From positions 1,919-65,918 of the forward strand of contig JAFZIN010000017.1 in NCBI GenBank assembly GCA_017554305.1: a stretch of 64,000 nt of DNA. The letters run 5' to 3'. Under the pieces are notes generated by a model. The model was given only the letters and a program-made list of their open reading frames with translations. It did not search any database and was not told the DNA's origin. Every line of letters starts with the position of its first letter. Position 1 is the first letter of the stretch. The DNA comes from Bacteroidales bacterium. GTDB taxonomy: Bacteria; Bacteroidota; Bacteroidia; Bacteroidales; UBA932. The position numbers were made by a program, and so were the translations under genes. Of this stretch, positions 1-64,000 are shown one piece after another.

Positions 1-424
1 TTCCTGCAGGGCCCAGAGCAAAAATCAGATCGTGAGTATCAAAATCCTTAACCAATTTCTTCTGGTGTTTTGTTCTGGCACACACCATCTTACCGTTGTT
101 GCCCACAACAATCATATCCTTGGTGGTAGCGTTGGTAACAACCTCCGGCTCGCTCTTTTTCTTGGCAACAGGAGTAGGCTGGAAGATGGAATCTACATCA
201 TCCGTATTGAGATGACGTTTGTTCAGTTTAATTTTTGCCAGTGCGTTTATGGCGTTTTCAAAGGTGTTTATGTCTTTGTAAGTTCCTTTGAGCTTGATGG
301 TTGTATCTCTTGGAGTAACCTTCAGAGATGGAAAGTAGGCGCAAAGGTGGTTTATGATTTTGTCATTGATTCCGTAGATATCTATAGGATCAATATTCTG
401 CAGTTGAATTTTCTTTTCCGGCAT
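1..424 (-). CDS. PhoH-family ATPase, N-terminal part (gene runs off the left edge)
   Basis: Not in the ORF track because it has no stop inside the window. My translation of the minus strand from ATG 424..422 gives MPEKKIQLQNIDPIDIYGINDKIINHL...ARTKHQKKLVKDFDTHDLIFALGPAG. This is the PhoH-type lead-in to a GPAGTGKT Walker A, cut by the window edge. Confidence 0.6.
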   Translation of the reverse strand, partial: MPEKKIQLQNIDPIDIYGINDKIINHLCAYFPSLKVTPRDTTIKLKGTYKDINTFENAINALAKIKLNKRHLNTDDVDSIFQPTPVAKKKSEPEVVTNATTKDMIVVGNNGKMVCARTKHQKKLVKDFDTHDLIFALGPAG

Positions 425-427
425 AAA

Positions 428-1555
428 TCAGTCACTTATAATCTTTATCAAATCTTTCTTAATGAGTGTTGGGTAAAAGTTTTTAAGCGTTTTGAAAGAC
501 TCTTTCTGTTTGGCGGTTTTTCCTCCCTCTTTAAACTCCTCTCCCTCCATAAACTCCTCCATTGGAACAACGGTGTAATCCTCCAGCAGCTGCCCCTTTC
601 TAAAGCACCACAGGTATTTCCAATCCGGCATAAGCATACGGAGGCTTCCCATTGCATCTCTCTCAAAATGAAGAGATACCAGAATACCGGTGTGGGTGTA
701 TCCGCTAAAGTACTGATTGGATACATAGTTGCCCAGAGAGTAGAAAACAACTCTTTGTACAGTATCTCCCTTTGCATAGATATAGCCCTCCTCCGGAACG
801 TGAGGGTGACCTCCAATTATGGCGTCAACTCCCTCGTTGAACATAAACTGCGCATACTTCTTCTGCAGCGAGGATGGCTCAGTGTGATACTCTTCACCCC
901 AGTGAGGAAGTGCAATTATAAAGTCTGCACCCTTCTTCTTTGCCTCAAGAATATGTTCCCTAATCTCTGTACTGTCTTGCAGGTTAACGTAATAGGGGCT
1001 CGGTACTGGTATTCCGTTTGTGCCGTATGTAAAGTTGAAAAGGGCAAACCTTATTCCTTTGAGTTCCACCAAAAGGAGGGAAGATGTGTCTGCCTCCTCT
1101 TTGTTGCGGTAGGCTCCAAGCCTCTGAACCTTAAGGGTATCGTAGGCATCTATGGTCTTTTTGAGTCCTGTTGCTCCTCTGTCACATATATGGTTGTTGG
1201 CCATAAGGAAGAGGTCTATCCCGCTCTCCTTTGCCTGGGTTGCAATCTCATACGGAGCGGAGAAGTAGGGGTAGCCGCTGTAAGGTTTGCATCCTACCGT
1301 AAACTCCATATTTGCAACCATATAGTCTGCCTTCTTAAACTCCTCCTCCATATAACGGAAGGTGTTGGCGTAGTTGTATGTTCCGTCTCCCTGCAGCGCC
1401 GCCCTTATCTGCCCTCCGTGCTGCATCACATCTCCGATGAAAGAGATGGTTACGGTATCCGGCTTAATCTCCTGCTGTTGAGGGGCCGGTGCGCTTGCCC
1501 CTCTGCAGGCGCTCAGAAGCAACCAGGGAACTATTAAAACTCTTATAATCTTCAT
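428..1555 (-). CDS. CapA-family metallophosphatase (poly-gamma-glutamate/capsule synthesis-like) lipoprotein
   Basis: 375-aa ORF with a lipoprotein-type signal (LLLSAC). Metallophosphatase motifs FIGDVMQHG, ANMEF, MANNHICDRG, PHWGEEY and GGHPHV are typical of CapA/PGA_cap proteins. Confidence 0.8.
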   Translation of the reverse strand: MKIIRVLIVPWLLLSACRGASAPAPQQQEIKPDTVTISFIGDVMQHGGQIRAALQGDGTYNYANTFRYMEEEFKKADYMVANMEFTVGCKPYSGYPYFSAPYEIATQAKESGIDLFLMANNHICDRGATGLKKTIDAYDTLKVQRLGAYRNKEEADTSSLLLVELKGIRFALFNFTYGTNGIPVPSPYYVNLQDSTEIREHILEAKKKGADFIIALPHWGEEYHTEPSSLQKKYAQFMFNEGVDAIIGGHPHVPEEGYIYAKGDTVQRVVFYSLGNYVSNQYFSGYTHTGILVSLHFERDAMGSLRMLMPDWKYLWCFRKGQLLEDYTVVPMEEFMEGEEFKEGGKTAKQKESFKTLKNFYPTLIKKDLIKIISD

Positions 1556-1598
1556 ATTTACAAATATAGCTTTTTTTGTGATTGGGCCATAATTTTGC

Positions 1599-1606
1599 TA
1601 AATTTG
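1599..1606 (+). promoter_or_regulatory. Bacteroidetes -7 promoter box TAaaTTTG
   Basis: TAnnTTTG match 24 nt upstream of ATG 1630. A second overlapping match, TAatTTTG, lies at 1590..1597. Confidence 0.4.
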
Positions 1607-1629
1607 TCGGTCATATAAATCAAATAGAA

Positions 1630-2049
1630 ATGGACAAAAAGCTCCTTGCCGTATTGGCTCTTTCAGCCCTTCTTTTCTCCGGCTGTGACTGGATTAGAGA
1701 GAAGTTGGATATGCCTACATCCAAGCAGATTGCGGAAAAGAAAGAGAAGATTATTGCCGCGCAGCAGGCTGCCGTCAAAAAGGATACCCTTAAGGCGGAT
1801 ACCCTGGCTGCTCCGGTTAAAACCGAGGCGGTCTACTATGTAATAGTTGGCGCCTTCAATAGTGACGAGTTGGTTCTTCTCAGTATGGAGAAGCACAAAG
1901 GAATACTGCAGGAGCCGTTTGCCTTTAAAATTCCATCGGGATTAAAACTGGTCTCAATTGGTGGCTATCAGACACTTGAAGAGGCACGCGCAGCACATCA
2001 GCAGGCACTTAAGGCAGACCCTGAGGCCTGGGTTTACAAGAAAAGATAA
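1630..2049 (+). CDS. SPOR-domain lipoprotein
   Basis: Internal ATG at 1630 gives MDKKLLAVLALSALLFSGC (lipobox). The C-terminus YYVIVGAFNSDE...LVSIGGYQTLEEARAA looks like a SPOR peptidoglycan-binding domain. The 1582 start in the ORF track is probably too long. Confidence 0.65.
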   Translation: MDKKLLAVLALSALLFSGCDWIREKLDMPTSKQIAEKKEKIIAAQQAAVKKDTLKADTLAAPVKTEAVYYVIVGAFNSDELVLLSMEKHKGILQEPFAFKIPSGLKLVSIGGYQTLEEARAAHQQALKADPEAWVYKKR

Positions 2050-2065
2050 TTAAAACAGATACACT

Positions 2066-3181
2066 ATGAAGACAACAGCTTATACTCAAAAACACATTGA
2101 ACTGGGAGCAAAGATGACTCCGTTTGCAGGCTTTAACATGCCGTTGGAATACAAAGGGATTAAGGCAGAACACATGGCTGTAAGAGAGAGCGTTGGCGTA
2201 TTTGACGTCTCTCACATGGGCGAGTTTACCGTTAAGGGTCCTAACGCTCTAAAGTTCATCCAGTACGTTACAAGCAATGACGCATCTGTTCTCTTCCCGG
2301 GTAAGGTTCAGTACTCCTGCCTTCCTAACGGAAAGGGCGGCATTGTAGATGACCTTTTGGTTTACTGCATTGATCCTGAGAACTATATGCTGGTTCCGAA
2401 TGCAGCCAACATTGAAAAGGACTTTAACCATCTCTGCCAGTTTGCACCTAAGTTCGGTCTCACTCCGGGCAAGGATTTCTGCAACATCTCAGACCAGATC
2501 AGCCAGTTGGCGGTTCAGGGTCCTAACGCAATGAAGGTTATGCAGCGCCTTTGCAAAGAGGATGTTATGGGTATGGAATATTACACCTTCAAGATTATGG
2601 AGGTTGCAGGCATTAAGGATGTAATCTTCTCAACTACAGGATATACAGGAGCAGGCGGATGTGAGATTTACGTAAAGAACGAGGATGCACTCAAACTCTG
2701 GGATGCAATCTTTGAGGCCGGAAAGCCTGAGAATATAACCCCTGCGGGACTGGGTTGCAGAGATACTCTCCGTTTGGAGATGGGCTTCTGCCTCTACGGC
2801 AACGATATAGATGATACCACCTCTCCTCTGGAGGCAAACCTGGGTTGGATTACCAAGTTCAACGATGTTAAGGGAGACTTTGTAGACAGAGACTATATGC
2901 TCAAGCAGAAGGCAGAAGGTCTTAAGAGACGCCTCTGCGGTTTTGAACTGATAGAGAGAGGAGTACCTCGCCACGGCTATGAGATCTGCAATGCCGAGGG
3001 CCGTCAGATTGGTTTTGTAACCAGCGGCGGAATGAGCCCTTGCACCAACAAGCCTATAGGTATGGGTTATGTTGAGGCACCTCTGTACAAGCTTGATACA
3101 GAGATATTTATTAAGGTCAGAGATAAGCTTTTGAAAGCGGTCGTAGTTAGACCTCCTTTCTATAAGGCTCCTCAGAACTAA
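2066..3181 (+). CDS. gcvT: Glycine cleavage system aminomethyltransferase T
   Basis: 371 aa. [29 protein letters not shown]...[10 protein letters not shown]...[11 protein letters not shown]...[17 protein letters not shown] is a full-length GcvT signature. Confidence 0.95.
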
Positions 3182-3188
3182 TTTGTAA

Positions 3189-4553
3189 ATGACATTGACT
3201 AAGAGATTTATATCTGCAATCTCCTGCATTATGGTTGCAGGATTCCTGAGTGTACTCTGCGCTCAGGAGTTGAAGTATACTGCCGCACCTCAGTCTGCAT
3301 CAACATACGCAGACAGCGTTAAGGCAAAGGTGCTCTACCTCTGTTCCCCTTCACTCAAAGGGCGTATGGCTGGAACCAAAGAGGAGAAAATAACCTCAAA
3401 GTACATCTATGATTACCTTCAGAGTGTGGGAGTTATGATGCTCTCCACAGATGAGGGTGATGACTTTGGAATGGCAGATCCTAACGGAGGAGATACCCTG
3501 CGCTCACGCAACATTGTGGGAATAATTCCGGGTTATGATCCAGCACTGAAAGGTGAGTACGTACTCATTGGAACTCACTATGACGGACCGGGTTACGAGA
3601 ACATAACGGTAGACGGCAGAAGGGAGGAGAGAATCTTTCCTGGAGCGTATGACAACGCTGCCGCCACCGCCTCCTTAATGCAGATTGCCAAGATGGTATC
3701 TGAGAACAAGTTTATGTTCCGCCGCAGCGTAATTGTAGCCTTCTTTGGTGCCGGAAGGCTGGCCTCTGCCGGCAGCTGGTATTTTATAAACCGCTCCTTT
3801 GCAGATAAGGATAAGATAACCTTTATGATAGATATCAACTGCATAGGAAGGGAGGATAACATAAATAAGTTCCAGGCATTTACGGGTGTTGGAAACAAGA
3901 GGGTGATTCAGGAGGTTCTCTCCGCATCGGAGCGTCCTTTCTCCATTGTTCCGGAGATTGCAGAACTGGAGCCGGTGGCATCAGACTACCGCAACTTCTA
4001 CTCTGCAGGCATTCCAATTACTCTCTTCTCTTCCGGAGACAACAACCAGAGAGGAACAATACATGATACTCCTAACATGCTGGATTACCTTACCTTAGGA
4101 AGAATCTGCGAGTATATCTACACCTACGCAAACCAGATTGCAAACCTCAAAGATAAGATAGGTGCGGAAGCACCTTTGGAGGTTACACCATCGGGAGAAA
4201 GAATATACTCACAGCAGGAGGTGGAAAAGAGAGCGGCCTACTTCAGAGGTGATGAGAGAAGTTTCCTCAGAGATTACGTATACAACTACGTAAAATATCC
4301 AGACAGTGCTATTGCTCAGGGAATTGAGGGAACGGAGATTGCAGAGTTTGTGGTAGATGAGAAGGGAAAGGTTAAAGATATTAAGATAACCAAGAGCCTC
4401 TCAGATGATATTGACAAAGAGGTAATTAAAGTGCTCAAGGGCTCTCCGAAATGGGTTCCTGCAGAGATTGGAGGAGAGAAGGTGAGCGTCAGAATCTCTC
4501 TTGCTATAGAGTTCATTCTTACAAAGAAATCAACAATAGGAATTAAGAAATAA
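3189..4553 (+). CDS. M28-family peptidase fused to a C-terminal TonB_C-like domain
   Basis: Signal peptide, then an M28-like core (NIVGIIPG..., [19 protein letters not shown]). The last ~90 aa, [35 protein letters not shown]...[23 protein letters not shown], match the TonB C-terminal fold pattern. Confidence 0.7.
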
Positions 4554-4563
4554 GTATCAGAAG

Positions 4564-7362
4564 ATGGATTACAATTTCAATGAAATTGAGAAAAAGTGGC
4601 AGAAGTATTGGGCAGAAAACAAGACATTCTCTGTAAAGACAGACCCCTCAAAGCCAAAGTATTATGTGCTTGATATGTTCCCTTACCCTTCAGGTGCGGG
4701 ATTGCATGTGGGCCATCCTCTAGGCTACATAGCAAGTGATATTTACACTCGCTACAAACGTCTTATGGGGTTCAACGTTCTGCACCCAATGGGCTACGAT
4801 GCATTCGGCCTTCCGGCAGAGCAGTATGCCATCCAAACGGGTCAGCATCCGAGGGTTACAACAATGGAGAACATTAATCGTTACCGTCAGCAGCTAGACC
4901 GTATTGGTTTCTCATTTGATTGGGATAGAGAGGTAAAAACCTGTGATCCTGAGTATTACAAGTGGACACAGTGGGCATTCCTTAAGATGTTCAAGAGCTG
5001 GTACAACAATGACAGCAACTCTGCAGAGCCTATAAGTGAATTGGTTGCAAGGTTTGAGGAGGAGGGTAACGCAAAGGTGAACGCCGCCTGCTCAGATGTT
5101 GAGACCTTTACCGCAGAGCAGTGGAAAAACTTCTCAGAGCAGAAGAAGAGTGATGTTCTGATGGCTTACCGTATTGCATACCAGGGAGAAACGTCTGTTA
5201 ACTGGTGCCCTCAGCTGGGAACGGTGCTTGCCAATGATGAGGTTAAGGAGGGGCTTTCCGTTCGCGGAGGCTTCCCTGTGGAGCAGAAGAAGATGAAGCA
5301 GTGGCAGCTGAGAGTCTCTGCCTACGCAGGACGCCTTTTGGATGATTTGGATTCCCTCCAGTGGAGTGATGCTCTTAAAGAGATGCAGCGCAACTGGATA
5401 GGGCGTTCTTACGGAGCGCAGATGGTATTCAAGACCGTTAATCCGGACCCTAAAGACGGCAGCAAGTTTGACCGCCACTATGATATGGAGATCTTTACCA
5501 CCAGAGCAGATACCGTATTCGGCGTAACCTTTATGGTCATTGCTCCGGAGAGTGACTGGGTAGATAAACTTACAACCCTCTCTCAGAAGGAGGAGGTTGA
5601 AAAGTACATAAATGAGGTAAAGAAGAAGACGGAGAGGGAGAGAATTGCTGAGACTCACACAGTTACGGGAGTATTCTCCGGTTCATACGCCATAAATCCT
5701 TTTACGGAGGAGAGAGTTCCTATCTGGATTTCAGAGTACGTTCTGGCCGGCTACGGAACCGGTGCAATTATGGCCGTTCCTGCTCATGACAGCAGAGACT
5801 ACGCCTTTGCTAAAAAATTCAACCTCAGAATTATACCTCTGATTGAGGGGTGCGATGTTTCCAAAGAGAGTTTTGACGCCAAAGAGGGCACAATGATAAA
5901 CAGCGGATTCTTAACCGGTTACAGCGTTAAGGAGGCCATCCCTATGGCAATTGAGGAGGTGGAAAAGAGGGGCATTGGCCACCGTATGGTAAACTATCGT
6001 CTTAGAGATGCAATCTTCTCACGTCAAAGATACTGGGGAGAGCCGTTCCCTATCTACTACAAAGACGGAGTTCCTACTCCGCTTGATGAGGATAAGCTTC
6101 CTCTGGAACTCCCTCAGATTGCAACCTTTAAACCAACCCAGGACGGAGAGCCGCCTTTGGCTCATGCAACGGATTGGAACTATGAGGGTTATCCATACGA
6201 GAAGAGCACCATGCCGGGCTTTGCAGGCAGCAGCGCCTACTATCTGAGGTATATGGATCCTCACAACAACTCCGCTCTGGTAAGCAAAGAGGCAGATAAT
6301 TACTGGAGAGATGTAGATCTCTATGTTGGTGGAACAGAGCACGCTACAGGCCACCTCATCTACTCCAGATTCTGGAACAAGTTCCTCTATGATTTGGGTT
6401 ACGTATGTGAGAACGAGCCGTTCAAAAAACTGGTTAACCAGGGAATGATTCAGGGACGCTCCAACTTCGTATACAGGGTAAAGAACACCAACACCTTTGT
6501 ATCTTTCAATCTCAAAGATAATTATGAGACCACAGAGATACACGTGGACATTAACCTTGTAAGAAATGACCGCCTGGATATTGAGGCCTTTAAGAAGTGG
6601 AGACCGGAATATGAAAGCGCAGAGTTCATTCTTGAGAACGGCGAGTACATCTGCGGATGGGCCGTTGAAAAGATGAGCAAATCTATGTTCAACGTTGTTA
6701 ATCCTGATAATATCTGCAACGATTACGGCGCAGACACCCTCCGTCTTTATGAGATGTTCCTGGGCCCTGTGGAGATGAGTAAACCGTGGGATACCAAGGG
6801 AATAGACGGAGTGCACCGCTTCTTAAGAAAGTTCTGGCGTCTCTTCTTTGGCGGCGGAGAGGGAACCGGTGAGTTCTCCCTTTCAGAAGATGAGCCAACA
6901 GCAGAGGAGCTCAAAATACTTCACAAACTCATAAACAAGGTTGAGACAGATATTGAGAACTTCTCATTCAACACCTCCGTATCTGCCTTTATGGTAGCCG
7001 TTAACGAACTCTCTGCCCTTAAGAGCAATAAGAGGAAAATTCTCCTCCCGATAGTTATCTTACTTTCACCGTTTGCTCCTCACATCTGTGAAGAGCTCTG
7101 GTCTCTGGCCGGAAACAAGGAGAGCATCTCCTTTGCTTCCTTCCCAATGTACCACGAGGAGTACACCAGAGAAGACAACGTAGAGTATCCTGTCTCCTTC
7201 AACGGTAAGACCAGATTCAAGCTCTCTCTTCCTAAGTCAATGGGTAAGAGTGATATAGAAAAGGCCGTACTTCAGGAGGAGCAGACAGCCAAGTATCTTG
7301 CAGGCAATCCTGTAAAGAAGATAATTGTTGTGCCGGGCAGAATCATCAACATTGTATTCTAA
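4564..7362 (+). CDS. leuS: Leucine--tRNA ligase
   Basis: 932 aa. HIGH-type motif [13 protein letters not shown] motif (EKMSKSMFN) and a CP1 editing insertion. Confidence 0.97.
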
Positions 7363-7378
7363 TAACAAGAGAAACTAT

Positions 7379-8350
7379 ATGCCGGACAAGAAGAAAATAT
7401 CTGTAAAGAAACTCATTGTAGATTATATCTTAATGAGTTTTGGATTGTTCTTATATGTTCTTGGTTGGCAGGGCTTTGTGGTGCCTACCGGAATATCCGG
7501 AGGCGGACTTGTAGGTCTTTCCACCGTCCTCAACTATGCAACCGGTATTCCAATTCCGCTCTTCTACGGAGTAATAAACGCAGGACTGCTGGTTGTGGGA
7601 ACCATTGTGCTGGGGCGCGGATTTGGCTTTAAGACAATCTATTGCATAATTCTTAGCACAATCCTCTTTGCCGTACTTCCCAAGTATGAGTGGCTGAGCA
7701 ACATAGGCCTTAACACCATACCTCAGGATTCTCCGGAGGCTCCGTTGCGCTATCTGGTAAACCCAATTTTGGGAGCCTTCATCTGCGCTGCGGGTATAGC
7801 CCTCATTTTCAAGCGTAAGGGAAGCACGGGAGGAACAGATATAGTTGCCCTCATAATTAACAAGTACAGAGATATTTCTCCGGGCAGAGTCTTTATGTAC
7901 ACAGACTTTATAATTGTTGCTTCAATTATACTTCTGCCAAACAAACACCTGAGTGACGTTATATTCGGTTACATATTCACCATAGCCTTCTCCTATATGA
8001 TAGATCTGCTGCTTACCGGTAACCAGCAGAGCGTTCAGATTACCATATTCTCACAGGAGTTTGACAAGGTGGCAGACGCCCTCATCTATGACCAGCATCG
8101 CGGAGTAACAGCCCTGGATTCAATTGGCTGGTACTCAAAGAAAGAGGGAAAGGTTCTGGTTGTAATCTCCCGCAAACAGCAGGTGAATGACATTACCCAC
8201 GCCGTAAGAGACGTAGATCCAAAGGCCTTCATTACGGTCTCCTCCGTCTCTGCCGTTTACGGATTGGGATTCTCTGAGATGAAGAGAAGAAGCTCCAAAT
8301 CTTCAGACAACAAAATCAAACGGATTCTTAAATGGATAGATAGCGACTAA
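7379..8350 (+). CDS. YitT-family membrane protein (DUF161/DUF2179)
   Basis: Start moved to ATG 7379 (MPDKKKIS) to avoid overlap with leuS. Multi-TM N-terminus with GSTGGTDIVALI, and a C-terminal DUF2179-like GVTALDSIGWYSKKEGKVLVVISRKQ. Confidence 0.85.
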   Translation: MPDKKKISVKKLIVDYILMSFGLFLYVLGWQGFVVPTGISGGGLVGLSTVLNYATGIPIPLFYGVINAGLLVVGTIVLGRGFGFKTIYCIILSTILFAVLPKYEWLSNIGLNTIPQDSPEAPLRYLVNPILGAFICAAGIALIFKRKGSTGGTDIVALIINKYRDISPGRVFMYTDFIIVASIILLPNKHLSDVIFGYIFTIAFSYMIDLLLTGNQQSVQITIFSQEFDKVADALIYDQHRGVTALDSIGWYSKKEGKVLVVISRKQQVNDITHAVRDVDPKAFITVSSVSAVYGLGFSEMKRRSSKSSDNKIKRILKWIDSD

Positions 8351-8352
8351 CT

Positions 8353-9270
8353 ATGAACGCACGTACAATTGTTTCAGAGGTTAAAAGTTATTTGTTAATT
8401 ACGGTGGGTCTTCTCTGCTATGTTCTTGGCTGGGTTATCTTCCTTATTCCCAACAACTTGGTGGGAGGCGGAGTAACCGGTATCTCTTCAATTGTACTCT
8501 ATGCATTCGGGGTTCCGATCAGCGTTACCTACTTTGTAATCAACGCCATCCTGCTTCTTATTGCACTAAAAGTTTTGGGCAAAGCCTTTGGTTTAAAGAC
8601 AGTTTACGCAGTTGCGGTAACCACTCTCTTCTTTCAATTTGTTCCGCAGTTCATACCTCAGGATTTTATTCAGGAGATAGCCATCTCTAACGGAAGACTT
8701 CTCTCCGCCATATTCGGAGGCGTTATGAGCGGCCTGGGAATAGGCATCAGTTTCACCCAGGGCGGAAGTACCGGAGGAACAGATATTGTGGCACTTATGG
8801 TAACCAAGTACCACAACGTTTCACCGGGCAGGGTAATCCTCTATATGGATCTTGTAATAATTGCCTCTTCACTTCTCATACCTGCAAAGGAGGTTATGGA
8901 CGCCTCCGGAGCAATGGTTAGGGAGTCATGGGGAATGCGCATAGCCACAGTACTTTACGGTTATATGCTTATAGCCTCAAGTTCACAGATTGTAGATATG
9001 GTTATGGCGGGTAAAAGGCAGTCTGTTCAGGTCTTTATCTTCTCCGCTTGTTATGATCAGATTGCAGATGCCATAACAAGCCAGCTGGGACGAGGAGTAA
9101 CGGTAATGGATGGAGAGGGCTGGTACACAAAGCAAAACAGAAAGATGCTGCTTGTTCTCATTCACAAGACGGAGACCAATAAATTATACTCCCTCATACG
9201 CAGTTTTGACAAGGAGGCCTTCATATCAATGGCTCCTGTTTCCGGAGTTTGGGGTAAGGGATTTCAATAG
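8353..9270 (+). CDS. YitT-family membrane protein, tandem paralog
   Basis: Same architecture and motifs (GSTGGTDIVALM, GVTVMDGEGWYTKQNRKMLLVLIHK) as the preceding gene. It starts 2 nt after that gene's stop. Confidence 0.85.
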   Translation: MNARTIVSEVKSYLLITVGLLCYVLGWVIFLIPNNLVGGGVTGISSIVLYAFGVPISVTYFVINAILLLIALKVLGKAFGLKTVYAVAVTTLFFQFVPQFIPQDFIQEIAISNGRLLSAIFGGVMSGLGIGISFTQGGSTGGTDIVALMVTKYHNVSPGRVILYMDLVIIASSLLIPAKEVMDASGAMVRESWGMRIATVLYGYMLIASSSQIVDMVMAGKRQSVQVFIFSACYDQIADAITSQLGRGVTVMDGEGWYTKQNRKMLLVLIHKTETNKLYSLIRSFDKEAFISMAPVSGVWGKGFQ

Positions 9271-9402
9271 AAACCCGCTAATACCGGAGTAAATTTTTCA
9301 GAATTATCCTACCAATGGGTAAATTTTTGTGACAATCTTGTAATTGTCAAAAATCTAACGACTTATAGCGGTCAACATTTGCACGCGCCCTTTATGCCAA
9401 TT

Positions 9403-9410
9403 TATTTTTG
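9403..9410 (+). promoter_or_regulatory. Bacteroidetes -7 promoter box TAttTTTG
   Basis: TAnnTTTG match 36 nt upstream of ATG 9446. Inverted repeat tgacaat-cttgta-attgtca lies ~70 nt further upstream. Confidence 0.4.
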
Positions 9411-9445
9411 TTTGTCAAACATTACAAACAAAACTAAAAAAAGGT

Positions 9446-10030
9446 ATGAAGATCCAATCATTTTTTCTAATTGCGGTTGCAGCGCTTACAATACTGCAAG
9501 TCTACCTTATTGTTACCGTTAGAAAGACGAACAAAAGGAACCGAATTAGGGGTGCAATAAGAACCCGCCCCAGACCGTATCGCCTTGCAGATGAGGAGCA
9601 TACAGGCGGTGACTACCTCTGTGAAGAGGGGTTGAAGGATATGGTTGCAGACAAAATCATTGACTACTTTGAGCGTCACAAACCCTACCTCAACCCCAAA
9701 CTCAAACTTAAAGATTTGGAGGCCGCCCTCCACACCAACAGAAATTATCTCTCACAGGCATTTAACGAGAAGCTGGAAAACAACTTTAACCGTATCTGTA
9801 ATCACTTCAGAGTGAGGGAGGCTTGCCGTCTCTATTTAAAGAATCCGCGCCTTCGCATAAAAGATTTGGCGGTCCTCTCCGGATTCAACTCCCACTCCTC
9901 ATTTTTGGGAGCCTTCAGAATTCACACCAACTACACCCCTGGCCGTTGGCAGAAAGAGGTAAAAGACCGCCTTGCAAAGAAAGAACCCGTTACCGTAGAT
10001 GATTATGTTAAAAAACTGAATTTCAAATAG
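9446..10030 (+). CDS. Membrane-anchored AraC-type HTH protein
   Basis: N-terminal TM helix (FFLIAVAALTILQVYLIVTV). The C-terminus has a dual HTH of AraC type (LKDLEAALHTNRNYLSQAFN...IKDLAVLSGFNSHSSFLGAFR). No ligand-binding domain is visible. Confidence 0.65.
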   Translation: MKIQSFFLIAVAALTILQVYLIVTVRKTNKRNRIRGAIRTRPRPYRLADEEHTGGDYLCEEGLKDMVADKIIDYFERHKPYLNPKLKLKDLEAALHTNRNYLSQAFNEKLENNFNRICNHFRVREACRLYLKNPRLRIKDLAVLSGFNSHSSFLGAFRIHTNYTPGRWQKEVKDRLAKKEPVTVDDYVKKLNFK

Positions 10031-10032
10031 AA

Positions 10033-10593
10033 ATGAAAACGATTATAGAAAAACTCATAACCAGAACAGCCGGAGCTATGCTTAAATCCGTTGGCACTCC
10101 TCCGCCCGAGCAGCCGGAAGAAGATGAGGAGCAGATGGTAATCCAGAATGAGGAGATAATTCTTTACCCGGAAGTAAAACCCAAAGAGTCCAAAGAACTC
10201 ATACTCAAAGAGATTTCATCAAAGATGGACCGCTGTATGGAGCGCCACAAACTCTTTTTGGATCCGGGGCTCAGCCTTAACAGAATTGCCAACCTTGTGG
10301 GCAGCAACCGCACCTACATTTCCAACATAATGGCCTCAAAGAACGGTTTTCACAACTATCTGAACGAATGGCGGCTGCGCTATATGGCCCAGCGTCTGAG
10401 AAAGGAACTGAACTCTCCAAAGGCACAGGAAGATATCTCAATGGTTCTTTCAGAGCCGGATGAGATAATTACTCCCACCCGTTTAACTGCACTGGTAACT
10501 GCCTGCGGCTTTGTAGATATGAGGTCATTCCGCAGAGCCCTGCATCACTCCAAGTCTGATTATGCAGAGGAGATAAAGGGTTATATCTATTAG
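10033..10593 (+). CDS. AraC-type HTH protein, tandem paralog
   Basis: Starts 2 nt after the previous stop. LNRIANLVGSNRTYISNIM...LTALVTACGFVDMRSFRRAL resembles an AraC HTH_18 pair. The N-terminus is acidic. Confidence 0.55.
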   Translation: MKTIIEKLITRTAGAMLKSVGTPPPEQPEEDEEQMVIQNEEIILYPEVKPKESKELILKEISSKMDRCMERHKLFLDPGLSLNRIANLVGSNRTYISNIMASKNGFHNYLNEWRLRYMAQRLRKELNSPKAQEDISMVLSEPDEIITPTRLTALVTACGFVDMRSFRRALHHSKSDYAEEIKGYIY

Positions 10594-10611
10594 AAAAACA
10601 AAGGCAACAGG

Positions 10612-11964
10612 TTACATAAAGAACTTATTGACCTTTGCAAGTACCTGTGGCAAAGCAAATACCACAACCCTGTCGTAAGGGGAGATCTGAGTGAAATCGT
10701 TAGGGATTATGCTCTCTTCTCCCCTTATTATTCCACCTATGATTGCCTCTTTAGGGAACTTAAGATCTTTGATAGGGGCCTTGGTTATTGCACTCTCAGG
10801 GTTAGCAATAAACTCCAGAACCTCCGCGTCTGAACCGTTCAAACATTTGATAGAGCGCACCTTGTTGCTTAGGGTAAAACGGAATATTCTGCCGGCCGTT
10901 ACAAGTTTCTTGTTAATGACCGCATCTACTCCCATATCCTCTGCAAGTTTTATGTACTCTATGTTCTCCACCTCTGCAATTACCTTTGGAACTCCCATAT
11001 TCTTAACGGCAACGCAGGAGAGAATGTTTGCCTCACTGGAAGAAGTAACCGCCACAAATGCGTCATAATTAGCCGCATCCTCCTCAACCAGCAAATCTGT
11101 GTTTCTTCCGTCTCCGTTAATAACCACAACGTTAGGGAAGGTCTCTGCCAGATACTCACAGCGCTCCTTCTTCTGCTCAATGATTTTTATATGGTCTACC
11201 TTATGGGCCATCTTGCGTGTAAGCATCTCCGCAATTCTTCCTCCTCCAATTACCATAAGGTTCTTAACGTCTATCTCATACTTTCCGGAGAAACTCATAA
11301 GTTCTGCAACTCCCTCCTTCTTGCTCACCATAAAGACAAGATCATCCTGCATAAACTTGGTATCTCCGTTAGGAATCAGAGTCTTGTTTCCTCTCTCAAT
11401 TGCAACTGCCTTGTAAGGTTTGTCAAGGTTGCTCTCCTCTCTGAGCATATTGATGGTTTTGTTTACCAGCGGAGCACCCTCCTCCAGGCGGAATACCACC
11501 ATCTGAAGTTTTCCGCGTGCAAAATCCATGAACTCAGATGTGCCGGTCTCCTTAAGAAGGTCTATGATTTCGTAAGCCGCCATCTTCTCCGGGTAAAAGA
11601 GCAAGTCTATACCCAGTTCTGTGAATATGAGCTTGTTATCATGCTCCATATACTCGTCGTTGTTAATGCGGGCCGTAACCTTCTTGGCTCCCATCTTCTT
11701 GGCGAGCATTGCAGAGATGATGTTGGTGTTTTGGGTCTGAGCCGGACCTACCGCAATGAAGAGGTCTGCCTTTTCTACCCTTGCCTCCTTAAGAACGGGA
11801 ATGGATGTAGGATCTCCCAGGACAGTTACAACGTCCGCCAGTTCAGAGAGTTTCTCCAAACGAGACTCGTCACTGTCTATGATTGTTATGTCATTGGCCT
11901 CTCTGCTGAGCATCTTGGCCAGATGGCTTCCAACCTCTCCCGCACCTGCTATTACAATGTTCAT
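10612..11964 (-). CDS. trkA: Trk potassium uptake system NAD-binding subunit TrkA
   Basis: Start set at MNIVIAGAGEVGSHLA (ATG 11964). Two Rossmann GxGxxG motifs (IAGAGEVG, VIGGGRIA) and two TrkA-C-like segments, ~450 aa. Confidence 0.9.
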   Translation of the reverse strand: MNIVIAGAGEVGSHLAKMLSREANDITIIDSDESRLEKLSELADVVTVLGDPTSIPVLKEARVEKADLFIAVGPAQTQNTNIISAMLAKKMGAKKVTARINNDEYMEHDNKLIFTELGIDLLFYPEKMAAYEIIDLLKETGTSEFMDFARGKLQMVVFRLEEGAPLVNKTINMLREESNLDKPYKAVAIERGNKTLIPNGDTKFMQDDLVFMVSKKEGVAELMSFSGKYEIDVKNLMVIGGGRIAEMLTRKMAHKVDHIKIIEQKKERCEYLAETFPNVVVINGDGRNTDLLVEEDAANYDAFVAVTSSSEANILSCVAVKNMGVPKVIAEVENIEYIKLAEDMGVDAVINKKLVTAGRIFRFTLSNKVRSIKCLNGSDAEVLEFIANPESAITKAPIKDLKFPKEAIIGGIIRGEESIIPNDFTQISPYDRVVVFALPQVLAKVNKFFM

Positions 11965-12013
11965 ATAGTTTGTTTTTACGGGGCAAAAATAATAAGAAAA
12001 GAGTAAAAAGATG

Positions 12014-12021
12014 TAAATTTG
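12014..12021 (+). promoter_or_regulatory. Bacteroidetes -7 promoter box TAaaTTTG
   Basis: TAnnTTTG match 24 nt upstream of ATG 12045, the first gene of the kinase/peptidase/PqqD/ABC cluster. Confidence 0.45.
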
Positions 12022-12044
12022 CAATTACTGACTATCTCAGCAGC

Positions 12045-12917
12045 ATGGAAAACAGAGTTTATGAAATAGGCGGACACCTTGTACGAATGGAGACAGAGAA
12101 TGCCTCGTTTTTGGATAAAATGGGCAACCTCACTCCTTTCCGTTCAGATAAAACCGGTCCGGTTATTCTGAATATAAGGCAGATAGAGGCCATAACGGAG
12201 CGTTATGACAAACCAATGATAGTCTCAGAGGAGCCCGGCTTCCCCAACATTACAGTAGGAAAGACCCCAAAAGGCAAGTGGTTCTGGGAGATGGCGCCTC
12301 TGCCTAAACTTCCCGTCTCAGGAAGGATGCTCTGTTCTGAGGATTTTTCTAACATCGAGTTCTCCGTTGTAGACCCTTCCCAGTCTCTTTTTACCGTAAA
12401 CAACGTAATGATGATAGCCTACGCTATGCGTTGCGCCCGCTTTAACACCCTCTCTTTCCACTCTTCCGTAATTAAAAAGGACGGCAGGGGGTATCTCTTT
12501 CTGGGTAAGAGCGGTACGGGAAAAAGCACTCACAGCCGCCTCTGGCTGGAGAACATTCCGGGCTGCGAACTCCTAAATGATGACAACCCAGTAGTAAGAA
12601 TACAGGAAGACGGAAGCGTAACCGTTTACGGTACCCCGTGGAGCGGTAAAACCCGCTGTTACAAGGCAGAAGAGGTTCCGGTAGGCGCCTTTGTCAGAAT
12701 AATTCAGGCACCGGAAAACAGAATCACCCGCCTCAAACTTGTTCCGGCCTACGCCAGCATCTACCCAAGTGTCTCCTCTTTCCGTCCCGATGGTCCTATA
12801 GCAGAAGGACTCCATAACTCCCTTTCTGCCGTGGCCGCCGCTGTACCTTGCTATAACCTTGAGTGCCTGCCTAATGCAGAGGCTGCAATGCTTTGTTATA
12901 ACACCGTCCATGAATAA
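12045..12917 (+). CDS. HPr-kinase-related (HprK C-terminal-like) P-loop protein
   Basis: Start set at MENRVYEIGG. P-loop FLGKSGTGKSTHSRLW followed by ELLNDDNPVV...YGTPWSGK resembles the HprK/P C-terminal kinase fold seen in RiPP-associated HprK-related kinases. Confidence 0.6.
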   Translation: MENRVYEIGGHLVRMETENASFLDKMGNLTPFRSDKTGPVILNIRQIEAITERYDKPMIVSEEPGFPNITVGKTPKGKWFWEMAPLPKLPVSGRMLCSEDFSNIEFSVVDPSQSLFTVNNVMMIAYAMRCARFNTLSFHSSVIKKDGRGYLFLGKSGTGKSTHSRLWLENIPGCELLNDDNPVVRIQEDGSVTVYGTPWSGKTRCYKAEEVPVGAFVRIIQAPENRITRLKLVPAYASIYPSVSSFRPDGPIAEGLHNSLSAVAAAVPCYNLECLPNAEAAMLCYNTVHE

Positions 12918-13335
12918 GCGAGTTGTACCTAACGAGATATTGATACCGGAAGTTGGCAAGCTTCTTGATGAGGGGAGGGAGGTTGAACTCCAGCCAAAGG
13001 GCAACAGTATGCTCCCTTTCATCCGCCAGGGAAAAGACAATGTGCTGCTTAAAAAGCAGGAGCCTAAAAAGTGGGATATTGTTCTGGCCAGAATAGCTCC
13101 GGACAGATACGTGATGCACAGGATAATAGAGGAGCAGGGCACTAACCTCACCCTTATGGGAGACGGCAATAATGCAGGATATGAGCATTGCAAAAAAGAG
13201 GATGTTTTAGGAGTTGTAATTAAAATTATTAAAAACGGAAAGAAAGAGATAACCCCGCCAGGCGGAAAGTTCTGGAGAAGACTTCTCCCCATAAGACGCT
13301 ACTTATTAGGTTTTTACCGCAGGCTCTTTCTCTAA
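12910..13335 (+). CDS. S24/S26-type serine peptidase, soluble, Ser/His (SipW/Sec11-like) signature
   Basis: ATG 12910 overlaps the upstream stop by 8 nt. Motifs GNSMLP (Ser nucleophile), VMHRII (His where LexA has Lys) and MGDGNN...VLGVV are present. No N-terminal TM helix. Confidence 0.6.
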   Translation: MNKRVVPNEILIPEVGKLLDEGREVELQPKGNSMLPFIRQGKDNVLLKKQEPKKWDIVLARIAPDRYVMHRIIEEQGTNLTLMGDGNNAGYEHCKKEDVLGVVIKIIKNGKKEITPPGGKFWRRLLPIRRYLLGFYRRLFL

Positions 13336-13378
13336 CCCCAACGCAGATAACTAAAGAGAAAAATAAGAAATTAGCAAT

Positions 13379-13648
13379 ATGAAAATTAAAACCGGTTTTA
13401 AACTCAGAACAATTGTAGGAGAACACATCATTACGGGTGAAGGTGTTGAACGTGTAAACTTCAACAAGATCATTACCCTTAATGAGACTGCTGTGTACCT
13501 TTGGGAAAACCTTGTTGGCAAGGAGTTTACAGAGGATGATGTTGTAAAGCTTCTTACAGATGAATATGAGGTAACGGAAGAGGTTGCAAGAAAAGATGTG
13601 CAGAACCTTCTCAGCAAATGGGAAGAGGCAGGCCTTTTGGACAAGTAA
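13379..13648 (+). CDS. PqqD-family (RiPP recognition element-like) protein
   Basis: 89 aa. ...IITLNETAVYLWENLVGKEFTEDDVVKLLTDEYEVTEEVARKDVQNLLSKWEEAGLL is the canonical PqqD pattern. Confidence 0.7.
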   Translation: MKIKTGFKLRTIVGEHIITGEGVERVNFNKIITLNETAVYLWENLVGKEFTEDDVVKLLTDEYEVTEEVARKDVQNLLSKWEEAGLLDK

Positions 13649-13685
13649 CCTAAAACAGGAACCAAAACAAAACCAAAATTAACCA

Positions 13686-15326
13686 ATGAAGAGTCTGGCT
13701 TATTCCATAAGGGCCGCCTGGGAGATGTCACGCCATTCAAGATGGCGGATTACCATAAGCATACTTGCAGGCTTGGTGAGAGTGGTTGCATCTCTCTCAT
13801 TTGTATGGGTTTGCCGTCTTCTGGTAGATATTGTAACAAACCACAGCAACGTTCCGCTTAACAGGGCTATCACTCTTTTGGCAGTTACTCTGGTAGTTCT
13901 GATTTCATCCAGAGTCTTCTCCTCCTGGTGGGAGAGTATGACAGAGGTTAAGACCAAGAACTACTTAAGACGCAAGTACTTTGAGCACGTGCTCAACAGC
14001 ACCTGGAACGGTACGGAAGCCTATCACAGTGCAGATACCGTAAACCGTCTGGAGGAGGATATAAGGGTTGTAACGGACATTATGTGTTTGCAGTTCCCTA
14101 ATCTGGTAGTTACTTGCTGTCAGTTGGTTGCAGCCTCCGTATTTACTCTTACTCTGGCTCCGCAACTACTTTGGATTATGGTTATTCTTATGGTCATAGC
14201 CATTGTGGGTTCCAGAATGTACTTTACCCAACTCCGCAAACTCACCAACGCCATACGTTCCAAAGACAGTGAGGCTCAGCAGGTTTTCCAGGACAACCTC
14301 CGTTCCAGAATTCTGGTTCTGATGCTCTTTGGTCCTTCCAGAGTTCTTGGCAAATTGGATAACCTCCAGACAGATATTGAGAACCTTACCCGTAAAAGAC
14401 TCAACTTCAATGCCATATCCAGAACCTTTATGGGCATTGGTTTTATGGGCGGTTATGCCGCCGCCTTCCTCTGGGGAGTTCTGGGAATAAGCAGCGGTGC
14501 GGTAACTTACGGTATGATGACCGCCATGCTCCAACTTGTTGGACAGGTGCAGCGTCCTATAAGTGAGATAGGCAGCACCATCCCTGCTTTCATTAGAGCA
14601 ATCACCTCAGTTGAAAGATTGGCAGAACTTACAGACCTTACCGTTGAGGAGCAGGGAGAACCAATCCAAGTTAAAGGTGCCCCGGGTATAAAGATGAACA
14701 AGGTAAGTTTCAGTTACCCAACCTCTTCTGAGATTCTTACAGATTTCTCATTTGATTTCAAACCCGGCAAGATAACAACCATTGTGGGCCCAACCGGAAG
14801 CGGCAAGAGCACAATGATGAAGATAATAATGGGTTTGCTCCATCCAACTAAGGGAGAGGTTGTTATGTATACTGAGGATGGAACAGAGACTCCAATCTCC
14901 GCCTCCACCCGCTGCAACTTTATGTATGTTCCGCAGGGCAAGACCCTTCTCTCCGGTACTGTCAGAGAGAACCTTCTGCTTGCAGATCCAACTGCAACGG
15001 ATGAGCGTCTTAAAGAGGTACTCTCCATTGCTGAGGCTTCCTTTGTTATGCAACTCCCTAAGGGATTGGATACTATGTGCGGAGAAGACGGCAACGGCCT
15101 TTCAGACGGACAGTGCCAGAGAATTGCCATTGCAAGAGCTTTGCTCCGCCCGGGCGGCGTGCTTCTTTTGGATGAGGCCACCAGCGCACTGGACTCCAAG
15201 ACAGAAAACCGCCTGCTTGAAAACCTCTGCAACACCTACAAGGGAAACAAGACCATTCTCTTTATCTCCCACCGTGAGACAGTTGCAAAATTTGCAGATG
15301 CTCTTCTTGAGTTTGAATCCAGATAG
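13686..15326 (+). CDS. ABC exporter, fused permease/ATPase
   Basis: 546 aa with a six-TM-like N-terminal half. Walker A GPTGSGKST, signature LSDGQCQR, Walker B LLLDEATSALD. No C39 peptidase domain. Confidence 0.9.
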   Translation: MKSLAYSIRAAWEMSRHSRWRITISILAGLVRVVASLSFVWVCRLLVDIVTNHSNVPLNRAITLLAVTLVVLISSRVFSSWWESMTEVKTKNYLRRKYFEHVLNSTWNGTEAYHSADTVNRLEEDIRVVTDIMCLQFPNLVVTCCQLVAASVFTLTLAPQLLWIMVILMVIAIVGSRMYFTQLRKLTNAIRSKDSEAQQVFQDNLRSRILVLMLFGPSRVLGKLDNLQTDIENLTRKRLNFNAISRTFMGIGFMGGYAAAFLWGVLGISSGAVTYGMMTAMLQLVGQVQRPISEIGSTIPAFIRAITSVERLAELTDLTVEEQGEPIQVKGAPGIKMNKVSFSYPTSSEILTDFSFDFKPGKITTIVGPTGSGKSTMMKIIMGLLHPTKGEVVMYTEDGTETPISASTRCNFMYVPQGKTLLSGTVRENLLLADPTATDERLKEVLSIAEASFVMQLPKGLDTMCGEDGNGLSDGQCQRIAIARALLRPGGVLLLDEATSALDSKTENRLLENLCNTYKGNKTILFISHRETVAKFADALLEFESR

Positions 15327-15348
15327 GAGCAACAATAGAATAAAATTG

Positions 15349-15356
15349 TAAATTTG
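15349..15356 (+). promoter_or_regulatory. Bacteroidetes -7 promoter box TAaaTTTG
   Basis: TAnnTTTG match 59 nt upstream of ATG 15415. Confidence 0.35.
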
Positions 15357-15414
15357 TGAGAAGAAAAACATAGAGACACTTAATACTGAAAGAAAATCCA
15401 AAAAATATACAGTT

Positions 15415-16740
15415 ATGAAAAAGATTCTATTACTCATTGCCATTTTTGCGTTTATTTGCGCTCAGGCATCAGGACAGGGTTTCTTGAACCGTCTGAAAGA
15501 TAAGGCAAAAGAGACAGCGGAGAGAAACATTGAAAGGAAAGTTGAAAAGGGCGTAGACGATGCTCTAGACGGCAACCTTGGTAAAAACAAGAAGGACAAG
15601 GATAAGAAAGACAAAGACAAAGACAAAAAGAGCAAGAAGTCTAAGAACGACGATGCTGATGATGAGGAGGCTGAGGACACCTACGATCCTCAGGCAGGTG
15701 CAGCTAAGAGCGACTTTGTGCGTGGCAGCGTGGTGATGTTCGAAGACAATATGCAGGACGAGCAAGTGGGTGAGTTCCCATCCAAGTGGGACCTCGTTCG
15801 CGGTAATGCCGAGATTGCTACCATTCAAGGTCAGAAGTGTATCGCCCTTGTGGATGGTGACGGTTGGATTACCCCGCTGGTCAAGGGAGGCATCAAGAAC
15901 TACTTAGGCGATGTCTTCACCGTAGAGTATGATATGCTCTTTGACGACCGTCCCAAGGATGGTGCGCCCCACATCGAACTCGACATCATGAACGAAAATG
16001 AGGGGCGGGATCATGAGTTGATTGAGATTCAATACTTTATGGCATACGACAGACAGAACATCGACTGTTCCTATGTGCGTCCGACGGCTGAGGGCTATAC
16101 TAGCAAGGAGGGATCCGCTACTGCCCATGAGGTTTGTGTCATCAATGATGGCCGCTGGCATCATTTCGCTTTGTCGTTCAACAAACGAGCCATCAAGTTC
16201 TATGTTGATGGAAAGCGCGTCATCAACGTGCCTAATGCCAAGTCTGGTGCAGGCTGGCTGACATTATGGTCAGGTGGTATGGATAAGCGTCCTACCTATG
16301 TGAAGAACGTAGTGATTGCCAAGGGTGCCGTTGAACTCTATGAGCGCAAGGAGACTGACATTGACGCAAAGGTTGCAGCCATTGAGAAGTCTATCGCTGA
16401 GACTGGTAAGTTTGTGACTAACAATATCTTATTTGAGACAGGCAAGGCTACATTGAAGCCTGAGTCTATGGAAGAGATTAAGAAGGTTGCAGAGTATATG
16501 AAGGCTAACCCAACCGCACGCTTTGAGGTTCAGGGACATACAGATAATCAGGGTTCAGACAAGACTAACGATCCGCTCTCACAGCAGCGTGCAGAGGCCG
16601 TTGTTAAGGCTCTGGAAGGCCTTGGTGTAGATGGCTTTAACCTCCGCGCAGTAGGTAAGGGTTCACACGAGCCTGTAGCAGACAACAAAACTGCAGAGGG
16701 CCGTGCTCAGAACCGTAGAGTTGAATTTATCAAGAAATAA
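15415..16740 (+). CDS. OmpA-family protein with K/D-rich linker and LamG/concanavalin-like middle domain
   Basis: Signal peptide, then the low-complexity run KNKKDKDKKDKDKDKKSKKSKNDDADDEE. C-terminal OmpA_C motifs NILFETGKATL...VQGHTDNQGS...NRRVEF. Confidence 0.85.
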   Translation: MKKILLLIAIFAFICAQASGQGFLNRLKDKAKETAERNIERKVEKGVDDALDGNLGKNKKDKDKKDKDKDKKSKKSKNDDADDEEAEDTYDPQAGAAKSDFVRGSVVMFEDNMQDEQVGEFPSKWDLVRGNAEIATIQGQKCIALVDGDGWITPLVKGGIKNYLGDVFTVEYDMLFDDRPKDGAPHIELDIMNENEGRDHELIEIQYFMAYDRQNIDCSYVRPTAEGYTSKEGSATAHEVCVINDGRWHHFALSFNKRAIKFYVDGKRVINVPNAKSGAGWLTLWSGGMDKRPTYVKNVVIAKGAVELYERKETDIDAKVAAIEKSIAETGKFVTNNILFETGKATLKPESMEEIKKVAEYMKANPTARFEVQGHTDNQGSDKTNDPLSQQRAEAVVKALEGLGVDGFNLRAVGKGSHEPVADNKTAEGRAQNRRVEFIKK

Positions 16741-16770
16741 CCAACTATCGGGATAAAGATAGTTCCCCTA

Positions 16771-16807
16771 ACAGCCATGCATCATCTGATGTGTGGCTGT
16801 TTTTTTT
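16771..16807 (+). terminator. Rho-independent terminator between convergent genes
   Basis: acagcca...tggctgt outer stem with inner catc/gatg pairing, followed by T7 (16800..16807). A second small hairpin, aactatc-gggataaa-gatagtt, lies at 16743..16764. Confidence 0.7.
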
Positions 16808-16838
16808 ACGCTCCACCGCAAAAAATAAAAATATGGCG

Positions 16839-17612
16839 TTAGTTGGAAAATATCCACAAAAGGCGGGCGGAGGTGTAACTTTGGGTGCAGGTTTGCTCGT
16901 GAGTCCAGCCGGCTTCTACATCCAGTTTAACCTTTGCTCCCGCAGCATTCAACTGAGAGATAAACTCTTGTACAGTGGAAACGCTCATAATGTTGTCTGA
17001 TGTTCCCATTACCGCATAAACCGCTGTTTTGGAAACCTTTGCAACATCACACTTAGAAGGGTTGCCGGCACAAGGCATAGCCGCAGCAAAGAGACTTGGA
17101 TATGAAGATATTAGATTCCACGTACCGGTTCCACCCATTGAGCCGCCCAAAACATACATCTTGGCCGTGTTAACATTGTGTGCCTGAGCGGTGGTTGTAA
17201 CCAGAGAGTTAAGAGCAGGTTGCATAGAGGCTGCATCCCAGAAAGCAGTTGACGGACACTGCGGAACTATTACAACCGCCTTGGTACCTGCATTTTTAAG
17301 ATAATTGGTAATTGAATTTACTCCGGCCTCCGTGAGTTGCTTCTCATTATCTGAGCCTTTGCAGGATCCACCGTGAAGATAGAGAACAAGAATATTTTGC
17401 CCCGTAACATTACTGTTTACCAGGGCCTTACGGTAAGGGAGAGTGACACCGGCAAAGGTGCCGCTCTCCTTACTGAAGGTTATTTGCTGTGGTTGTGGCT
17501 CACTCTTATCATCTTTTGGAATCTCCGTTTCAGGTGTTATGGATCCCTTTCCGCAAGAATGAAATGCAAGAAGAGCGAGAGCCACAAGCAAATATTTTAA
17601 AGTTGTCTTCAT
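16839..17612 (-). CDS. Alpha/beta-hydrolase esterase lipoprotein (PHB depolymerase/carboxylesterase-like)
   Basis: Lipobox LLAFHSC, oxyanion-like LYLHGGS and nucleophile elbow GGSMGG. Confidence 0.7.
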   Translation of the reverse strand: MKTTLKYLLVALALLAFHSCGKGSITPETEIPKDDKSEPQPQQITFSKESGTFAGVTLPYRKALVNSNVTGQNILVLYLHGGSCKGSDNEKQLTEAGVNSITNYLKNAGTKAVVIVPQCPSTAFWDAASMQPALNSLVTTTAQAHNVNTAKMYVLGGSMGGTGTWNLISSYPSLFAAAMPCAGNPSKCDVAKVSKTAVYAVMGTSDNIMSVSTVQEFISQLNAAGAKVKLDVEAGWTHEQTCTQSYTSARLLWIFSN

Positions 17613-17632
17613 ACAAATGTTTTAAATCTCTT

Positions 17633-18115
17633 TTAGTCCTGAGCCTGGCGAGGAGCCTTTGGAGGGCGAGGGCCTTTCATCCCCGGGCGGTGACCCTTGT
17701 TCTGCTTGTTTCTCAGTTTGTTCTGAATCTGAGATTCAATATTGAAGAAACGGCTTAACTGATCTGCATCCAACACTTTGGCAAGTTCATCTATGTAAGC
17801 AAGCTTAACCTCCTGAACTCTCTGCTGGCGTGCAACCTTCTCCTTCTCCATCTTTACGCTCTCCTCTTTTGTTTGCGGCTTCTGAGGTCTTGCACCAGGC
17901 TTGCCCTCACCGAACGCCTTGCGCATAGCGTCTGTGTAACTTCGGTAAACCTTCACAAATTCAGGTTTTTGCTCATCTGTAATGTTAAGACGGTAAACCA
18001 TCTCTCTAACCTTTGCCTGGAAGAATTTCTCCTTTGCATCTTCTCCCTTCTGATTCTGTGCTGTCATTGTAAATGAAACAAGCAGCATAGCAATAAAAAT
18101 GAAATACTTTTTCAT
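17633..18115 (-). CDS. Periplasmic Spy/CpxP-like helical protein (third gene of the ECF sigma operon)
   Basis: Signal peptide and charged helical repeats (DEQKPEFVKVYRSY..., LAKVLDADQLSRFFN). Sits directly downstream of the sigma and anti-sigma-like genes. Confidence 0.45.
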   Translation of the reverse strand: MKKYFIFIAMLLVSFTMTAQNQKGEDAKEKFFQAKVREMVYRLNITDEQKPEFVKVYRSYTDAMRKAFGEGKPGARPQKPQTKEESVKMEKEKVARQQRVQEVKLAYIDELAKVLDADQLSRFFNIESQIQNKLRNKQNKGHRPGMKGPRPPKAPRQAQD

Positions 18116-18131
18116 AACTACTTTTTTATGA

Positions 18132-18479
18132 TTAATATTCTGTTTCTTCTTCTGATTCTATAAGTTCGTCATCTACCTCATAATATGATAGTTGCATAAG
18201 CTCCTCTTCTGAGAGGCCGTTAAGATACTTATCTATTGGACTCTCCGCCTGAGCCATCAGTTCCCTGCTGTCTGAACCTCCCCAATTCCCAATGAATACA
18301 AAGAGCAGAATTGCTGCGGCCGCTGCTAAAGAAACGGCCCAATAATACGGAGCGTAACCCCTATTTTTCTCCTTTCCGCTCTCCACCGCCTTCTCCGTAA
18401 CTCTGGAGACAAGATTGTTCAGGTACTCCTCGCTTACCTCGTAAGGCATTTGTTTTGAGATGTTTTCAAACTTTTCCAT
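18132..18479 (-). CDS. Single-pass membrane protein, putative anti-sigma factor
   Basis: 115 aa with a central TM helix (YYWAVSLAAAAAILLFVFIG). Its start overlaps the sigma gene stop by 1 nt (18479). Confidence 0.45.
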   Translation of the reverse strand: MEKFENISKQMPYEVSEEYLNNLVSRVTEKAVESGKEKNRGYAPYYWAVSLAAAAAILLFVFIGNWGGSDSRELMAQAESPIDKYLNGLSEEELMQLSYYEVDDELIESEEETEY

Positions 18480-19036
18480 TATAAGTTCTCCTGTAAATAA
18501 CTTTTCACTTTTTCGTATGCGTAGTGATAATTCACCTTAAGGGTTCCCACACTTTTTCCGGTTGCCTGGGCAATCTCCTCATAACTAAGCTCATCATAGT
18601 AGCGCATATTGAACACCAACTGCTGCTGAGCGGGAAGAGAGAGCACTGCCTTTTGGAAAACAACCTCCGCTCTGTTTGCATCAAATGAAGTCTGAGCCTC
18701 TAATGTTGCTTTCAGACTCGGACTCAGAGACTCAATGCTGTGGAAGAAACCCGCCTTTTTTCTCAGAAGTTGGAGCGCCTCATTGCTTGCAATCCTGTAA
18801 ATCCAAGAGGTTATCTTTCCTTCTCCGCGATAGTTTGCAACAGAACGGAATATCTTTATACTTGTCTCTTGCAGAACATCTTCCGCATCCTCATGATCCA
18901 CCACAATTCTCCTGATATGCCAATAAAGAGCCTTGCCGTAACGCTGCATCAGCAGACGGAATCCCTGCTCCGTTTTCTGCGGATTGAGCAGCATCTCTTT
19001 TATCTCACTGTCTTGAATTGTCTCTGCCATTTTCAT
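18479..19036 (-). CDS. ECF-type RNA polymerase sigma-70 factor
   Basis: 185 aa. Region 2 (DAEDVLQETSIKIF..., WIYRIASNEAL) and region 4 HTH (LSYEEIAQATGKSVGTLKVNYHYA). Confidence 0.9.
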   Translation of the reverse strand: MKMAETIQDSEIKEMLLNPQKTEQGFRLLMQRYGKALYWHIRRIVVDHEDAEDVLQETSIKIFRSVANYRGEGKITSWIYRIASNEALQLLRKKAGFFHSIESLSPSLKATLEAQTSFDANRAEVVFQKAVLSLPAQQQLVFNMRYYDELSYEEIAQATGKSVGTLKVNYHYAYEKVKSYLQENL

Positions 19037-19126
19037 CTGTTTCCGGTAATAAGATGCTCAAAATGGCAAAAGGTTAAAAGCAGAATAAAAAAACTAGCGT
19101 GGCTAAACTTGTGTGATTAGATTGGT

Positions 19127-20584
19127 TTAGTTGGGGCGTTTGGGAACTCGCTTGGCAAGGCCTATGGCTCCGCTTGGGCAGACCAGACGGCAGAGGTGGC
19201 AGCCAACGCACTTCTTTCCAATGATATGCGGCTTGCGCTCAGTGTCAAACTCAATTGCCTGGTGTCCGCCGTCTCTGCAGGAGATGTAGCAGCGTCCGCA
19301 GCCAAGACACTTTTCTCTGTCTATAGTTGGCATTATAAAGGTTTCACGGTCCAGGAAATCCGGACGTACAAATGAAGGAAGTTCACTTCCAACTATTTCT
19401 GACAGATGTGCAATGTTGTTTTGCTGCATGTAGTTGGCCATACCATCTTTCAGATCATCTATGATTCTGTAGCCGTACTGCATAACTGCGGTACAGATCT
19501 GAGTGTTGGTGCAGCCCAACTGTAGGAACTCCAGAGCGTCTCTCCAGGTTTCAATACCTCCTATTCCGCTCACCTCAAATCCTTTCAGAAGAGGGTGCTT
19601 GGTAATATCCAACACGTGTCTTAGAGCTATTGGCTTAATGGCCTTGCCGGAGTAGCCGGAAGTTGTCTTCTTGCCGGAAACCGCTGAGCTGTTGCTCATT
19701 GTAATGGACTTTATGGTGTTGATTGCAGAGACTGCATCTGCACCGGAGAAGTAAGCCGCCTGAGCAGGGGTCATTATGTTGGTGATATTCGGAGTCATTT
19801 TTGGAATTACCGGAATCTTTACGGCCTGCTTAACATAGTGAGTATAAATGGTTACCAGCTCACTGTTCTGTCCTACGTCACTGCCCATTCCGGCATACTT
19901 CATCTGAGGGCAGGAGTAGTTAAGTTCAACCGCATCAACTCCGGCCGCCTCTGCCTTTTGTGCAAGTATTACCCACTCCTCTTCATTCTTTCCCATAATG
20001 GAAGCAATGACAACTTTGGTTGGATAGTTTTGCTTGAGTCTCTTAAGTATATCAAAATCAACCTCCGGCGGATTCTCTGAGAGCTGCTCCATATTACGGA
20101 AGCCCCAGAACTCTCCCTTTTCATCCTCCACGGAATCAAATCTTGGAGAGACCTCATTTATCTCCTCAAGGCAGATAGTCTTGTATACAACTCCTCCCCA
20201 TCCCATCTCAAAGGCATTTGCAACCATCTCATAATTAGTGCAAACGGCAGATGAGGCCAAGAAGAAAGGATTCTCACAGTGAATACCGCAGAAATCAATT
20301 GAGAGGTCTGCCTTAGGTTTTTCTTCCCTCTTTGCAACACGCTCTGCTACAGCCTTTATGCGGATAGGAAGATCATAGTGGATACATTTCTTTTCACAAG
20401 GTGCTTCACAGAGGCTGCAACCCTCATTTGAAAAGTACAATCCTGCACATTCCGTGTTGTCAAATTTAATTGCACGCAATCCGCGGGCCGGGTCTAATCC
20501 TTTGATACAAGCTTTAGTACAAGGGGCGTCATTGCAGAGAAGACATCTTGCCGCCTCTTCTTTGATTCTGATACTGTGTTCCAT
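19127..20584 (-). CDS. Dihydropyrimidine/dihydroorotate dehydrogenase-like flavoprotein with 4Fe-4S ferredoxin domains (PreA-like)
   Basis: N-terminal Cys clusters, a DHOD-like TIM barrel (VELNYSCPQ..., GGIETWRDALEF) and C-terminal CLGCGRCYISC / CVGCHLCRLVCP ferredoxin motifs. Start set at MEHSIRIKEE. The 20635 start would run into the divergent promoter. Confidence 0.8.
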   Translation of the reverse strand: MEHSIRIKEEAARCLLCNDAPCTKACIKGLDPARGLRAIKFDNTECAGLYFSNEGCSLCEAPCEKKCIHYDLPIRIKAVAERVAKREEKPKADLSIDFCGIHCENPFFLASSAVCTNYEMVANAFEMGWGGVVYKTICLEEINEVSPRFDSVEDEKGEFWGFRNMEQLSENPPEVDFDILKRLKQNYPTKVVIASIMGKNEEEWVILAQKAEAAGVDAVELNYSCPQMKYAGMGSDVGQNSELVTIYTHYVKQAVKIPVIPKMTPNITNIMTPAQAAYFSGADAVSAINTIKSITMSNSSAVSGKKTTSGYSGKAIKPIALRHVLDITKHPLLKGFEVSGIGGIETWRDALEFLQLGCTNTQICTAVMQYGYRIIDDLKDGMANYMQQNNIAHLSEIVGSELPSFVRPDFLDRETFIMPTIDREKCLGCGRCYISCRDGGHQAIEFDTERKPHIIGKKCVGCHLCRLVCPSGAIGLAKRVPKRPN

Positions 20585-20642
20585 TGGGTACTTATTTGTG
20601 GCTAGCGCCGTTACTTTCTGTTTGTAAAGATACAAAAATGAT

Positions 20643-20650
20643 TAACTTTG
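20643..20650 (+). promoter_or_regulatory. Bacteroidetes -7 promoter box TAacTTTG
   Basis: TAnnTTTG match 20 nt upstream of ATG 20670. It is the only such box I see before the five chained genes 20670..25664. Confidence 0.45.
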
Positions 20651-20669
20651 AAGTATAAACTAGAAAACG

Positions 20670-21734
20670 ATGTCCCATACCTATCATTTAGATCCTCACT
20701 GCCAGGCAATTCTGCAGGAATATAAAGACAACCGTCCCATTATAAAAGAGTATGAAGGAAAGGTTCTTGCCACTTTGAAACAGACATTGGAGGAGGCGGG
20801 AATACATCTGGCAAGTATAGAATCCAGGATTAAGACGGAAGATTCTCTTGCCGGAAAACTGGAACGTAAGGGCTTTAAATACAAGAGTCTGGCAGATATT
20901 ACAGACATTCTGGGAGTGCGTCTTATTACCTACTACATAGATGATGTAGACAAGGTTGCCACTGCCGTGGAGAGGATGTTTTCCGTAGATTGGGAAAACT
21001 CAATAGACAAGCGCAAAATACATGATATAGACAGCTTTGGATATGTTTCACTGCACTATGTCTGCTCTACGGAGGGCCTGCCGTACCGCTTTGAAATACA
21101 GATGCGTACCGTGCTTCAGCACGCCTGGGCAAATCTGGATCATGATACCGGTTACAAATCCGGCGTGGAGATTCCTAAAAGATATATGCGCTCTATGAGC
21201 CGCCTTGCGGGAATGCTGGAACTTATAGATGAGGAGTTTAGTAAGATACGCTCAGAAATTACAGACTATAGAAGAAAAATCCACAAGCTGGTTGCCTCCG
21301 GAAATCTGGATGAGGTTCCGCTGGACGGAGATTCTTTCCGCAGTTTTTTGGAACTGCAGCCGTTCAGGCAGTTGAACAAGAGGATTGCCTCCGTTAACCA
21401 GGCGGAGATTCAGGAGGTTTCCCTCATTCCTTACCTTACGGTATTCAAGGGACTTGAATGCAAAACTCTGGGTGATGTTCGCAACATTATAAATGATTGT
21501 TCTGAAGCTGCTTATCAGATTGCCTGCTACCAGATGGGACTTACAGATTTAGACATTGTTTCCTCTTCAATCGGCCCTCAGAATCTCTGTATAGCATACA
21601 TCCTAAAGAAGGGGTGGGGCAAGGGAGGCGTGCGCTATTTCTTTGATCTGCTTAACGGTAAGAAGGAGAGCAATGACACTGTTGCGGAGATGATTGTAGA
21701 ACAGGCAAAGGAACTTCCTTTTATGAACCAATAG
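20670..21734 (+). CDS. RelA/SpoT-domain small alarmone synthetase with ~170-aa C-terminal extension
   Basis: All synthetase motifs are intact: SRIKTEDSLAGKLERK, DITDILGVRLITYY, FGYVSLHYV, EIQMRTVLQHAWANLDHDTGYK. The C-terminal half (from ~aa 185) has no motif I recognise. Confidence 0.8.
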   Translation: MSHTYHLDPHCQAILQEYKDNRPIIKEYEGKVLATLKQTLEEAGIHLASIESRIKTEDSLAGKLERKGFKYKSLADITDILGVRLITYYIDDVDKVATAVERMFSVDWENSIDKRKIHDIDSFGYVSLHYVCSTEGLPYRFEIQMRTVLQHAWANLDHDTGYKSGVEIPKRYMRSMSRLAGMLELIDEEFSKIRSEITDYRRKIHKLVASGNLDEVPLDGDSFRSFLELQPFRQLNKRIASVNQAEIQEVSLIPYLTVFKGLECKTLGDVRNIINDCSEAAYQIACYQMGLTDLDIVSSSIGPQNLCIAYILKKGWGKGGVRYFFDLLNGKKESNDTVAEMIVEQAKELPFMNQ

Positions 21735-21737
21735 ACA

Positions 21738-22313
21738 ATGGCAAATAAACCGCTAGATACCAAACTTTTAGACAGGGCAATTCTGTTTGCCGTAAAGGCC
21801 CACTCCGGAACGGAGAGAAGAGGGAAGGGGTTCCCTTACATAGTTCATCCTATGGAGGCTATGGAGATTGTTGCCACTATGACTTCAGACCAGGAACTTC
21901 TGGCAGCGGCGGTATTGCATGATACAGTGGAAGATACGAGCGTTACAATTGAAGAGATAAAGCGGGAGTTTGGTGAGAGGATTGCAACTATCGTGGAAAA
22001 TGAAAGTGATAAAATAATAGAGAACAAAAGTGAGGAGGAGAGTTGGCACGAGCGCAAAAGAGCTGCTATTGAGAGGCTTGCAAAGGCACCGCATGATGCC
22101 AAGATAGTTGCTCTGGGAGACAAGCTGTCTAATATGAGAGCTATTTGGAGAGACTATAAAGTTAAGGGAGATGAGCTCTGGAAGATATTTCACGTTACGG
22201 AGAAGAAGGAGCACGAATGGCATTACAGAGGGCTTGCAGATTCTCTCAGAGAACTGCAGGACACGTTTGCTTTTAAGGAGTTCCAATCACTTATAAATGA
22301 GGTATTCAAATGA
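21738..22313 (+). CDS. HD-domain small alarmone hydrolase (SpoT/Mesh1-like)
   Basis: 191 aa. YIVHPMEAMEIV, AAVLHDTVEDT, ENESDKI and GDKLSNMR form the (p)ppGpp hydrolase HD pattern. Starts 3 nt after the synthetase stop. Confidence 0.8.
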   Translation: MANKPLDTKLLDRAILFAVKAHSGTERRGKGFPYIVHPMEAMEIVATMTSDQELLAAAVLHDTVEDTSVTIEEIKREFGERIATIVENESDKIIENKSEEESWHERKRAAIERLAKAPHDAKIVALGDKLSNMRAIWRDYKVKGDELWKIFHVTEKKEHEWHYRGLADSLRELQDTFAFKEFQSLINEVFK

Positions 22314-23143
22314 AACCAATAAAGATTTCCCTTTCAGATTATGTACTCACCGGCGGAGGCGCCAACGGGGAGAGTTATGACCACAAGACAGATCCGTCTG
22401 TGATGCTCAAACTCTACTTCCCCGGAAAGATTTCACAGCCTCTGGATGAGATGCAAATGGCCCGCAAGGTTTACAACCTGGGTATTCCAACTCCGGAGCC
22501 GGGAGACTATGTTGTAACTGAAGACGGACGCTACGGCATTCGCTTTAAGAAAATTATTGGCAAAAGTTCTTACTCCAGAGCCATTGGAGAGCACCCGGAG
22601 AAGATACCTCAGTATGCAAGGGAGTTTGCAGATATGTGCCTGAACCTCCATAAGATAGAGCTCAATCCTAAAGAGTTTGAGGATGTGAAAGAGCGCTACT
22701 ACCGCCTGCTGGAAGAGAACCCGTTCTTCTCTGTAGGGGAAAAGGATAAGCTGGGAAAATTCATTGCAGATGTGCCCGATGAAAACACCGCTCTGCACGG
22801 AGACCTTCAGTACAGCAATGCTATTTTTACTCCGCAAGGGGAGCGGTATTTCATAGACCTGGGAGATTTCTGCCGGGGCAACCGCCTCTTTGATATTGGA
22901 ATGGTTTACCTCTGCTGCTACCTCAGCAGTGAGGAGTTCATAGAAGAAACCTACCACATGCCAAAGCCTGTGGCAATGAAGTTCTGGGACACTTTTGCTC
23001 CATTGTACTTTGGAGAAGGCATTGATTTAAAGGAGATTGAAGAGACGGTTCTGCCATACGCCGGACTTAAGACGCTTCTTATTGAGAAGAACACTCAATG
23101 CCCAATGCCTGAATTCAGAGCAGCACTAAAATCTGTATTATGA
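22310..23143 (+). CDS. APH/choline-kinase-like phosphotransferase
   Basis: 277 aa. Catalytic loop HGDLQYSNAIF and metal-binding IDLGDF. ATGA start/stop overlap with the HD gene at 22310..22313. Confidence 0.7.
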   Translation: MKPIKISLSDYVLTGGGANGESYDHKTDPSVMLKLYFPGKISQPLDEMQMARKVYNLGIPTPEPGDYVVTEDGRYGIRFKKIIGKSSYSRAIGEHPEKIPQYAREFADMCLNLHKIELNPKEFEDVKERYYRLLEENPFFSVGEKDKLGKFIADVPDENTALHGDLQYSNAIFTPQGERYFIDLGDFCRGNRLFDIGMVYLCCYLSSEEFIEETYHMPKPVAMKFWDTFAPLYFGEGIDLKEIEETVLPYAGLKTLLIEKNTQCPMPEFRAALKSVL

Positions 23144-25332
23144 ATCTGAAAGAGCACACAAAAAAACTTGCGGAAAAAGAGGAGAAGAGACGTTCCAAGT
23201 GGACCGGCCTTCTTCTGATACTTATTGCCGTGGCTTTTCTGGAAGCCATCTCTGTAGTGCAGGCCTTTTATGCGCAAAAGGGAATTAGAAGTGAGGCTCA
23301 GACCAAGGCGGAAAGCCAGCTCAACTCAATTAAAAGCGGAATCTTAAATGTTGTAAATCAGGCAGAAAGCGCGGTTAGAAACAATGTCTGGCTGGCGCAA
23401 TGGTCTCTTATGGTCCCCGATAGTTTAGCAAACATCCCTAAACTGATTGTAAACAACAATCCAATAGTAGCCGGCTCTACAATTGCCATGGTTCCAAACT
23501 ATTACAAGAAGAGACCTCTTTACTCCCCATACACTGCAATAACAAACGGAGAGATTATTGAAACCTCCCTTGCAACAGAGGAGTATGACTATCCGTCTCA
23601 GGAGTGGTTTACAAAACCTATAGAACTGGATAGGGGCTATTGGTCTGAACCATACATAGATACGGGCGGCGGAGAGATTTTGATGACCACCTATTCCGTT
23701 CCTGTTAAAGACAACAAGGGACGCATTGCCGCAGTGCTTACCGCAGACATTGACCTTGAGTGGCTTAAGGCACTTGTAAATGATATACAGATTTACCCGG
23801 GAGCGTTCAGTACGGTTGTAAGCCGCACGGGCCGTCTTATGGTAAGCCCGGAGGACAGCCTTATAATGAACACTACCATAGACGAATACGCCTCCAAGGT
23901 AGAAGATACCGCCTCATTTAACGCTCTCAACAGGGCAATGCTCAGCAGAAAGAGCGGCAGCATTCGGGTAACTCAGAACGGAAAAAAGAACATGGTCTAT
24001 TATACCCCTATAGATAAGACCGGATGGGCCATGAACATCATAATACCGGAAAAAGAGATGTTTGCAGGCCTTAAGAAACTGAATAATCTCATTAGGCTGC
24101 TGCAACTCTTAGGCCTTCTTCTTATAGTTCTCATCTTCCGTTCCATAGCCAAAAGTCAGCTCAGGTTTAAGAGTATATCTGATAAGAAGGAGAAGATGGA
24201 AAATGAGCTCAAGATTGCAAGTGACATACAGATGTCTATGATTCCTAAGACTTTCCCGCCGTTCCCGGAAAGGGAAGACATAGATCTCTCCGCCGCCCTG
24301 GTTCCTGCAAAGGAGGTAAGCGGAGACCTGTATGACTTTTTTATCAGAGATGAAAAACTCTTTTTCTGCATAGGAGATGTTTCCGGAAAGGGAGTTCCCG
24401 CCTCTTTGCTTATGGCGGTTACAAGAAGCCTGTTCCGCAGTGTAGGTGCACATAACAACAACCCTAATGAGATTGTTTCCACTATGAACAACTCTCTCTC
24501 AGATATGAATGAGAGCAATATGTTTGTTACCTTCATCTGCTGTGTGTTAGACCTTAAGACGGGAAAGATGCAGTACAGCAACGCAGGTCACAACGCTCCT
24601 CTGCTGTTTACGGACAGGATGAGCGAACTGCCTGTAAATCCAAATCTTCCGCTGGGCGTAATACGCAACTGGGAATACTCCGTTCAGGAGGTAACTCTCC
24701 GTTATGATGATGCTATCTTCCTCTATACAGACGGTATAACGGAGGCGGAAAACATTAACCATGAACTCTTTGGAATTGAGAGGCTTAAAAAGACGCTCTC
24801 CGGAAAGAAGGCGGCTCAGGCTCATCTGAACAATGTAAAGAAGGCGGTTGCAGAATTTGTGGGAGAGGCCCCGCAAAGTGATGATCTTACCATGCTCTTC
24901 TTCCACTTTCTGAACGCTTCTGCTAAGGGCGGAGGTGAGCAAAGCATAACATTGGAAAACAATGTAAACGAGATTCGTAAACTTGAAAAGTTTATAAGTG
25001 AAGTTGCTCAGCAGATGCAACTTGCAGAGTCTGTAAAAACGAGCTTGAATCTTGCAATGGAAGAGGCTGTCTCCAATGCTATTTTGTATTCCGGTTCAAA
25101 AACCGTAGAGGTTGCCGCCCAAACAGGCAAGGATGAAATTACCTTTACCATAACAGACAGCGGCAAACCGTTTGACCCAACCGCCGTTCCGGAAGCCGAT
25201 GTAAACCAGGATGCTGCAGAGCGTCCTATAGGAGGATTAGGCATATTCCTTTACAGGAAGATTATGGACAGCGTTACCTACAAACGCCTAAATGACAAGA
25301 ATATACTCACTCTTACAAAGAGACTCAACTAA
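23140..25332 (+). CDS. Sensor protein: Cache-like periplasmic domain, SpoIIE/PP2C phosphatase and RsbW-like HATPase kinase domain
   Basis: 730 aa. Two TM helices flank a ~280-aa Cache-like region. PP2C motifs GDVSGKGVPASLLMA, TDGITEA, DDLTML. C-terminal N-box EEAVSNAILY, G1 DSGKPFD, G2 GGLGIFL. ATGA overlap with the upstream gene at 23140..23143. Confidence 0.85.
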   Translation: MNLKEHTKKLAEKEEKRRSKWTGLLLILIAVAFLEAISVVQAFYAQKGIRSEAQTKAESQLNSIKSGILNVVNQAESAVRNNVWLAQWSLMVPDSLANIPKLIVNNNPIVAGSTIAMVPNYYKKRPLYSPYTAITNGEIIETSLATEEYDYPSQEWFTKPIELDRGYWSEPYIDTGGGEILMTTYSVPVKDNKGRIAAVLTADIDLEWLKALVNDIQIYPGAFSTVVSRTGRLMVSPEDSLIMNTTIDEYASKVEDTASFNALNRAMLSRKSGSIRVTQNGKKNMVYYTPIDKTGWAMNIIIPEKEMFAGLKKLNNLIRLLQLLGLLLIVLIFRSIAKSQLRFKSISDKKEKMENELKIASDIQMSMIPKTFPPFPEREDIDLSAALVPAKEVSGDLYDFFIRDEKLFFCIGDVSGKGVPASLLMAVTRSLFRSVGAHNNNPNEIVSTMNNSLSDMNESNMFVTFICCVLDLKTGKMQYSNAGHNAPLLFTDRMSELPVNPNLPLGVIRNWEYSVQEVTLRYDDAIFLYTDGITEAENINHELFGIERLKKTLSGKKAAQAHLNNVKKAVAEFVGEAPQSDDLTMLFFHFLNASAKGGGEQSITLENNVNEIRKLEKFISEVAQQMQLAESVKTSLNLAMEEAVSNAILYSGSKTVEVAAQTGKDEITFTITDSGKPFDPTAVPEADVNQDAAERPIGGLGIFLYRKIMDSVTYKRLNDKNILTLTKRLN

Positions 25333-25361
25333 CAGATAATAAGAATAAAACAGTATAAAAA

Positions 25362-25664
25362 ATGAAAACAAAAGTCACAAAAGAAGAGGGGAAGATTACC
25401 ATAGCCTTTATAGGCCGTTTAGACACCCCTGCTGCTCAGGAAGTTAATCCTGTAATTAACGAGCTTATGGAAGAGGCAGATAAGACCATCATTATAGACT
25501 GCAAAGAGATGGCCTACATCTCCAGTTCCGGACTTAGAATATTCCTTACCCTCAGAAAGGCCGCAGAAGACAAGAAAGGCAAGGTAATCATTGAGAACAT
25601 CAATGATGAAATCCGCAGCGTCTTTATGATGACCGGCTTCCTGAATCTCTTTGAAATCAGATAA
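25362..25664 (+). CDS. STAS-domain anti-sigma-factor antagonist
   Basis: 100 aa. FIGRLDTPAAQEV...IIDCKEMAYISSSGLRIFL carries the conserved phosphorylatable Ser context. Confidence 0.9.
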   Translation: MKTKVTKEEGKITIAFIGRLDTPAAQEVNPVINELMEEADKTIIIDCKEMAYISSSGLRIFLTLRKAAEDKKGKVIIENINDEIRSVFMMTGFLNLFEIR

Positions 25665-25673
25665 CTGCTTTTC

Positions 25674-25728
25674 GGGTTGGATTTTGTCAAAAATCCCCAT
25701 GTTTTAGGGTTGGATTTTGTCAAAAATC
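25674..25728. repeat. Two copies of a 22-bp motif GGGTTGGATTTTGTCAAAAATC (25674..25695 and 25707..25728)
   Basis: Perfect 22/22 direct repeat, start-to-start spacing 33 bp. Each copy contains the imperfect palindrome GGATTTT-GTC-AAAAATC. Located between the STAS stop and the -7 box of the next gene. Confidence 0.9.
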
Positions 25729-25730
25729 AC

Positions 25731-25738
25731 TACATTTG
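25731..25738 (+). promoter_or_regulatory. Bacteroidetes -7 promoter box TAcaTTTG
   Basis: TAnnTTTG match 22 nt upstream of ATG 25760, immediately after the second 22-bp repeat. Confidence 0.45.
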
Positions 25739-25759
25739 TACTAAAAGAACAACCGAGAT

Positions 25760-27124
25760 ATGGCATACTATACTAGAAAAATAGACGAAAGGCTCCTCAC
25801 TTGGAGAAATGATCCTAAACACAAACCGCTCCTTGTTCGTGGTGCTAGACAGGTAGGGAAGTCCACTGCCGTTCGAAAGTTAGGTGAAACTTTCAGGTAC
25901 TTTGTTGAGATTAATCTTGAGAAACAGCCCAGCCTCAAGACACTGTTTCCGGAGAATATTGATGTCAAGAAGACGTGTAGTGACCTAAGTGCAACCGTGG
26001 GCATTCCTATTATACCGGGAGAAACGCTGCTATTTATTGACGAAATCCAGGATTGCATACCGGCCATTATGTCACTTCGTTATTTCAAGGAAGATTATCC
26101 TGAACTTCATGTAATTGCCGCAGGATCTTTGTTGGAATTCGCTTTGGAGGAAATACCGTCATTCGCCGTAGGAAGAATCCGCTCCTTGTATATGTATCCT
26201 TTCTCGTTTGAGGAGTTTATGAGTGCTCAGGGGTTGGATTTGCAACTGGATGCCGTCCGGAGAGCATCACCCAATCAACCGCTTTTTGAACCACTCCATA
26301 AACAACTGACCAATCAGGTTCGTAGTTTTATGCTGGTCGGCGGCATGCCTGAAGCAGTTTCCACTTGGGTGGAAACACACGACTATCTTGCATGTGCACG
26401 TGTCCACAATGACATTATGGATACATACCAGGATGACTTCTACAAGTACAAGAAGCGCATCTCACCAGAGCTTCTGACCAAAGTACTACGCTCGGTTGCC
26501 CGACAGTGCGGCACAAAATTCATCTATAATCGAGCCGATGAAGAAAGCCGCAACGAAAAGGTAAAGCAGGCCCTCCATAAACTTTCTCTTGCCGGTTTGG
26601 TGACACCTGTGACACATACCACAGCAGACGGAATACCTCTTGGCGCGCAGGTAAATGAACGAAGCATCAAATATCTCTTTCTGGATACAGGCCTTCTTCT
26701 TACTTGGCAAGGTATCCCAGCCAGCGATATCCTCTTGTCATCAGATATAGACCTCGTAAACAAAGGACTGGTAGCCGAAGTTTTAGCCGGACTTGAAATG
26801 ATAAAAAACAAAGATTGCTTCCAACGCGCTGAGATGTTTTACTGGCAGCATGAAAGTAAGAATGGCAATGCTGAAGTAGATTATCTGGGAGTCTATGGCG
26901 GCATCGTACTTCCAATAGAGGTGAAGGCAAGCACCAAGGGCACGATGCAAAGTCTCTATCTGTTCATGCACAAAAAACGCCTTCATGCCGCAGTCAGAAC
27001 ATCTCTAGAGAACTTTGGGGCCTATGACTATATTGATCCGCAACCCGAAAAAGACGATATAAGCTCCATCAGGCATATCGACGTCTACCCTTTATACGCA
27101 CTAAGCAACCTTTTTAGGAACTAG
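25760..27124 (+). CDS. AAA+ ATPase with C-terminal PD-(D/E)xK-like module (AAA_14/DUF4143-type)
   Basis: Walker A GARQVGKST, Walker B LLFIDEIQ. C-terminal NAEVDYLGVYGGIVLPIEVKAS gives a D...E-x-K nuclease-like motif. Confidence 0.8.
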   Translation: MAYYTRKIDERLLTWRNDPKHKPLLVRGARQVGKSTAVRKLGETFRYFVEINLEKQPSLKTLFPENIDVKKTCSDLSATVGIPIIPGETLLFIDEIQDCIPAIMSLRYFKEDYPELHVIAAGSLLEFALEEIPSFAVGRIRSLYMYPFSFEEFMSAQGLDLQLDAVRRASPNQPLFEPLHKQLTNQVRSFMLVGGMPEAVSTWVETHDYLACARVHNDIMDTYQDDFYKYKKRISPELLTKVLRSVARQCGTKFIYNRADEESRNEKVKQALHKLSLAGLVTPVTHTTADGIPLGAQVNERSIKYLFLDTGLLLTWQGIPASDILLSSDIDLVNKGLVAEVLAGLEMIKNKDCFQRAEMFYWQHESKNGNAEVDYLGVYGGIVLPIEVKASTKGTMQSLYLFMHKKRLHAAVRTSLENFGAYDYIDPQPEKDDISSIRHIDVYPLYALSNLFRN

Positions 27125-27305
27125 ATACCTAAAATATTCCAGTGTTCTCTATTTCAAATCTATTTGCAAGATAGGTTAATAATGAACCCATTAATTACTT
27201 AATAATGTTTGAATCCTAATTTATTTTAACTACATTCGTATTGTAATACACCGCATTATGGCACCTCAAAGTCATATAACTGCATCATCTTTTATTCCGT
27301 CTAAT

Positions 27306-27314
27306 GGGGGGGGG
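27306..27314. repeat. G9 homopolymer
   Basis: ctaatGGGGGGGGGtaatc. Nine consecutive G in an otherwise AT-rich 304-nt intergenic region, 115 nt upstream of ATG 27429. Confidence 0.95.
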
Positions 27315-27353
27315 TAATCAACTAATAGTTAATAACTTACATAAATATTCAAC

Positions 27354-27388
27354 AGCACGTTGCGCATGTAAGCATCGTGCTTTTTTTT
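27354..27388 (+). terminator. Rho-independent terminator-like hairpin plus T8 in an intergenic leader
   Basis: agcacg-t-tgc[gcatgtaa]gca-t-cgtgct followed by tttttttt. It lies 230 nt after the ATPase stop and 41 nt before ATG 27429. Confidence 0.65.
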
Positions 27389-27428
27389 ATATGAGCCTGT
27401 CAAATTTTAAAAGCAAATAACTCATACA

Positions 27429-30158
27429 ATGAAAAAACAAATATTTCTTTTATGTCTAATTTCCTCTGTTATAATCACCTTAATTGGGTGCGTAAAAGAG
27501 GATGAGACTCCAATAGATAAAACAGGTCTTCTTGAAGAGGAAGATTTGCATGAAGTAGTTTTCCACGCTGGTTGGGCTCAAGAGACAAAAACAGTTCTTA
27601 AGGAGGATGGAAGTGTCTGGTGGACTCCGGGAGATTCAATAGCCTTATTTATGGTAGGCGGATCAGGGATAAAAAAGTATTGTTTAAAAGCGGATTGTAA
27701 AGAGCCTGCGCAAACTACAAACTTCATTGGTAAAATTGGTGAAGAGAGTGGCACCTATTATGCTATCTACCCTTACAATAATGCTGGAGAATGGTTATCT
27801 CGCTTCACCATTCCTATGGTCCAATATGCAAAAGCAGGAGGTTTTGCTCCTGGTCAATTTGTCAGTTTTACAAGGTCTGATAATAAAGACCTTACTTTCT
27901 ACAATGTGTGTGCTGGCATCAAGTTTTCAGTAGCTCACGAAGGCATTTCAAAAGTCGTCTTCAAAAGCAGACAAAATAGTTATCCTATTATTACGGGAGA
28001 AATGGGAATCCCGTTCTACACTCAGTTCCCTGATACTCCGGATATAGTCCCGGTCTTTAACTCTGATGACCCAAGTGTATCGGAATCCGATGTGTCAAAT
28101 ACGTTGACGGTGTATCCTGCAGAGGGTAAATATTTTATTCCCGGAGAGTATTACTATGCCTCTATAAGACCTGGTTACACGTCACTTGTTGTATCGTTTT
28201 ATACGGATGAACAAGTGGCAACGACCTCGCTTCCAGGCGGGATTATTGAAAGATCCAAAATTGCCGTCCTTCAAGAAAAAGACAAGGACCTCACTTTTGA
28301 GCAGGATTATAACTATTCTTATTCATTATTAGGTCCGGATATTCTTCCTGAAGGAATTGAGAAAACCGCTATCCGAGATGTTATCTTCCACACATCGAGT
28401 GATGTGACAACCTCAACAGTAGTTCCAAGTTCTATCCCATCTGTTGATGGTCGCATCTGGCAAGATTATATCCCTGTTTATTTTGAATTGAAAGGTACAA
28501 CAGCACACTACTATTCCAAGGCCGAGCGATATCTGATGACGGGACCGGAATGTATCTCATTCCAGGGATGGAGGGAACTTCGCTCTGTTGATCTTTCTAT
28601 GTTTTGTACTAATCAAGTTACAGATTTCTCGTACATGTTCAATAGTTGTGTCAAACTGGAAAGTGTCAATTTATCAAGTTTTAATACAAGTAGTGCACAG
28701 CGAATGACCGGTATGTTTAGTGATTGTAAAAGCCTTAAGGGTTTAGATCTACGTAGTTTCTCTTCAAGAAGCTTAGTTGGTTTTGAACCGGCAGCACAAT
28801 TATTCGCTCAATGTTATGATTTGGTTAAATTGGACTTGGGGAACTTTGATCTTTCTAATTGCGATCATTTTGGTGCGATGATATGGTTTGCTAAGTTCAG
28901 CAAGAATTGTGCGATTCGTTGTAATGCGGCAACGCGTTTAAAATTAAGCGATTCTGATTCTCAACTTGGATCAAGTGCTGATTATATCACATGGGTGCTT
29001 CCAGAAGAAGATATTCCAGATTTAGAGCCAATTGTAGATCCTACTTTATACACCAGTACGGACTATAGTAAAGACAAAACTGTTAGAATCCTTCATCAAG
29101 CTACTAAAGGGAATGGCGTTGATATTGTTCTTTTGGGCGATGGCTATTCTGACAGGATGATTGCAGATGGTACTTATGATGCAGATATGGAATTGGCTAT
29201 GAATGCCATACTTAAAGATGAACCATACGCCTCATTTAAGGACTACATCAATGTGTATACGGTATATGCAGTTTCCAAGAATGAAATTCCATTTAGTACT
29301 CGTACTGCATTTGATGTATCAATTAATCAGTGGGACCCCGTAGCCGGAATTATTTGTAGTAGGGATGAGTATGAGGTTTACCGATATGCATCTATTGCGT
29401 TTCCAAATAAAGACTTGGAAGACATAGCCATGATTATCATTATCAATCAAGCAGAAGGAGATGGAGATTCGTTTACAGACGGCGTGGCCGTCTCTGAAGG
29501 GTGGTGGAGTAATGATGATTACTTAGATTACGCCGCTCATGCCAAATCTATTGGAATGATTAATAGGAGAGACCGTTCTCAGACAAAAACTTTTTCAGAA
29601 ATAGTTGCACATGAATTTGGCCATGTTTTCGCAAAACTAGGAGATGAATACGTCATGTTTAACGGTAGTCAAATACCTGATTGGGAGAGAAACGCTATTG
29701 TTGATGCTGCAATACATGTTGGTTGGTGGAGTAATATTGATGTCACAAATGATCCTCAAAAGATAAAATGGAAAAGATTTCTGGAAGATGAACGATATTC
29801 AGGGACTGGTATTGGCATATTTGCAGGAGGCTATACATACTCAGATGGCGTATGGCATCCATCTGAAAACAGTATTATGAGATTCAACACCGGAGGGTTT
29901 AATGCCCCGTCTAGAGAGGTGATTTATAAAAGAATACACAAGCTTGCGTTAGGTAAAGATTGGCAATATGACTACGAAACATTCGTAGAATATGACCAAA
30001 AGAACATTGAAGCGGAAAAAGCTGCTCAAACAGCACAAGTTTCACAAAGCACTGCGAAAATCCCATATCCGGCAAGGGTTAATAGGAAGCATCTCTTTAA
30101 GATGGAGGAGTCCACCACTGCAGACGGAAAAAAGAAGGTAACCGTCATAATGAATTAA
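27429..30158 (+). CDS. Chimeric surface lipoprotein: N-terminal Ig/fimbrillin-like region, DUF285/BspA-type leucine-rich repeats, C-terminal M64 (IgA-protease-like) zinc metallopeptidase
   Basis: Lipobox ITLIGC. Repeated F..C..L..(V/L)(N/D)LSSF units (MFNSCVKLESVNLSSFNTSS..MFSDCKSLKGLDLRSFSS..). C-terminal VLLGDGYS...HEFGHVFAKLGDEY matches the M64 pattern. Confidence 0.75.
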   Translation: MKKQIFLLCLISSVIITLIGCVKEDETPIDKTGLLEEEDLHEVVFHAGWAQETKTVLKEDGSVWWTPGDSIALFMVGGSGIKKYCLKADCKEPAQTTNFIGKIGEESGTYYAIYPYNNAGEWLSRFTIPMVQYAKAGGFAPGQFVSFTRSDNKDLTFYNVCAGIKFSVAHEGISKVVFKSRQNSYPIITGEMGIPFYTQFPDTPDIVPVFNSDDPSVSESDVSNTLTVYPAEGKYFIPGEYYYASIRPGYTSLVVSFYTDEQVATTSLPGGIIERSKIAVLQEKDKDLTFEQDYNYSYSLLGPDILPEGIEKTAIRDVIFHTSSDVTTSTVVPSSIPSVDGRIWQDYIPVYFELKGTTAHYYSKAERYLMTGPECISFQGWRELRSVDLSMFCTNQVTDFSYMFNSCVKLESVNLSSFNTSSAQRMTGMFSDCKSLKGLDLRSFSSRSLVGFEPAAQLFAQCYDLVKLDLGNFDLSNCDHFGAMIWFAKFSKNCAIRCNAATRLKLSDSDSQLGSSADYITWVLPEEDIPDLEPIVDPTLYTSTDYSKDKTVRILHQATKGNGVDIVLLGDGYSDRMIADGTYDADMELAMNAILKDEPYASFKDYINVYTVYAVSKNEIPFSTRTAFDVSINQWDPVAGIICSRDEYEVYRYASIAFPNKDLEDIAMIIIINQAEGDGDSFTDGVAVSEGWWSNDDYLDYAAHAKSIGMINRRDRSQTKTFSEIVAHEFGHVFAKLGDEYVMFNGSQIPDWERNAIVDAAIHVGWWSNIDVTNDPQKIKWKRFLEDERYSGTGIGIFAGGYTYSDGVWHPSENSIMRFNTGGFNAPSREVIYKRIHKLALGKDWQYDYETFVEYDQKNIEAEKAAQTAQVSQSTAKIPYPARVNRKHLFKMEESTTADGKKKVTVIMN

Positions 30159-30173
30159 TAGAACAGATAGAAT

Positions 30174-31058
30174 ATGAAAACACTCAAAATATTATTTGTA
30201 ATTACTCTTACTTCTGTTGTATATTCTTGCGGTGGAGGTGGTGGTGCAGATAAACCGGACGGTCCAATAACTCCGGCTGTTGTATCAGTTACTTCTATCT
30301 CCCTTTCAAAGACATCAGCAGAACTCGCCATTGGCAAGACTCTTCAGCTAACAGCAACGGTAAGTCCGTCTAATGCCACAGATAAAACTGTAACATGGAG
30401 TTCTTCAAGTACTACAGTGGCTTCAGTATCTCCGACTGGACTTGTAACTGCCATAGCAGAAGGCTCTTCAAACATCACAGCCTCTTGTGGTGGGAAAATC
30501 GCAACTTGCAAGATTACAGTGGTAAAACCAACTGTTGCTGTAACTTCCGTTGAACTGGATCAGACAGACATCACTTTGAAGAAGGGCGATTCCCAAACAC
30601 TGAAGGCAACCGTAAAACCGGATAATGCTACAGACAAAAATGTCACTTGGACGTCTTCCAAGACGGACGTTGCCACCGTTGACAACGCAGGTAAAGTTAC
30701 AGCTGTTGCAAAGGGAGTTTCCACTATCACAGCGTCTTGCAGCGGTAAGACGGCCACCTGTAAGGTGAATGTTACCGTTCCGGTAGAATCTGTTACGCTG
30801 AGTCAGACTTCTGCATCATTGAAAGTCAATGAAACTGTAACCCTTACGGCAACGGTTAAACCGGACGATGCTACAGACAAGACCGTAACATGGAGTACCT
30901 CAGATGGTTCCGTAGCAACCGTAAGCAATGGCGTTGTTACAGCGAAGAAAGTAGGAACTGCAACCATAACAGCAAAAGCGGGCGATAAAACAGCAACCTG
31001 TGAAATTACGGTAATAGTTTCGGGAGGTCACGAGGGTTTTACTGAAGAGGATTGGTAG
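30174..31058 (+). CDS. Lipoprotein with three tandem Big_2 (bacterial Ig-like) domains
   Basis: Lipobox VVYSCGGGGG. Three ~80-aa repeats of V.S(V/I).L....(L)...T..L.ATV.P..ATDK.VTW.SS...VATV...G.VTA...G...ITA....KTATC.(I/V).V. Confidence 0.85.
   Translation: MKTLKILFVITLTSVVYSCGGGGGADKPDGPITPAVVSVTSISLSKTSAELAIGKTLQLTATVSPSNATDKTVTWSSSSTTVASVSPTGLVTAIAEGSSNITASCGGKIATCKITVVKPTVAVTSVELDQTDITLKKGDSQTLKATVKPDNATDKNVTWTSSKTDVATVDNAGKVTAVAKGVSTITASCSGKTATCKVNVTVPVESVTLSQTSASLKVNETVTLTATVKPDDATDKTVTWSTSDGSVATVSNGVVTAKKVGTATITAKAGDKTATCEITVIVSGGHEGFTEEDW
30285..31010. repeat. Three diverged tandem coding repeats (~240 bp each, Big_2 domains)
   Basis: The protein-level repeat is seen directly in the translated ORF 30174..31058. 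Boundaries are approximate. Confidence 0.7.
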
Positions 31059-31101
31059 TATTGCCTTTTTCTCTTTTTTGCTCAAAAGCGGCATGTATCT
31101 A

Positions 31102-31129
31102 TTTCGCATTTTGCGTTTCGCATTTTGCG
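31102..31129. repeat. Perfect tandem duplication of 14 bp TTTCGCATTTTGCG
   Basis: Copies at 31102..31115 and 31116..31129. The second copy extends into the hairpin/palindrome ttcgca-ttt-tgcgaa. Lies 18 nt upstream of the -7 box at 31147. Confidence 0.9.
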
Positions 31130-31146
31130 AAATGAAAAAGAATATA

Positions 31147-31154
31147 TATATTTG
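31147..31154 (+). promoter_or_regulatory. Bacteroidetes -7 promoter box TAtaTTTG
   Basis: TAnnTTTG match 18 nt upstream of ATG 31172. Confidence 0.45.
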
Positions 31155-31171
31155 TGGAAAATTAAAAAGAT

Positions 31172-32296
31172 ATGAATCCTTTTTACTTGATTCCACATAC
31201 GCCTGAGCCATATTTCTGCGATAGGAAGAAAGAGACGGAAGATCTGGTTCACTTTCTTGAAAATGGACAAAATGTTACCCTAATTGCCCCTCGCAGATAT
31301 GGGAAAACGGGTCTTATTTACCATGTTTTTGATAAATTAGCGAAGAAAAAGGGCCGCATGGAGTTATTCTATGTGGATATCTATGCTACCAGCAGTGTTG
31401 ATGATTTTATAGCCGTCTTTGCAGAATCAATTGCAAAGGTGCTGAAGAAAAAATCTTTGGTGAAATCGTTTCTGAAATTCCTTAGCCGTATCCGACCGGT
31501 AATAAGCCAAGATCCATTCAGCGGCGAACCCAAGTTTTCTTTTACTCTGGATACGGATGCAGACCGCCGCTATTCACTTAAAACACTGCTTGATTATCTG
31601 GAACACAGACCAACCAAAGTTATTGTGGCCATTGACGAATTTCAGCAAATCCGCGAATATGATGGCATGTCCATGGAGGCTCTACTTAGGACTTATATAC
31701 AGCCTCTTACCAATGTTCAGTTTATCTTCTCCGGCAGCCGGAAGCACATGATGTCTGAAATGTTTACATACGAGAAGAGCCCCTTTTATGAAAGTGCCTC
31801 GCTATACTATTTGGATAAAATAGACAGAGTTGTCTATGCATCTTTCATCAAAGAACAGTTTGAAAAAGAGAAGAAGCATATAACAGAAGATGCCATAGAC
31901 TATATATTGGAATGGACACGTTGTCATACTTTCTATACTCAATCCTTATGCAACCGAGTTTTTTCAAACGTTCGGAAAGAAGCCAGCATTGTAAATGTTT
32001 TTATGGCAGCAGATGCTTTACTATCAGAGAATTATGAAACTTTTCTTGAACGGCGTTCACTTCTTACGCCCAGGCAATGGAAGTTCCTCATAGCAGTTGC
32101 CAAGGAGGGTATTGTGAACGAACCAACAGGAGCTGCTTTCCTGCAGAAATATAACCTAGGAGCTCCCTCAACGGTCTCCAGATTGCTCTCTGCTCTTACG
32201 GAAAAAGAATTACTCCTGGAAACCAAGTCTTTGGAAGGCAGTTCTTACTGTGTTTATAATGTTTTCTTATCCAGATGGTTGGAAAGACTGGGATAG
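31172..32296 (+). CDS. AAA+ ATPase (archaeal-ATPase/DUF234-type, C-terminal wHTH-like)
   Basis: Walker A APRRYGKTGL, Walker B VIVAIDEFQ, sensor-like FIFSGSRKH. The C-terminal ~90 aa (RQWKFLIAVAKEG...STVSRLLSALTEKELL) look like a winged helix. Confidence 0.75.
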   Translation: MNPFYLIPHTPEPYFCDRKKETEDLVHFLENGQNVTLIAPRRYGKTGLIYHVFDKLAKKKGRMELFYVDIYATSSVDDFIAVFAESIAKVLKKKSLVKSFLKFLSRIRPVISQDPFSGEPKFSFTLDTDADRRYSLKTLLDYLEHRPTKVIVAIDEFQQIREYDGMSMEALLRTYIQPLTNVQFIFSGSRKHMMSEMFTYEKSPFYESASLYYLDKIDRVVYASFIKEQFEKEKKHITEDAIDYILEWTRCHTFYTQSLCNRVFSNVRKEASIVNVFMAADALLSENYETFLERRSLLTPRQWKFLIAVAKEGIVNEPTGAAFLQKYNLGAPSTVSRLLSALTEKELLLETKSLEGSSYCVYNVFLSRWLERLG

Positions 32297-32305
32297 CTGA
32301 GATTC

Positions 32306-32845
32306 TCAAATAATCTTGAGAGTGTGGTTGGTGGAGGGGAGGTATTTTTGGAGGAGGTCTGCGGTGGAGATTTTTACAAAGCAGGTGGCGGTGCCGTCCG
32401 TGCAGGCAAACTCACTGCTCTCTGCAATGCTCTTATCCATAATCAGATGCACATCTTTGCAGGAGGGCAGAACGGCGCTTAAGATGGTAGTTGCGCCAAC
32501 TTTTACTCCGGTGAGGTTCCATAAACTATCGGGAGAAGAAAAGGAGACTCTCGGTATCTGAAGGGCTCCGCAGAACTCTCTGGTTACAAAGGGTTTGTCA
32601 TCTGTTGTTACATAGAGGTAGAACTCCGTTTGCTGGCGGTTGCAGAGGAAGAGGGTCTTAACAATGCGGCAACCTATTTTGGCATCAATATGCTGGCAGT
32701 CCTCCATTGTGATGCCGGGGTCCGTATCTACTCTCTGATAGGGGATACTGAGCTTTGCAAAGGTCTCATAGACAAGCCTCCTGAGCTCTGTTTCAAACTC
32801 AGGAGGTGGTGTTGTCATAAGATTGCTTACCTTAAATTCACTCAT
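32306..32845 (-). CDS. YbaK/ProX-like aminoacyl-tRNA editing domain protein
   Basis: 179 aa. Overall similarity to prolyl-tRNA-synthetase-associated (YbaK-fold) proteins (…KTLFLCNRQQTEFYLYV…GATTILS…), recognised from memory only. Confidence 0.55.
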   Translation of the reverse strand: MSEFKVSNLMTTPPPEFETELRRLVYETFAKLSIPYQRVDTDPGITMEDCQHIDAKIGCRIVKTLFLCNRQQTEFYLYVTTDDKPFVTREFCGALQIPRVSFSSPDSLWNLTGVKVGATTILSAVLPSCKDVHLIMDKSIAESSEFACTDGTATCFVKISTADLLQKYLPSTNHTLKII

Positions 32846-33354
32846 TAGTTAGCCGGCTGTACGTAGGTGGTATCTCTTCTTATGGCGTCAAACATAACTA
32901 CGCCGTCTTTAACGAATGCAGAAACTATGTTTCTGAACCAGGTGCCTCCGTCTACTCCTTCATAGTAGAACTCACCGTTCTTCTTTACAACCTCCACTAC
33001 TCTGTCATCCTCTCCGCCTCCGTCATTGCTGTCTGAACGGAACTCCCAAAATGCATAACCCTCGCCGTCATACTCGTAATCATCTTTGAGTTGCTTTAGA
33101 AGTTTTGGAGTGCAGTGTTTTTCCAACCATTCAACTTCCCAATAGAGATCCTTCTCGTACATCTCCTTTATGTAGTTCATAATCAGCTCATCATCTGCGG
33201 TTAAGGTGTCTGTTTGAGGAGTTGTTTCCTGTGCCGCGGTTGCCACTGTGTCCTTAGTTTGAGGCTCACTTTCTGCTGCTTTTTGATTGTTTTTGCAGGA
33301 GAAAACAAGTGTTGCGAAAAGGCAAATTGTAAAAAGTAAGGTTATCTTTTTCAT
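32845..33354 (-). CDS. Hypothetical lipoprotein
   Basis: Lipobox LVFSC, then a T/Q/E-rich linker and a small globular domain. Its stop overlaps the next gene's start by 1 nt. Confidence 0.6.
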   Translation of the reverse strand: MKKITLLFTICLFATLVFSCKNNQKAAESEPQTKDTVATAAQETTPQTDTLTADDELIMNYIKEMYEKDLYWEVEWLEKHCTPKLLKQLKDDYEYDGEGYAFWEFRSDSNDGGGEDDRVVEVVKKNGEFYYEGVDGGTWFRNIVSAFVKDGVVMFDAIRRDTTYVQPAN

Positions 33355-33386
33355 ATTGATAAATATTTAATTTCAATGAGTTAGCG

Positions 33387-35189
33387 TTACATTGGATAGA
33401 GAAGGTTTACAACTGTAAGGTTTACAGCAAGTATGATGAAGTTCATACAAACGCCTATCTTTAAGAAGTCTGAGAATCTGTAGCCGCCCGGACCGTAAAC
33501 CAGCATGTGTGTTGGTGAGCCTATAGGTGTTGCAAAACTGCATGATACGGCAATCATAAGTGAGATGATAAACGGCAGCGGATTTACGCCTAATGATACA
33601 GCCGTCTGGTAAACAATAGGATAGAAGATTGTACCTGCGGCCGTGTTGGATATGAATTCCGTTAGGAAGGTTGCCGCAAAACACATCATAGTCATTACCA
33701 GAAGAGGACGGTCATTGCAGAGGGAGAGCATACCGTTTGCAATTGCCTCTGCTATACCGGTTTTCTGTATGGCCGTTCCAATTACAACACTTCCGGCAAA
33801 GACCATAAGTATATTCCAGTCTATTGCCTTCATTGCCTGAGAAGGGGTGCAGCAGCGGAAGATCAGCATTGCCGCAGCGGCAAGGAATGCACTCTGAAGC
33901 AATGTCATAATCTTAAGGCTGGAGAGCACAATCATCCCCACCATAATCAGGCTGGAAATGAGCGTCTTAACGCCTATGCGAGGGATGACGGAATCATTCT
34001 CCACAAACTGAAGTCCGCGTATCTGATACAGAGGGTTGGAGGGGTTTGAACGGTGGGTTACCGGAGAACACTCCAAAAGAAGTGAATCTCCAACCTTCAG
34101 TTCTATATCTCTGGGAGCCTGGCTTATGCGCTCTCCACGGCGGGCTACTGCAACCAGTGTGAACTGATTGTCATTCTCTATTGTTGTCTCTGAAAGTCTC
34201 TTTCCAACCAGATTGCATTCCGGCATTATGTAAGCTGTAACAAGCTGCCTTCTGGTATCCAACTCGCTTACGGTAAAAACCGGATGGTCTGCGCTCACAA
34301 GGTGGTGAGTCTTGCGCAGTTCCAGTATGTCCTCCAGGTTGCCGGAGAATACCAGGCGGTCTCCGCCCATCAGAAACTCATCCTGCGGAACGGGGCTAAT
34401 CACCTCACGGTCAAAGCGAACAATCTCAATCAGCTGACCTCCTTCTACTTTTGTAAGGCCCGCCTCCTGAACGGTCTTACCAATATGGGGGCAGTCTGCA
34501 GGAATCAGAAGTTCTTCTGTGTACTCATTTGTCTTTTCAAAAGACTCCTCAGCACTGCGCCTGTCCGGCAAAAGTTTTCTTAATGCAATGATGGATAGCA
34601 CGCCTACTCCCAGACAGGCCAAACCCGGAATTGTGGTGGAAAATATGTTTAGGCTTATGCCTGTATCTTCTGCGTAAAGACCAGATATGATGAGGTTTGG
34701 AGGAGTTCCTATAAGGGTGCAGACTCCGCCAAGACCGGAGGCGTAACTAAGAGGAATGAGCAGTTTGGAGGGAGAAATGTGTAACTTCCTTGCCCATATC
34801 TTTACTATATTTACAAAGAGCGCTACAACCGTAGTGTTGCTCAAAACGGAGCTGAGTCCGGCAACCGGAAGCATAAGTCTTACAACTGCGGAAGAATAGC
34901 GTTTAGGTGTTCCAAGCAGGTGACGCACAATCCATTGCAGCACTCCTGTGTGGATAAGCCCGGCAAGGACGGCAAACAAAACGCCAATAACAACTACGGA
35001 AGATGAGGAGAAGCCTCCAAGAGCCTCCTTGGTGTCAAGTACGCCGGTAAGCAGAAGAATGGCAATAACTCCCAAAAAGGCAACATCCTCCCTCAATTTT
35101 GTCAGCAGCAAACACAAAAACATTGCGAGCACTGTAACTATTGTTATCCATGCTCCAAGATTTAATCCAAGTAAGACTATATCACTCAT
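33387..35189 (-). CDS. SLC13/DASS-family permease with two central TrkA-C domains
   Basis: 600 aa. Multi-TM halves flank two RCK_C-like segments (…IPADCPHIGKTVQEAGL…, …PECNLVGKRLSETTI…). Confidence 0.8.
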   Translation of the reverse strand: MSDIVLLGLNLGAWITIVTVLAMFLCLLLTKLREDVAFLGVIAILLLTGVLDTKEALGGFSSSSVVVIGVLFAVLAGLIHTGVLQWIVRHLLGTPKRYSSAVVRLMLPVAGLSSVLSNTTVVALFVNIVKIWARKLHISPSKLLIPLSYASGLGGVCTLIGTPPNLIISGLYAEDTGISLNIFSTTIPGLACLGVGVLSIIALRKLLPDRRSAEESFEKTNEYTEELLIPADCPHIGKTVQEAGLTKVEGGQLIEIVRFDREVISPVPQDEFLMGGDRLVFSGNLEDILELRKTHHLVSADHPVFTVSELDTRRQLVTAYIMPECNLVGKRLSETTIENDNQFTLVAVARRGERISQAPRDIELKVGDSLLLECSPVTHRSNPSNPLYQIRGLQFVENDSVIPRIGVKTLISSLIMVGMIVLSSLKIMTLLQSAFLAAAAMLIFRCCTPSQAMKAIDWNILMVFAGSVVIGTAIQKTGIAEAIANGMLSLCNDRPLLVMTMMCFAATFLTEFISNTAAGTIFYPIVYQTAVSLGVNPLPFIISLMIAVSCSFATPIGSPTHMLVYGPGGYRFSDFLKIGVCMNFIILAVNLTVVNLLYPM

Positions 35190-35284
35190 TCTATATTTAT
35201 TCTGTAATCCAAATTGCTATTTCAAAGGTACACAAAAGAACTCTCACTTAATCTCTTCCTATTGGATTTTTGAGCAGTTTAATA

Positions 35285-35292
35285 TAACTTTG
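35285..35292 (+). promoter_or_regulatory. Bacteroidetes -7 promoter box TAacTTTG
   Basis: TAnnTTTG match 36 nt upstream of ATG 35328. Confidence 0.4.
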
Positions 35293-35327
35293 TAAGGATT
35301 AATATTAACAACCTAAAAATCAACCTT

Positions 35328-35849
35328 ATGGCAAACGCACTTCCTCAATTGGATTTTATGCAGGCAATTAAGCTTGCTTACAGCCGTTTAACGGACACTA
35401 AGGGCCGTTCACGCAGATCAGAGTTCTGGTGGGCAATGCTGGTTCTCTGTGTTGGCGGTGGTATTATTGCAGCTATCCTCAAGGGAATCCCTTATGTAGG
35501 ATTCTGGCTCTATCTTATTATTACAGTTGCTACCCTGATTATCTCTCTGCCTCTTATGATGCGCCGTATGCATGACATAGGCAAAGGAGACGGACTGGTA
35601 AAGGCTTATGCAATTATTTATGCCGTTTACCTCCTTGTTGCCTTCCTAACCTGGTTATTCTTCCATTTAGGATGGGTATCTACTCTCATTACAGGAGTTT
35701 TGACAGTGCTTGTTTGGATTGCATTGGGAGTAATTGCTATTATCCTGATTGTTTTCTGCGCTCAGGACGGAGTTCCTCAGAGCAACGAGTGGGGCCCATC
35801 TCCAAAGTATGTTGACGGACCTGCTGCTCCTCAGAATCCTGCACAGTAA
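35328..35849 (+). CDS. DUF805-family inner membrane protein
   Basis: GRSRRSEFWW motif, several TM helices and RRMHDIGK. Confidence 0.8.
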   Translation: MANALPQLDFMQAIKLAYSRLTDTKGRSRRSEFWWAMLVLCVGGGIIAAILKGIPYVGFWLYLIITVATLIISLPLMMRRMHDIGKGDGLVKAYAIIYAVYLLVAFLTWLFFHLGWVSTLITGVLTVLVWIALGVIAIILIVFCAQDGVPQSNEWGPSPKYVDGPAAPQNPAQ

Positions 35850-35871
35850 TTTCTGATAGAGGAGAAAGAGA

Positions 35872-35909
35872 AGAGGATGGCTTTCATTGAGCCATCCTCT
35901 TTGTTTTTT
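35872..35909 (+). terminator. Rho-independent terminator
   Basis: 10-bp stem agaggatggc / gccatcctct with a 9-nt loop, followed by ttgtttttt. Overlaps the 3' end of the convergent EamA gene. Confidence 0.7.
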
Positions 35910-36807
35910 CACTATTTACCAGCCCTACACCGGTGAAAACCAGTATTGTAGCAAAGACCTTCAGAGCATTTAAAGTATCCAGGCCCAGGATAAGGGCTAT
36001 TACCATCGCGATGACCGGTTGCACATAACTGTACATACAGACCACTACCGGGCGGAGTCTTTTTTGCCCTATCGGGATAAGAAAATATGCTATAAATGTG
36101 GAACCTACAACAACATAGAGCACATGCCAGATTATATTGGCAGGAAGTGCTGTGAGGTTGGAGGCTGCAAACGATCTGAAAGAGAGGGGGATAGCCATAA
36201 GAGATGAGAAGAGGAACATCCATTTCATAAAGGTTACCACCGAGTATTTTTGAATCAGAGGTTTGAAGATTCCTACGTAAGAGGCAAAGCTTAAGGTGTT
36301 TACAAGCATTGCCAGGATACCGGTAAGAGAAGAAGAGTCTGCTCCGGTGCTAAGTGAAACACAGTTGAAAATCAGTATCAGAACTCCTACAAGGCTGAGG
36401 CCTATGCCCGCAACTCCGCTCCAGGTAATCTTCTCATTTATAACAATTACAGAGATTATGAGTGTCATAATGGGACTCAGCGTACTCATTATGGAAGCAT
36501 CTATGGCGGTGGTCTTGGTTATGGCATAAAGGAAGGAGACCTGAGTCATAAAAAGCCCAAGGAATGAGGCAATAAACACCTTCCCCATATCTCTGAGTTC
36601 TATCTTCTCCTTTGGTGCGGTAAAGAGAGACCATATCCAAAAGAGAGCGGTTGCACCAAAAGCACGGAGGCAGAACAGGGCCATTGGAGTCAGATTACCG
36701 TCCAGCGCTATATACTTGCAACTGACTATGTTAAAGCCAAAGATCATATAGGCCGCAAGGCAGGCCATATTCCCCACAAATATACCGTTGCTTTTTGCTG
36801 AAGTCAT
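35884..36807 (-). CDS. EamA/DMT-family transporter
   Basis: 307 aa, ~10 TM helices in two EamA-like halves. Confidence 0.8.
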   Translation of the reverse strand: MTSAKSNGIFVGNMACLAAYMIFGFNIVSCKYIALDGNLTPMALFCLRAFGATALFWIWSLFTAPKEKIELRDMGKVFIASFLGLFMTQVSFLYAITKTTAIDASIMSTLSPIMTLIISVIVINEKITWSGVAGIGLSLVGVLILIFNCVSLSTGADSSSLTGILAMLVNTLSFASYVGIFKPLIQKYSVVTFMKWMFLFSSLMAIPLSFRSFAASNLTALPANIIWHVLYVVVGSTFIAYFLIPIGQKRLRPVVVCMYSYVQPVIAMVIALILGLDTLNALKVFATILVFTGVGLVNSEKTKRMAQ

Positions 36808-36879
36808 TACCCTGATTATTGGGAGGCGAAAATAAGAAAAAACTGATTACCTTCATTTGCATTATTCCAATTCAATCCT

Positions 36880-36901
36880 TAATTTTGTACATTATAATGT
36901 A
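36880..36901 (+). promoter_or_regulatory. -7 box TAatTTTG followed by a perfect 14-bp palindrome TACATTATAATGTA (putative TA operator)
   Basis: TAnnTTTG at 36880..36887. The self-complementary 14-mer at 36888..36901 ends 7 nt before ATG 36909. Confidence 0.55.
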
Positions 36902-36908
36902 CTTAAAT

Positions 36909-37175
36909 ATGGTTGTCATAAGTTCTGCAGAGTTAAGAAGCAATATGAAGAAGTACCTGGATATTGCCAAACGAGAACAGGTACTAATTCAGCGCGGAAA
37001 AAACGAAACATTCGTTCTTTCCTTGCAACAAAATTCTATTGAATATGATCTTTCAAGGTCAATAACAGTAGATAAGGTTATAGAAAAGGTACGCCAAGGG
37101 CTTACTGAAATGTTTGAAAAAAAAGAAACTTTAAGAGGTAGACGGGATGAGGGTGATGTTTCTTCCAGAGGTTAG
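36909..37175 (+). CDS. Phd/YefM-type antitoxin
   Basis: Start set at MVVISSAELRSNMKKYLDIAKREQVLIQRGKNETFVLSL, the classic Phd/YefM N-terminus. The 36819 start in the track adds an implausible hydrophobic leader across the promoter. Confidence 0.65.
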   Translation: MVVISSAELRSNMKKYLDIAKREQVLIQRGKNETFVLSLQQNSIEYDLSRSITVDKVIEKVRQGLTEMFEKKETLRGRRDEGDVSSRG

Positions 37176-37353
37176 TCAACAGTTTATAGAACTGGCTGAA
37201 ATTCTTTATAATAAGGGTTATATGAATTTTCTGGATACTGCTCTGGAGTATTCGGAAAGTCTGTTTCGAGATATTCAGATTAATTTGCCGCTGAAGGTAC
37301 ACAGAAAGGCACCGGCATGGTTCGACCGCATAGGTAAAGATACATTATTTTGA
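37147..37353 (+). pseudogene. Putative toxin partner, probably truncated or frameshifted
   Basis: 68-aa ORF MRVMFLPEVSQQFIELAEILYNKGY... overlaps the antitoxin 3' end by 29 nt. It is followed by ~180 nt with no convincing ORF. Toxins paired with Phd-type antitoxins are normally ~90-110 aa. Confidence 0.35.
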
Positions 37354-37531
37354 TTCCATGCAAGTTTTTTATCAACTCTTTGAACGTCAGATGCCACTGT
37401 TATCATTCGGAATGGGTGATTTGGGAAAAAAAACAAGCCACTCTTTCTAAAGATATCAGAGAGCACTCGTTGAGAGGTTACCCCAGTTCGGGATAAGAAA
37501 GTCGCATAAAAAGCTGTCATCTGTCAAGACA

Positions 37532-38590
37532 TCATGGTGAATCTGATGACATTTTGCATTCAGTCCGAAGGTCTTCGAGGGCTTTAAAATCAGCAGGATA
37601 ATATTTCACGATAGGGGCGATGGTCATTCTTGCCAGCTTCCCTAATTTCTTCTCAAGAATTTTATATTCTTCGTATTGAGAGAGAATTAATGCCTTATTT
37701 TCCTTCGTCAAAGGAAGATCTTTCACCAGACCTGATTCCCTAATCATTACCCTGCTCTTAGCAGCTACCGACAACTCCACATGCAATTGCACATAACAGA
37801 TAATGTCGAAAAAGTCCTCAGGAGGAAATTTCTCTTTAATAGACACTAAGAAGATGCCTGTTTGGGTGTTGTCCAACTGACCGCTCTTGATGGAGTCAAG
37901 CAAAGCGAGCTGTTTGTCGAGACCTTTGTCAATCCAACGGTGGATCATATCTACATCGTAGTAATAAGTCCACATCAGAAGCCCGCCCAAAGTGCCGAAT
38001 ACGAAAATGAACTGCACCAGCGGCATGAAATGGAAGGCATTGTGGAACACGTGCAGCACAGGTGCTTCCAATAACAGAAATATAGACATTCCTATATCGC
38101 TCTTTTTGAGGCCTAATCGAGAACGGGAACGTTCAATGATACGAACTGCCAGCATAAGTCCGGCAGCGACGATGGCACTGCATCCCATGTGGACAAGGGC
38201 CACCTCCAAACCTCGGAACAGTACGGTTCCAAGGCTCATTCCATTGCCCAACAGCAGGTAGAAGATGTTCTCAAGGATGGAGAACCCACCACCTACGGCA
38301 GCACCGCAGATGACACTGTCGATGAAGAACACGATCTTCTTTCGGGTGGCTAACCAAAGGAGTGGGAGGGCCTTGACGATCTCTTCCAAAACAGGATTGA
38401 AGAATTCAGACTGGTTCTCGGAGAGGATAGACCCAGTTAACTGGAACAAGCCGAAGCAGACCAATGCCGCTACCATACCACACAGCACCTGCAAGAGGAG
38501 GTTCTTCACGCTGATGAGTGAGAAATTGTCAATCTTATAGACTACAAAGATGTAGATGACAACAGGGAGGATGGCAGCGACAAATAACAT
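37532..38590 (-). CDS. PrsW-like intramembrane protease with ~150-aa cytoplasmic C-terminal extension
   Basis: 352 aa. Polytopic N-terminus with EEIVKALP, FSILENIFY and ALVHMGCSAIV motifs in successive TM helices, as in PrsW/CPBP-type proteases. Its ATG overlaps the upstream stop (TAATG, 38588..38592). Confidence 0.65.
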   Translation of the reverse strand: MLFVAAILPVVIYIFVVYKIDNFSLISVKNLLLQVLCGMVAALVCFGLFQLTGSILSENQSEFFNPVLEEIVKALPLLWLATRKKIVFFIDSVICGAAVGGGFSILENIFYLLLGNGMSLGTVLFRGLEVALVHMGCSAIVAAGLMLAVRIIERSRSRLGLKKSDIGMSIFLLLEAPVLHVFHNAFHFMPLVQFIFVFGTLGGLLMWTYYYDVDMIHRWIDKGLDKQLALLDSIKSGQLDNTQTGIFLVSIKEKFPPEDFFDIICYVQLHVELSVAAKSRVMIRESGLVKDLPLTKENKALILSQYEEYKILEKKLGKLARMTIAPIVKYYPADFKALEDLRTECKMSSDSP

Positions 38591-41586
38591 TACAACAATT
38601 TGAGTGAAATCATAAATTCATTGTTTCCACGTCGTCCTCCGTCAAATCCTGCTGGTGCAAACAGATGACCGTAACCAATAGACAGTGTAGTCTTGAGATA
38701 ATTCAGGAACACCAGTTCGATAGTCACCTGAAAACCTGTGCTGTAATACATCTTGTGGGCTGCGTGGGGATTCCAGGCGGAGAGCCCTGTTCCGAAGAGC
38801 GAACACTGGATCCACGTCGGATAGCAGAACAGCGCACCAAAGTTGTTGAGCCGTAGCGGACGCAGGTTGAGCTCTGCCGTCGCCTTGGCAAAGGAGTGCG
38901 CCGGGATGGCATCGATGGCGGCACCGGGCATCGCCAAGGTCGTACGATATTGGAAGGCGTTCCTATAGTCGACATAGTTATTGCGGAAACCTCCGAAATA
39001 GGTATTGCCGAACACAGACTCTTCATCTCCGAAGTTGTGACCTGCTGCCGTACGGAGCCAGAACGAGGTGTTTCTGTCAAAGGGCACCAGTGTGCCGAAG
39101 TTGCCTGTAGCCTCTACAGAGGGGTAGACTCGTCCGCCAGCCAGATAGCCGTAGCCTTCAATGCCTAACTCGTAGCCCTGCTCTTTCATCACACCGCCCA
39201 ATGAGGTGCGGATCTTTGACCACTTCCCGTAAACCGATGCTGTCTGCATCGACCTGACATCTTGCACCTCAATCTCCTGATACAAGGGCAGTGCGTCCAT
39301 GTCGCCGTAGGCAGCCACCGAGAAGCCCCATGATTTGTCGTACGGCGTAACTAATGAATTGGAATAGTCGTAGGCCAGCTGCACCACATAACCTTTACGG
39401 CTTCTGCGCATCGGACCGAAGAGGTCGTAGAAGTCTGTATGGTTCCAGGCGGCCTTGAGGTTCCAGAAATAGTATTTCCAGTCGAAGTCGATATGGAATT
39501 TGTTCTTCCAGTCGTTGTTACTCCAAGGGGAGAGGCCGACTGATAGTTTCATGCTGCTCAGTCCCACGGGATCGTTCACATTGAAATGATAGCCTAACAC
39601 GGGGGTCATGTGATTCCAGGCTTTGGAATCGGTAAAACCGCTGATGATAGGATAGGCTCCTGCGAACCTCATCTCTTTAATGACATTGTAGGATGTGATG
39701 TTGTTATATACATCGCCAAAGTTCTTCCTGGGCAGCGAATTTCTGAGCAGACCGACCTGTTCCATCGCCTCCTTGTTGTTCTCATAGGCGAGCTGACCAT
39801 AAAGGTTCACTGCATTGGCATCCTTCACTACCTCACGGGAGAGCAAGACGGGTTGCAGTCCGTCGCGCTTGAACTGGAGTGCTAGCAGCTGGCCGGGCGT
39901 AATCTCCAATGGTGCGAAAAGGCCGATGTCGGTATTGGTAAGCATCTCCATCTCGCGTGTCTCTATGTTGATCTGCCAGAGGTTGGAGACACCAGTATAG
40001 TAGGAGCTGCCAATCAGGTACTTGTCGTCGAGTGAGAAGCGGAATTGTCCTAAGTTGCTGTCTTTCCAGGTTATCAGTTTCACAGGCTTGAAGATGGCCT
40101 TAGCCAGTTCCTCGGTATTGTATAGCAAAAGTGTGTGCTCGCCGTTGTCGCCTTGGCTGGTGAGCGACAGCCATTTGCCGTCGTGACTGATATCCGTGTC
40201 GAACACGCTGACACCAAACGGGAAGGCATAGATCATTTCAGGATTCTCCAAATCGCGGTCCAGACGCACAATCGACTGTGTGCCGCCGTTGGAGAACAGG
40301 CCGTAGAGACAATCGTGGGTATTGTCATACACGATATTGCCGATGCGCTGGTACTTCTTTTTCTTCACCACCTTCTTCTGTCGGATGTCATAGATTTCCA
40401 AACCGCGCATCTTCGAATTGTTCGAGGTATAGATGAGGCGCTGGCCTTTACGGTCAAGTGCTACGTAAGCAGGGTCATAGAGCTGGATGCCGTAGATGTC
40501 GTTCAGCCTCTTCTGCTCGCCCGTCTGCAGGTCGATTTCCGTCATGTGTGCAAAGTCACCGGGAGCATTCATGGCAGCATAGGCCTTTTGGGTAGCAGGG
40601 TCATAGACGAATGGCGACACAGACCCCAGCGGTTCTTTGGTCAGTGGCTTGGTCTTTGTGATGGGATATTGGCGGATGGCAGCGAGGTTCTCTTCCTGAT
40701 GCTTATTCTCGTCCTCCTTCCAGTCGTTCCATACTTTTCTGAGCGACTGCCCATAGACCTTCTTGAACTGTTTGCCGAAGAAGGTGCGACTGTCAGCCGT
40801 TCTGTTATAGAACTGAATCATCTTCTCGTAGCCATAGGTCTTGGTGAGGTAGTTCACGAAACGCGTACCGTAGAGATAGGCATTGGCGCCCACTTGGAAG
40901 TCCTTTGTGGAGCCTTCCGTTTCCAGGCCCACCACTGAGTAGAGCTTGTCGCCTTCGTTGATGATACTGCGGAAATACATCTCATCGTAGCCCCCTAAGG
41001 CACGTCCGACACCACCGCCGAGCCAGGTCTCCATGAAGCAGGCGATACCCTCGTGATACCAACGGGGCGAATACCAACGGGGCACGCTCAGATAGCTCCA
41101 TAGGGCTGAGATTGGCTGAGAATTGTCGGTGTCCACCTTCGTACCAAAGAAACGTCGCCAGTTGAGGTCGCGACGATTGTACTTGTCAGTCATGACGATG
41201 TGCGTAAATTCATGCTTGAACAACTGACTGTATCGTTCGCCTGCGGGGTTGATGTAATACGACATGTTCAGCGGAGCCATGCCGATCTGTATAAAAGAAC
41301 GCGGTAATGGCGATGCTCCGCCATTACCGTCGTCCTCCCAGTCTGTCAATAACAGCAAGGGTGCTTCTGGCTGATAGATGGAATCACTGGTCCATATCTG
41401 CTGATGAAGCGCTTTGCCGTTCTGGTACATGCGTATCATGTGAGGGATGTAGCGCGAGAGGTTCTTGTCAAAGAACACCAGCGTGGCCTCGTCCGTCTTA
41501 TACTGGTAATAGGTCTGGTTCTGCCCCCTGGATATACAGGGAATCATCGACAGCAGAAGAACAGCAATCCAGTTACGCATATACAA
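38590..41586 (-). CDS. 998-aa secreted protein: HExxH metallopeptidase-like N-domain, TolB/PD40-like beta-propeller, C-terminal beta-barrel-like region
   Basis: Signal peptide MRNWIAVLLLSMIPCISRGQ. HEFTH plus downstream WYHEGIACFME (gluzincin-like). PD40-like repeats (LIYTSNNSKMRGLEIYD, ISHDGKWLSLTSQGDNGEHTLLLYN, FSLDDKYLIGSSYYTGVSNLW). The last ~400 aa have amphipathic beta-strand periodicity. Confidence 0.6.
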   Translation of the reverse strand: MYMRNWIAVLLLSMIPCISRGQNQTYYQYKTDEATLVFFDKNLSRYIPHMIRMYQNGKALHQQIWTSDSIYQPEAPLLLLTDWEDDGNGGASPLPRSFIQIGMAPLNMSYYINPAGERYSQLFKHEFTHIVMTDKYNRRDLNWRRFFGTKVDTDNSQPISALWSYLSVPRWYSPRWYHEGIACFMETWLGGGVGRALGGYDEMYFRSIINEGDKLYSVVGLETEGSTKDFQVGANAYLYGTRFVNYLTKTYGYEKMIQFYNRTADSRTFFGKQFKKVYGQSLRKVWNDWKEDENKHQEENLAAIRQYPITKTKPLTKEPLGSVSPFVYDPATQKAYAAMNAPGDFAHMTEIDLQTGEQKRLNDIYGIQLYDPAYVALDRKGQRLIYTSNNSKMRGLEIYDIRQKKVVKKKKYQRIGNIVYDNTHDCLYGLFSNGGTQSIVRLDRDLENPEMIYAFPFGVSVFDTDISHDGKWLSLTSQGDNGEHTLLLYNTEELAKAIFKPVKLITWKDSNLGQFRFSLDDKYLIGSSYYTGVSNLWQINIETREMEMLTNTDIGLFAPLEITPGQLLALQFKRDGLQPVLLSREVVKDANAVNLYGQLAYENNKEAMEQVGLLRNSLPRKNFGDVYNNITSYNVIKEMRFAGAYPIISGFTDSKAWNHMTPVLGYHFNVNDPVGLSSMKLSVGLSPWSNNDWKNKFHIDFDWKYYFWNLKAAWNHTDFYDLFGPMRRSRKGYVVQLAYDYSNSLVTPYDKSWGFSVAAYGDMDALPLYQEIEVQDVRSMQTASVYGKWSKIRTSLGGVMKEQGYELGIEGYGYLAGGRVYPSVEATGNFGTLVPFDRNTSFWLRTAAGHNFGDEESVFGNTYFGGFRNNYVDYRNAFQYRTTLAMPGAAIDAIPAHSFAKATAELNLRPLRLNNFGALFCYPTWIQCSLFGTGLSAWNPHAAHKMYYSTGFQVTIELVFLNYLKTTLSIGYGHLFAPAGFDGGRRGNNEFMISLKLL

Positions 41587-41594
41587 CGCCGTGA

Positions 41595-42629
41595 TTATGG
41601 CACAATTTTGGGGCCTTTGTTCAGCTTTACACTATTGTTTGCTGCTGCAGTCTGACGGATTACGTTGCCAATCATCAATGCATTATAGGAATCGATCTTA
41701 CGGTGAGCAAGAACTTCCTGCTGGGCATTGTGGGGATTGATCTTACGGCCAGCAAGAACCTCCTTCTGAGCATTGTGGGGATTGATCTTACGGCCAGCAA
41801 GAATTTCCTTCTGAGCAAGGAGAACCGAACTGATTTCACTTTCGAGAACCTTTGGCCGAATTTTGCCTCCAATCGTGTTGGGAAGCTTCATGCTCTGGGC
41901 CAACTCGCAGCTTTGCAGCACAACTATACGCTCAGCAATATCGAAATTAGCTACGGCAGCAAGAGCCTTTTCGCCACTAAGCAGGTTACCCTTCTTTGCC
42001 AAAGCCTCAGCACTTGCCTTGTCACCCTCAAGGGCAGCAGTCATCTGCTGGTAATCCAACCACTGGTCGCGGACCAGTTTCAATTTGTCATCACCCTGGG
42101 CTGTCTCCAGATACTTGTCGGTGGTCTCAATGAAACGGTTGGCCAAATTGTTCTGCTTCTGCAGCGTGGTGTAAGCCAGTGAGGCGTTGATGGTAGACTG
42201 GGCCAAGTCGGGACACTCCTCACCTCCAAGGGCGGCATTCAGTTTTTCGGCTGACTCTGCCAGCGAGCTGGCAACGTTGTCCACCATCTCACGGCTGGCG
42301 TTCATCTCCTTAAGCACCTCGGCAAATGCGGGGATGTTGCCGGCTACCTCATTTGACATGTCAACCAACGTGCCAAACTGGGCGGCGCGTGTCTGCATCA
42401 CCACCTGGGCTACCACGATATCATCCCTGAAGGCTGAGTCGGTCTGAAGGAGTTCTTCCATATTAGTAAGCTTCTCGGAAACTTTCTCACGAGAGAATTT
42501 AGCAGCCTTGGCGATATCGCCATCTGCCTCATTGAGACCCACTGGCCAATCAACAAAATAAGAGGTGATTAACCCTATGGCGAATATAGCTGCAACCGAA
42601 CACAAGATAAGAATACTTTTCTTTTTCAT
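41595..42629 (-). CDS. N-terminally anchored helical protein with C-terminal 15-aa tandem repeats
   Basis: TM anchor KKKSILILCSVAAIFAIGLI, an A/E/L-rich helical body and 3 x Q(K/Q)E(I/V)LA(G/H)RKI(N/D)(P/S)(H/Y)NA. Its stop lies 8 nt before the next gene's start. Confidence 0.6.
   Translation of the reverse strand: MKKKSILILCSVAAIFAIGLITSYFVDWPVGLNEADGDIAKAAKFSREKVSEKLTNMEELLQTDSAFRDDIVVAQVVMQTRAAQFGTLVDMSNEVAGNIPAFAEVLKEMNASREMVDNVASSLAESAEKLNAALGGEECPDLAQSTINASLAYTTLQKQNNLANRFIETTDKYLETAQGDDKLKLVRDQWLDYQQMTAALEGDKASAEALAKKGNLLSGEKALAAVANFDIAERIVVLQSCELAQSMKLPNTIGGKIRPKVLESEISSVLLAQKEILAGRKINPHNAQKEVLAGRKINPHNAQQEVLAHRKIDSYNALMIGNVIRQTAAANNSVKLNKGPKIVP
41679..41813. repeat. 3 x 45-bp in-frame tandem repeat
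   Basis: Units at 41769..41813, 41724..41768 and 41679..41723 (minus-strand order) encode QKEILAGRKINPHNA / QKEVLAGRKINPHNA / QQEVLAHRKIDSYNA. Confidence 0.9.
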
Positions 42630-42697
42630 AAGCCTAATAATATAAGTTCTTATTCTTTTCTCTGACGCTAAATGTCATTTTATGACATCGATGTTGT

Positions 42698-42705
42698 CAA
42701 ATATA
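42698..42705 (-). promoter_or_regulatory. Bacteroidetes -7 promoter box (TAtaTTTG on the minus strand)
   Basis: Plus-strand CAAATATA, 68 nt upstream of ATG 42629. Hairpin atgtcat-ttt-atgacat sits between the box and the start. Confidence 0.4.
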
Positions 42706-42854
42706 CAACATATTTTGTTTCCATCCAAACTTTTTTGTATTTTTTGTATATTTGAACTTAAATAACTGAAAAAGCAACATGGAAAATCTTAGCGATTTGT
42801 CCATGCTGCCTATTTTCAATCCGTTACGCTAAATCAATGCGTAATTGAATGATC

Positions 42855-42873
42855 AATACTCATCCTCGTTGAA
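42855..42873. repeat. attL-like direct repeat AATACTCATCCTCGTTGAA
   Basis: Matches 50417..50435 at 18/19 positions. On the minus strand it reads ...LFNEDEY-stop, a displaced remnant of the DUF2795 3' end. Confidence 0.85.
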
Positions 42874-42932
42874 GAGATTTTTGGTACTTATAAACTATTT
42901 ATAATCAGTGTAATAATTTTTTAACATAGCAT

Positions 42933-42943
42933 AATAGACAAGG
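42933..42943. repeat. Arm-type site candidate AATAGACAAGG (left end copy)
   Basis: The same 11-mer, in the same orientation, recurs at 50243..50253 and 50297..50307 next to the other element end. Confidence 0.6.
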
Positions 42944-42949
42944 ATATTT

Positions 42950-42995
42950 GTGTAAAAATTAAGGGAATTTGAGAATATCTATCTCTAATTCCCTT
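42950..42995 (-). terminator. Terminator-like hairpin after the Xis-like gene
   Basis: 9-bp arms aagggaatt / aattccctt (42961..42969 and 42987..42995). On the minus strand the hairpin is followed by aattttt. Confidence 0.5.
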
Positions 42996-43009
42996 TCTTT
43001 TTCAAGCAC

Positions 43010-43240
43010 TTACGCAACGTTCTCAACTTTCGGATAAAAGTTTGTTTTGTCATTCAAAAAGTCCAACAGGTGTTGGTGTTGAATGTAGATTTTGCTGCTG
43101 CCTGGAACTTGCGAATAACTAATCAATCCATTTCTAATCCACCTTCTAAATGTATTGTCTCCAATATCGAGTAGTTTTTTAACGTCATTCGCAGTATAAA
43201 CAGGTTTCCATAAATTGCTCTCGCTTCCATCTGCAACCAT
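43010..43240 (-). CDS. Excisionase/MerR-type HTH DNA-binding protein
   Basis: 76 aa. YTANDVKKLLDIGDNTFRRWIRNGLISYSQVPGSSKIYIQHQHLLDFL is the Xis-type HTH_17 pattern. It is the first gene inside attL. Confidence 0.7.
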   Translation of the reverse strand: MVADGSESNLWKPVYTANDVKKLLDIGDNTFRRWIRNGLISYSQVPGSSKIYIQHQHLLDFLNDKTNFYPKVENVA

Positions 43241-43676
43241 ACTAAATGATTTATTCTCTTATTCGCTTTTCAGCCCCTTGTTGTTCCTAACAAAGTTTGG
43301 AGTAGCCAGGGAAAACTTCGAACCCCATTTTTGTAAATATACAAAAAAAATCTGAGAAAGCCAAAGTCATCAGCACCAGTGCGATTGAGCAACCTATGAA
43401 ACTTGTCCGCCCTCTCTATTTTGTGATAATTCTGAAATCGTACGAAAAATTGTAGAATTAGCAGGCACTTTTGGATAATCTTGAAATTTGTCCGCCCTGC
43501 TTGCAAAAGGCAGTTGGTGTGCTACTTACATAAGTCTAAAGTGGAAAGTGAAACCTCAGCAACGGGCTAAAAATCTATCGTACTGAATTAGTGTGATTTG
43601 TATATTTCACTTCTGCGAGAGGTGATACACCAAAAAAAAACACTACCTTTGAGTGCAAGTATTCAAATTTACATCA

Positions 43677-44969
43677 ATGGAAAGTATCCGTTTTATTGAC
43701 TTGTTCGCAGGAATGGGGGGAATTCGGCTTGGATTACAACAAGCCTGCATAGATTTGGGCATTCATTCTCATTGTGTCTTTACAAGTGAGATTAAGTCAG
43801 CGGCGATAAGTGTTTATAAGCAAAATTTCCCATCGGACGTTATTTCAGGAGATATAACAAAGATTTCATCAGACGATATTCCTGATTTTGATATTCTCCT
43901 TGCGGGTTTCCCGTGCCAAGCGTTTTCTTATGCGGGCAATAGGGATGGTTTTGCTGATGCTACAAGGGGAACTTTATTCTTTGACGTTTTGAGAATTTTA
44001 CGAGAAAAGAAACCTATGGGTTTTATTCTTGAAAATGTTGAGGGCTTGGTTTCACACGACGGAGGACGTACATTCAAAACAATCATTTCAAGTTTAGAGG
44101 AACAATACAAAGTTTCTTATAGCATCCTTAATGCAAAGAGTTTCGGTGTTCCGCAAGATAGGAAGCGAATATACATTGTCGGAGTTAAAAAGAATAAGAG
44201 AAAAGTCAGCCTTGAAAATTTTTCCGCCTCCGGCGCAAAAATCGGAGACATCCTTGAAAAAGGACTTCCTATCAGCAAAACTCCTTTTATGAAAAAACTA
44301 CTATCTCATTATTCCGTTGAGGAATTAGAGGGGAAGAAAATTAAAGATAAGAGAGGCGGTTCGGACAATATCCATAGTTGGGATATGGAGTTAAAAGGGC
44401 GTGTTTCAAAAGAACAAAAGGAATTGTTAAACGAAATGTTGAAAGCCCGCAGACAACATAAGTGGGCAGAGGAATGGGGAATTGATTGGATGGACGGAAT
44501 GCCATTAACCGAGACTCAAATTAGTACATTTTACTCCCATCCGCGACTTGGGAGTATGTTGGAGGACTTGACAAAGAAAGGTTATTTGGTTTATGAATAC
44601 CCTAAAAAGAAAGTGGTTTCATCATCAGTCGTTTCTGGAAGAGAAGTTAAAATAAGCAGACGTGTTCCCGACGAGACAAAACCGAAAGGTTATAATATCG
44701 TTGCAGGAAAATTGTCTTTTGAGGTATCTGAAATTCTTTCACGTAAATCTATTGCTCCTACATTGGTGGCAATGGATATGCACAGAATACACGTAGTGGA
44801 TGGCACTGGCGTAAGAAAGTTGTCTTTGAGAGAAGGATTAAGGCTGTTTGGTTATCCCGACAATTATAAGTTCAGCATTACAGAGAAGGAAGGTTATGAC
44901 TTGTTAGGTAATACGGTAGTTGTCCCTGTAATTAAAGCGGTTGCTAAAAGATTAATATCATCCTTGTAA
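43677..44969 (+). CDS. DNA (cytosine-5)-methyltransferase
   Basis: Start set at ATG 43677 (MESIRFIDLFAGMGG). Motifs I FAGMGG, IV GFPCQAFS, VI ENVEGL, VIII QDRKRIYIVG, IX REGLRLFGYPDNY, X GNTVVVPV. Long variable region between VIII and IX. Confidence 0.93.
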   Translation: MESIRFIDLFAGMGGIRLGLQQACIDLGIHSHCVFTSEIKSAAISVYKQNFPSDVISGDITKISSDDIPDFDILLAGFPCQAFSYAGNRDGFADATRGTLFFDVLRILREKKPMGFILENVEGLVSHDGGRTFKTIISSLEEQYKVSYSILNAKSFGVPQDRKRIYIVGVKKNKRKVSLENFSASGAKIGDILEKGLPISKTPFMKKLLSHYSVEELEGKKIKDKRGGSDNIHSWDMELKGRVSKEQKELLNEMLKARRQHKWAEEWGIDWMDGMPLTETQISTFYSHPRLGSMLEDLTKKGYLVYEYPKKKVVSSSVVSGREVKISRRVPDETKPKGYNIVAGKLSFEVSEILSRKSIAPTLVAMDMHRIHVVDGTGVRKLSLREGLRLFGYPDNYKFSITEKEGYDLLGNTVVVPVIKAVAKRLISSL

Positions 44970-44970
44970 T

Positions 44971-45687
44971 ATGAAGATTAGCATAGACAGAATGTTTCAA
45001 GTCTTGAAAGACGAACTTGAAAATGACAATACAGGTAAAATCACATTCTCGCTAGCAGAAGTTGAAATTGTTGTGAAGCAGAATAATGTTGTTGGAAATA
45101 TCATTGAAGAATGGTTGGATAGTTGGATTACAAAGCACGATTACGAACACATCTATAATCACGGGCAATGCTCTCCTGACTTTTGGTTTGACATAAACAA
45201 TTTGAATAAAGATTGGCTTGAAGTCAAGTCTTTTACAGGCTCTGCTAATTTTGACATAGCGAACTTTATGTCGTTCATCAATGAAATCGTAGATAAGCCT
45301 TGGAAACTTGACGCGAAATATCTTTGCATTGAATATTCAATGGAAGAGGCATCTGGTATTGTCTCCATTGATAATGTATGGCTTAAAAATGTTTGGGAGA
45401 TTTCTTGTCCAAGCAGAAAATGGGCGTTGAAGGTTCAAGATAAAAAGGGTGTAATCTATAACCTTCGTCCTGCATCGTGGTATTCAGATAGAAGTGATTA
45501 TTGTCCTTTCAGAACACTTGAACATTTTTTATCTGCCCTTGACTATGTTGTAAAGACATATCCACCGACATCACACATAGGGCTGACATTTAGGAATAGA
45601 TTGGAAGCGGCTCTCTCTGCTCACAAGGGCACTCAATTTCATATTCCGCTCTGGCAAGATATAGCGGAACAATATGACTGGGAATAA
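44971..45687 (+). CDS. Type II restriction endonuclease (PD-(D/E)xK)
   Basis: Starts 1 nt after the methyltransferase stop. CSPDFWFDINNLNKDWLEVKSF gives PD...E-V-K. Size 238 aa. The family and specificity are not recognisable by eye. Confidence 0.7.
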   Translation: MKISIDRMFQVLKDELENDNTGKITFSLAEVEIVVKQNNVVGNIIEEWLDSWITKHDYEHIYNHGQCSPDFWFDINNLNKDWLEVKSFTGSANFDIANFMSFINEIVDKPWKLDAKYLCIEYSMEEASGIVSIDNVWLKNVWEISCPSRKWALKVQDKKGVIYNLRPASWYSDRSDYCPFRTLEHFLSALDYVVKTYPPTSHIGLTFRNRLEAALSAHKGTQFHIPLWQDIAEQYDWE

Positions 45688-45690
45688 GGT

Positions 45691-45921
45691 TTATATTGCA
45701 ATTAAATCTCCTTTCAAAACCACCCTTGTTGAGCCGAGAGCCCAACGCCAATTTAAGTCTTTGACAAGACACCTGTCGCTGTCCTCTCCATAGTCATCAA
45801 TGACAAGCATTCGGACACTTTCATCGCCTGGGTCAATTACTTCCCGAAACTTAACATACATCCCTGTAAGGATTGGTTCATCTTGTATATCGCTCATATC
45901 CTTAAAATTGTAAATCATCAT
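45691..45921 (-). CDS. Hypothetical protein (76 aa)
   Basis: Overlaps the stop of the upstream short recombinase gene by 20 nt. No motif recognised. Confidence 0.4.
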   Translation of the reverse strand: MMIYNFKDMSDIQDEPILTGMYVKFREVIDPGDESVRMLVIDDYGEDSDRCLVKDLNWRWALGSTRVVLKGDLIAI

Positions 45922-46501
45922 ATACTTCCCCGAGTTCCTGCTGGCGTAAGCCGATATATCTGCGGGTAATTGACGGGGAGGTATGGTTCATTATCTCACT
46001 CAATTTCAATAGGGCTAATTCTCCTCGTCCTACATTGTTTTCCCGCTCCCATATCTGCCTTGCCCAAGTCTTTCGGAGTGTGTGGGTGCTAAAATTAGCG
46101 ATTTTAAGACAATACTGCACTCTCATCCACTTGAAATGCCTATTTATCATTTGAATAGTGGTTGTAGAGCCGAAACGATTAAGGAAACAAGGTTCATCCA
46201 TATCATCCGCCCCGATACCAAGAGCCTCAGCACAATCCTTAATGTGTCCCTGATAGCCTCTATTTATTCGTACAACCCTCCTTTTTTGGGTTTTCTGTTC
46301 GGTAATGACAAATTCCTCGGCATTGAGAATTTGACGCCAAGATAGAGCCAATAAATCGGAAATTCGTAAGCCAAAGAAACACCCGCATCCTACAAGTAAG
46401 GAAAGACGATATTTGCCATCCTTGTAGAGTTTGCGGACAAGGCTCATTGCGGTTTCCCAAGGCAAGTAATCGGCAGTTGTATAACTATGTTTAGCACTCA
46501 T
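45902..46501 (-). CDS. Short tyrosine recombinase (catalytic domain only)
   Basis: 199 aa. GLRISDLLAL (Arg), THTLRKTWA (His-x-x-Arg), MNHTSPSITRRYIG (His...Tyr). No N-terminal arm- or core-binding domain. Confidence 0.7.
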   Translation of the reverse strand: MSAKHSYTTADYLPWETAMSLVRKLYKDGKYRLSLLVGCGCFFGLRISDLLALSWRQILNAEEFVITEQKTQKRRVVRINRGYQGHIKDCAEALGIGADDMDEPCFLNRFGSTTTIQMINRHFKWMRVQYCLKIANFSTHTLRKTWARQIWERENNVGRGELALLKLSEIMNHTSPSITRRYIGLRQQELGEVYDDLQF

Positions 46502-46613
46502 ATTTCAAATCTTTTAATAAGGAATAAAACTGATATGTTTATTTGTATTTGTCAATATATTTGCTTGATTTTAAGGCAATATGCTACTTCTCGTATAGGT
46601 GGGATATGGAACA

Positions 46614-46955
46614 TTAAGCCCCATATCCGATAAACGAGCCAATCCTCATTGATTTCCACTTTCCGCACTCACAATCTATGAAAGGAATTTGTCCGTAGCG
46701 GAGTTTTGGTTGTGTGCCAATCCGAGACGCTGTTTTTGCCTCAGCGAGAGAGGGTTTTGTTGTTCCCCAAAACTCACGAATAGAGCCATCAACCTTCTGA
46801 AAGTAGCCATGTACGATACCGCTTCTTAGACGAAAGACAAGTTCATTGCACTTTGACATTTGCAAAGCAGCAACAAATGTATCAATGCTTCTCATAGCGG
46901 AATACTTTGCTATTGTAAGTTCCTGATTACTAACTGTCATAATCTGTGTTTTCAT
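46614..46955 (-). CDS. DUF2693-like (SH3 beta-barrel) phage/plasmid-associated protein
   Basis: 113 aa. ...LVFRLRSGIVHGYFQKVDGSIREFWGTT...RYGQIPFIDCECGKWKSMRIGSFI resembles the DUF2693 pattern as I remember it. Confidence 0.45.
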   Translation of the reverse strand: MKTQIMTVSNQELTIAKYSAMRSIDTFVAALQMSKCNELVFRLRSGIVHGYFQKVDGSIREFWGTTKPSLAEAKTASRIGTQPKLRYGQIPFIDCECGKWKSMRIGSFIGYGA

Positions 46956-47110
46956 ATCCTGATACTTATTGGTTGTTTATATTATCTAATTTGTCTCTCT
47001 CTTTCAACGGTACAAAGATATGACAAATAAGCCTTATATGCAAACTTTTTATGACTTTTTAGTCTTTTTTGTCATATTATTTTAAATTTTCTCTAATTTT
47101 GTCTCTTGTT

Positions 47111-47353
47111 ATGAAGAAAACTAAGTTTGAAAAGAAGGTTATTCACCTTACTATCAAGGGCGAAACCCGTGAAGAGGACATTCATTCCTACTACGGGAGC
47201 GTTGCTTGTATCTACGACTATTATGACGCCGAGGATATTGGCATAACTTACGGCTCACTAAGAAATTACGGGCTATCTGAAAATAAATTTTATGAAAATT
47301 CAAAAGTTATAATTAGGCAAGGTAAGTTATTTACAAAAGATAGGAGTGTCTAA
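47111..47353 (+). CDS. Hypothetical protein (80 aa)
   Basis: Start set at MKKTKFEKKV. No motif recognised. Convergent with the Rep-like gene. Confidence 0.4.
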   Translation: MKKTKFEKKVIHLTIKGETREEDIHSYYGSVACIYDYYDAEDIGITYGSLRNYGLSENKFYENSKVIIRQGKLFTKDRSV

Positions 47354-47450
47354 AAGTAAAGTCAAGTTTTTTCTTGTAAAGTCCTTGAGATTGTTAGTAT
47401 TAACTCAAGAACTACTGTTATGGTGGGGGATATTGTTATTCTACCCCCTG

Positions 47451-48305
47451 TCACGACATTCTCAATAAGTCTATCCACTGAATTCTTTCTCGGTTTCGTT
47501 TAAAGCGGATAACTGACGAGAGGTGGTAAATAAAAATCTCCTTAAGAGTATCGTTATCAAAGAGCATGTCTGCTGTTGGAACGATATTCCTATTGCCGAA
47601 ATAATCCTTTAATTCTTGATATGGTAGGCGTACTTCCATACGATATAACCTCTTGGGTTTCTGATAGTAATCAAGGATATACTGCTTGTCTGAGGAGTTC
47701 TCTATTTCAGCCAATTTATCGTATGCTTGAACAACAATGCCAGCGTTCTTGTAACGTTGTGCTTTGCGTTGTTTTATCGTTATGGTAGGGTGCTTTAACC
47801 GCTCCAGGTTAGTAGAATACTCAAAATATATTTCGCTGAGAATTTTCTTTCTATCTTGAACTGCTTTGCCGTTTATTATTGTAGTAACCTCGGCATCACG
47901 CATCATCTTCTTTACCAAGGACGGAATGTTAAAACTGGCATCAAAGGCAATATCTATTGATGTTATGTTGTTGATGATAAATCCAAGAGTGTCAGGTAGT
48001 TTTAAGACGGTGTGGAGTAGTTTAGGGTTATAGAATACAGGGTTCATAACCTTAAAATACGTATGTATGATTTCATCGTCGTTATCCGTGTAATGCCCAA
48101 ATTTTAGTTGTGCTACTTGCTCGTTAAACATAAGTATATCAAAACAATAGCGAAACCTATCGTTGAGTATTCTATAAAAGGAAAAGTCGCCTATTTCAAT
48201 ATGTTCTCCTACTTCAACATTCTCAAATCGTTGTATATCAGCGTTGTTTGCAAGATAACAAATTCGTAGTTCATCTATTACAAATCTATGTTCACTGACT
48301 TTCAT
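47451..48305 (-). CDS. Rep_trans-like rolling-circle replication initiation protein
   Basis: 284 aa. Hallmarks in the right order: N-terminal IDELRICY, ITSIDIAFD, VVQAYDKLAEI, LYRMEVRL. Confidence 0.55.
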   Translation of the reverse strand: MKVSEHRFVIDELRICYLANNADIQRFENVEVGEHIEIGDFSFYRILNDRFRYCFDILMFNEQVAQLKFGHYTDNDDEIIHTYFKVMNPVFYNPKLLHTVLKLPDTLGFIINNITSIDIAFDASFNIPSLVKKMMRDAEVTTIINGKAVQDRKKILSEIYFEYSTNLERLKHPTITIKQRKAQRYKNAGIVVQAYDKLAEIENSSDKQYILDYYQKPKRLYRMEVRLPYQELKDYFGNRNIVPTADMLFDNDTLKEIFIYHLSSVIRFKRNRERIQWIDLLRMS

Positions 48306-48505
48306 GGTTTTTCATTGTTATTGGAATTATTGTTCTTCTCGTCATTACTATCTGGACGATGAGGTACTGTCTGCCAATAGTCCAACATCGCTTGGCGGAT
48401 GTGCTCTTTATGCCATTCGCTTTTCTTTTTGCCTTTACTTGTTTGGCTGATTTTCTGTTTTGTCTCATCGGGTATCTCCCGATATTGTCTCTTGTATTCT
48501 GTCAT
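48302..48505 (-). CDS. Small NUMOD3-like DNA-binding protein
   Basis: 67 aa. IPDETKQKISQTSKGKKKSEWHKEHIRQAM matches the NUMOD3 repeat pattern, with an N/S-rich tail. Its stop overlaps the Rep start (ATGA-type, 48302..48305). Confidence 0.5.
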   Translation of the reverse strand: MTEYKRQYREIPDETKQKISQTSKGKKKSEWHKEHIRQAMLDYWQTVPHRPDSNDEKNNNSNNNEKP

Positions 48506-48831
48506 AGTCTTATCTTTTTCTAATAAATAGTAGTAGGTTTAGAAAAAGTTGAAAGAGTAGTAGAATTTTTTTTTAGAGATTGGCAGATAGACTACGTTTA
48601 CCAAACTAATTGATGCCTACCTTTGATACTATTCGACACCATTTGAGAGGGGGATAACGTCTTAAAAAACAGATAAATTGGGGAGTGTGGGGTGGGGATA
48701 AGAAAAACGGCTTGCTGTGCTGTTCAGAAAGTGATTTCTTGTCTAAAACGAAAACGTCTTATAGAGAACAGAGCGTTTTAGGCGTTTTATTTTTGGGAAT
48801 TAACTCTCGAAATTAGACTTGGTAAAAATTG

Positions 48832-50196
48832 CTAGAAATCAGGCAAAAATGAGTAGTTGAGTTTGGATAGTTCTTTTTCAAGAGAGGTTTGTGTGTATTC
48901 CGAATAAACTTGCTCGGTAATATCGGTAGAACTATGCCCAAGCATACGGCTAACGACAGAAAGGCTCATGCCATCGTTGAGGGCACGACAGGCAAATGAA
49001 TGCCTGGCAAGGTGGAAATGGAGTTTGAAAGGTAGTCCCATCTTCTCCCCGACAACATCTAATGCTTGGTTAATCTTCTTGTTGCAAGAGTTGCGGGTTG
49101 AGTATAAGAGTTCCTGGTTGTTAATGTCAAAATCATCGCTGACTAGGTCAAAGACAAATTTCTTCCTGCGGTTCTTTGCCTTCCATCTTTCAAGAATTTT
49201 AATAGCGGCATCGCTGAGGGGTATGGTGTGGCGCGGCTTATGCCCCTTGGCGGTTTTGATTAGGATTTTCTTCAATTCTTTCTTCTCAAAATTGATATTG
49301 CTCCACATCAGGGTAAGGGTATCCACAAGCCTCAGCCCGCCAGCGTGAAATGCAAATAAGAACATTTCAATATACTCTTTTCTGCGTGGCTCGGTGTCGT
49401 TGTTGTAAAACTCTACTAACTTGTTTAACTGCTCTTTGGTTAAGTCCTTTCCGTCGTAAGTTTCACTATCAAGGTTCGGGGTTTCCTCCACCCTGCAATC
49501 CTTAATTTGAGCATACACGCTGCCTTCTATAAGTCCCTCATCTTTTGCCCTTTCGCAAGCGTTTATGATTGGTGTTAGGGCATGGTTGATTGTGGCATCG
49601 GAATTCTTTTCATCCCGTCGGTATTGGATATACTCATCTATGAGAGCCAATGAAATATCCCCGAGATACAATGCGGACTTATCGTTGTAAGTTCCTTTCT
49701 TCTTTGCTTTTAGGAACTTGGCAAATCCGTTCATACAACTAATCCCGTTCTCATAGCGGCTCTTACCGATTTTGCCTCGGGTGTATTTGGATTTGAGATT
49801 GTCAAGAACATATTGGATAAAATCCTTACCCCCATCCTTCCTTGTAAGTGGGGCATCGTTGAGGATACCCCTGATTACGCTCAATGTCATTTGGTGGGGG
49901 TGCTTCTGACTATATTCTTGGAGGCAGGTATCGTAATGGCTAAGTTTTCCGTGCAGGAGGTTATTCTGCCGTTGATAGTCTCTTCCATAGGAGGCACGGA
50001 GTTCTCCCTTTCCCGAGGAACCCTTCTCGTTCCAATCGTCTACCCTTACCCTTATCCCCGTATCTTTTCGGATAGGGGCGGCATCAAGCCAAGTGTATTC
50101 AAAGTAAAGCGTGTATGTCTTTGTCTTATCGTAGCCGTTTTTGGGATACTTTAACCTTAGTTTTCCATTGGGATATTCCCGCCTGTGCCTACCCAT
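48832..50196 (-). CDS. Tyrosine-type site-specific integrase (Bacteroidetes long form)
   Basis: 454 aa. N-terminal arm-binding-like region, SAM-like core-binding region and catalytic GGLRLVDTLTL, HLARHSFACRAL, LGHSSTDITEQVYSEY. Confidence 0.9.
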   Translation of the reverse strand: MGRHRREYPNGKLRLKYPKNGYDKTKTYTLYFEYTWLDAAPIRKDTGIRVRVDDWNEKGSSGKGELRASYGRDYQRQNNLLHGKLSHYDTCLQEYSQKHPHQMTLSVIRGILNDAPLTRKDGGKDFIQYVLDNLKSKYTRGKIGKSRYENGISCMNGFAKFLKAKKKGTYNDKSALYLGDISLALIDEYIQYRRDEKNSDATINHALTPIINACERAKDEGLIEGSVYAQIKDCRVEETPNLDSETYDGKDLTKEQLNKLVEFYNNDTEPRRKEYIEMFLFAFHAGGLRLVDTLTLMWSNINFEKKELKKILIKTAKGHKPRHTIPLSDAAIKILERWKAKNRRKKFVFDLVSDDFDINNQELLYSTRNSCNKKINQALDVVGEKMGLPFKLHFHLARHSFACRALNDGMSLSVVSRMLGHSSTDITEQVYSEYTQTSLEKELSKLNYSFLPDF

Positions 50197-50241
50197 TGTT
50201 TGTGTGTTTTAATATGTACGAGGATTTCCACAAAGGTACAA

Positions 50242-50307
50242 AAATAGACAAGGAAATCGCTCCTCAAAAAGCAAAATGTGCCACAGGGGTATCGGAAATA
50301 GACAAGG
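50242..50307. repeat. Two 12-bp direct repeats AAATAGACAAGG (50242..50253 and 50296..50307)
   Basis: Perfect copies 54 bp apart, between the integrase start and attR. An 11/12 copy lies near attL. Confidence 0.7.
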
Positions 50308-50324
50308 TTATATGCCACTTTTTT

Positions 50325-50372
50325 AAGCAAAAAAGAGTGGAACAAGGAAATTCTCCATTGTCCCACTCTTTT
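50325..50372 (-). terminator. Terminator supplied by the element for the DUF2795 gene
   Basis: 10-bp arms aaaagagtgg / ccactctttt (50331..50340 and 50363..50372). On the minus strand the hairpin is followed by ttgctt. It lies 43 nt downstream of the DUF2795 stop, inside the element. Confidence 0.55.
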
Positions 50373-50414
50373 AATTTTCAGTCTTTTACTTAAAGAAAAA
50401 GGTTCTCTTTTTGC

Positions 50415-50636
50415 CTAATACTCGTCCTCGTTGAAAAAGAAGTCTTCTTTGCTAGGGTAGTCTGGCCACAGCTCTTCTATGCTGTCATAAACCTCCTCTT
50501 CATCTTCAATATCGTTGAGGTTCTCAATAACCTCATCCGGAGCTCCGGAACGTACGGCGTAATCAAGTAATTCACTTTTGGTAGCAGGCCATGGTGCGTC
50601 CTCAAGTTTTGATGCTAATTCTAGGGTCCAATACAT
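50415..50636 (-). CDS. DUF2795-family small acidic protein
   Basis: 73 aa. MYWTLELASKLEDAPWPATKSELLDYAVRSGAP...EDFFFNEDEY is the conserved Bacteroidetes DUF2795 pattern. Confidence 0.8.
   Translation of the reverse strand: MYWTLELASKLEDAPWPATKSELLDYAVRSGAPDEVIENLNDIEDEEEVYDSIEELWPDYPSKEDFFFNEDEY
50417..50435. repeat. attR-like direct repeat AATACTCGTCCTCGTTGAA
   Basis: Partner of 42855..42873. Forms the last codons (FNEDEY) and part of the stop of the intact DUF2795 gene. Confidence 0.85.
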
Positions 50637-50658
50637 ATCCTTTCCTTTTTTGGGGGGG

Positions 50659-50666
50659 CAAATATA
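50659..50666 (-). promoter_or_regulatory. Bacteroidetes -7 promoter box (TAtaTTTG on the minus strand) followed by C7A6
   Basis: Plus-strand CAAATATA. On the minus strand it is followed directly by CCCCCCC AAAAAA GGAAAGG ATATG (start at 50636). Confidence 0.45.
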
Positions 50667-50678
50667 ATACTATTTTCT

Positions 50679-51257
50679 TTATGGCAACCAAAATTCTTCA
50701 GGAGTATTTGTAATTGTGCAAAAATAGCGTGCAAGTGTGAATAAATAGTCTGAAAGGCGGTTCAGATAGCTCTTACAACTTGCCAGGTTTTTCTCAAGTT
50801 GAGGCTCTGTGGAGTGGATATTTATGCTGTGACGTTCGCAGCGGCGGCACACCGTTCTTGCCACGTGGCAGATGGCTGCCTGAATTGGGGCACCCGGAAT
50901 TACAAAGGCCTTTTGAGGCGGCATCTGGCCCGTCATCTTATCTATCTCCTCCTCCAGGAAGGTGATTTCATTATCATCAAAATCTTTGAGCTTTTTGCCT
51001 GTTCCCTCCTCCGGCATTGCAAAGAAGGCGGAGAGGCACATAAGCTGCTGCTGAATGCGGAGCAAATCTTTACGTATCTGAGTTGCTGTCTTTGTGGTAT
51101 TTGCAGGGTTTTCACTCTCTGCAATAATGAGACCTATGTTGGAGATGAGTTCATCTGCATCTCCGTAAGCCTCCACTCTGGGATCATTTTTAAAGACTCT
51201 TTTACCCCCTACAAGGGATGTTGTTCCCTGGTCTCCTTTCTTTGTGTAAATCTTCAT
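50679..51257 (-). CDS. PduO-type ATP:cob(I)alamin adenosyltransferase
   Basis: MKIYTKKGDQGTTSLVGG N-terminus and a helical-bundle length of 192 aa. Confidence 0.85.
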   Translation of the reverse strand: MKIYTKKGDQGTTSLVGGKRVFKNDPRVEAYGDADELISNIGLIIAESENPANTTKTATQIRKDLLRIQQQLMCLSAFFAMPEEGTGKKLKDFDDNEITFLEEEIDKMTGQMPPQKAFVIPGAPIQAAICHVARTVCRRCERHSINIHSTEPQLEKNLASCKSYLNRLSDYLFTLARYFCTITNTPEEFWLP

Positions 51258-51279
51258 ATTCTATGTTTTTGAGTGGGTT

Positions 51280-52002
51280 CTACTTCTTCTCAAGTGTTGG
51301 GTTTGGGTTGAGGTTGTCACTCTCAATCTGACCGTCTCTTAAGCGTACAATCCTTCTTGCAAAGCGTGAGATATCTTCCTCATGGGTTACCAGAATTATT
51401 GTATTACCCTGAGAGTAAATCTTTTCAAAGATATTCATAATCTCCACGGAGGTCTTGGTATCAAGGTTTCCGGTTGGCTCGTCTGCAAGTATGATGGTTG
51501 GGTTGTTTATGATGGCTCTTGCAATGGCAACTCTCTGCCTCTGACCTCCGGAGAGTTCATTTGGTTTGTGATCCATTCTGTCTGCAAGACCAACCGTCTC
51601 CAACGCTTTAACCGCCATCTCTCTCCTCTCATTTGCAGGAAGACCGGAGTAGATAAGCGGCAGAGCTACATTCTCCAATGCGCTGTAACGCGGGAGCAGG
51701 TTAAATGACTGAAACACAAAGCCTATCTGCTTGTTTCTTACATCTGCCAACTCACCGTCTTCCATCTGGCTCACATCTGTTCCGCCCAGAATATATCTGC
51801 CGGAAGTTGGGGTGTCTAAACATCCCAGGATGTTCATCATTGTACTCTTGCCGCTTCCCGATGGACCCATTATGGCAAGATAATCGTTCTTGTTTATGGA
51901 GAGAGAAACTCCGTCCAGCGCATTTACCTGCTGAGAGCCAAGCTGGTAAATCTTGTATAGATTCTCAATCCTTATTACTTCTTTATTACTGTTTCCTTCC
52001 AT
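51280..52002 (-). CDS. ABC transporter ATP-binding protein (MacB/LolD-like)
   Basis: Walker [10 protein letters not shown], signature [14 protein letters not shown], Walker [12 protein letters not shown]. Confidence 0.9.
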
Positions 52003-52031
52003 CTCTTTTCTCCTTCAGTTAAGATTGAGGG

Positions 52032-52736
52032 TTATCCTTTGTGCTGATTCTCAATAAATTGTCTGAAGAACTCCTTGCAGGCCTCCTTTAGGGATTCCAA
52101 TGCAAGAGGTGTGTTCCATTTTGAAGGATCCTCCTCACCCACAGCGTTTGAAACAGTACGCAGTTCCATAAACTTTACATACTCGTTAAGGCAGGTGTAG
52201 AAGAAAGCTGCCCCCTCCATACTCTCTATCTGAGGGTTGTACTTCTTCTTAATCTCTTCAATCATAGCCTTTTCTGCGGTTATGGTCTGAACCGTAACAC
52301 CTACAGCTTTTTTGTATGTGTTGGCAATGTCATTGAAGAAATCAGGCAGCTGAGTCATCTGCAAAGTGCCGTCTTTGAAAGGGAAGAGGTTGGCATCCAG
52401 TGCGTAAGAATCAAAGAGAGTTTGGAATCCCGATGGGGTTCTGAATCCCAGGTCTCCAAAGTACTCTTTCTCTATAAGAGCGGTTGTTCCAATAGGGAAC
52501 GCATTGAGGTCATAACTTCCTGCTATGCCTATATTTACAGCCAGTGCGTATGGGTTGCCTTCTGCCTCCGCTTCAACCAATTTTTTGGTGAGACGGTAAC
52601 AGGTTGAGGTGGTGCCTATTCCGGTTAACATAAAATCTACCTGGGCCTTGCCGGCAATCTGACTCTCATGAAGTCTCAGTGCCTGAAGGGCGCAATCCAG
52701 CTCCTCTTGTTCTGCAGCACAAAATAGTAATCTCAT
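52032..52736 (-). CDS. PNP_UDP_1-family nucleosidase (futalosine hydrolase/MTA nucleosidase-like)
   Basis: 234 aa. MRLLFCAAEQEE...GIGTTSTCYRL...ESMEGAAFF matches the nucleoside phosphorylase-I fold pattern. The exact substrate cannot be inferred. Confidence 0.55.
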   Translation of the reverse strand: MRLLFCAAEQEELDCALQALRLHESQIAGKAQVDFMLTGIGTTSTCYRLTKKLVEAEAEGNPYALAVNIGIAGSYDLNAFPIGTTALIEKEYFGDLGFRTPSGFQTLFDSYALDANLFPFKDGTLQMTQLPDFFNDIANTYKKAVGVTVQTITAEKAMIEEIKKKYNPQIESMEGAAFFYTCLNEYVKFMELRTVSNAVGEEDPSKWNTPLALESLKEACKEFFRQFIENQHKG

Positions 52737-52747
52737 AATCTCTTGTA

Positions 52748-53347
52748 TTAGTGTAGGTCTGAACCTATAAGTCTCATAAACTCCTCTCTGGTCTTACGGT
52801 TGTTGAGGAAAGCACCTGTGAATGCGGAGGTTGTAGTAACGGAGTTCTGCTTCTGTACTCCTCTGATTTGCATACACATGTGAGCGGCCTCAATAACTAC
52901 TGCAACACCCAGCGGATGGAGCGTGTTCTGTATGCAGTCTCTTATCTGAACCGTTAAGCGCTCCTGAACCTGAAGGCGTCTTGCAAAGGCGTCTACCACT
53001 CTTGGAATCTTGCTAAGGCCTGTGATATAGCCGTTTGGAATGTAGGCCACGTGTGCCTTTCCGTAAAACGGAAGCAGGTGGTGCTCACACATTGAGTAGA
53101 GTTCTATATCCTTAACCAGCACAATTTGCTGATACTCTTCCTTAAACATTGCAGATTTGAGAATCTTTACCGGATCTATCTCATAGCCCTGAGTAAGAAA
53201 CTGCATGCTCTTGGCAACTCTCATTGGGGTTTTTCTAAGCCCCTCTCTCTTTGAATCCTCTCCCAGAAGTTCCAAAATTCTTCTATAGTGGTCAGATAAC
53301 TCCTTTGTGGTTTTTGGAGTAAATATTTCCTCTTTCTTGTAAGACAT
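52748..53347 (-). CDS. folE: GTP cyclohydrolase I
   Basis: Start set at MSYKKEEIF (ATG 53347). Motifs [18 protein letters not shown] and [12 protein letters not shown]. Confidence 0.93.
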
Positions 53348-53423
53348 ATCAATCTCTCTGTTGTTCAAATCGGGCACTAAGTTAAGAATTTTAGTATATT
53401 TGTCCCAATCAGATTTTATTACT

Positions 53424-54203
53424 ATGGAAGATGTAAAGGGCAAAGCCAAGATTCTTGTTGTAGATGATGAGGAGGATATCTGTGAAATCCTCCAGTATAA
53501 TTTGGAGAAAGCCGGCTATCTGGTTAAAAGTGTGATGAGTGCGGAGGATGCACTCTCCGTTATATCAGATGAAAAATTTGATCTTCTGATGCTGGACATT
53601 ATGTTGGGAGGAATTAGCGGATTAAGGTTGGCTCAGCTTCTTAGAGAGGATTACAAGAGTACCATTCCAATTATCTTTGTTACCGCTCTGGATACGGAAA
53701 CTGATATCCTTAAGGGCTTTAAGACAGGCGGAGATGATTATATCTCCAAGCCTTTCTCCGTTAACGAGGTGGTTGCCAGAGTGGGTGCCGTACTTGCAAG
53801 GTGCGGAATCCGCAAAGAGATGCCTACATCTTCTACCTCCTGGAACCGTTCTGCAGAGAGCGGTGCGGTTACTGCCGCTCCGGTTAAGGATAACAAGAAA
53901 GAGGAGCCTAACGAGTATGACTTTGGAGTTCTCTACATAAACCCTGCAGATAAGCGTGTTATGGTGGAAGGAGAGGAGGTATTCCTCACCAAGAAGGAGA
54001 TGGAGATTCTTTTGCTTCTGGCCCGCAGTGCAGGTCATGTTTTCTCCAGAGAAGAGATACTGCGCCTGGTTTGGAAAGATGACGGCTACGTTCTGCAAAG
54101 AACTGTAGATGTTCATATTGCAAGACTCCGTAAGAAACTTGGCAAGGCTGGAGATCTCATTCTCAACCGCTCCGGTTACGGCTACTCTCTTGTAACCAAA
54201 TAG
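53424..54203 (+). CDS. OmpR/PhoB-family response regulator
   Basis: Start set at [19 protein letters not shown] (ATG 53424). REC domain ([11 protein letters not shown], ..KPF) and wHTH ([13 protein letters not shown]). The inter-domain linker is unusually long, ~40 aa. Confidence 0.9.
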
Positions 54204-54207
54204 AGAT

Positions 54208-55641
54208 TTGATGAAACAACTCGCTCTCAAATACAGATACCGTCTGCAGATCTATCTGTTTGTTCTGCTGGCACTTGCCGCGCTCTTCTTTGTACTTTTT
54301 TTAACGCGTCAGAGCAAGGGTTACAGCGTCTCTTCACTTCAGAGTGAATTGAAGGCTGCAATTGGAACGGTGGAGGAGCAGTTGAAAATGGCTGATAATC
54401 AGAGTAATCTTGAGAATATTGTTCTACCGGACAAGATAAACTTCACACTGGCAGATACTTTGGGTAATGTCTATTATGACTCCAAGCAGAAAGAGATATC
54501 CGTGCCGGACAACATTCTGATTTTTGCAGAGGTTGTAAATGCCTCACAGGCAGGAGAGGGGAGTGCTATGAGATCATCTATCGGGGAGGAAGATGAAGAA
54601 AATCTTTATTATGCAAAGAAGACAGATAACGGTTTTATAAGAACATACGTAAAGTTCCGTACGGCAAAGCCGGCCCAGTTGGAGAAAGATAATGTTTATC
54701 TGTTTATGATATCCATTCTGCTGGTGGCGCTAATTGGCTCATTTATATATATTTCCGGAAGGCTATCTAAACCTGTTAAGACCTACAGCCAACTGGTGAG
54801 CGCCATTAGAGATGATGAGAGTAAACTTAGCAATATAGAGTTTGGACATGACGAATTCGGCAATGTGGGAAGAGAGATTGCAGATACTTTCCAGCAACTG
54901 GAGAGGGCAAAGAAGTACAAGCAGCAGATGAGCCACAACATTGCTCACGAACTCAAGACTCCGCTTACGGGAATCAAGGCCTATCTGGAGACTATTATGC
55001 AGTCTGAGGATATGCCTGAAGATCAGATACGTAAGTTTGTTGGGAAGGCCTATACCCAGACGCTCCGTCTTACAGATTTGGTGAGCGAGGTTTCCACTCT
55101 GAACAAGCTTGACGAATCTTCTGAACTTAAGAAGGGAGATGAGAGCGTTTATCAGATTGAGGAGGTGAACATTAAGAAACTTCTGCAGGAAATCATTGGG
55201 GAGATTGGTTACAAGTTGGAGAAGAACAACGTTAAATTCTCTCCAAGAATTAGCAGCCAGCTTAAGATAAACGGAAGTTATACGCTTATTTACTCCCTGT
55301 TCAAGAACCTGATAGACAATTCAATAGAGCACGGCGGAAAAGATATTGAAATTACCCTTGTTGCGGGAATTGACCAGGTTTCCGGAGAGGGCGGATACAA
55401 GATAAACTTCACCTATACAGATACCGGACAGGGCGTTCCGCCTGAGGCTCTGGAGAGAATCTTTGAGAGATTCTACAGAGTGGAAGAGGGGAGAACAAGA
55501 AAGACCGGTGGTTCCGGTCTTGGTCTTGCTATTGTGAAGAATGCGGTTGCATTCCATAAAGGTACTATCAAAGCCTCTCTGCGTCCGGGCGGAGGAATTA
55601 TCTTTAAGTTCTCTCTATCTTCCTTGCCTAAAGAGAGTTAG
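54208..55641 (+). CDS. Sensor histidine kinase
   Basis: Two TM helices, H-box SHNIAHELKTPLT, N-box DNSIEHG, G1 DTGQGVP, G2 GGSGLGLAIV. Confidence 0.9.
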   Translation: MMKQLALKYRYRLQIYLFVLLALAALFFVLFLTRQSKGYSVSSLQSELKAAIGTVEEQLKMADNQSNLENIVLPDKINFTLADTLGNVYYDSKQKEISVPDNILIFAEVVNASQAGEGSAMRSSIGEEDEENLYYAKKTDNGFIRTYVKFRTAKPAQLEKDNVYLFMISILLVALIGSFIYISGRLSKPVKTYSQLVSAIRDDESKLSNIEFGHDEFGNVGREIADTFQQLERAKKYKQQMSHNIAHELKTPLTGIKAYLETIMQSEDMPEDQIRKFVGKAYTQTLRLTDLVSEVSTLNKLDESSELKKGDESVYQIEEVNIKKLLQEIIGEIGYKLEKNNVKFSPRISSQLKINGSYTLIYSLFKNLIDNSIEHGGKDIEITLVAGIDQVSGEGGYKINFTYTDTGQGVPPEALERIFERFYRVEEGRTRKTGGSGLGLAIVKNAVAFHKGTIKASLRPGGGIIFKFSLSSLPKES

Positions 55642-56459
55642 AACCAGATATCTATTCTGCCAACCTCTTCTCCCTTGGCTCCGTCCTGAACAACTACAAC
55701 CTTCTTTCCGGTTTTGCTGCTCACTATTGCAGGCTCTGTTATGAAGGTGTGGCTGTGTCCTCCAATAATGATGTCTACTCCCTCAGTGTTGGCTGCAATG
55801 AGTTGGTCATCCGGCTTCTGTTCACGCCCTCCCTTAAAACCGCAGTGGGTGAGGAGGATAACAAGGTCACACTTCTCATCCTTGCGCAGTTTGCGGGCCA
55901 GTTTGTTTACAATTTTGTAAGGGTGGCTGTACTTGATATCTCCTGTTCTCTTGGGATTTACAAGCCCCTGAAGATTTATGCAGAGTCCTATTACGCCAAT
56001 TCTCTTTTCTCCTCTTTCAATTACGGTGTATGGTTTAATTATCTCTTTCAGAGGGTTTTTTGAGACGTCATAGTTTGCATTGACTACGGGGAATTCCGCC
56101 TTGGAGAGTTTCTGGGCAAGAGCATCCACTCCGTTGTCAAATTCGTGGTTGCCAAAGCAGGCTGCATCTACTCCCAGTGCGTTCATTAGTTCTATCTCCA
56201 CATCTCCCTTAAAGAGAGAGAAATACGGAGTTCCCTGGAAGAAGTCTCCGGCATCAAGAAGTATGACGTAAGGGTTCTCCTCTCTTATCTGATTTATATA
56301 CTTTTCTCTTCTTACAATTCCGCCCAGACCTTTCCATTCTCCGGAGGAGATAGGTTCTATCTGGCTGTGGGTATCATTGGTGTGAAGTATCACAAGATCC
56401 TGAGCGTAAGAGGCTAAGCAGAAGAGCGCCATTGCCGCTGTAAGTAAAACTTTTTTCAT
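55638..56459 (-). CDS. 5'-nucleotidase/metallophosphatase, N-terminal catalytic half (secreted)
   Basis: Signal peptide. Motifs HTNDTHS, DAGDFFQG, GNHEFD, GGHSH. Confidence 0.85.
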   Translation of the reverse strand: MKKVLLTAAMALFCLASYAQDLVILHTNDTHSQIEPISSGEWKGLGGIVRREKYINQIREENPYVILLDAGDFFQGTPYFSLFKGDVEIELMNALGVDAACFGNHEFDNGVDALAQKLSKAEFPVVNANYDVSKNPLKEIIKPYTVIERGEKRIGVIGLCINLQGLVNPKRTGDIKYSHPYKIVNKLARKLRKDEKCDLVILLTHCGFKGGREQKPDDQLIAANTEGVDIIIGGHSHTFITEPAIVSSKTGKKVVVVQDGAKGEEVGRIDIWF

Positions 56460-56460
56460 A

Positions 56461-57300
56461 CTACTTCCTCCTGTTTACTACTTTGCAACGCTCGTCAACA
56501 AAGGCTTCTATGTTGGCGCCTCTTGCTGTAAGTCCTTCAATATAAGAGATGAAGAGATCCATCAGTTTAACCTCTGTTCTTATTACCCAGTCTGCCTCCT
56601 TCATTACGTAAAGGTTGTCTCCTCCGTCTACCAGAAAATCTATGGTTGCAATTACATAGTTCTTGTCATCCTCTATAGGTTTTCCGTTTACGGTGCACTC
56701 CTTAACTCTGTAACCATCTACAACCAATCTCACTCCGGCGCTCATTGCCTGCGGATAGGTTCTGCAGAAGAACTCTATGAGTTCCTTGAGTTTACGGCCG
56801 TTTAACTGTACGTAGGTGAGGTAGTTGTCAAAGGGAAAGATGGAGAGTATGTCATACTTGGAGACGTTGCCTTTTGGCATCTCTGTTCGCATTCCGCCAA
56901 AGTTCATAAGGGAGAAATCTACCTTTAAACTATCGGGGAACTTAATAATCCTGCTGGTATCTGCAAAGTTGCGGGCATACTCCAAAAAGGCATCGGTTGC
57001 CCAGCAGGACATTGGGCCGCAAGGGGATTTTCTCTCCAATCCGGTGGGACAGAAGCCAATAGGCTCATTGAATTTATCTACCTCCGGTTTGTACTTTGCC
57101 AGCACCTCCAGGGTTTTGAGTTTCTCACCCGGAGCGGGGTTGTATGTGGAATCCATACGCACCGTTGTCCAGGTGATTAAACTTATGGAGTGGTTGGATA
57201 GTTCAGAGGAGGTATAGGCAGACTTCTCTACTCTCTGCGCACTCAACTCCGTAAAGGAGAGCGGCAGGGCAAGAAGCAATACCGTTAAAACTCTTCTCAT
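56461..57300 (-). CDS. 5'-nucleotidase C-terminal (substrate-binding) domain protein (secreted)
   Basis: Start set at MRRVLTVLLLALPL, giving it its own signal peptide. NFGGMRTEMPKGNV..DILSIFPFDN matches the 5_nucleotid_C pattern. Confidence 0.75.
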   Translation of the reverse strand: MRRVLTVLLLALPLSFTELSAQRVEKSAYTSSELSNHSISLITWTTVRMDSTYNPAPGEKLKTLEVLAKYKPEVDKFNEPIGFCPTGLERKSPCGPMSCWATDAFLEYARNFADTSRIIKFPDSLKVDFSLMNFGGMRTEMPKGNVSKYDILSIFPFDNYLTYVQLNGRKLKELIEFFCRTYPQAMSAGVRLVVDGYRVKECTVNGKPIEDDKNYVIATIDFLVDGGDNLYVMKEADWVIRTEVKLMDLFISYIEGLTARGANIEAFVDERCKVVNRRK

Positions 57301-57302
57301 AC

Positions 57303-58682
57303 TTAGTCTTTGAATTTCAGCCACTTAAAGATGTCTTTCCAGCCGGCCTTCTTTCCGTATGAGAGTATTCCTATTCTGTAAATCTTACTGCTTACCCATC
57401 CCATAAAGAGGAAGGTTCCAAATAACAGAGCCAGTGAGAGGAAGTACTGCCACATTGGGACTCCGTAGGCGAATCGGGCCACCATAACCATCGGTGAAGT
57501 AAAAGGTATTATTGAACCCCAGACTGCTATGGTAGAGTGCGGATTCTGGAAGGCGCTCAGCATAATGAAGAGGCCTATGATCAGAGGAATTGTTATTGGC
57601 AGCATAAGTGACTGAGTATCTGCCTGGTTGTCTACACAGGCTCCAACCGCCGCAAACATGCTGGCATAGAGCAGATAACCCAGTATGAAGTAGAGCAGGA
57701 AGGTTACAACTATTCCTATAATGTTCATACTCTTGAGGGTGTTGAGTACCGGTCCTATTACGCTCATAGGAGAGGAGTCTTCACCGTTATCCGGCGCAAT
57801 CTCATCCATTGCTACGGCTGCGGCATCACCGCCCATTCCCATTGTAACGTTCTGAACCTGAGCGGCGTTATCCATTACCTTGCTGCCTCCGGTGGCCAGA
57901 GTTACTCCGGTTACAATGAGGAAGGTAAGAACAATCCACGCTGCAAACTGGGTGAGGGCAACAAGGGCAATTCCCACAATCTTGCCAATCATCAGCTGCA
58001 TAGGCTTAACGGATGATACAATCACCTCAATAATTCTGTTGTTCTTCTCCTCAATTACACCCTGCATAACCATTCCGCCAAACATAAAGATGAACATATA
58101 GATTAGGAAGCTGGAGATGTAACCTATTACCATATAGGCTCCTACCTCGGTCTGCTTCTCTTCCTCCTCGTTCTCTTTTACCTGGAATGTCTTAACGCTG
58201 GATTTGTTCTCCATATTTTTGAGCACATCGTCCAGGTTAGGAATGTCATACGATGTAAGTTTGTTTGCAGAGAGAATATCGTTTACCTCACCCTGAATCT
58301 GATTCTTAAGGGAGAGGTTAACCTGCTCGTTAGCATAGATGGAAATTTCTGCGTTGTTCAATGAATCAAGCGGAGAAATTTTAAGCAGTCCGTAATAGGC
58401 GTCACTCTTTGCCAGATCTTTTCTAACATCCTCAGCAGTAGCGGGATCTATAACTGTGTAGTTAACCGTTTTGCTGTTTTCCAACTTCTCTGCAACAACT
58501 CCGCTCTCATCAGATACTGCAATGTTGTAGGTCTTGTTGTCTGATGAGAACATTGCAATAAGCATAGGCACTACAATCATCATTGCCAACAGGAACGGCA
58601 CCAAAAAAGTACTTATGATGAAGGACTTTTTCTTTACTCTTGTTGAGTATTCTCTAGATATGATAATTCCAATCTTGCTCAT
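57303..58682 (-). CDS. ABC-2-type transporter permease (NatB-like)
   Basis: Start set at MSKIGIIISREY, directly after the ATPase stop. One TM helix, a large extracytoplasmic loop and five C-terminal TM helices. Confidence 0.8.
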   Translation of the reverse strand: MSKIGIIISREYSTRVKKKSFIISTFLVPFLLAMMIVVPMLIAMFSSDNKTYNIAVSDESGVVAEKLENSKTVNYTVIDPATAEDVRKDLAKSDAYYGLLKISPLDSLNNAEISIYANEQVNLSLKNQIQGEVNDILSANKLTSYDIPNLDDVLKNMENKSSVKTFQVKENEEEEKQTEVGAYMVIGYISSFLIYMFIFMFGGMVMQGVIEEKNNRIIEVIVSSVKPMQLMIGKIVGIALVALTQFAAWIVLTFLIVTGVTLATGGSKVMDNAAQVQNVTMGMGGDAAAVAMDEIAPDNGEDSSPMSVIGPVLNTLKSMNIIGIVVTFLLYFILGYLLYASMFAAVGACVDNQADTQSLMLPITIPLIIGLFIMLSAFQNPHSTIAVWGSIIPFTSPMVMVARFAYGVPMWQYFLSLALLFGTFLFMGWVSSKIYRIGILSYGKKAGWKDIFKWLKFKD

Positions 58683-58683
58683 C

Positions 58684-59676
58684 TTACTTTCCTCCATGTG
58701 CTTTTCTGTAATCATCTATGCTCTGGGAAGTTGCGCCTCCGCTCTCTCCCACCAGCTTAATAAATATCTCACTCATCTTAGGCATCAGTTTCTGGTATGA
58801 ATCCAGGTTTACCTGCTTAATGAGAGCGCTCATAACATCATTATGAGTTACACCGGGAGCAAGTTCCAAAACGGAGCGGAACTCATCCTTAACTTTCTCT
58901 GTTGAGAGGACGGTGAAGAGACCTTCTACGTCTTTAGGTGCCTGGTTTTCAGCCTCTGCGACAGCTTCACCTACAGCACCGGAGAAGAGAATCTCCACGC
59001 GGTTGTGGCCGTACTCGCTGCGAATCTTGTCTACGCTTCCGGAGATAACCAGCTTGGCCTTGTTAATGAGTGCAATCTCATCACAGAGTTCCTCAACAGA
59101 CTCCATATTGTGAGTTGAGAGGATGATGGAGCAGCCCTCATCTTTCATTCTAAGTATCTCGTCCTTAATGAGATTCACGTTTATTGGGTCAAAGCCGGAG
59201 AACGGCTCGTCCAGTATGAGAAGTTTTGGATTGTGGAGTACGGTTGTGATGAACTGAATCTTCTGAGCCATACCTTTGGAGAGCTCTTCAACCTTGCGGT
59301 TCCACCACGGTTGTATTCCAAACTTCTGAAACCATTTCATCAGTTCACGGGTAGCCTCGCCTTTTGAGAGTCCCTTAAGCATAGCAAGGTATACGGCCTG
59401 CTCGCCCACCTTCATCTTTTTGTACAGACCTCTCTCTTCCGGGAGGTAACCAATCTTCTCAATATCACTGAGTCTCAGCTCTTTGCCATTGAACAGCACC
59501 TGCCCCTCAGTAGGGAGGGTAATGCGGTTGATAATCCTAATCAGAGTGGTTTTGCCCGCTCCGTTAGGACCCAAAAAGCCAAAGATCTTGCCCTCAGGGA
59601 TATCAAGGTTGATGTTGTCAAGAGCGGTAAAATTGCCGAACTTCTTAACCACATTAGTGCAAGTGATAAGTCCCAT
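58684..59676 (-). CDS. ABC transporter ATP-binding protein (NatA-like)
   Basis: Walker A GPNGAGKTT, signature LSKGMAQK, Walker B LILDEPFSGFD, plus a C-terminal accessory domain. Confidence 0.9.
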   Translation of the reverse strand: MGLITCTNVVKKFGNFTALDNINLDIPEGKIFGFLGPNGAGKTTLIRIINRITLPTEGQVLFNGKELRLSDIEKIGYLPEERGLYKKMKVGEQAVYLAMLKGLSKGEATRELMKWFQKFGIQPWWNRKVEELSKGMAQKIQFITTVLHNPKLLILDEPFSGFDPINVNLIKDEILRMKDEGCSIILSTHNMESVEELCDEIALINKAKLVISGSVDKIRSEYGHNRVEILFSGAVGEAVAEAENQAPKDVEGLFTVLSTEKVKDEFRSVLELAPGVTHNDVMSALIKQVNLDSYQKLMPKMSEIFIKLVGESGGATSQSIDDYRKAHGGK

Positions 59677-59715
59677 ATTTCTTCAATTTTTTTTCCGGTC
59701 CCAAAGGTAATAATT

Positions 59716-61050
59716 TTATGGTTCTATTACGTATGGTTTGAGCTTCTCGGCGGCCTCCGGGGAGAGGATGTTGTTCTTCACGAGGTTGGATAGGGTGCAG
59801 CTGTCTTTGCCCATTGCCTCAGCAAAGAGCGCTATCCCCCGTGCATTGTAAGCCCCTATGTAGGGGTGCCGGGCAAGGAACCTTTTATCTGCCTCAGTTA
59901 GTTTGAATCTTTTTATTCCCGATGGATGAACAAATACCTGCCCCTTTATCCTTTCAAACTTCTCTTCATCCATTCCTTTGATTTCCAGCAGTTGATGGGT
60001 GCTTGCAAAACTTCCAAGCCGCTCCCTTAACTCCAAAATCTTCTTACAGAAGTAGGGCCCAATTCCCTTTACCTCAATAAGCGCCGCACTGTCTGCCTCA
60101 TTCAGATCTACCTGCACGCCCCAACTCTCCTGATACCCACTCTTTTGCCCAGCTGGCCTTCTTTGCCTAGCCTGCCTTGCCAGCCCATCTTGCGCCTGGC
60201 CGGTTTGCCTTGTTAGTGCGGTTTGATAATTTTTTCCTCCTGCCATCTGATTTTCATTGGATGAATCGGAGTTAAAGATGTTTTTTGTATTTTCTTTTCC
60301 GATAGAGTTAGCATTAGTAAATCTATTGGAATTCAGGCCATTGGAATTATTGTATTGCTTGTCCTGCCCTGTTGAAAATTGTTTGGATTGTGGGGGTGGG
60401 ATGTTGATATTGGTGTTGTTGTTGGTGGTGGTGGCGTGGGCAGTAGTGGGGAGGGTGATGTAGGGGTAGAGGCGCTCGTACATCTCTGGGCTGACGGTGT
60501 AGATTTTGGCAAGGTCTTCCTTGCGGCGGAAGCGGCCGCCCTTCTCTCTGTAACGGAGTATTGTCTGCGCCTGCTTTACACTGAATCCCAGCAGTGTAAG
60601 GGAATCTAATGATACCGTGTTAGGATTAAACGGAAACAGCTGAGCGCTTTCTTTTCCCCGCCCGCTGCCGTACTTTCCATTGCTATTGTACTTCCCATTG
60701 CGGTTGTACTTGCCGTTGTTGTTGTACCTGCTGTAATTGCTTGAGTTACTGCTGTAACCATTACCATAACGATTATTGCCATAACCACGGGTGTTATAGT
60801 TGTTAGGGTAGGGGTTATTGCCAGAAGCCGACGAGGTGTTGTTGGCGCTGGCGGCTGGAGCGTCCTGCCCACGGGAGCACTTGTGGATGGTGAAGGTAAC
60901 TGCCTGAAATGCAAGCAGAAGAAACATCATCCCTATGATGCCTCTTGCCAGTGTTGGATTGATTTCAGATTCTTTACTCTTTGAACTTTTTTCTGAAGGA
61001 AGCCTTGTTATCTTCTCTTTCTCCTCTTTCGTTTTCCAAATCTTTCTCAT
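59716..61050 (-). CDS. ComEA-like protein with two helix-hairpin-helix modules and N/G/Y-rich low-complexity spacers
   Basis: TM anchor IIGMMFLLLAFQAV. HhH modules LDSLTLLGFSVKQAQTILRYREKGGRF and LNEADSAALIEVKGIGPYFCKKILELRERLGSF. The start is uncertain (61050 overlaps rsmI by 77 nt; the alternative ATG is 60930). Confidence 0.7.
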   Translation of the reverse strand: MRKIWKTKEEKEKITRLPSEKSSKSKESEINPTLARGIIGMMFLLLAFQAVTFTIHKCSRGQDAPAASANNTSSASGNNPYPNNYNTRGYGNNRYGNGYSSNSSNYSRYNNNGKYNRNGKYNSNGKYGSGRGKESAQLFPFNPNTVSLDSLTLLGFSVKQAQTILRYREKGGRFRRKEDLAKIYTVSPEMYERLYPYITLPTTAHATTTNNNTNINIPPPQSKQFSTGQDKQYNNSNGLNSNRFTNANSIGKENTKNIFNSDSSNENQMAGGKNYQTALTRQTGQAQDGLARQARQRRPAGQKSGYQESWGVQVDLNEADSAALIEVKGIGPYFCKKILELRERLGSFASTHQLLEIKGMDEEKFERIKGQVFVHPSGIKRFKLTEADKRFLARHPYIGAYNARGIALFAEAMGKDSCTLSNLVKNNILSPEAAEKLKPYVIEP

Positions 61051-61732
61051 AATCTTTCTCTCTCCCCCCTATGATGACAACAATTTCTCCTTTTGGCTCA
61101 TTCTCCGAATACCACTCAATGAGCTCTTTTAGAGTGCCTCTTTTGCACTCGTAATGAATTTTGCTAATTTCCCTGCAGACAGCAGCTTCCCTATCCTGCC
61201 CCGCAAACTCAGCAAGCGCGGCAAGCATCTTTACAAGTCTGTAAGGAGACTCGTAAATGATTGTGGTTACGGGATTTTCTGCAACTGCTTTAAGTCTTGT
61301 CTGCCTTCCTTTCTTTTGCGGAAGGAAGCCCTCAAAGCAGAATCTGTCTGACGGCAGGCCTGAAACGGTAAGTGCAGGAACAAAGGCCGTGGCGCCAGGA
61401 AGTGCCTCAACCTCAATACCTTTCTCTATGCACTCTCTGGTGAGCAGGAACCCCGGGTCAGATATTCCCGGAGAGCCGGCATCTGTAATGAGAGCCGCAT
61501 TTTCTCCCTTAAGAATTCTATCACAGATGGAGTCTGCCTTTTTGTGTTCGTTGAACTTGTGGTAGCTCTCCATGTGAGTGGATATCTCATAACGCTTTAG
61601 CAGTAAGCTGCTTGTGCGTGTGTCCTCTGCATAGATGATATCTACGCTCTTGAGCATCTCAATTGCTCTCAGCGTAATATCTCCAAGATTTCCTACGGGA
61701 GTTGGTATCAGATATAATTTGCCTGCAGCCAT
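60974..61732 (-). CDS. rsmI: 16S rRNA (cytidine1402-2'-O)-methyltransferase
   Basis: LYLIPTPVGNLGDITLRAIEML..IIYAEDTR..DAGSPGISDPG tetrapyrrole-methylase-fold RsmI pattern. Confidence 0.9.
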   Translation of the reverse strand: MAAGKLYLIPTPVGNLGDITLRAIEMLKSVDIIYAEDTRTSSLLLKRYEISTHMESYHKFNEHKKADSICDRILKGENAALITDAGSPGISDPGFLLTRECIEKGIEVEALPGATAFVPALTVSGLPSDRFCFEGFLPQKKGRQTRLKAVAENPVTTIIYESPYRLVKMLAALAEFAGQDREAAVCREISKIHYECKRGTLKELIEWYSENEPKGEIVVIIGGREKDYEKDLENERGEREDNKASFRKKFKE

Positions 61733-61740
61733 AAAGTCTT

Positions 61741-62415
61741 CTATTTACGGAATTTACGGCGGACGTGCATATAGAACCTGTAAACGGTATCACTCTCTTC
61801 ATCCCAATTAGGGTGAGTCTGCCTCATATAACTTACAATGGTCTTAAAGTTTGGAAGCTGGTCTATATGCTGCATATCTCTCTCAAATTCAACGGAATTG
61901 GAATTGAAAAGCTCTCTTATAAACTCCAGGCGGTCATTGATGCCCATGCTCCCAACCAGATCCTCTACATACTCAGCCGGGTAGTCATACTCCCAGTCAT
62001 ACCAATCTCTCTTCTTCTCCTCAACGGGTTCTCCAACCTCCTCATCTCCAGTCTCTTCAATAGCAGGCTCCTCTCCGTCAGCATCCTCTTCAACTTCTTC
62101 TTCCGGCTCATCCTCAACCTCATCCTCCTCCGGTCCTTCATCTTCCTCCTCAGGCTCCTCCTCTTCAGGCTCCGCAGCAGCCTCTTCCTCCTCATACTGC
62201 AGTTCCTCCGCAGCAGCTTCTTCCTTCTCAAACTCCTCTTCATCTATCGGGAACTCAACAAGGTCTTGCTCTGCGCTGTCATCCTCAAGCTGTGCAAGGT
62301 GAGGGGCGGCAGGGAAGCTCTTTTCCTCAAGGGCATCCAGGCGGCTCAGGATTAAATCTACCTTCTCAGAGAGTTCTGTGAGCTTATTTGCAATCTCGTT
62401 TAGCTTCTCTTCCAT
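61741..62415 (-). CDS. Hypothetical protein with a long poly-acidic (E/D) central tract
   Basis: 224 aa. Coiled N-terminus, ~90 aa of almost pure E/D/A/P, then a conserved-looking C-terminus ([16 protein letters not shown]...[11 protein letters not shown]). Confidence 0.6.
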
Positions 62416-62423
62416 ATTTTTAT

Positions 62424-62431
62424 TAAATTTG
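62424..62431 (+). promoter_or_regulatory. Bacteroidetes -7 promoter box TAaaTTTG
   Basis: TAnnTTTG match 24 nt upstream of ATG 62455. Confidence 0.45.
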
Positions 62432-62454
62432 TCTACTGTACAAAAATAGCAAAA

Positions 62455-63054
62455 ATGTTTCTGGAAAGTGCAAAACAGTCTGGTTGGCTAGAAGTTATCT
62501 GCGGTTCTATGTTCTCCGGTAAGACGGAAGAACTCATCAGGCGTCTGAAAAGGGCAAATTTTGCCCATCAGAGGGTGCAGATTTTTAAGCCTGCCCTGGA
62601 TGTGCGCTATTCTGAAACCGATGTTGTATCTCACGACAGTAACTCAATCCAATCTATTGCGGTAGACTCTTCTCAGAACATTTTGCTCTATGCAACTGAT
62701 GTAGATGTTGTTGGAATTGATGAGGTGCAGTTCTTTGACGATGGAATTGTAGAGGTCTGCAATATCTTGGCAGATAGGGGAGTAAGAGTTATCTGCGCAG
62801 GACTGGATATGGATTATCTGGCAAAGCCGTTCGGTCCTATGCCGGCGCTTCTGGCAAGAGCAGAGCACGTTACAAAGGTTCATGCAATCTGCGTAAGGTG
62901 CGGCCAGCCGGCTCAGCACTCTCACCGTCTGCCAACAGTATCGGGAGCAGGAAAGGATGAGCAGGTTCTGCTGGGTGAGATGGATAAGTACGAGCCGCTC
63001 TGCCGTCACTGCTTCAATAAAGCCTTAAAAGAAGAGGGCAAAACCCCTGTTTAA
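62455..63054 (+). CDS. tdk: Thymidine kinase
   Basis: P-loop [23 protein letters not shown], and zinc ribbon CVRCG...CRHC. Confidence 0.95.
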
Positions 63055-63120
63055 AAAGGCACGTCAGTGCCCTGTGCTGGAAGCACAGTAATACCCCTTT
63101 AGGGGTGCCGAAGGCGGGGT

Positions 63121-63173
63121 TTAAAAGAAAAGATTAAATAAATAGGATAATCATTGATTATCCTATTTATTTA
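63121..63173 (-). terminator. Rho-independent terminator of the minus-strand permease gene
   Basis: 17-bp perfect inverted repeat taaataaataggataat / attatcctatttattta (63135..63151 and 63157..63173) with a 5-nt loop. On the minus strand it is followed by atcttttctttt. The stop codon lies inside the stem. Confidence 0.6.
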
Positions 63174-64000
63174 TATATCTGTAAGATAGGCAGGCCGTTA
63201 CAAAGTAAACAATTACCTGTATCCAGAGCGCTATAAACTCCTTGCTTATGAGTGCAAAGTCTGCACCGCAGCAGTTCAGTTTTACAAATCCCTGAACACC
63301 GAATGTTGCCGGGAATATGTATGAGAAGTACTTCCAGAAGGCAGGGAAACTGCTTACAGGCCAGGTAAGTCCGCTTAGGAAGAGCAGTATGATACTGAAG
63401 AAGAGGAACATAACCATACCGGTCTCACGGTTGCGGATAAAGATGGCCCAGGTTTGTGAGAAGAAGATTACCGCAAGAAGGAACGGCAGCAAAAATCTGT
63501 AAACATCCCAGGCTGAGGCATAATGCGGCAGACCGAATATTCTTGGCACAAACATAAGTATGTATGTTCCTATGATTGCATAGATAAAGAAATATGCGGC
63601 TCCCTGTCCTATTATGTATCTGTAAACCTTCTTTTTAGATGGATCCTCCTCTGTACTGAGTTTCCTGTTTTCATTCTCCTCTCTTCTGGTTCCGGTCATC
63701 ATTCCTATTGCCAGGAAGATGAGCTGGTGGATTATAAGGACTATCACTCCCGGAACAAAGAAACTTGCAAAACCGTTTCCCGGATTGAAGAGTATGGTCA
63801 TCCTGTTAGGTACCGGTTCTACCGCAACAAGAGATTCATGCTCCGTAAGTCCCTGAGCAGAACAGCGTTGTATGGCTATATTCTTACCTTCATCCAGCAT
63901 TACATAGTTGCAGGCCAGAGCTATGTTCTTGTAGATGAAGAAGGTGGCCATGTTAATGTAAAGGGATACGGTTGTCTGCCTTCCGCTTCCTATCCTTTGA
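63163..64000 (-). CDS. ABC-2-type transporter permease, C-terminal part (gene runs off the right edge)
   Basis: Several TM helices of YbhS/YhhJ-like appearance. The reading frame stays open upstream of the tracked ATG 63951 to the window end (…QRIGSGRQTTVSLYINM…), so the true start is probably outside the window. Confidence 0.65.
   Translation of the reverse strand, partial: QRIGSGRQTTVSLYINMATFFIYKNIALACNYVMLDEGKNIAIQRCSAQGLTEHESLVAVEPVPNRMTILFNPGNGFASFFVPGVIVLIIHQLIFLAIGMMTGTRREENENRKLSTEEDPSKKKVYRYIIGQGAAYFFIYAIIGTYILMFVPRIFGLPHYASAWDVYRFLLPFLLAVIFFSQTWAIFIRNRETGMVMFLFFSIILLFLSGLTWPVSSFPAFWKYFSYIFPATFGVQGFVKLNCCGADFALISKEFIALWIQVIVYFVTACLSYRYINK

Follow-up and report, generated by a model that had tools for sequence, protein, structure and literature searches.

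A 7.6-kb element carrying a restriction-modification (R-M) system is present in the genome of a gut or rumen Bacteroidales bacterium, within a stretch of 64,000 nucleotides that was analysed as a whole (the window, to which all coordinates refer). A preliminary description had delimited the element by two copies of a 19-bp repeat, AATACTC(A/G)TCCTCGTTGAA; these lie at 42855-42873 and 50417-50435, are identical at 18 of 19 positions and occur nowhere else, and none of 100 shuffles yielded a match even with two mismatches tolerated. The gene-proximal core (50417-50435, minus strand) forms the last codons of an intact host gene for a 73-aa DUF2795 protein (50415-50636, minus strand; PF11387, Pfam E 5.6e-18), whose 3' end is the attachment site. 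The target is this protein-coding gene, and a tRNA gene is not used. The proximal core reads FNEDEY, as described, with the element-type allele GAC and then an element-derived TAG stop. The gene-distal core (42855-42873, minus strand) has the host-type allele GAT and a TGA stop, and LFNEDEY can still be read there in the absence of a gene body. GC content is 38.8% inside the element versus 45.3% in the rest of the window, in line with an earlier hand count of about 37% on one line of sequence.

Just inside the proximal end lies a hairpin (50331-50372, minus strand) whose arms, 50331-50345 and 50358-50372, show 93% complementarity, with a T-run after them on the DUF2795 strand. This element-borne structure is a predicted replacement terminator for DUF2795. 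Compensatory stem changes are found in two sister elements (L005 and L011), and most loci of the integrase clade have a hairpin at the equivalent position. The element restores the end of DUF2795: the amino acids are unchanged, the stop codon is new, and the terminator hairpin is supplied by the element. An Rfam scan of the element gave a single sub-threshold match, at this terminator, and scans for sigma-70 promoters and terminators gave counts no higher than background.

The gene for a tyrosine integrase (454 aa) of the Bacteroidales IntDOT/NBU type (48832-50196, minus strand) begins at a distance of 221 nt from the right core, where it had previously been placed. Its product combines Phage_int_SAM_5 with a catalytic domain (PF00589, E 1.1e-23), in which R289, R398, H421 and Y431 do not vary among 18 homologues and H395 hardly varies, preserving the R...HxxR...H...Y pattern; a PF17293 arm-binding domain is present in some homologues. 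Three exact copies of the motif AATAGACAAGG, likened earlier to arm-type sites, have one orientation: two proximal (50243-50253 and 50297-50307, plus strand) and one distal (42933-42943, plus strand), all of them candidate integrase sites. The sister elements L005 and L011 keep their position, orientation and copy number. Measured from the core, the proximal motifs sit at +128 and +182 in three elements with integrases 75-94% identical, and the third motif precedes the distal end by about 89 bp. At the other end, the gene that had been taken for an Xis-type helix-turn-helix gene encodes a 76-aa HTH_17 protein (43010-43240, minus strand; PF12728, E 3.8e-8); 137 nt separate the end of the gene from the left core. 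The protein, which weakly matched two excisionase models (phrog_66 and TIGR01764), is a candidate excisionase (recombination directionality factor). A hairpin directly 3' of the gene (42954-43002, minus strand) is its likely terminator. Two direct copies of AGGGCGGACAA(A/G)TTTCA, 85 bp apart (43397-43498, minus strand) upstream of its promoter region, are candidate operators, and their GGGCGGACAA core is found in L005 and L011.

No mobilisation or conjugation genes had been recognised in the preliminary description. The conjugation part of this claim stands, since we found no coupling-protein, conjugation or pore gene in the element and identified no coupling-protein or conjugation gene in the window. 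The mobilisation part does not, as the 284-aa open reading frame (ORF) p284 (47451-48305, minus strand) is a Rep_trans-superfamily candidate that may act as a rolling-circle initiator and/or a MOBT-type relaxase. Neither p284 nor 30 close homologues matched Pfam, PF02486 included; p284 searches of NCBIfam and of PDB sequence profiles returned nothing usable, and PHROGs gave one marginal match (E 0.0067). Because these direct sequence searches failed, the assignment rests on fold, intermediate homologues and motif. An AlphaFold2 model (pLDDT 87) matched 4cij and 4cwe (RepSTK1/RepD-type) in Foldseek with E 3e-7, a TM score of about 0.46-0.48 and 13-16% identity, and PF02486 was matched by 18 of 53 distant, profile-detected relatives (best E 6.2e-7). 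Four residues (Y195, K197, D11 and E224) are invariant across the 53 relatives, and conservation is 90% or higher at E200 and D122. The Rep_trans and MOBT enzymes share a motif III, Y-x-K-x-x-E, and three acidic metal ligands (PMC6499999); the predicted active site of p284, with Y195-x-K197-x-x-E200 and acidic residues, matches this description, and we infer the allotment of its acidic residues to particular motifs. On these grounds, we assign p284 as a putative divergent member of the Rep_trans superfamily, which includes rolling-circle initiators and MOBT relaxases.

A basic 67-aa protein, a candidate accessory DNA-binding protein with a weak match to part of phrog_314, is encoded immediately upstream (48302-48505, minus strand), apparently translationally coupled to p284; a small ORF precedes the p284 homologue every time. 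Upstream of this operon, the conserved non-coding motif ATCCCCACCC ... AGAYGTWATCCCC (48649-48701, minus strand) is a candidate nick site or origin and is common to serine-integrase elements that bear a p284 homologue. The closest plasmid homologue of p284 is carried by the 4.1-kb circular plasmid pRGF00029, which has a separate Rep_3 initiator. The proteins at the Rep position of L005 and L011 (310 and 286 aa) are 51% identical to each other and, by profile comparison, unrelated to p284, and thus this module has also been swapped.

The cargo consists of adjacent, full-length genes for a 438-aa C5 cytosine DNA methyltransferase (43653-44969, plus strand; PF00145, E 1.4e-82) and a 238-aa NgoBV-family type II restriction endonuclease (44971-45687, plus strand; PF09564, E 8.3e-55), a type II R-M system of the NgoBV/NlaIV-like kind. 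Its specificity is presumably GGNNCC, going by the family name, and GGNNCC is depleted in the element (one site observed, about 10.7 expected). Sister elements have the same backbone with a different R-M system in one fixed slot. Directly upstream of this variable slot, in all contexts examined, is a second recombinase gene, encoding a 199-aa tyrosine recombinase with a catalytic domain only (45902-46501, minus strand; PF00589, E 1.4e-14); it has more than 1500 homologues, with 67-92% identity among the matches listed. The end of the gene is overlapped by an ORF of unknown function (76 aa; 45691-45921, minus strand) that is present in L011 and missing from L005. The recombinase is constantly paired with a co-directional gene for a 113-aa WYL_2 protein (46614-46955, minus strand; PF10902, E 1.4e-12; phrog_1086), from which an 80-aa phrog_10608 protein (47111-47353, plus strand) is divergently encoded. 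An imperfect 24-nt palindrome in the region between these two genes (47011-47084) is a candidate operator.

The far edge of the slot is formed by a conserved non-coding block of 130 nt (43508-43639, minus strand), which we did not find beyond the three closest sister elements. It holds an inverted-repeat site, GTATCAC-N11-GTGAAA (43605-43628). At the opposite edge, homology extends as far as the stop codon of the recombinase gene, and a site was not seen there. An integron-like platform for cassette capture was considered and rejected, since the single inverted-repeat site lies only at the far edge. In contig L115, what was suspected to be an invertible segment is a scaffold gap filled with Ns. 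Comparison of the element copies showed no inversion variants, leaving a phase-variation role for the short recombinase without support.

The empty site predicted by the preliminary description, with the two flanks joined at a single core, was found in two related metagenome strains (L002 and L009), each with one 19-bp core. In both, the overlap with the two window flanks is exactly the 19-bp core, and DUF2795 is kept in the same host synteny. The empty sites bear GAT and TGA, and their alleles match the distal core and the flank to its left. The same segregation, with the element allele and TAG at the proximal core and the host allele and TGA at the distal core, is repeated in L005 and L068. 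This allele pattern places strand exchange within 11 bp at the start of the core (TTCAACGAGGA).

Homologous integrases share the site. In many families of Bacteroidales, an integrase 48-94% identical lies about 200 bp (range about 180-280 bp) downstream of a DUF2795 gene or of its 3' core, as seen at 78 of the 79 loci that could be evaluated. The conserved codons at the DUF2795 3' end read DF[FL]F[ND]E[DE]EY. Flanks joined elsewhere than at the core, and a different site at other insertions, had been named beforehand as findings that would count against the proposal; both were checked and neither was found. That the repeat was not made by the integrase, being a chance match or a duplicated gene end, or that DUF2795 is itself part of an island, is conceivable a priori and has nothing further in its favour. 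No chance matches are expected, the empty sites with one core and DUF2795 in the same synteny contradict it, and the same architecture recurs at 78/79 loci, so we give it virtually no credence. We conclude with good confidence that these 7,581 bp, including both 19-bp cores, form a site-specific integrative element, which its own tyrosine integrase placed into the last DUF2795 codons.

Occupants of the DUF2795 site, which sometimes occur in tandem, range from small R-M carriers through Mob_Pre mobilisable elements to larger ones bearing conjugation genes. A relative at this site in Bacteroides ilei has an NBU-like arrangement (integrase, HTH_17, primase-like genes, then Mob), the position after the integrase being taken by the primase-like genes and a Mob_Pre relaxase. 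The host flanks of L011 are about 70-74% identical to those of the window versus 91% for the integrase region, and this difference indicates horizontal spread. Decayed neighbours are also present at this locus: L003 retains only 107 bp of an element end, and L011 is accompanied by a decayed second element of 3.3 kb.

In agreement with the preliminary description, the window element looks intact, with every ORF whole, the catalytic residues of both recombinases and p284 in place, and both cores and all three arm motifs undamaged. Contig L111 comprises the element with 44 and 36 bp of host sequence, and at either end exactly 55 nt separate the contig terminus from the first base distinguishing it from the empty allele. 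Such breaks fit a branch in a k=55 assembly graph and suggest that occupied and empty alleles co-existed in one sample. The start of L111 lacks the branch that a detectable circle junction would make, and attP was not seen there. JGI metagenome contigs searched for the attP junction, and then for the proximal end of the element, contained neither; because the whole element is absent from that collection, the scan says nothing on excision. An identical element was found in four samples, each with identical flanks, and these therefore represent one strain and not independent insertions.

A fixed relic, inserted site-specifically in the past and since deprived of mobility in this lineage, could have been retained through the addictive R-M pair. 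This would agree with the failure to see a circular junction in L111 (the JGI collection lacking the element), with the identical flanks of all identical copies, with the decayed elements that neighbour the locus in L003 and L011, and with slight degradation of the window's candidate recombinase site, which has one mismatch in the left arm, and of the adjoining hairpin relative to L005 and L011. The undamaged ORFs, catalytic residues, cores and arm motifs, however, and the L111 breaks suggesting both alleles together, speak against lost mobility, and we regard a relic as unlikely. We infer that the element is excisable; an excisable integrative element is the most likely type, and it is probably mobilisable or capable of rolling-circle replication.

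Spread in capsids instead of by conjugation was also considered, in which case the element would be a phage satellite or phage-inducible island, with helper-phage infection triggering excision and p284 replication. The WYL_2 and 80-aa proteins match the phage families phrog_1086 and phrog_10608, Inoviridae proteins, including one with the label Rep, are among the nearest viral structural matches of p284, and the layout of integrase, replication module and defence slot resembles that of P4-like satellites (PMC9122126). However, Pfam and PHROGs searches revealed no capsid, packaging, phage-interference or helper-hijacking genes, p284 had no match in 50,697 phage records, and a search of IMG/VR viral contigs with its profile detected no relatives. 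Further, elements served by related integrases carry Mob_Pre relaxases or TraO, and we consider a satellite very improbable.

For an excisable integrative element, the integrase, with the HTH_17 protein as excisionase, would release a circle of 7,562 bp. The 67-aa/284-aa module may nick a site in the conserved upstream region, and the nick could lead to rolling-circle replication of the circle and/or to transfer via the conjugation pore of a co-resident element. The 199-aa recombinase would act on the GT(T/A)TCAC-N11-GTGAAA site beside the cargo, multimer resolution being the most plausible role, and the methylase/NgoBV-like pair may provide anti-phage defence and stabilise the element.

A bolder reading, which we think rather improbable, is that the element belongs to an undescribed, order-wide family of modular mini-elements that combine swappable integrases, a Rep_trans/MOBT-type module and a WYL_2/short-recombinase slot module, with the recombinase itself loading, swapping or switching cassettes. 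The integrases of such a family would be tyrosine integrases at DUF2795 and large serine integrases elsewhere. The short recombinase would handle R-M and defence cassettes, beyond mere multimer resolution, and its inverted-repeat site would mark a dedicated slot. The relaxase-initiator type concerned has so far been characterised in Firmicutes.

The element is of a known kind, and the newly recognised aspect is the order-wide DUF2795 attachment site. The DUF2795 3' end is a recurrent attachment site in Bacteroidales, with a role like that of tRNA genes for NBU-type elements, and offers an easy anchor by which mobile and defence DNA can be located and bounded in metagenomes from gut and rumen. 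The integrase, with its compact, conserved attB, may serve Bacteroidales engineering. The divergent Rep_trans-type p284 suggests that MOBT-like DNA processing extends beyond Firmicutes. The textbook mechanism is unchanged; the element is mechanistically ordinary, and its worth is descriptive and practical.

The closest known systems include NBU1, NBU2 and other Bacteroides integrative mobilisable elements, reviewed in PMC5704250. The element shares with NBU1/NBU2 a small size (roughly 10 kb), a Bacteroidales-type tyrosine integrase near one end, integration at the 3' end of a highly conserved gene via a short common core, and a small excisionase-like protein. Their target is a tRNA gene, whereas here it is DUF2795; the domain search revealed neither a MobP/MobV relaxase nor a primase, with a divergent Rep_trans-type protein instead, and the element has, in addition, the short second recombinase paired with WYL_2 and a cargo slot holding a type II R-M system. 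The MOBT/Rep_trans integrative elements of Firmicutes (ICESt3, Tn916 and ICEBs1; PMC6499999, PMC7563843) likewise combine a tyrosine integrase with a Rep_trans-superfamily nicking enzyme that has Y-x-K-x-x-E and acidic metal-binding residues, and their enzyme is both the relaxase and the rolling-circle initiator of the excised circle (PMC5704250). The host here, however, belongs to the Bacteroidota, and p284, known from sequence and a model, is too divergent for direct detection by PF02486. The Reps of pT181-family rolling-circle plasmids (4cij, 4cwe) are the best structural matches of p284 and have the active-site motif in common with it, but p284 is on a chromosomally integrated element and is only 13-16% identical to them. 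The defence hotspots of P2 phages and P4 satellites (PMC9122126) are similar in that a conserved mobile backbone has a single slot with sharp boundaries in which defence systems interchange. This element is neither a phage nor a recognisable satellite, and its slot edges are a recombinase gene and an inverted-repeat site. Cre/loxP and XerS/difSL are single-recombinase resolution modules. By analogy, the short recombinase gene may correspond to theirs, as a gene for a tyrosine recombinase that has, close by on a circular replicon, one inverted-repeat site; the differences are that the spacer here is 11 nt and that cargo lies between the gene and the candidate site.

The integrative element spans 7,581 bp of the window (42855-50435, both cores counted) and is bounded by a 19-bp core repeat, AATACTC(A/G)TCCTCGTTGAA, whose two copies (42855-42873 and 50417-50435; 18 of 19 positions identical) are the only ones in the window, with matches in 0 of 100 shuffles. 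As the preliminary description had read it, the right copy supplies, on the minus strand, the final codons (FNEDEY) and TAG stop of an intact 73-aa DUF2795 gene (50415-50636; Pfam E-value 5.6e-18), and the left copy reads LFNEDEY followed by TGA, with the gene body absent. The remaining features it had listed were also recovered: a 454-aa tyrosine integrase (48832-50196, minus strand) that starts 221 nt from the right core, an HTH_17 gene (43010-43240, minus strand) that ends 137 nt from the left core, exact copies of the putative arm-type motif AATAGACAAGG at 42933, 50243, and 50297, and a hairpin (50331-50372) that precedes a T-run on the DUF2795 strand. The GC content of the whole element is 38.8%, versus 45.3% outside. 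The terminator hairpin of the DUF2795 gene is supplied by the element itself; the host's original strong hairpin persists past the distal core (roughly 42760-42812). About 36 nt past the core, a TGAAAA(T) motif is found on both the host and element sides (42819-42825 and 50375-50381), as it does in the comparison loci L002, L003, L005, and L011, and CTGATWAYCA-related motifs occur at this distance throughout the integrase clade; these motifs may be an additional, candidate protein-binding site. The 344-aa gene adjoining the distal end carries 45-bp (15-aa) tandem repeats resembling KEVLAGRKINPHNAQ (41680-41817), and its length varies among strains (344, 346, and 364 aa).

Ten genomic contexts were retrieved from public assemblies by lookup of the exact DUF2795 protein. 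In loci L001, L004, and L006, identity to the window is 100% throughout element and flanks, and metagenome samples with the element are ERZ28653682, ERZ28019272, ERZ27256909, and ERZ28653989. For L002 and L009, alignment of the window's right flank extends to 50417 and that of its left flank begins at 42873, so that precisely the 19-bp core is covered twice. These are the empty sites that had been predicted, with the flanks joined at a single core, and they prove the boundaries of the element. At the variable position the empty sites read GAT, which is followed by a TGA stop and gatcatt... Where the site is occupied, the copy nearer the gene has GAC, TAG, and element sequence, and the distal copy has GAT, TGA, and host sequence; the alleles segregate in the same way in L005 and L068. 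This segregation would place strand exchange 5' of the polymorphism, within TTCAACGAGGA, provided that the mismatch escaped repair. The predicted junction of the excised circle (attP) is ...AAAATCTC-TTCAACGAGGA(C/T)GAGTATT-AGGCAAAAAG..., and that of the empty target (attB) is ...GACTTCTTT-TTCAACGAGGATGAGTATT-GATCATTC....

All reading frames of the element are intact. In the orientation of DUF2795, the core is followed by the terminator hairpin and two arm motifs, the integrase, a gene for a 67-aa basic protein that overlaps the start of a 284-aa gene by 4 nt, this second gene itself (p284; 47451-48305, minus strand), an 80-aa protein (phrog_10608) on the opposite strand, a 113-aa WYL_2 protein, a catalytic-domain-only tyrosine recombinase of 199 aa (45902-46501, minus strand), and a 76-aa ORF. 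Beyond these lie an NgoBV-family endonuclease (238 aa, E-value 8.3e-55) and a C5 methylase (438 aa, E-value 1.4e-82), both on the opposite strand, then a conserved 130-nt non-coding block, two GGGCGGACAA repeats, the 76-aa HTH_17 protein, the third arm motif, and the distal core.

At E-values of 1e-30 or below, the integrase has more than 1000 protein matches. To survey this clade, one genome per species was taken, yielding 80 loci with integrase relatives (48% to 94% identical) in Alistipes, Rikenellaceae, Muribaculaceae, Prevotella, Paraprevotella, Bacteroides, Porphyromonadaceae, and others. Enough sequence was available upstream of the integrase in 79 of these, and in 70 of the 79 a DUF2795 ORF ends about 180 to 280 bp before the integrase start. 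Eight others have the core without a complete upstream DUF2795 gene call, the gene being cut at a contig end or truncated, or the integrase being that of the second unit in a tandem array; one has neither. Homologous integrases sit at DUF2795 or the core across Bacteroidales (78/79 loci), and the C-terminal codons of DUF2795 are strongly conserved. Fully delimited elements range from 1.97 kb (L023, integrase only) to 9.8 kb, and many others run past the 10-kb flank. Cultured carriers of related elements at this site are Bacteroides ilei Marseille-P3208 (L043), Muribaculaceae Isolate-013 (L027), and Paramuribaculum intestinale DSM 100749 (L089). DNA methylases and restriction enzymes (types I and II, DpnII, EcoRV) abound in the cargo of the clade, which also includes SIR2, Mob_Pre relaxases, TraO, and CTn-type proteins. 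The clade is therefore used by small defence carriers, by mobilisable elements, and probably also by conjugative ones. In one relative at the DUF2795 site (L105-L107, integrase 55% identical), WYL_2 is accompanied by a serine resolvase and an HNH protein, and also present are genes for a Dam-like methylase, for a DUF6996/6997/7226 protein, and for a protein of more than 1000 aa with NADAR and ADP-ribosylglycohydrolase domains; this gene set is possibly an uncharacterised defence system.

Neither p284 nor its 30 close homologues matched Pfam, p284 had no direct match in NCBIfam, and its single PHROGs match is marginal (E-value 0.0067). Structure prediction with AlphaFold2 from 31 homologues gave a confident model (pLDDT 87, pTM 0.86), whose best PDB matches are the Rep_trans rolling-circle initiators 4cij (E-value 3e-7) and 4cwe (5e-5), both with probability 1.0; viral structural matches include Inoviridae proteins, one annotated as Rep. 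When 1.8 billion representative proteins were searched with a profile, 527 relatives were found. Among 53 diverse full-length relatives, 18 match Rep_trans (PF02486, best E-value 6.2e-7) and seven match Phage_CRI; D11, Y92, Y195, K197, R222, and E224 are invariant, and D122 and E200 are conserved in at least 90%. The sequence Y195-x-K197-x-x-E200 corresponds to motif III of Rep_trans/MOBT proteins, which bind metal through three conserved acidic residues (PMC6499999). A homologue (26% identity, E-value 4e-11) is encoded on the 4.1-kb circular rat-gut plasmid pRGF00029. Fold, intermediate homologues, active-site motif, and plasmid homologue together identify p284 as a predicted divergent enzyme of the Rep_trans superfamily.

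Proteins of this type in Firmicutes perform both mobilisation and replication (PMC5704250). Since pRGF00029 additionally encodes a Rep_3 initiator, p284-type proteins may serve mobilisation rather than, or in addition to, replication. In Bacteroides ilei, HTH_17, primase-like proteins, and a Mob_Pre relaxase directly follow a related integrase, so that p284 is by position in a DNA-processing slot. The preliminary description had recognised no mobilisation gene; p284 is a candidate for mobilisation or replication. A conserved non-coding motif upstream of the 67-aa/284-aa pair (48649-48701), common to otherwise different elements with p284 homologues, is a candidate nick region. Homologues of p284 with a small upstream ORF are also found in 6- to 9-kb elements (L091-L100) that have a large serine integrase, a small resolvase, and toxin-antitoxin (YafQ) or T5orf172 cargo; this replication/mobilisation module is therefore exchanged among elements with unrelated integrases.

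Two sister elements, L005 (integrase 75% identical) and L011 (94%), occupy the same site and have a common backbone, with identical spacing between the arm motifs and the ends, and compensatory changes in the terminator stem. They are set apart by two sharply bounded modules: the Rep position, which encodes a protein of about 290 to 310 aa unrelated to p284, and the R-M cargo, which is an N6/N4 methylase system in L005 and a different C5 methylase in L011. The 199-aa recombinase gene is homologous up to its very stop codon; beyond it, homology is lost until the conserved block. The family of this short recombinase comprises more than 1500 proteins (67% to 92% identity among the matches listed), and one and the same protein (P0320) adjoins two different R-M systems in elements with a large serine integrase at other chromosomal sites. 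The module order is constant (74- to 80-aa gene, WYL_2, recombinase, R-M). The fetched loci (1.68 Mb) contain just 10 copies of GTTTCAC-N(9-13)-GTGAAA, all with an 11-nt spacer and at the far edge of the slot; the window version (43605-43628) has one mismatch. Integron-like capture finds no support, because a site is seen on one side of the slot only, and inversion variants were not observed. Multimer resolution best fits a small recombinase with a single adjoining site.

The flanks of L011 are 70% to 74% identical to the window and the integrase region 91%, which argues for transfer of the element between distant hosts. Contig L111 (7,661 bp, two samples) comprises the element flanked by 44 bp and 36 bp of host DNA, and both ends lie exactly 55 nt from the first base separating the occupied from the empty allele. 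This is as expected from a k=55 assembly graph with both alleles present, whether through excision or strain mixture; no attP branch is visible in the contig. The JGI metagenomes contain neither attP nor the element itself and thus have no bearing on excision. An NgoBV-type system would be expected to recognise GGNNCC. The element has a single such site (at 50017, inside the integrase gene) versus about 10.7 expected, whereas host sequence is not depleted (125 observed versus 148 expected), consistent with a mobile element long accompanied by such a system.

Several loci carry variants at the attachment site. A 761-bp insert flanked by perfect 24-bp core repeats (L007/L008/L010, 10202-11000) has a single 149-aa ORF whose product is similar by eye to TonB C-terminal-type lipoproteins. 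The insert lacks an integrase and may represent either the decayed remains of an element or a cassette mobilised in trans. L003 retains about 107 bp of the proximal end after DUF2795 (8914-9020), with a near-identical terminator hairpin, then jumps to a DUF805 gene, lacking about 6.7 kb of host genes present in L002, and looks like a deletion scar from an element. Tandem arrays are present in L011, where a decayed 3.3-kb second unit (17719-21005) has a truncated integrase-like ORF and a 450-aa ORF, and in L068, where a second complete integrase lies beyond the distal core (from 19598). In L071, about 30 bp separate two copies of the core.

Apart from p284, the preliminary description stands in both observation and interpretation. 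A literature search found no mention of DUF2795 together with an integrase, and a review of integrative mobilisable elements gives tRNA genes or loose sites as the targets in Bacteroidetes (PMC5704250). The mechanism is textbook, with a tyrosine integrase, putative arm sites, and a candidate excisionase, and insertion into a gene 3' end that the element restores. What is new, descriptively, is the DUF2795 attachment site with its order-wide integrase clade, a divergent Rep_trans-type protein in Bacteroidales, and an R-M slot bounded by a recombinase.
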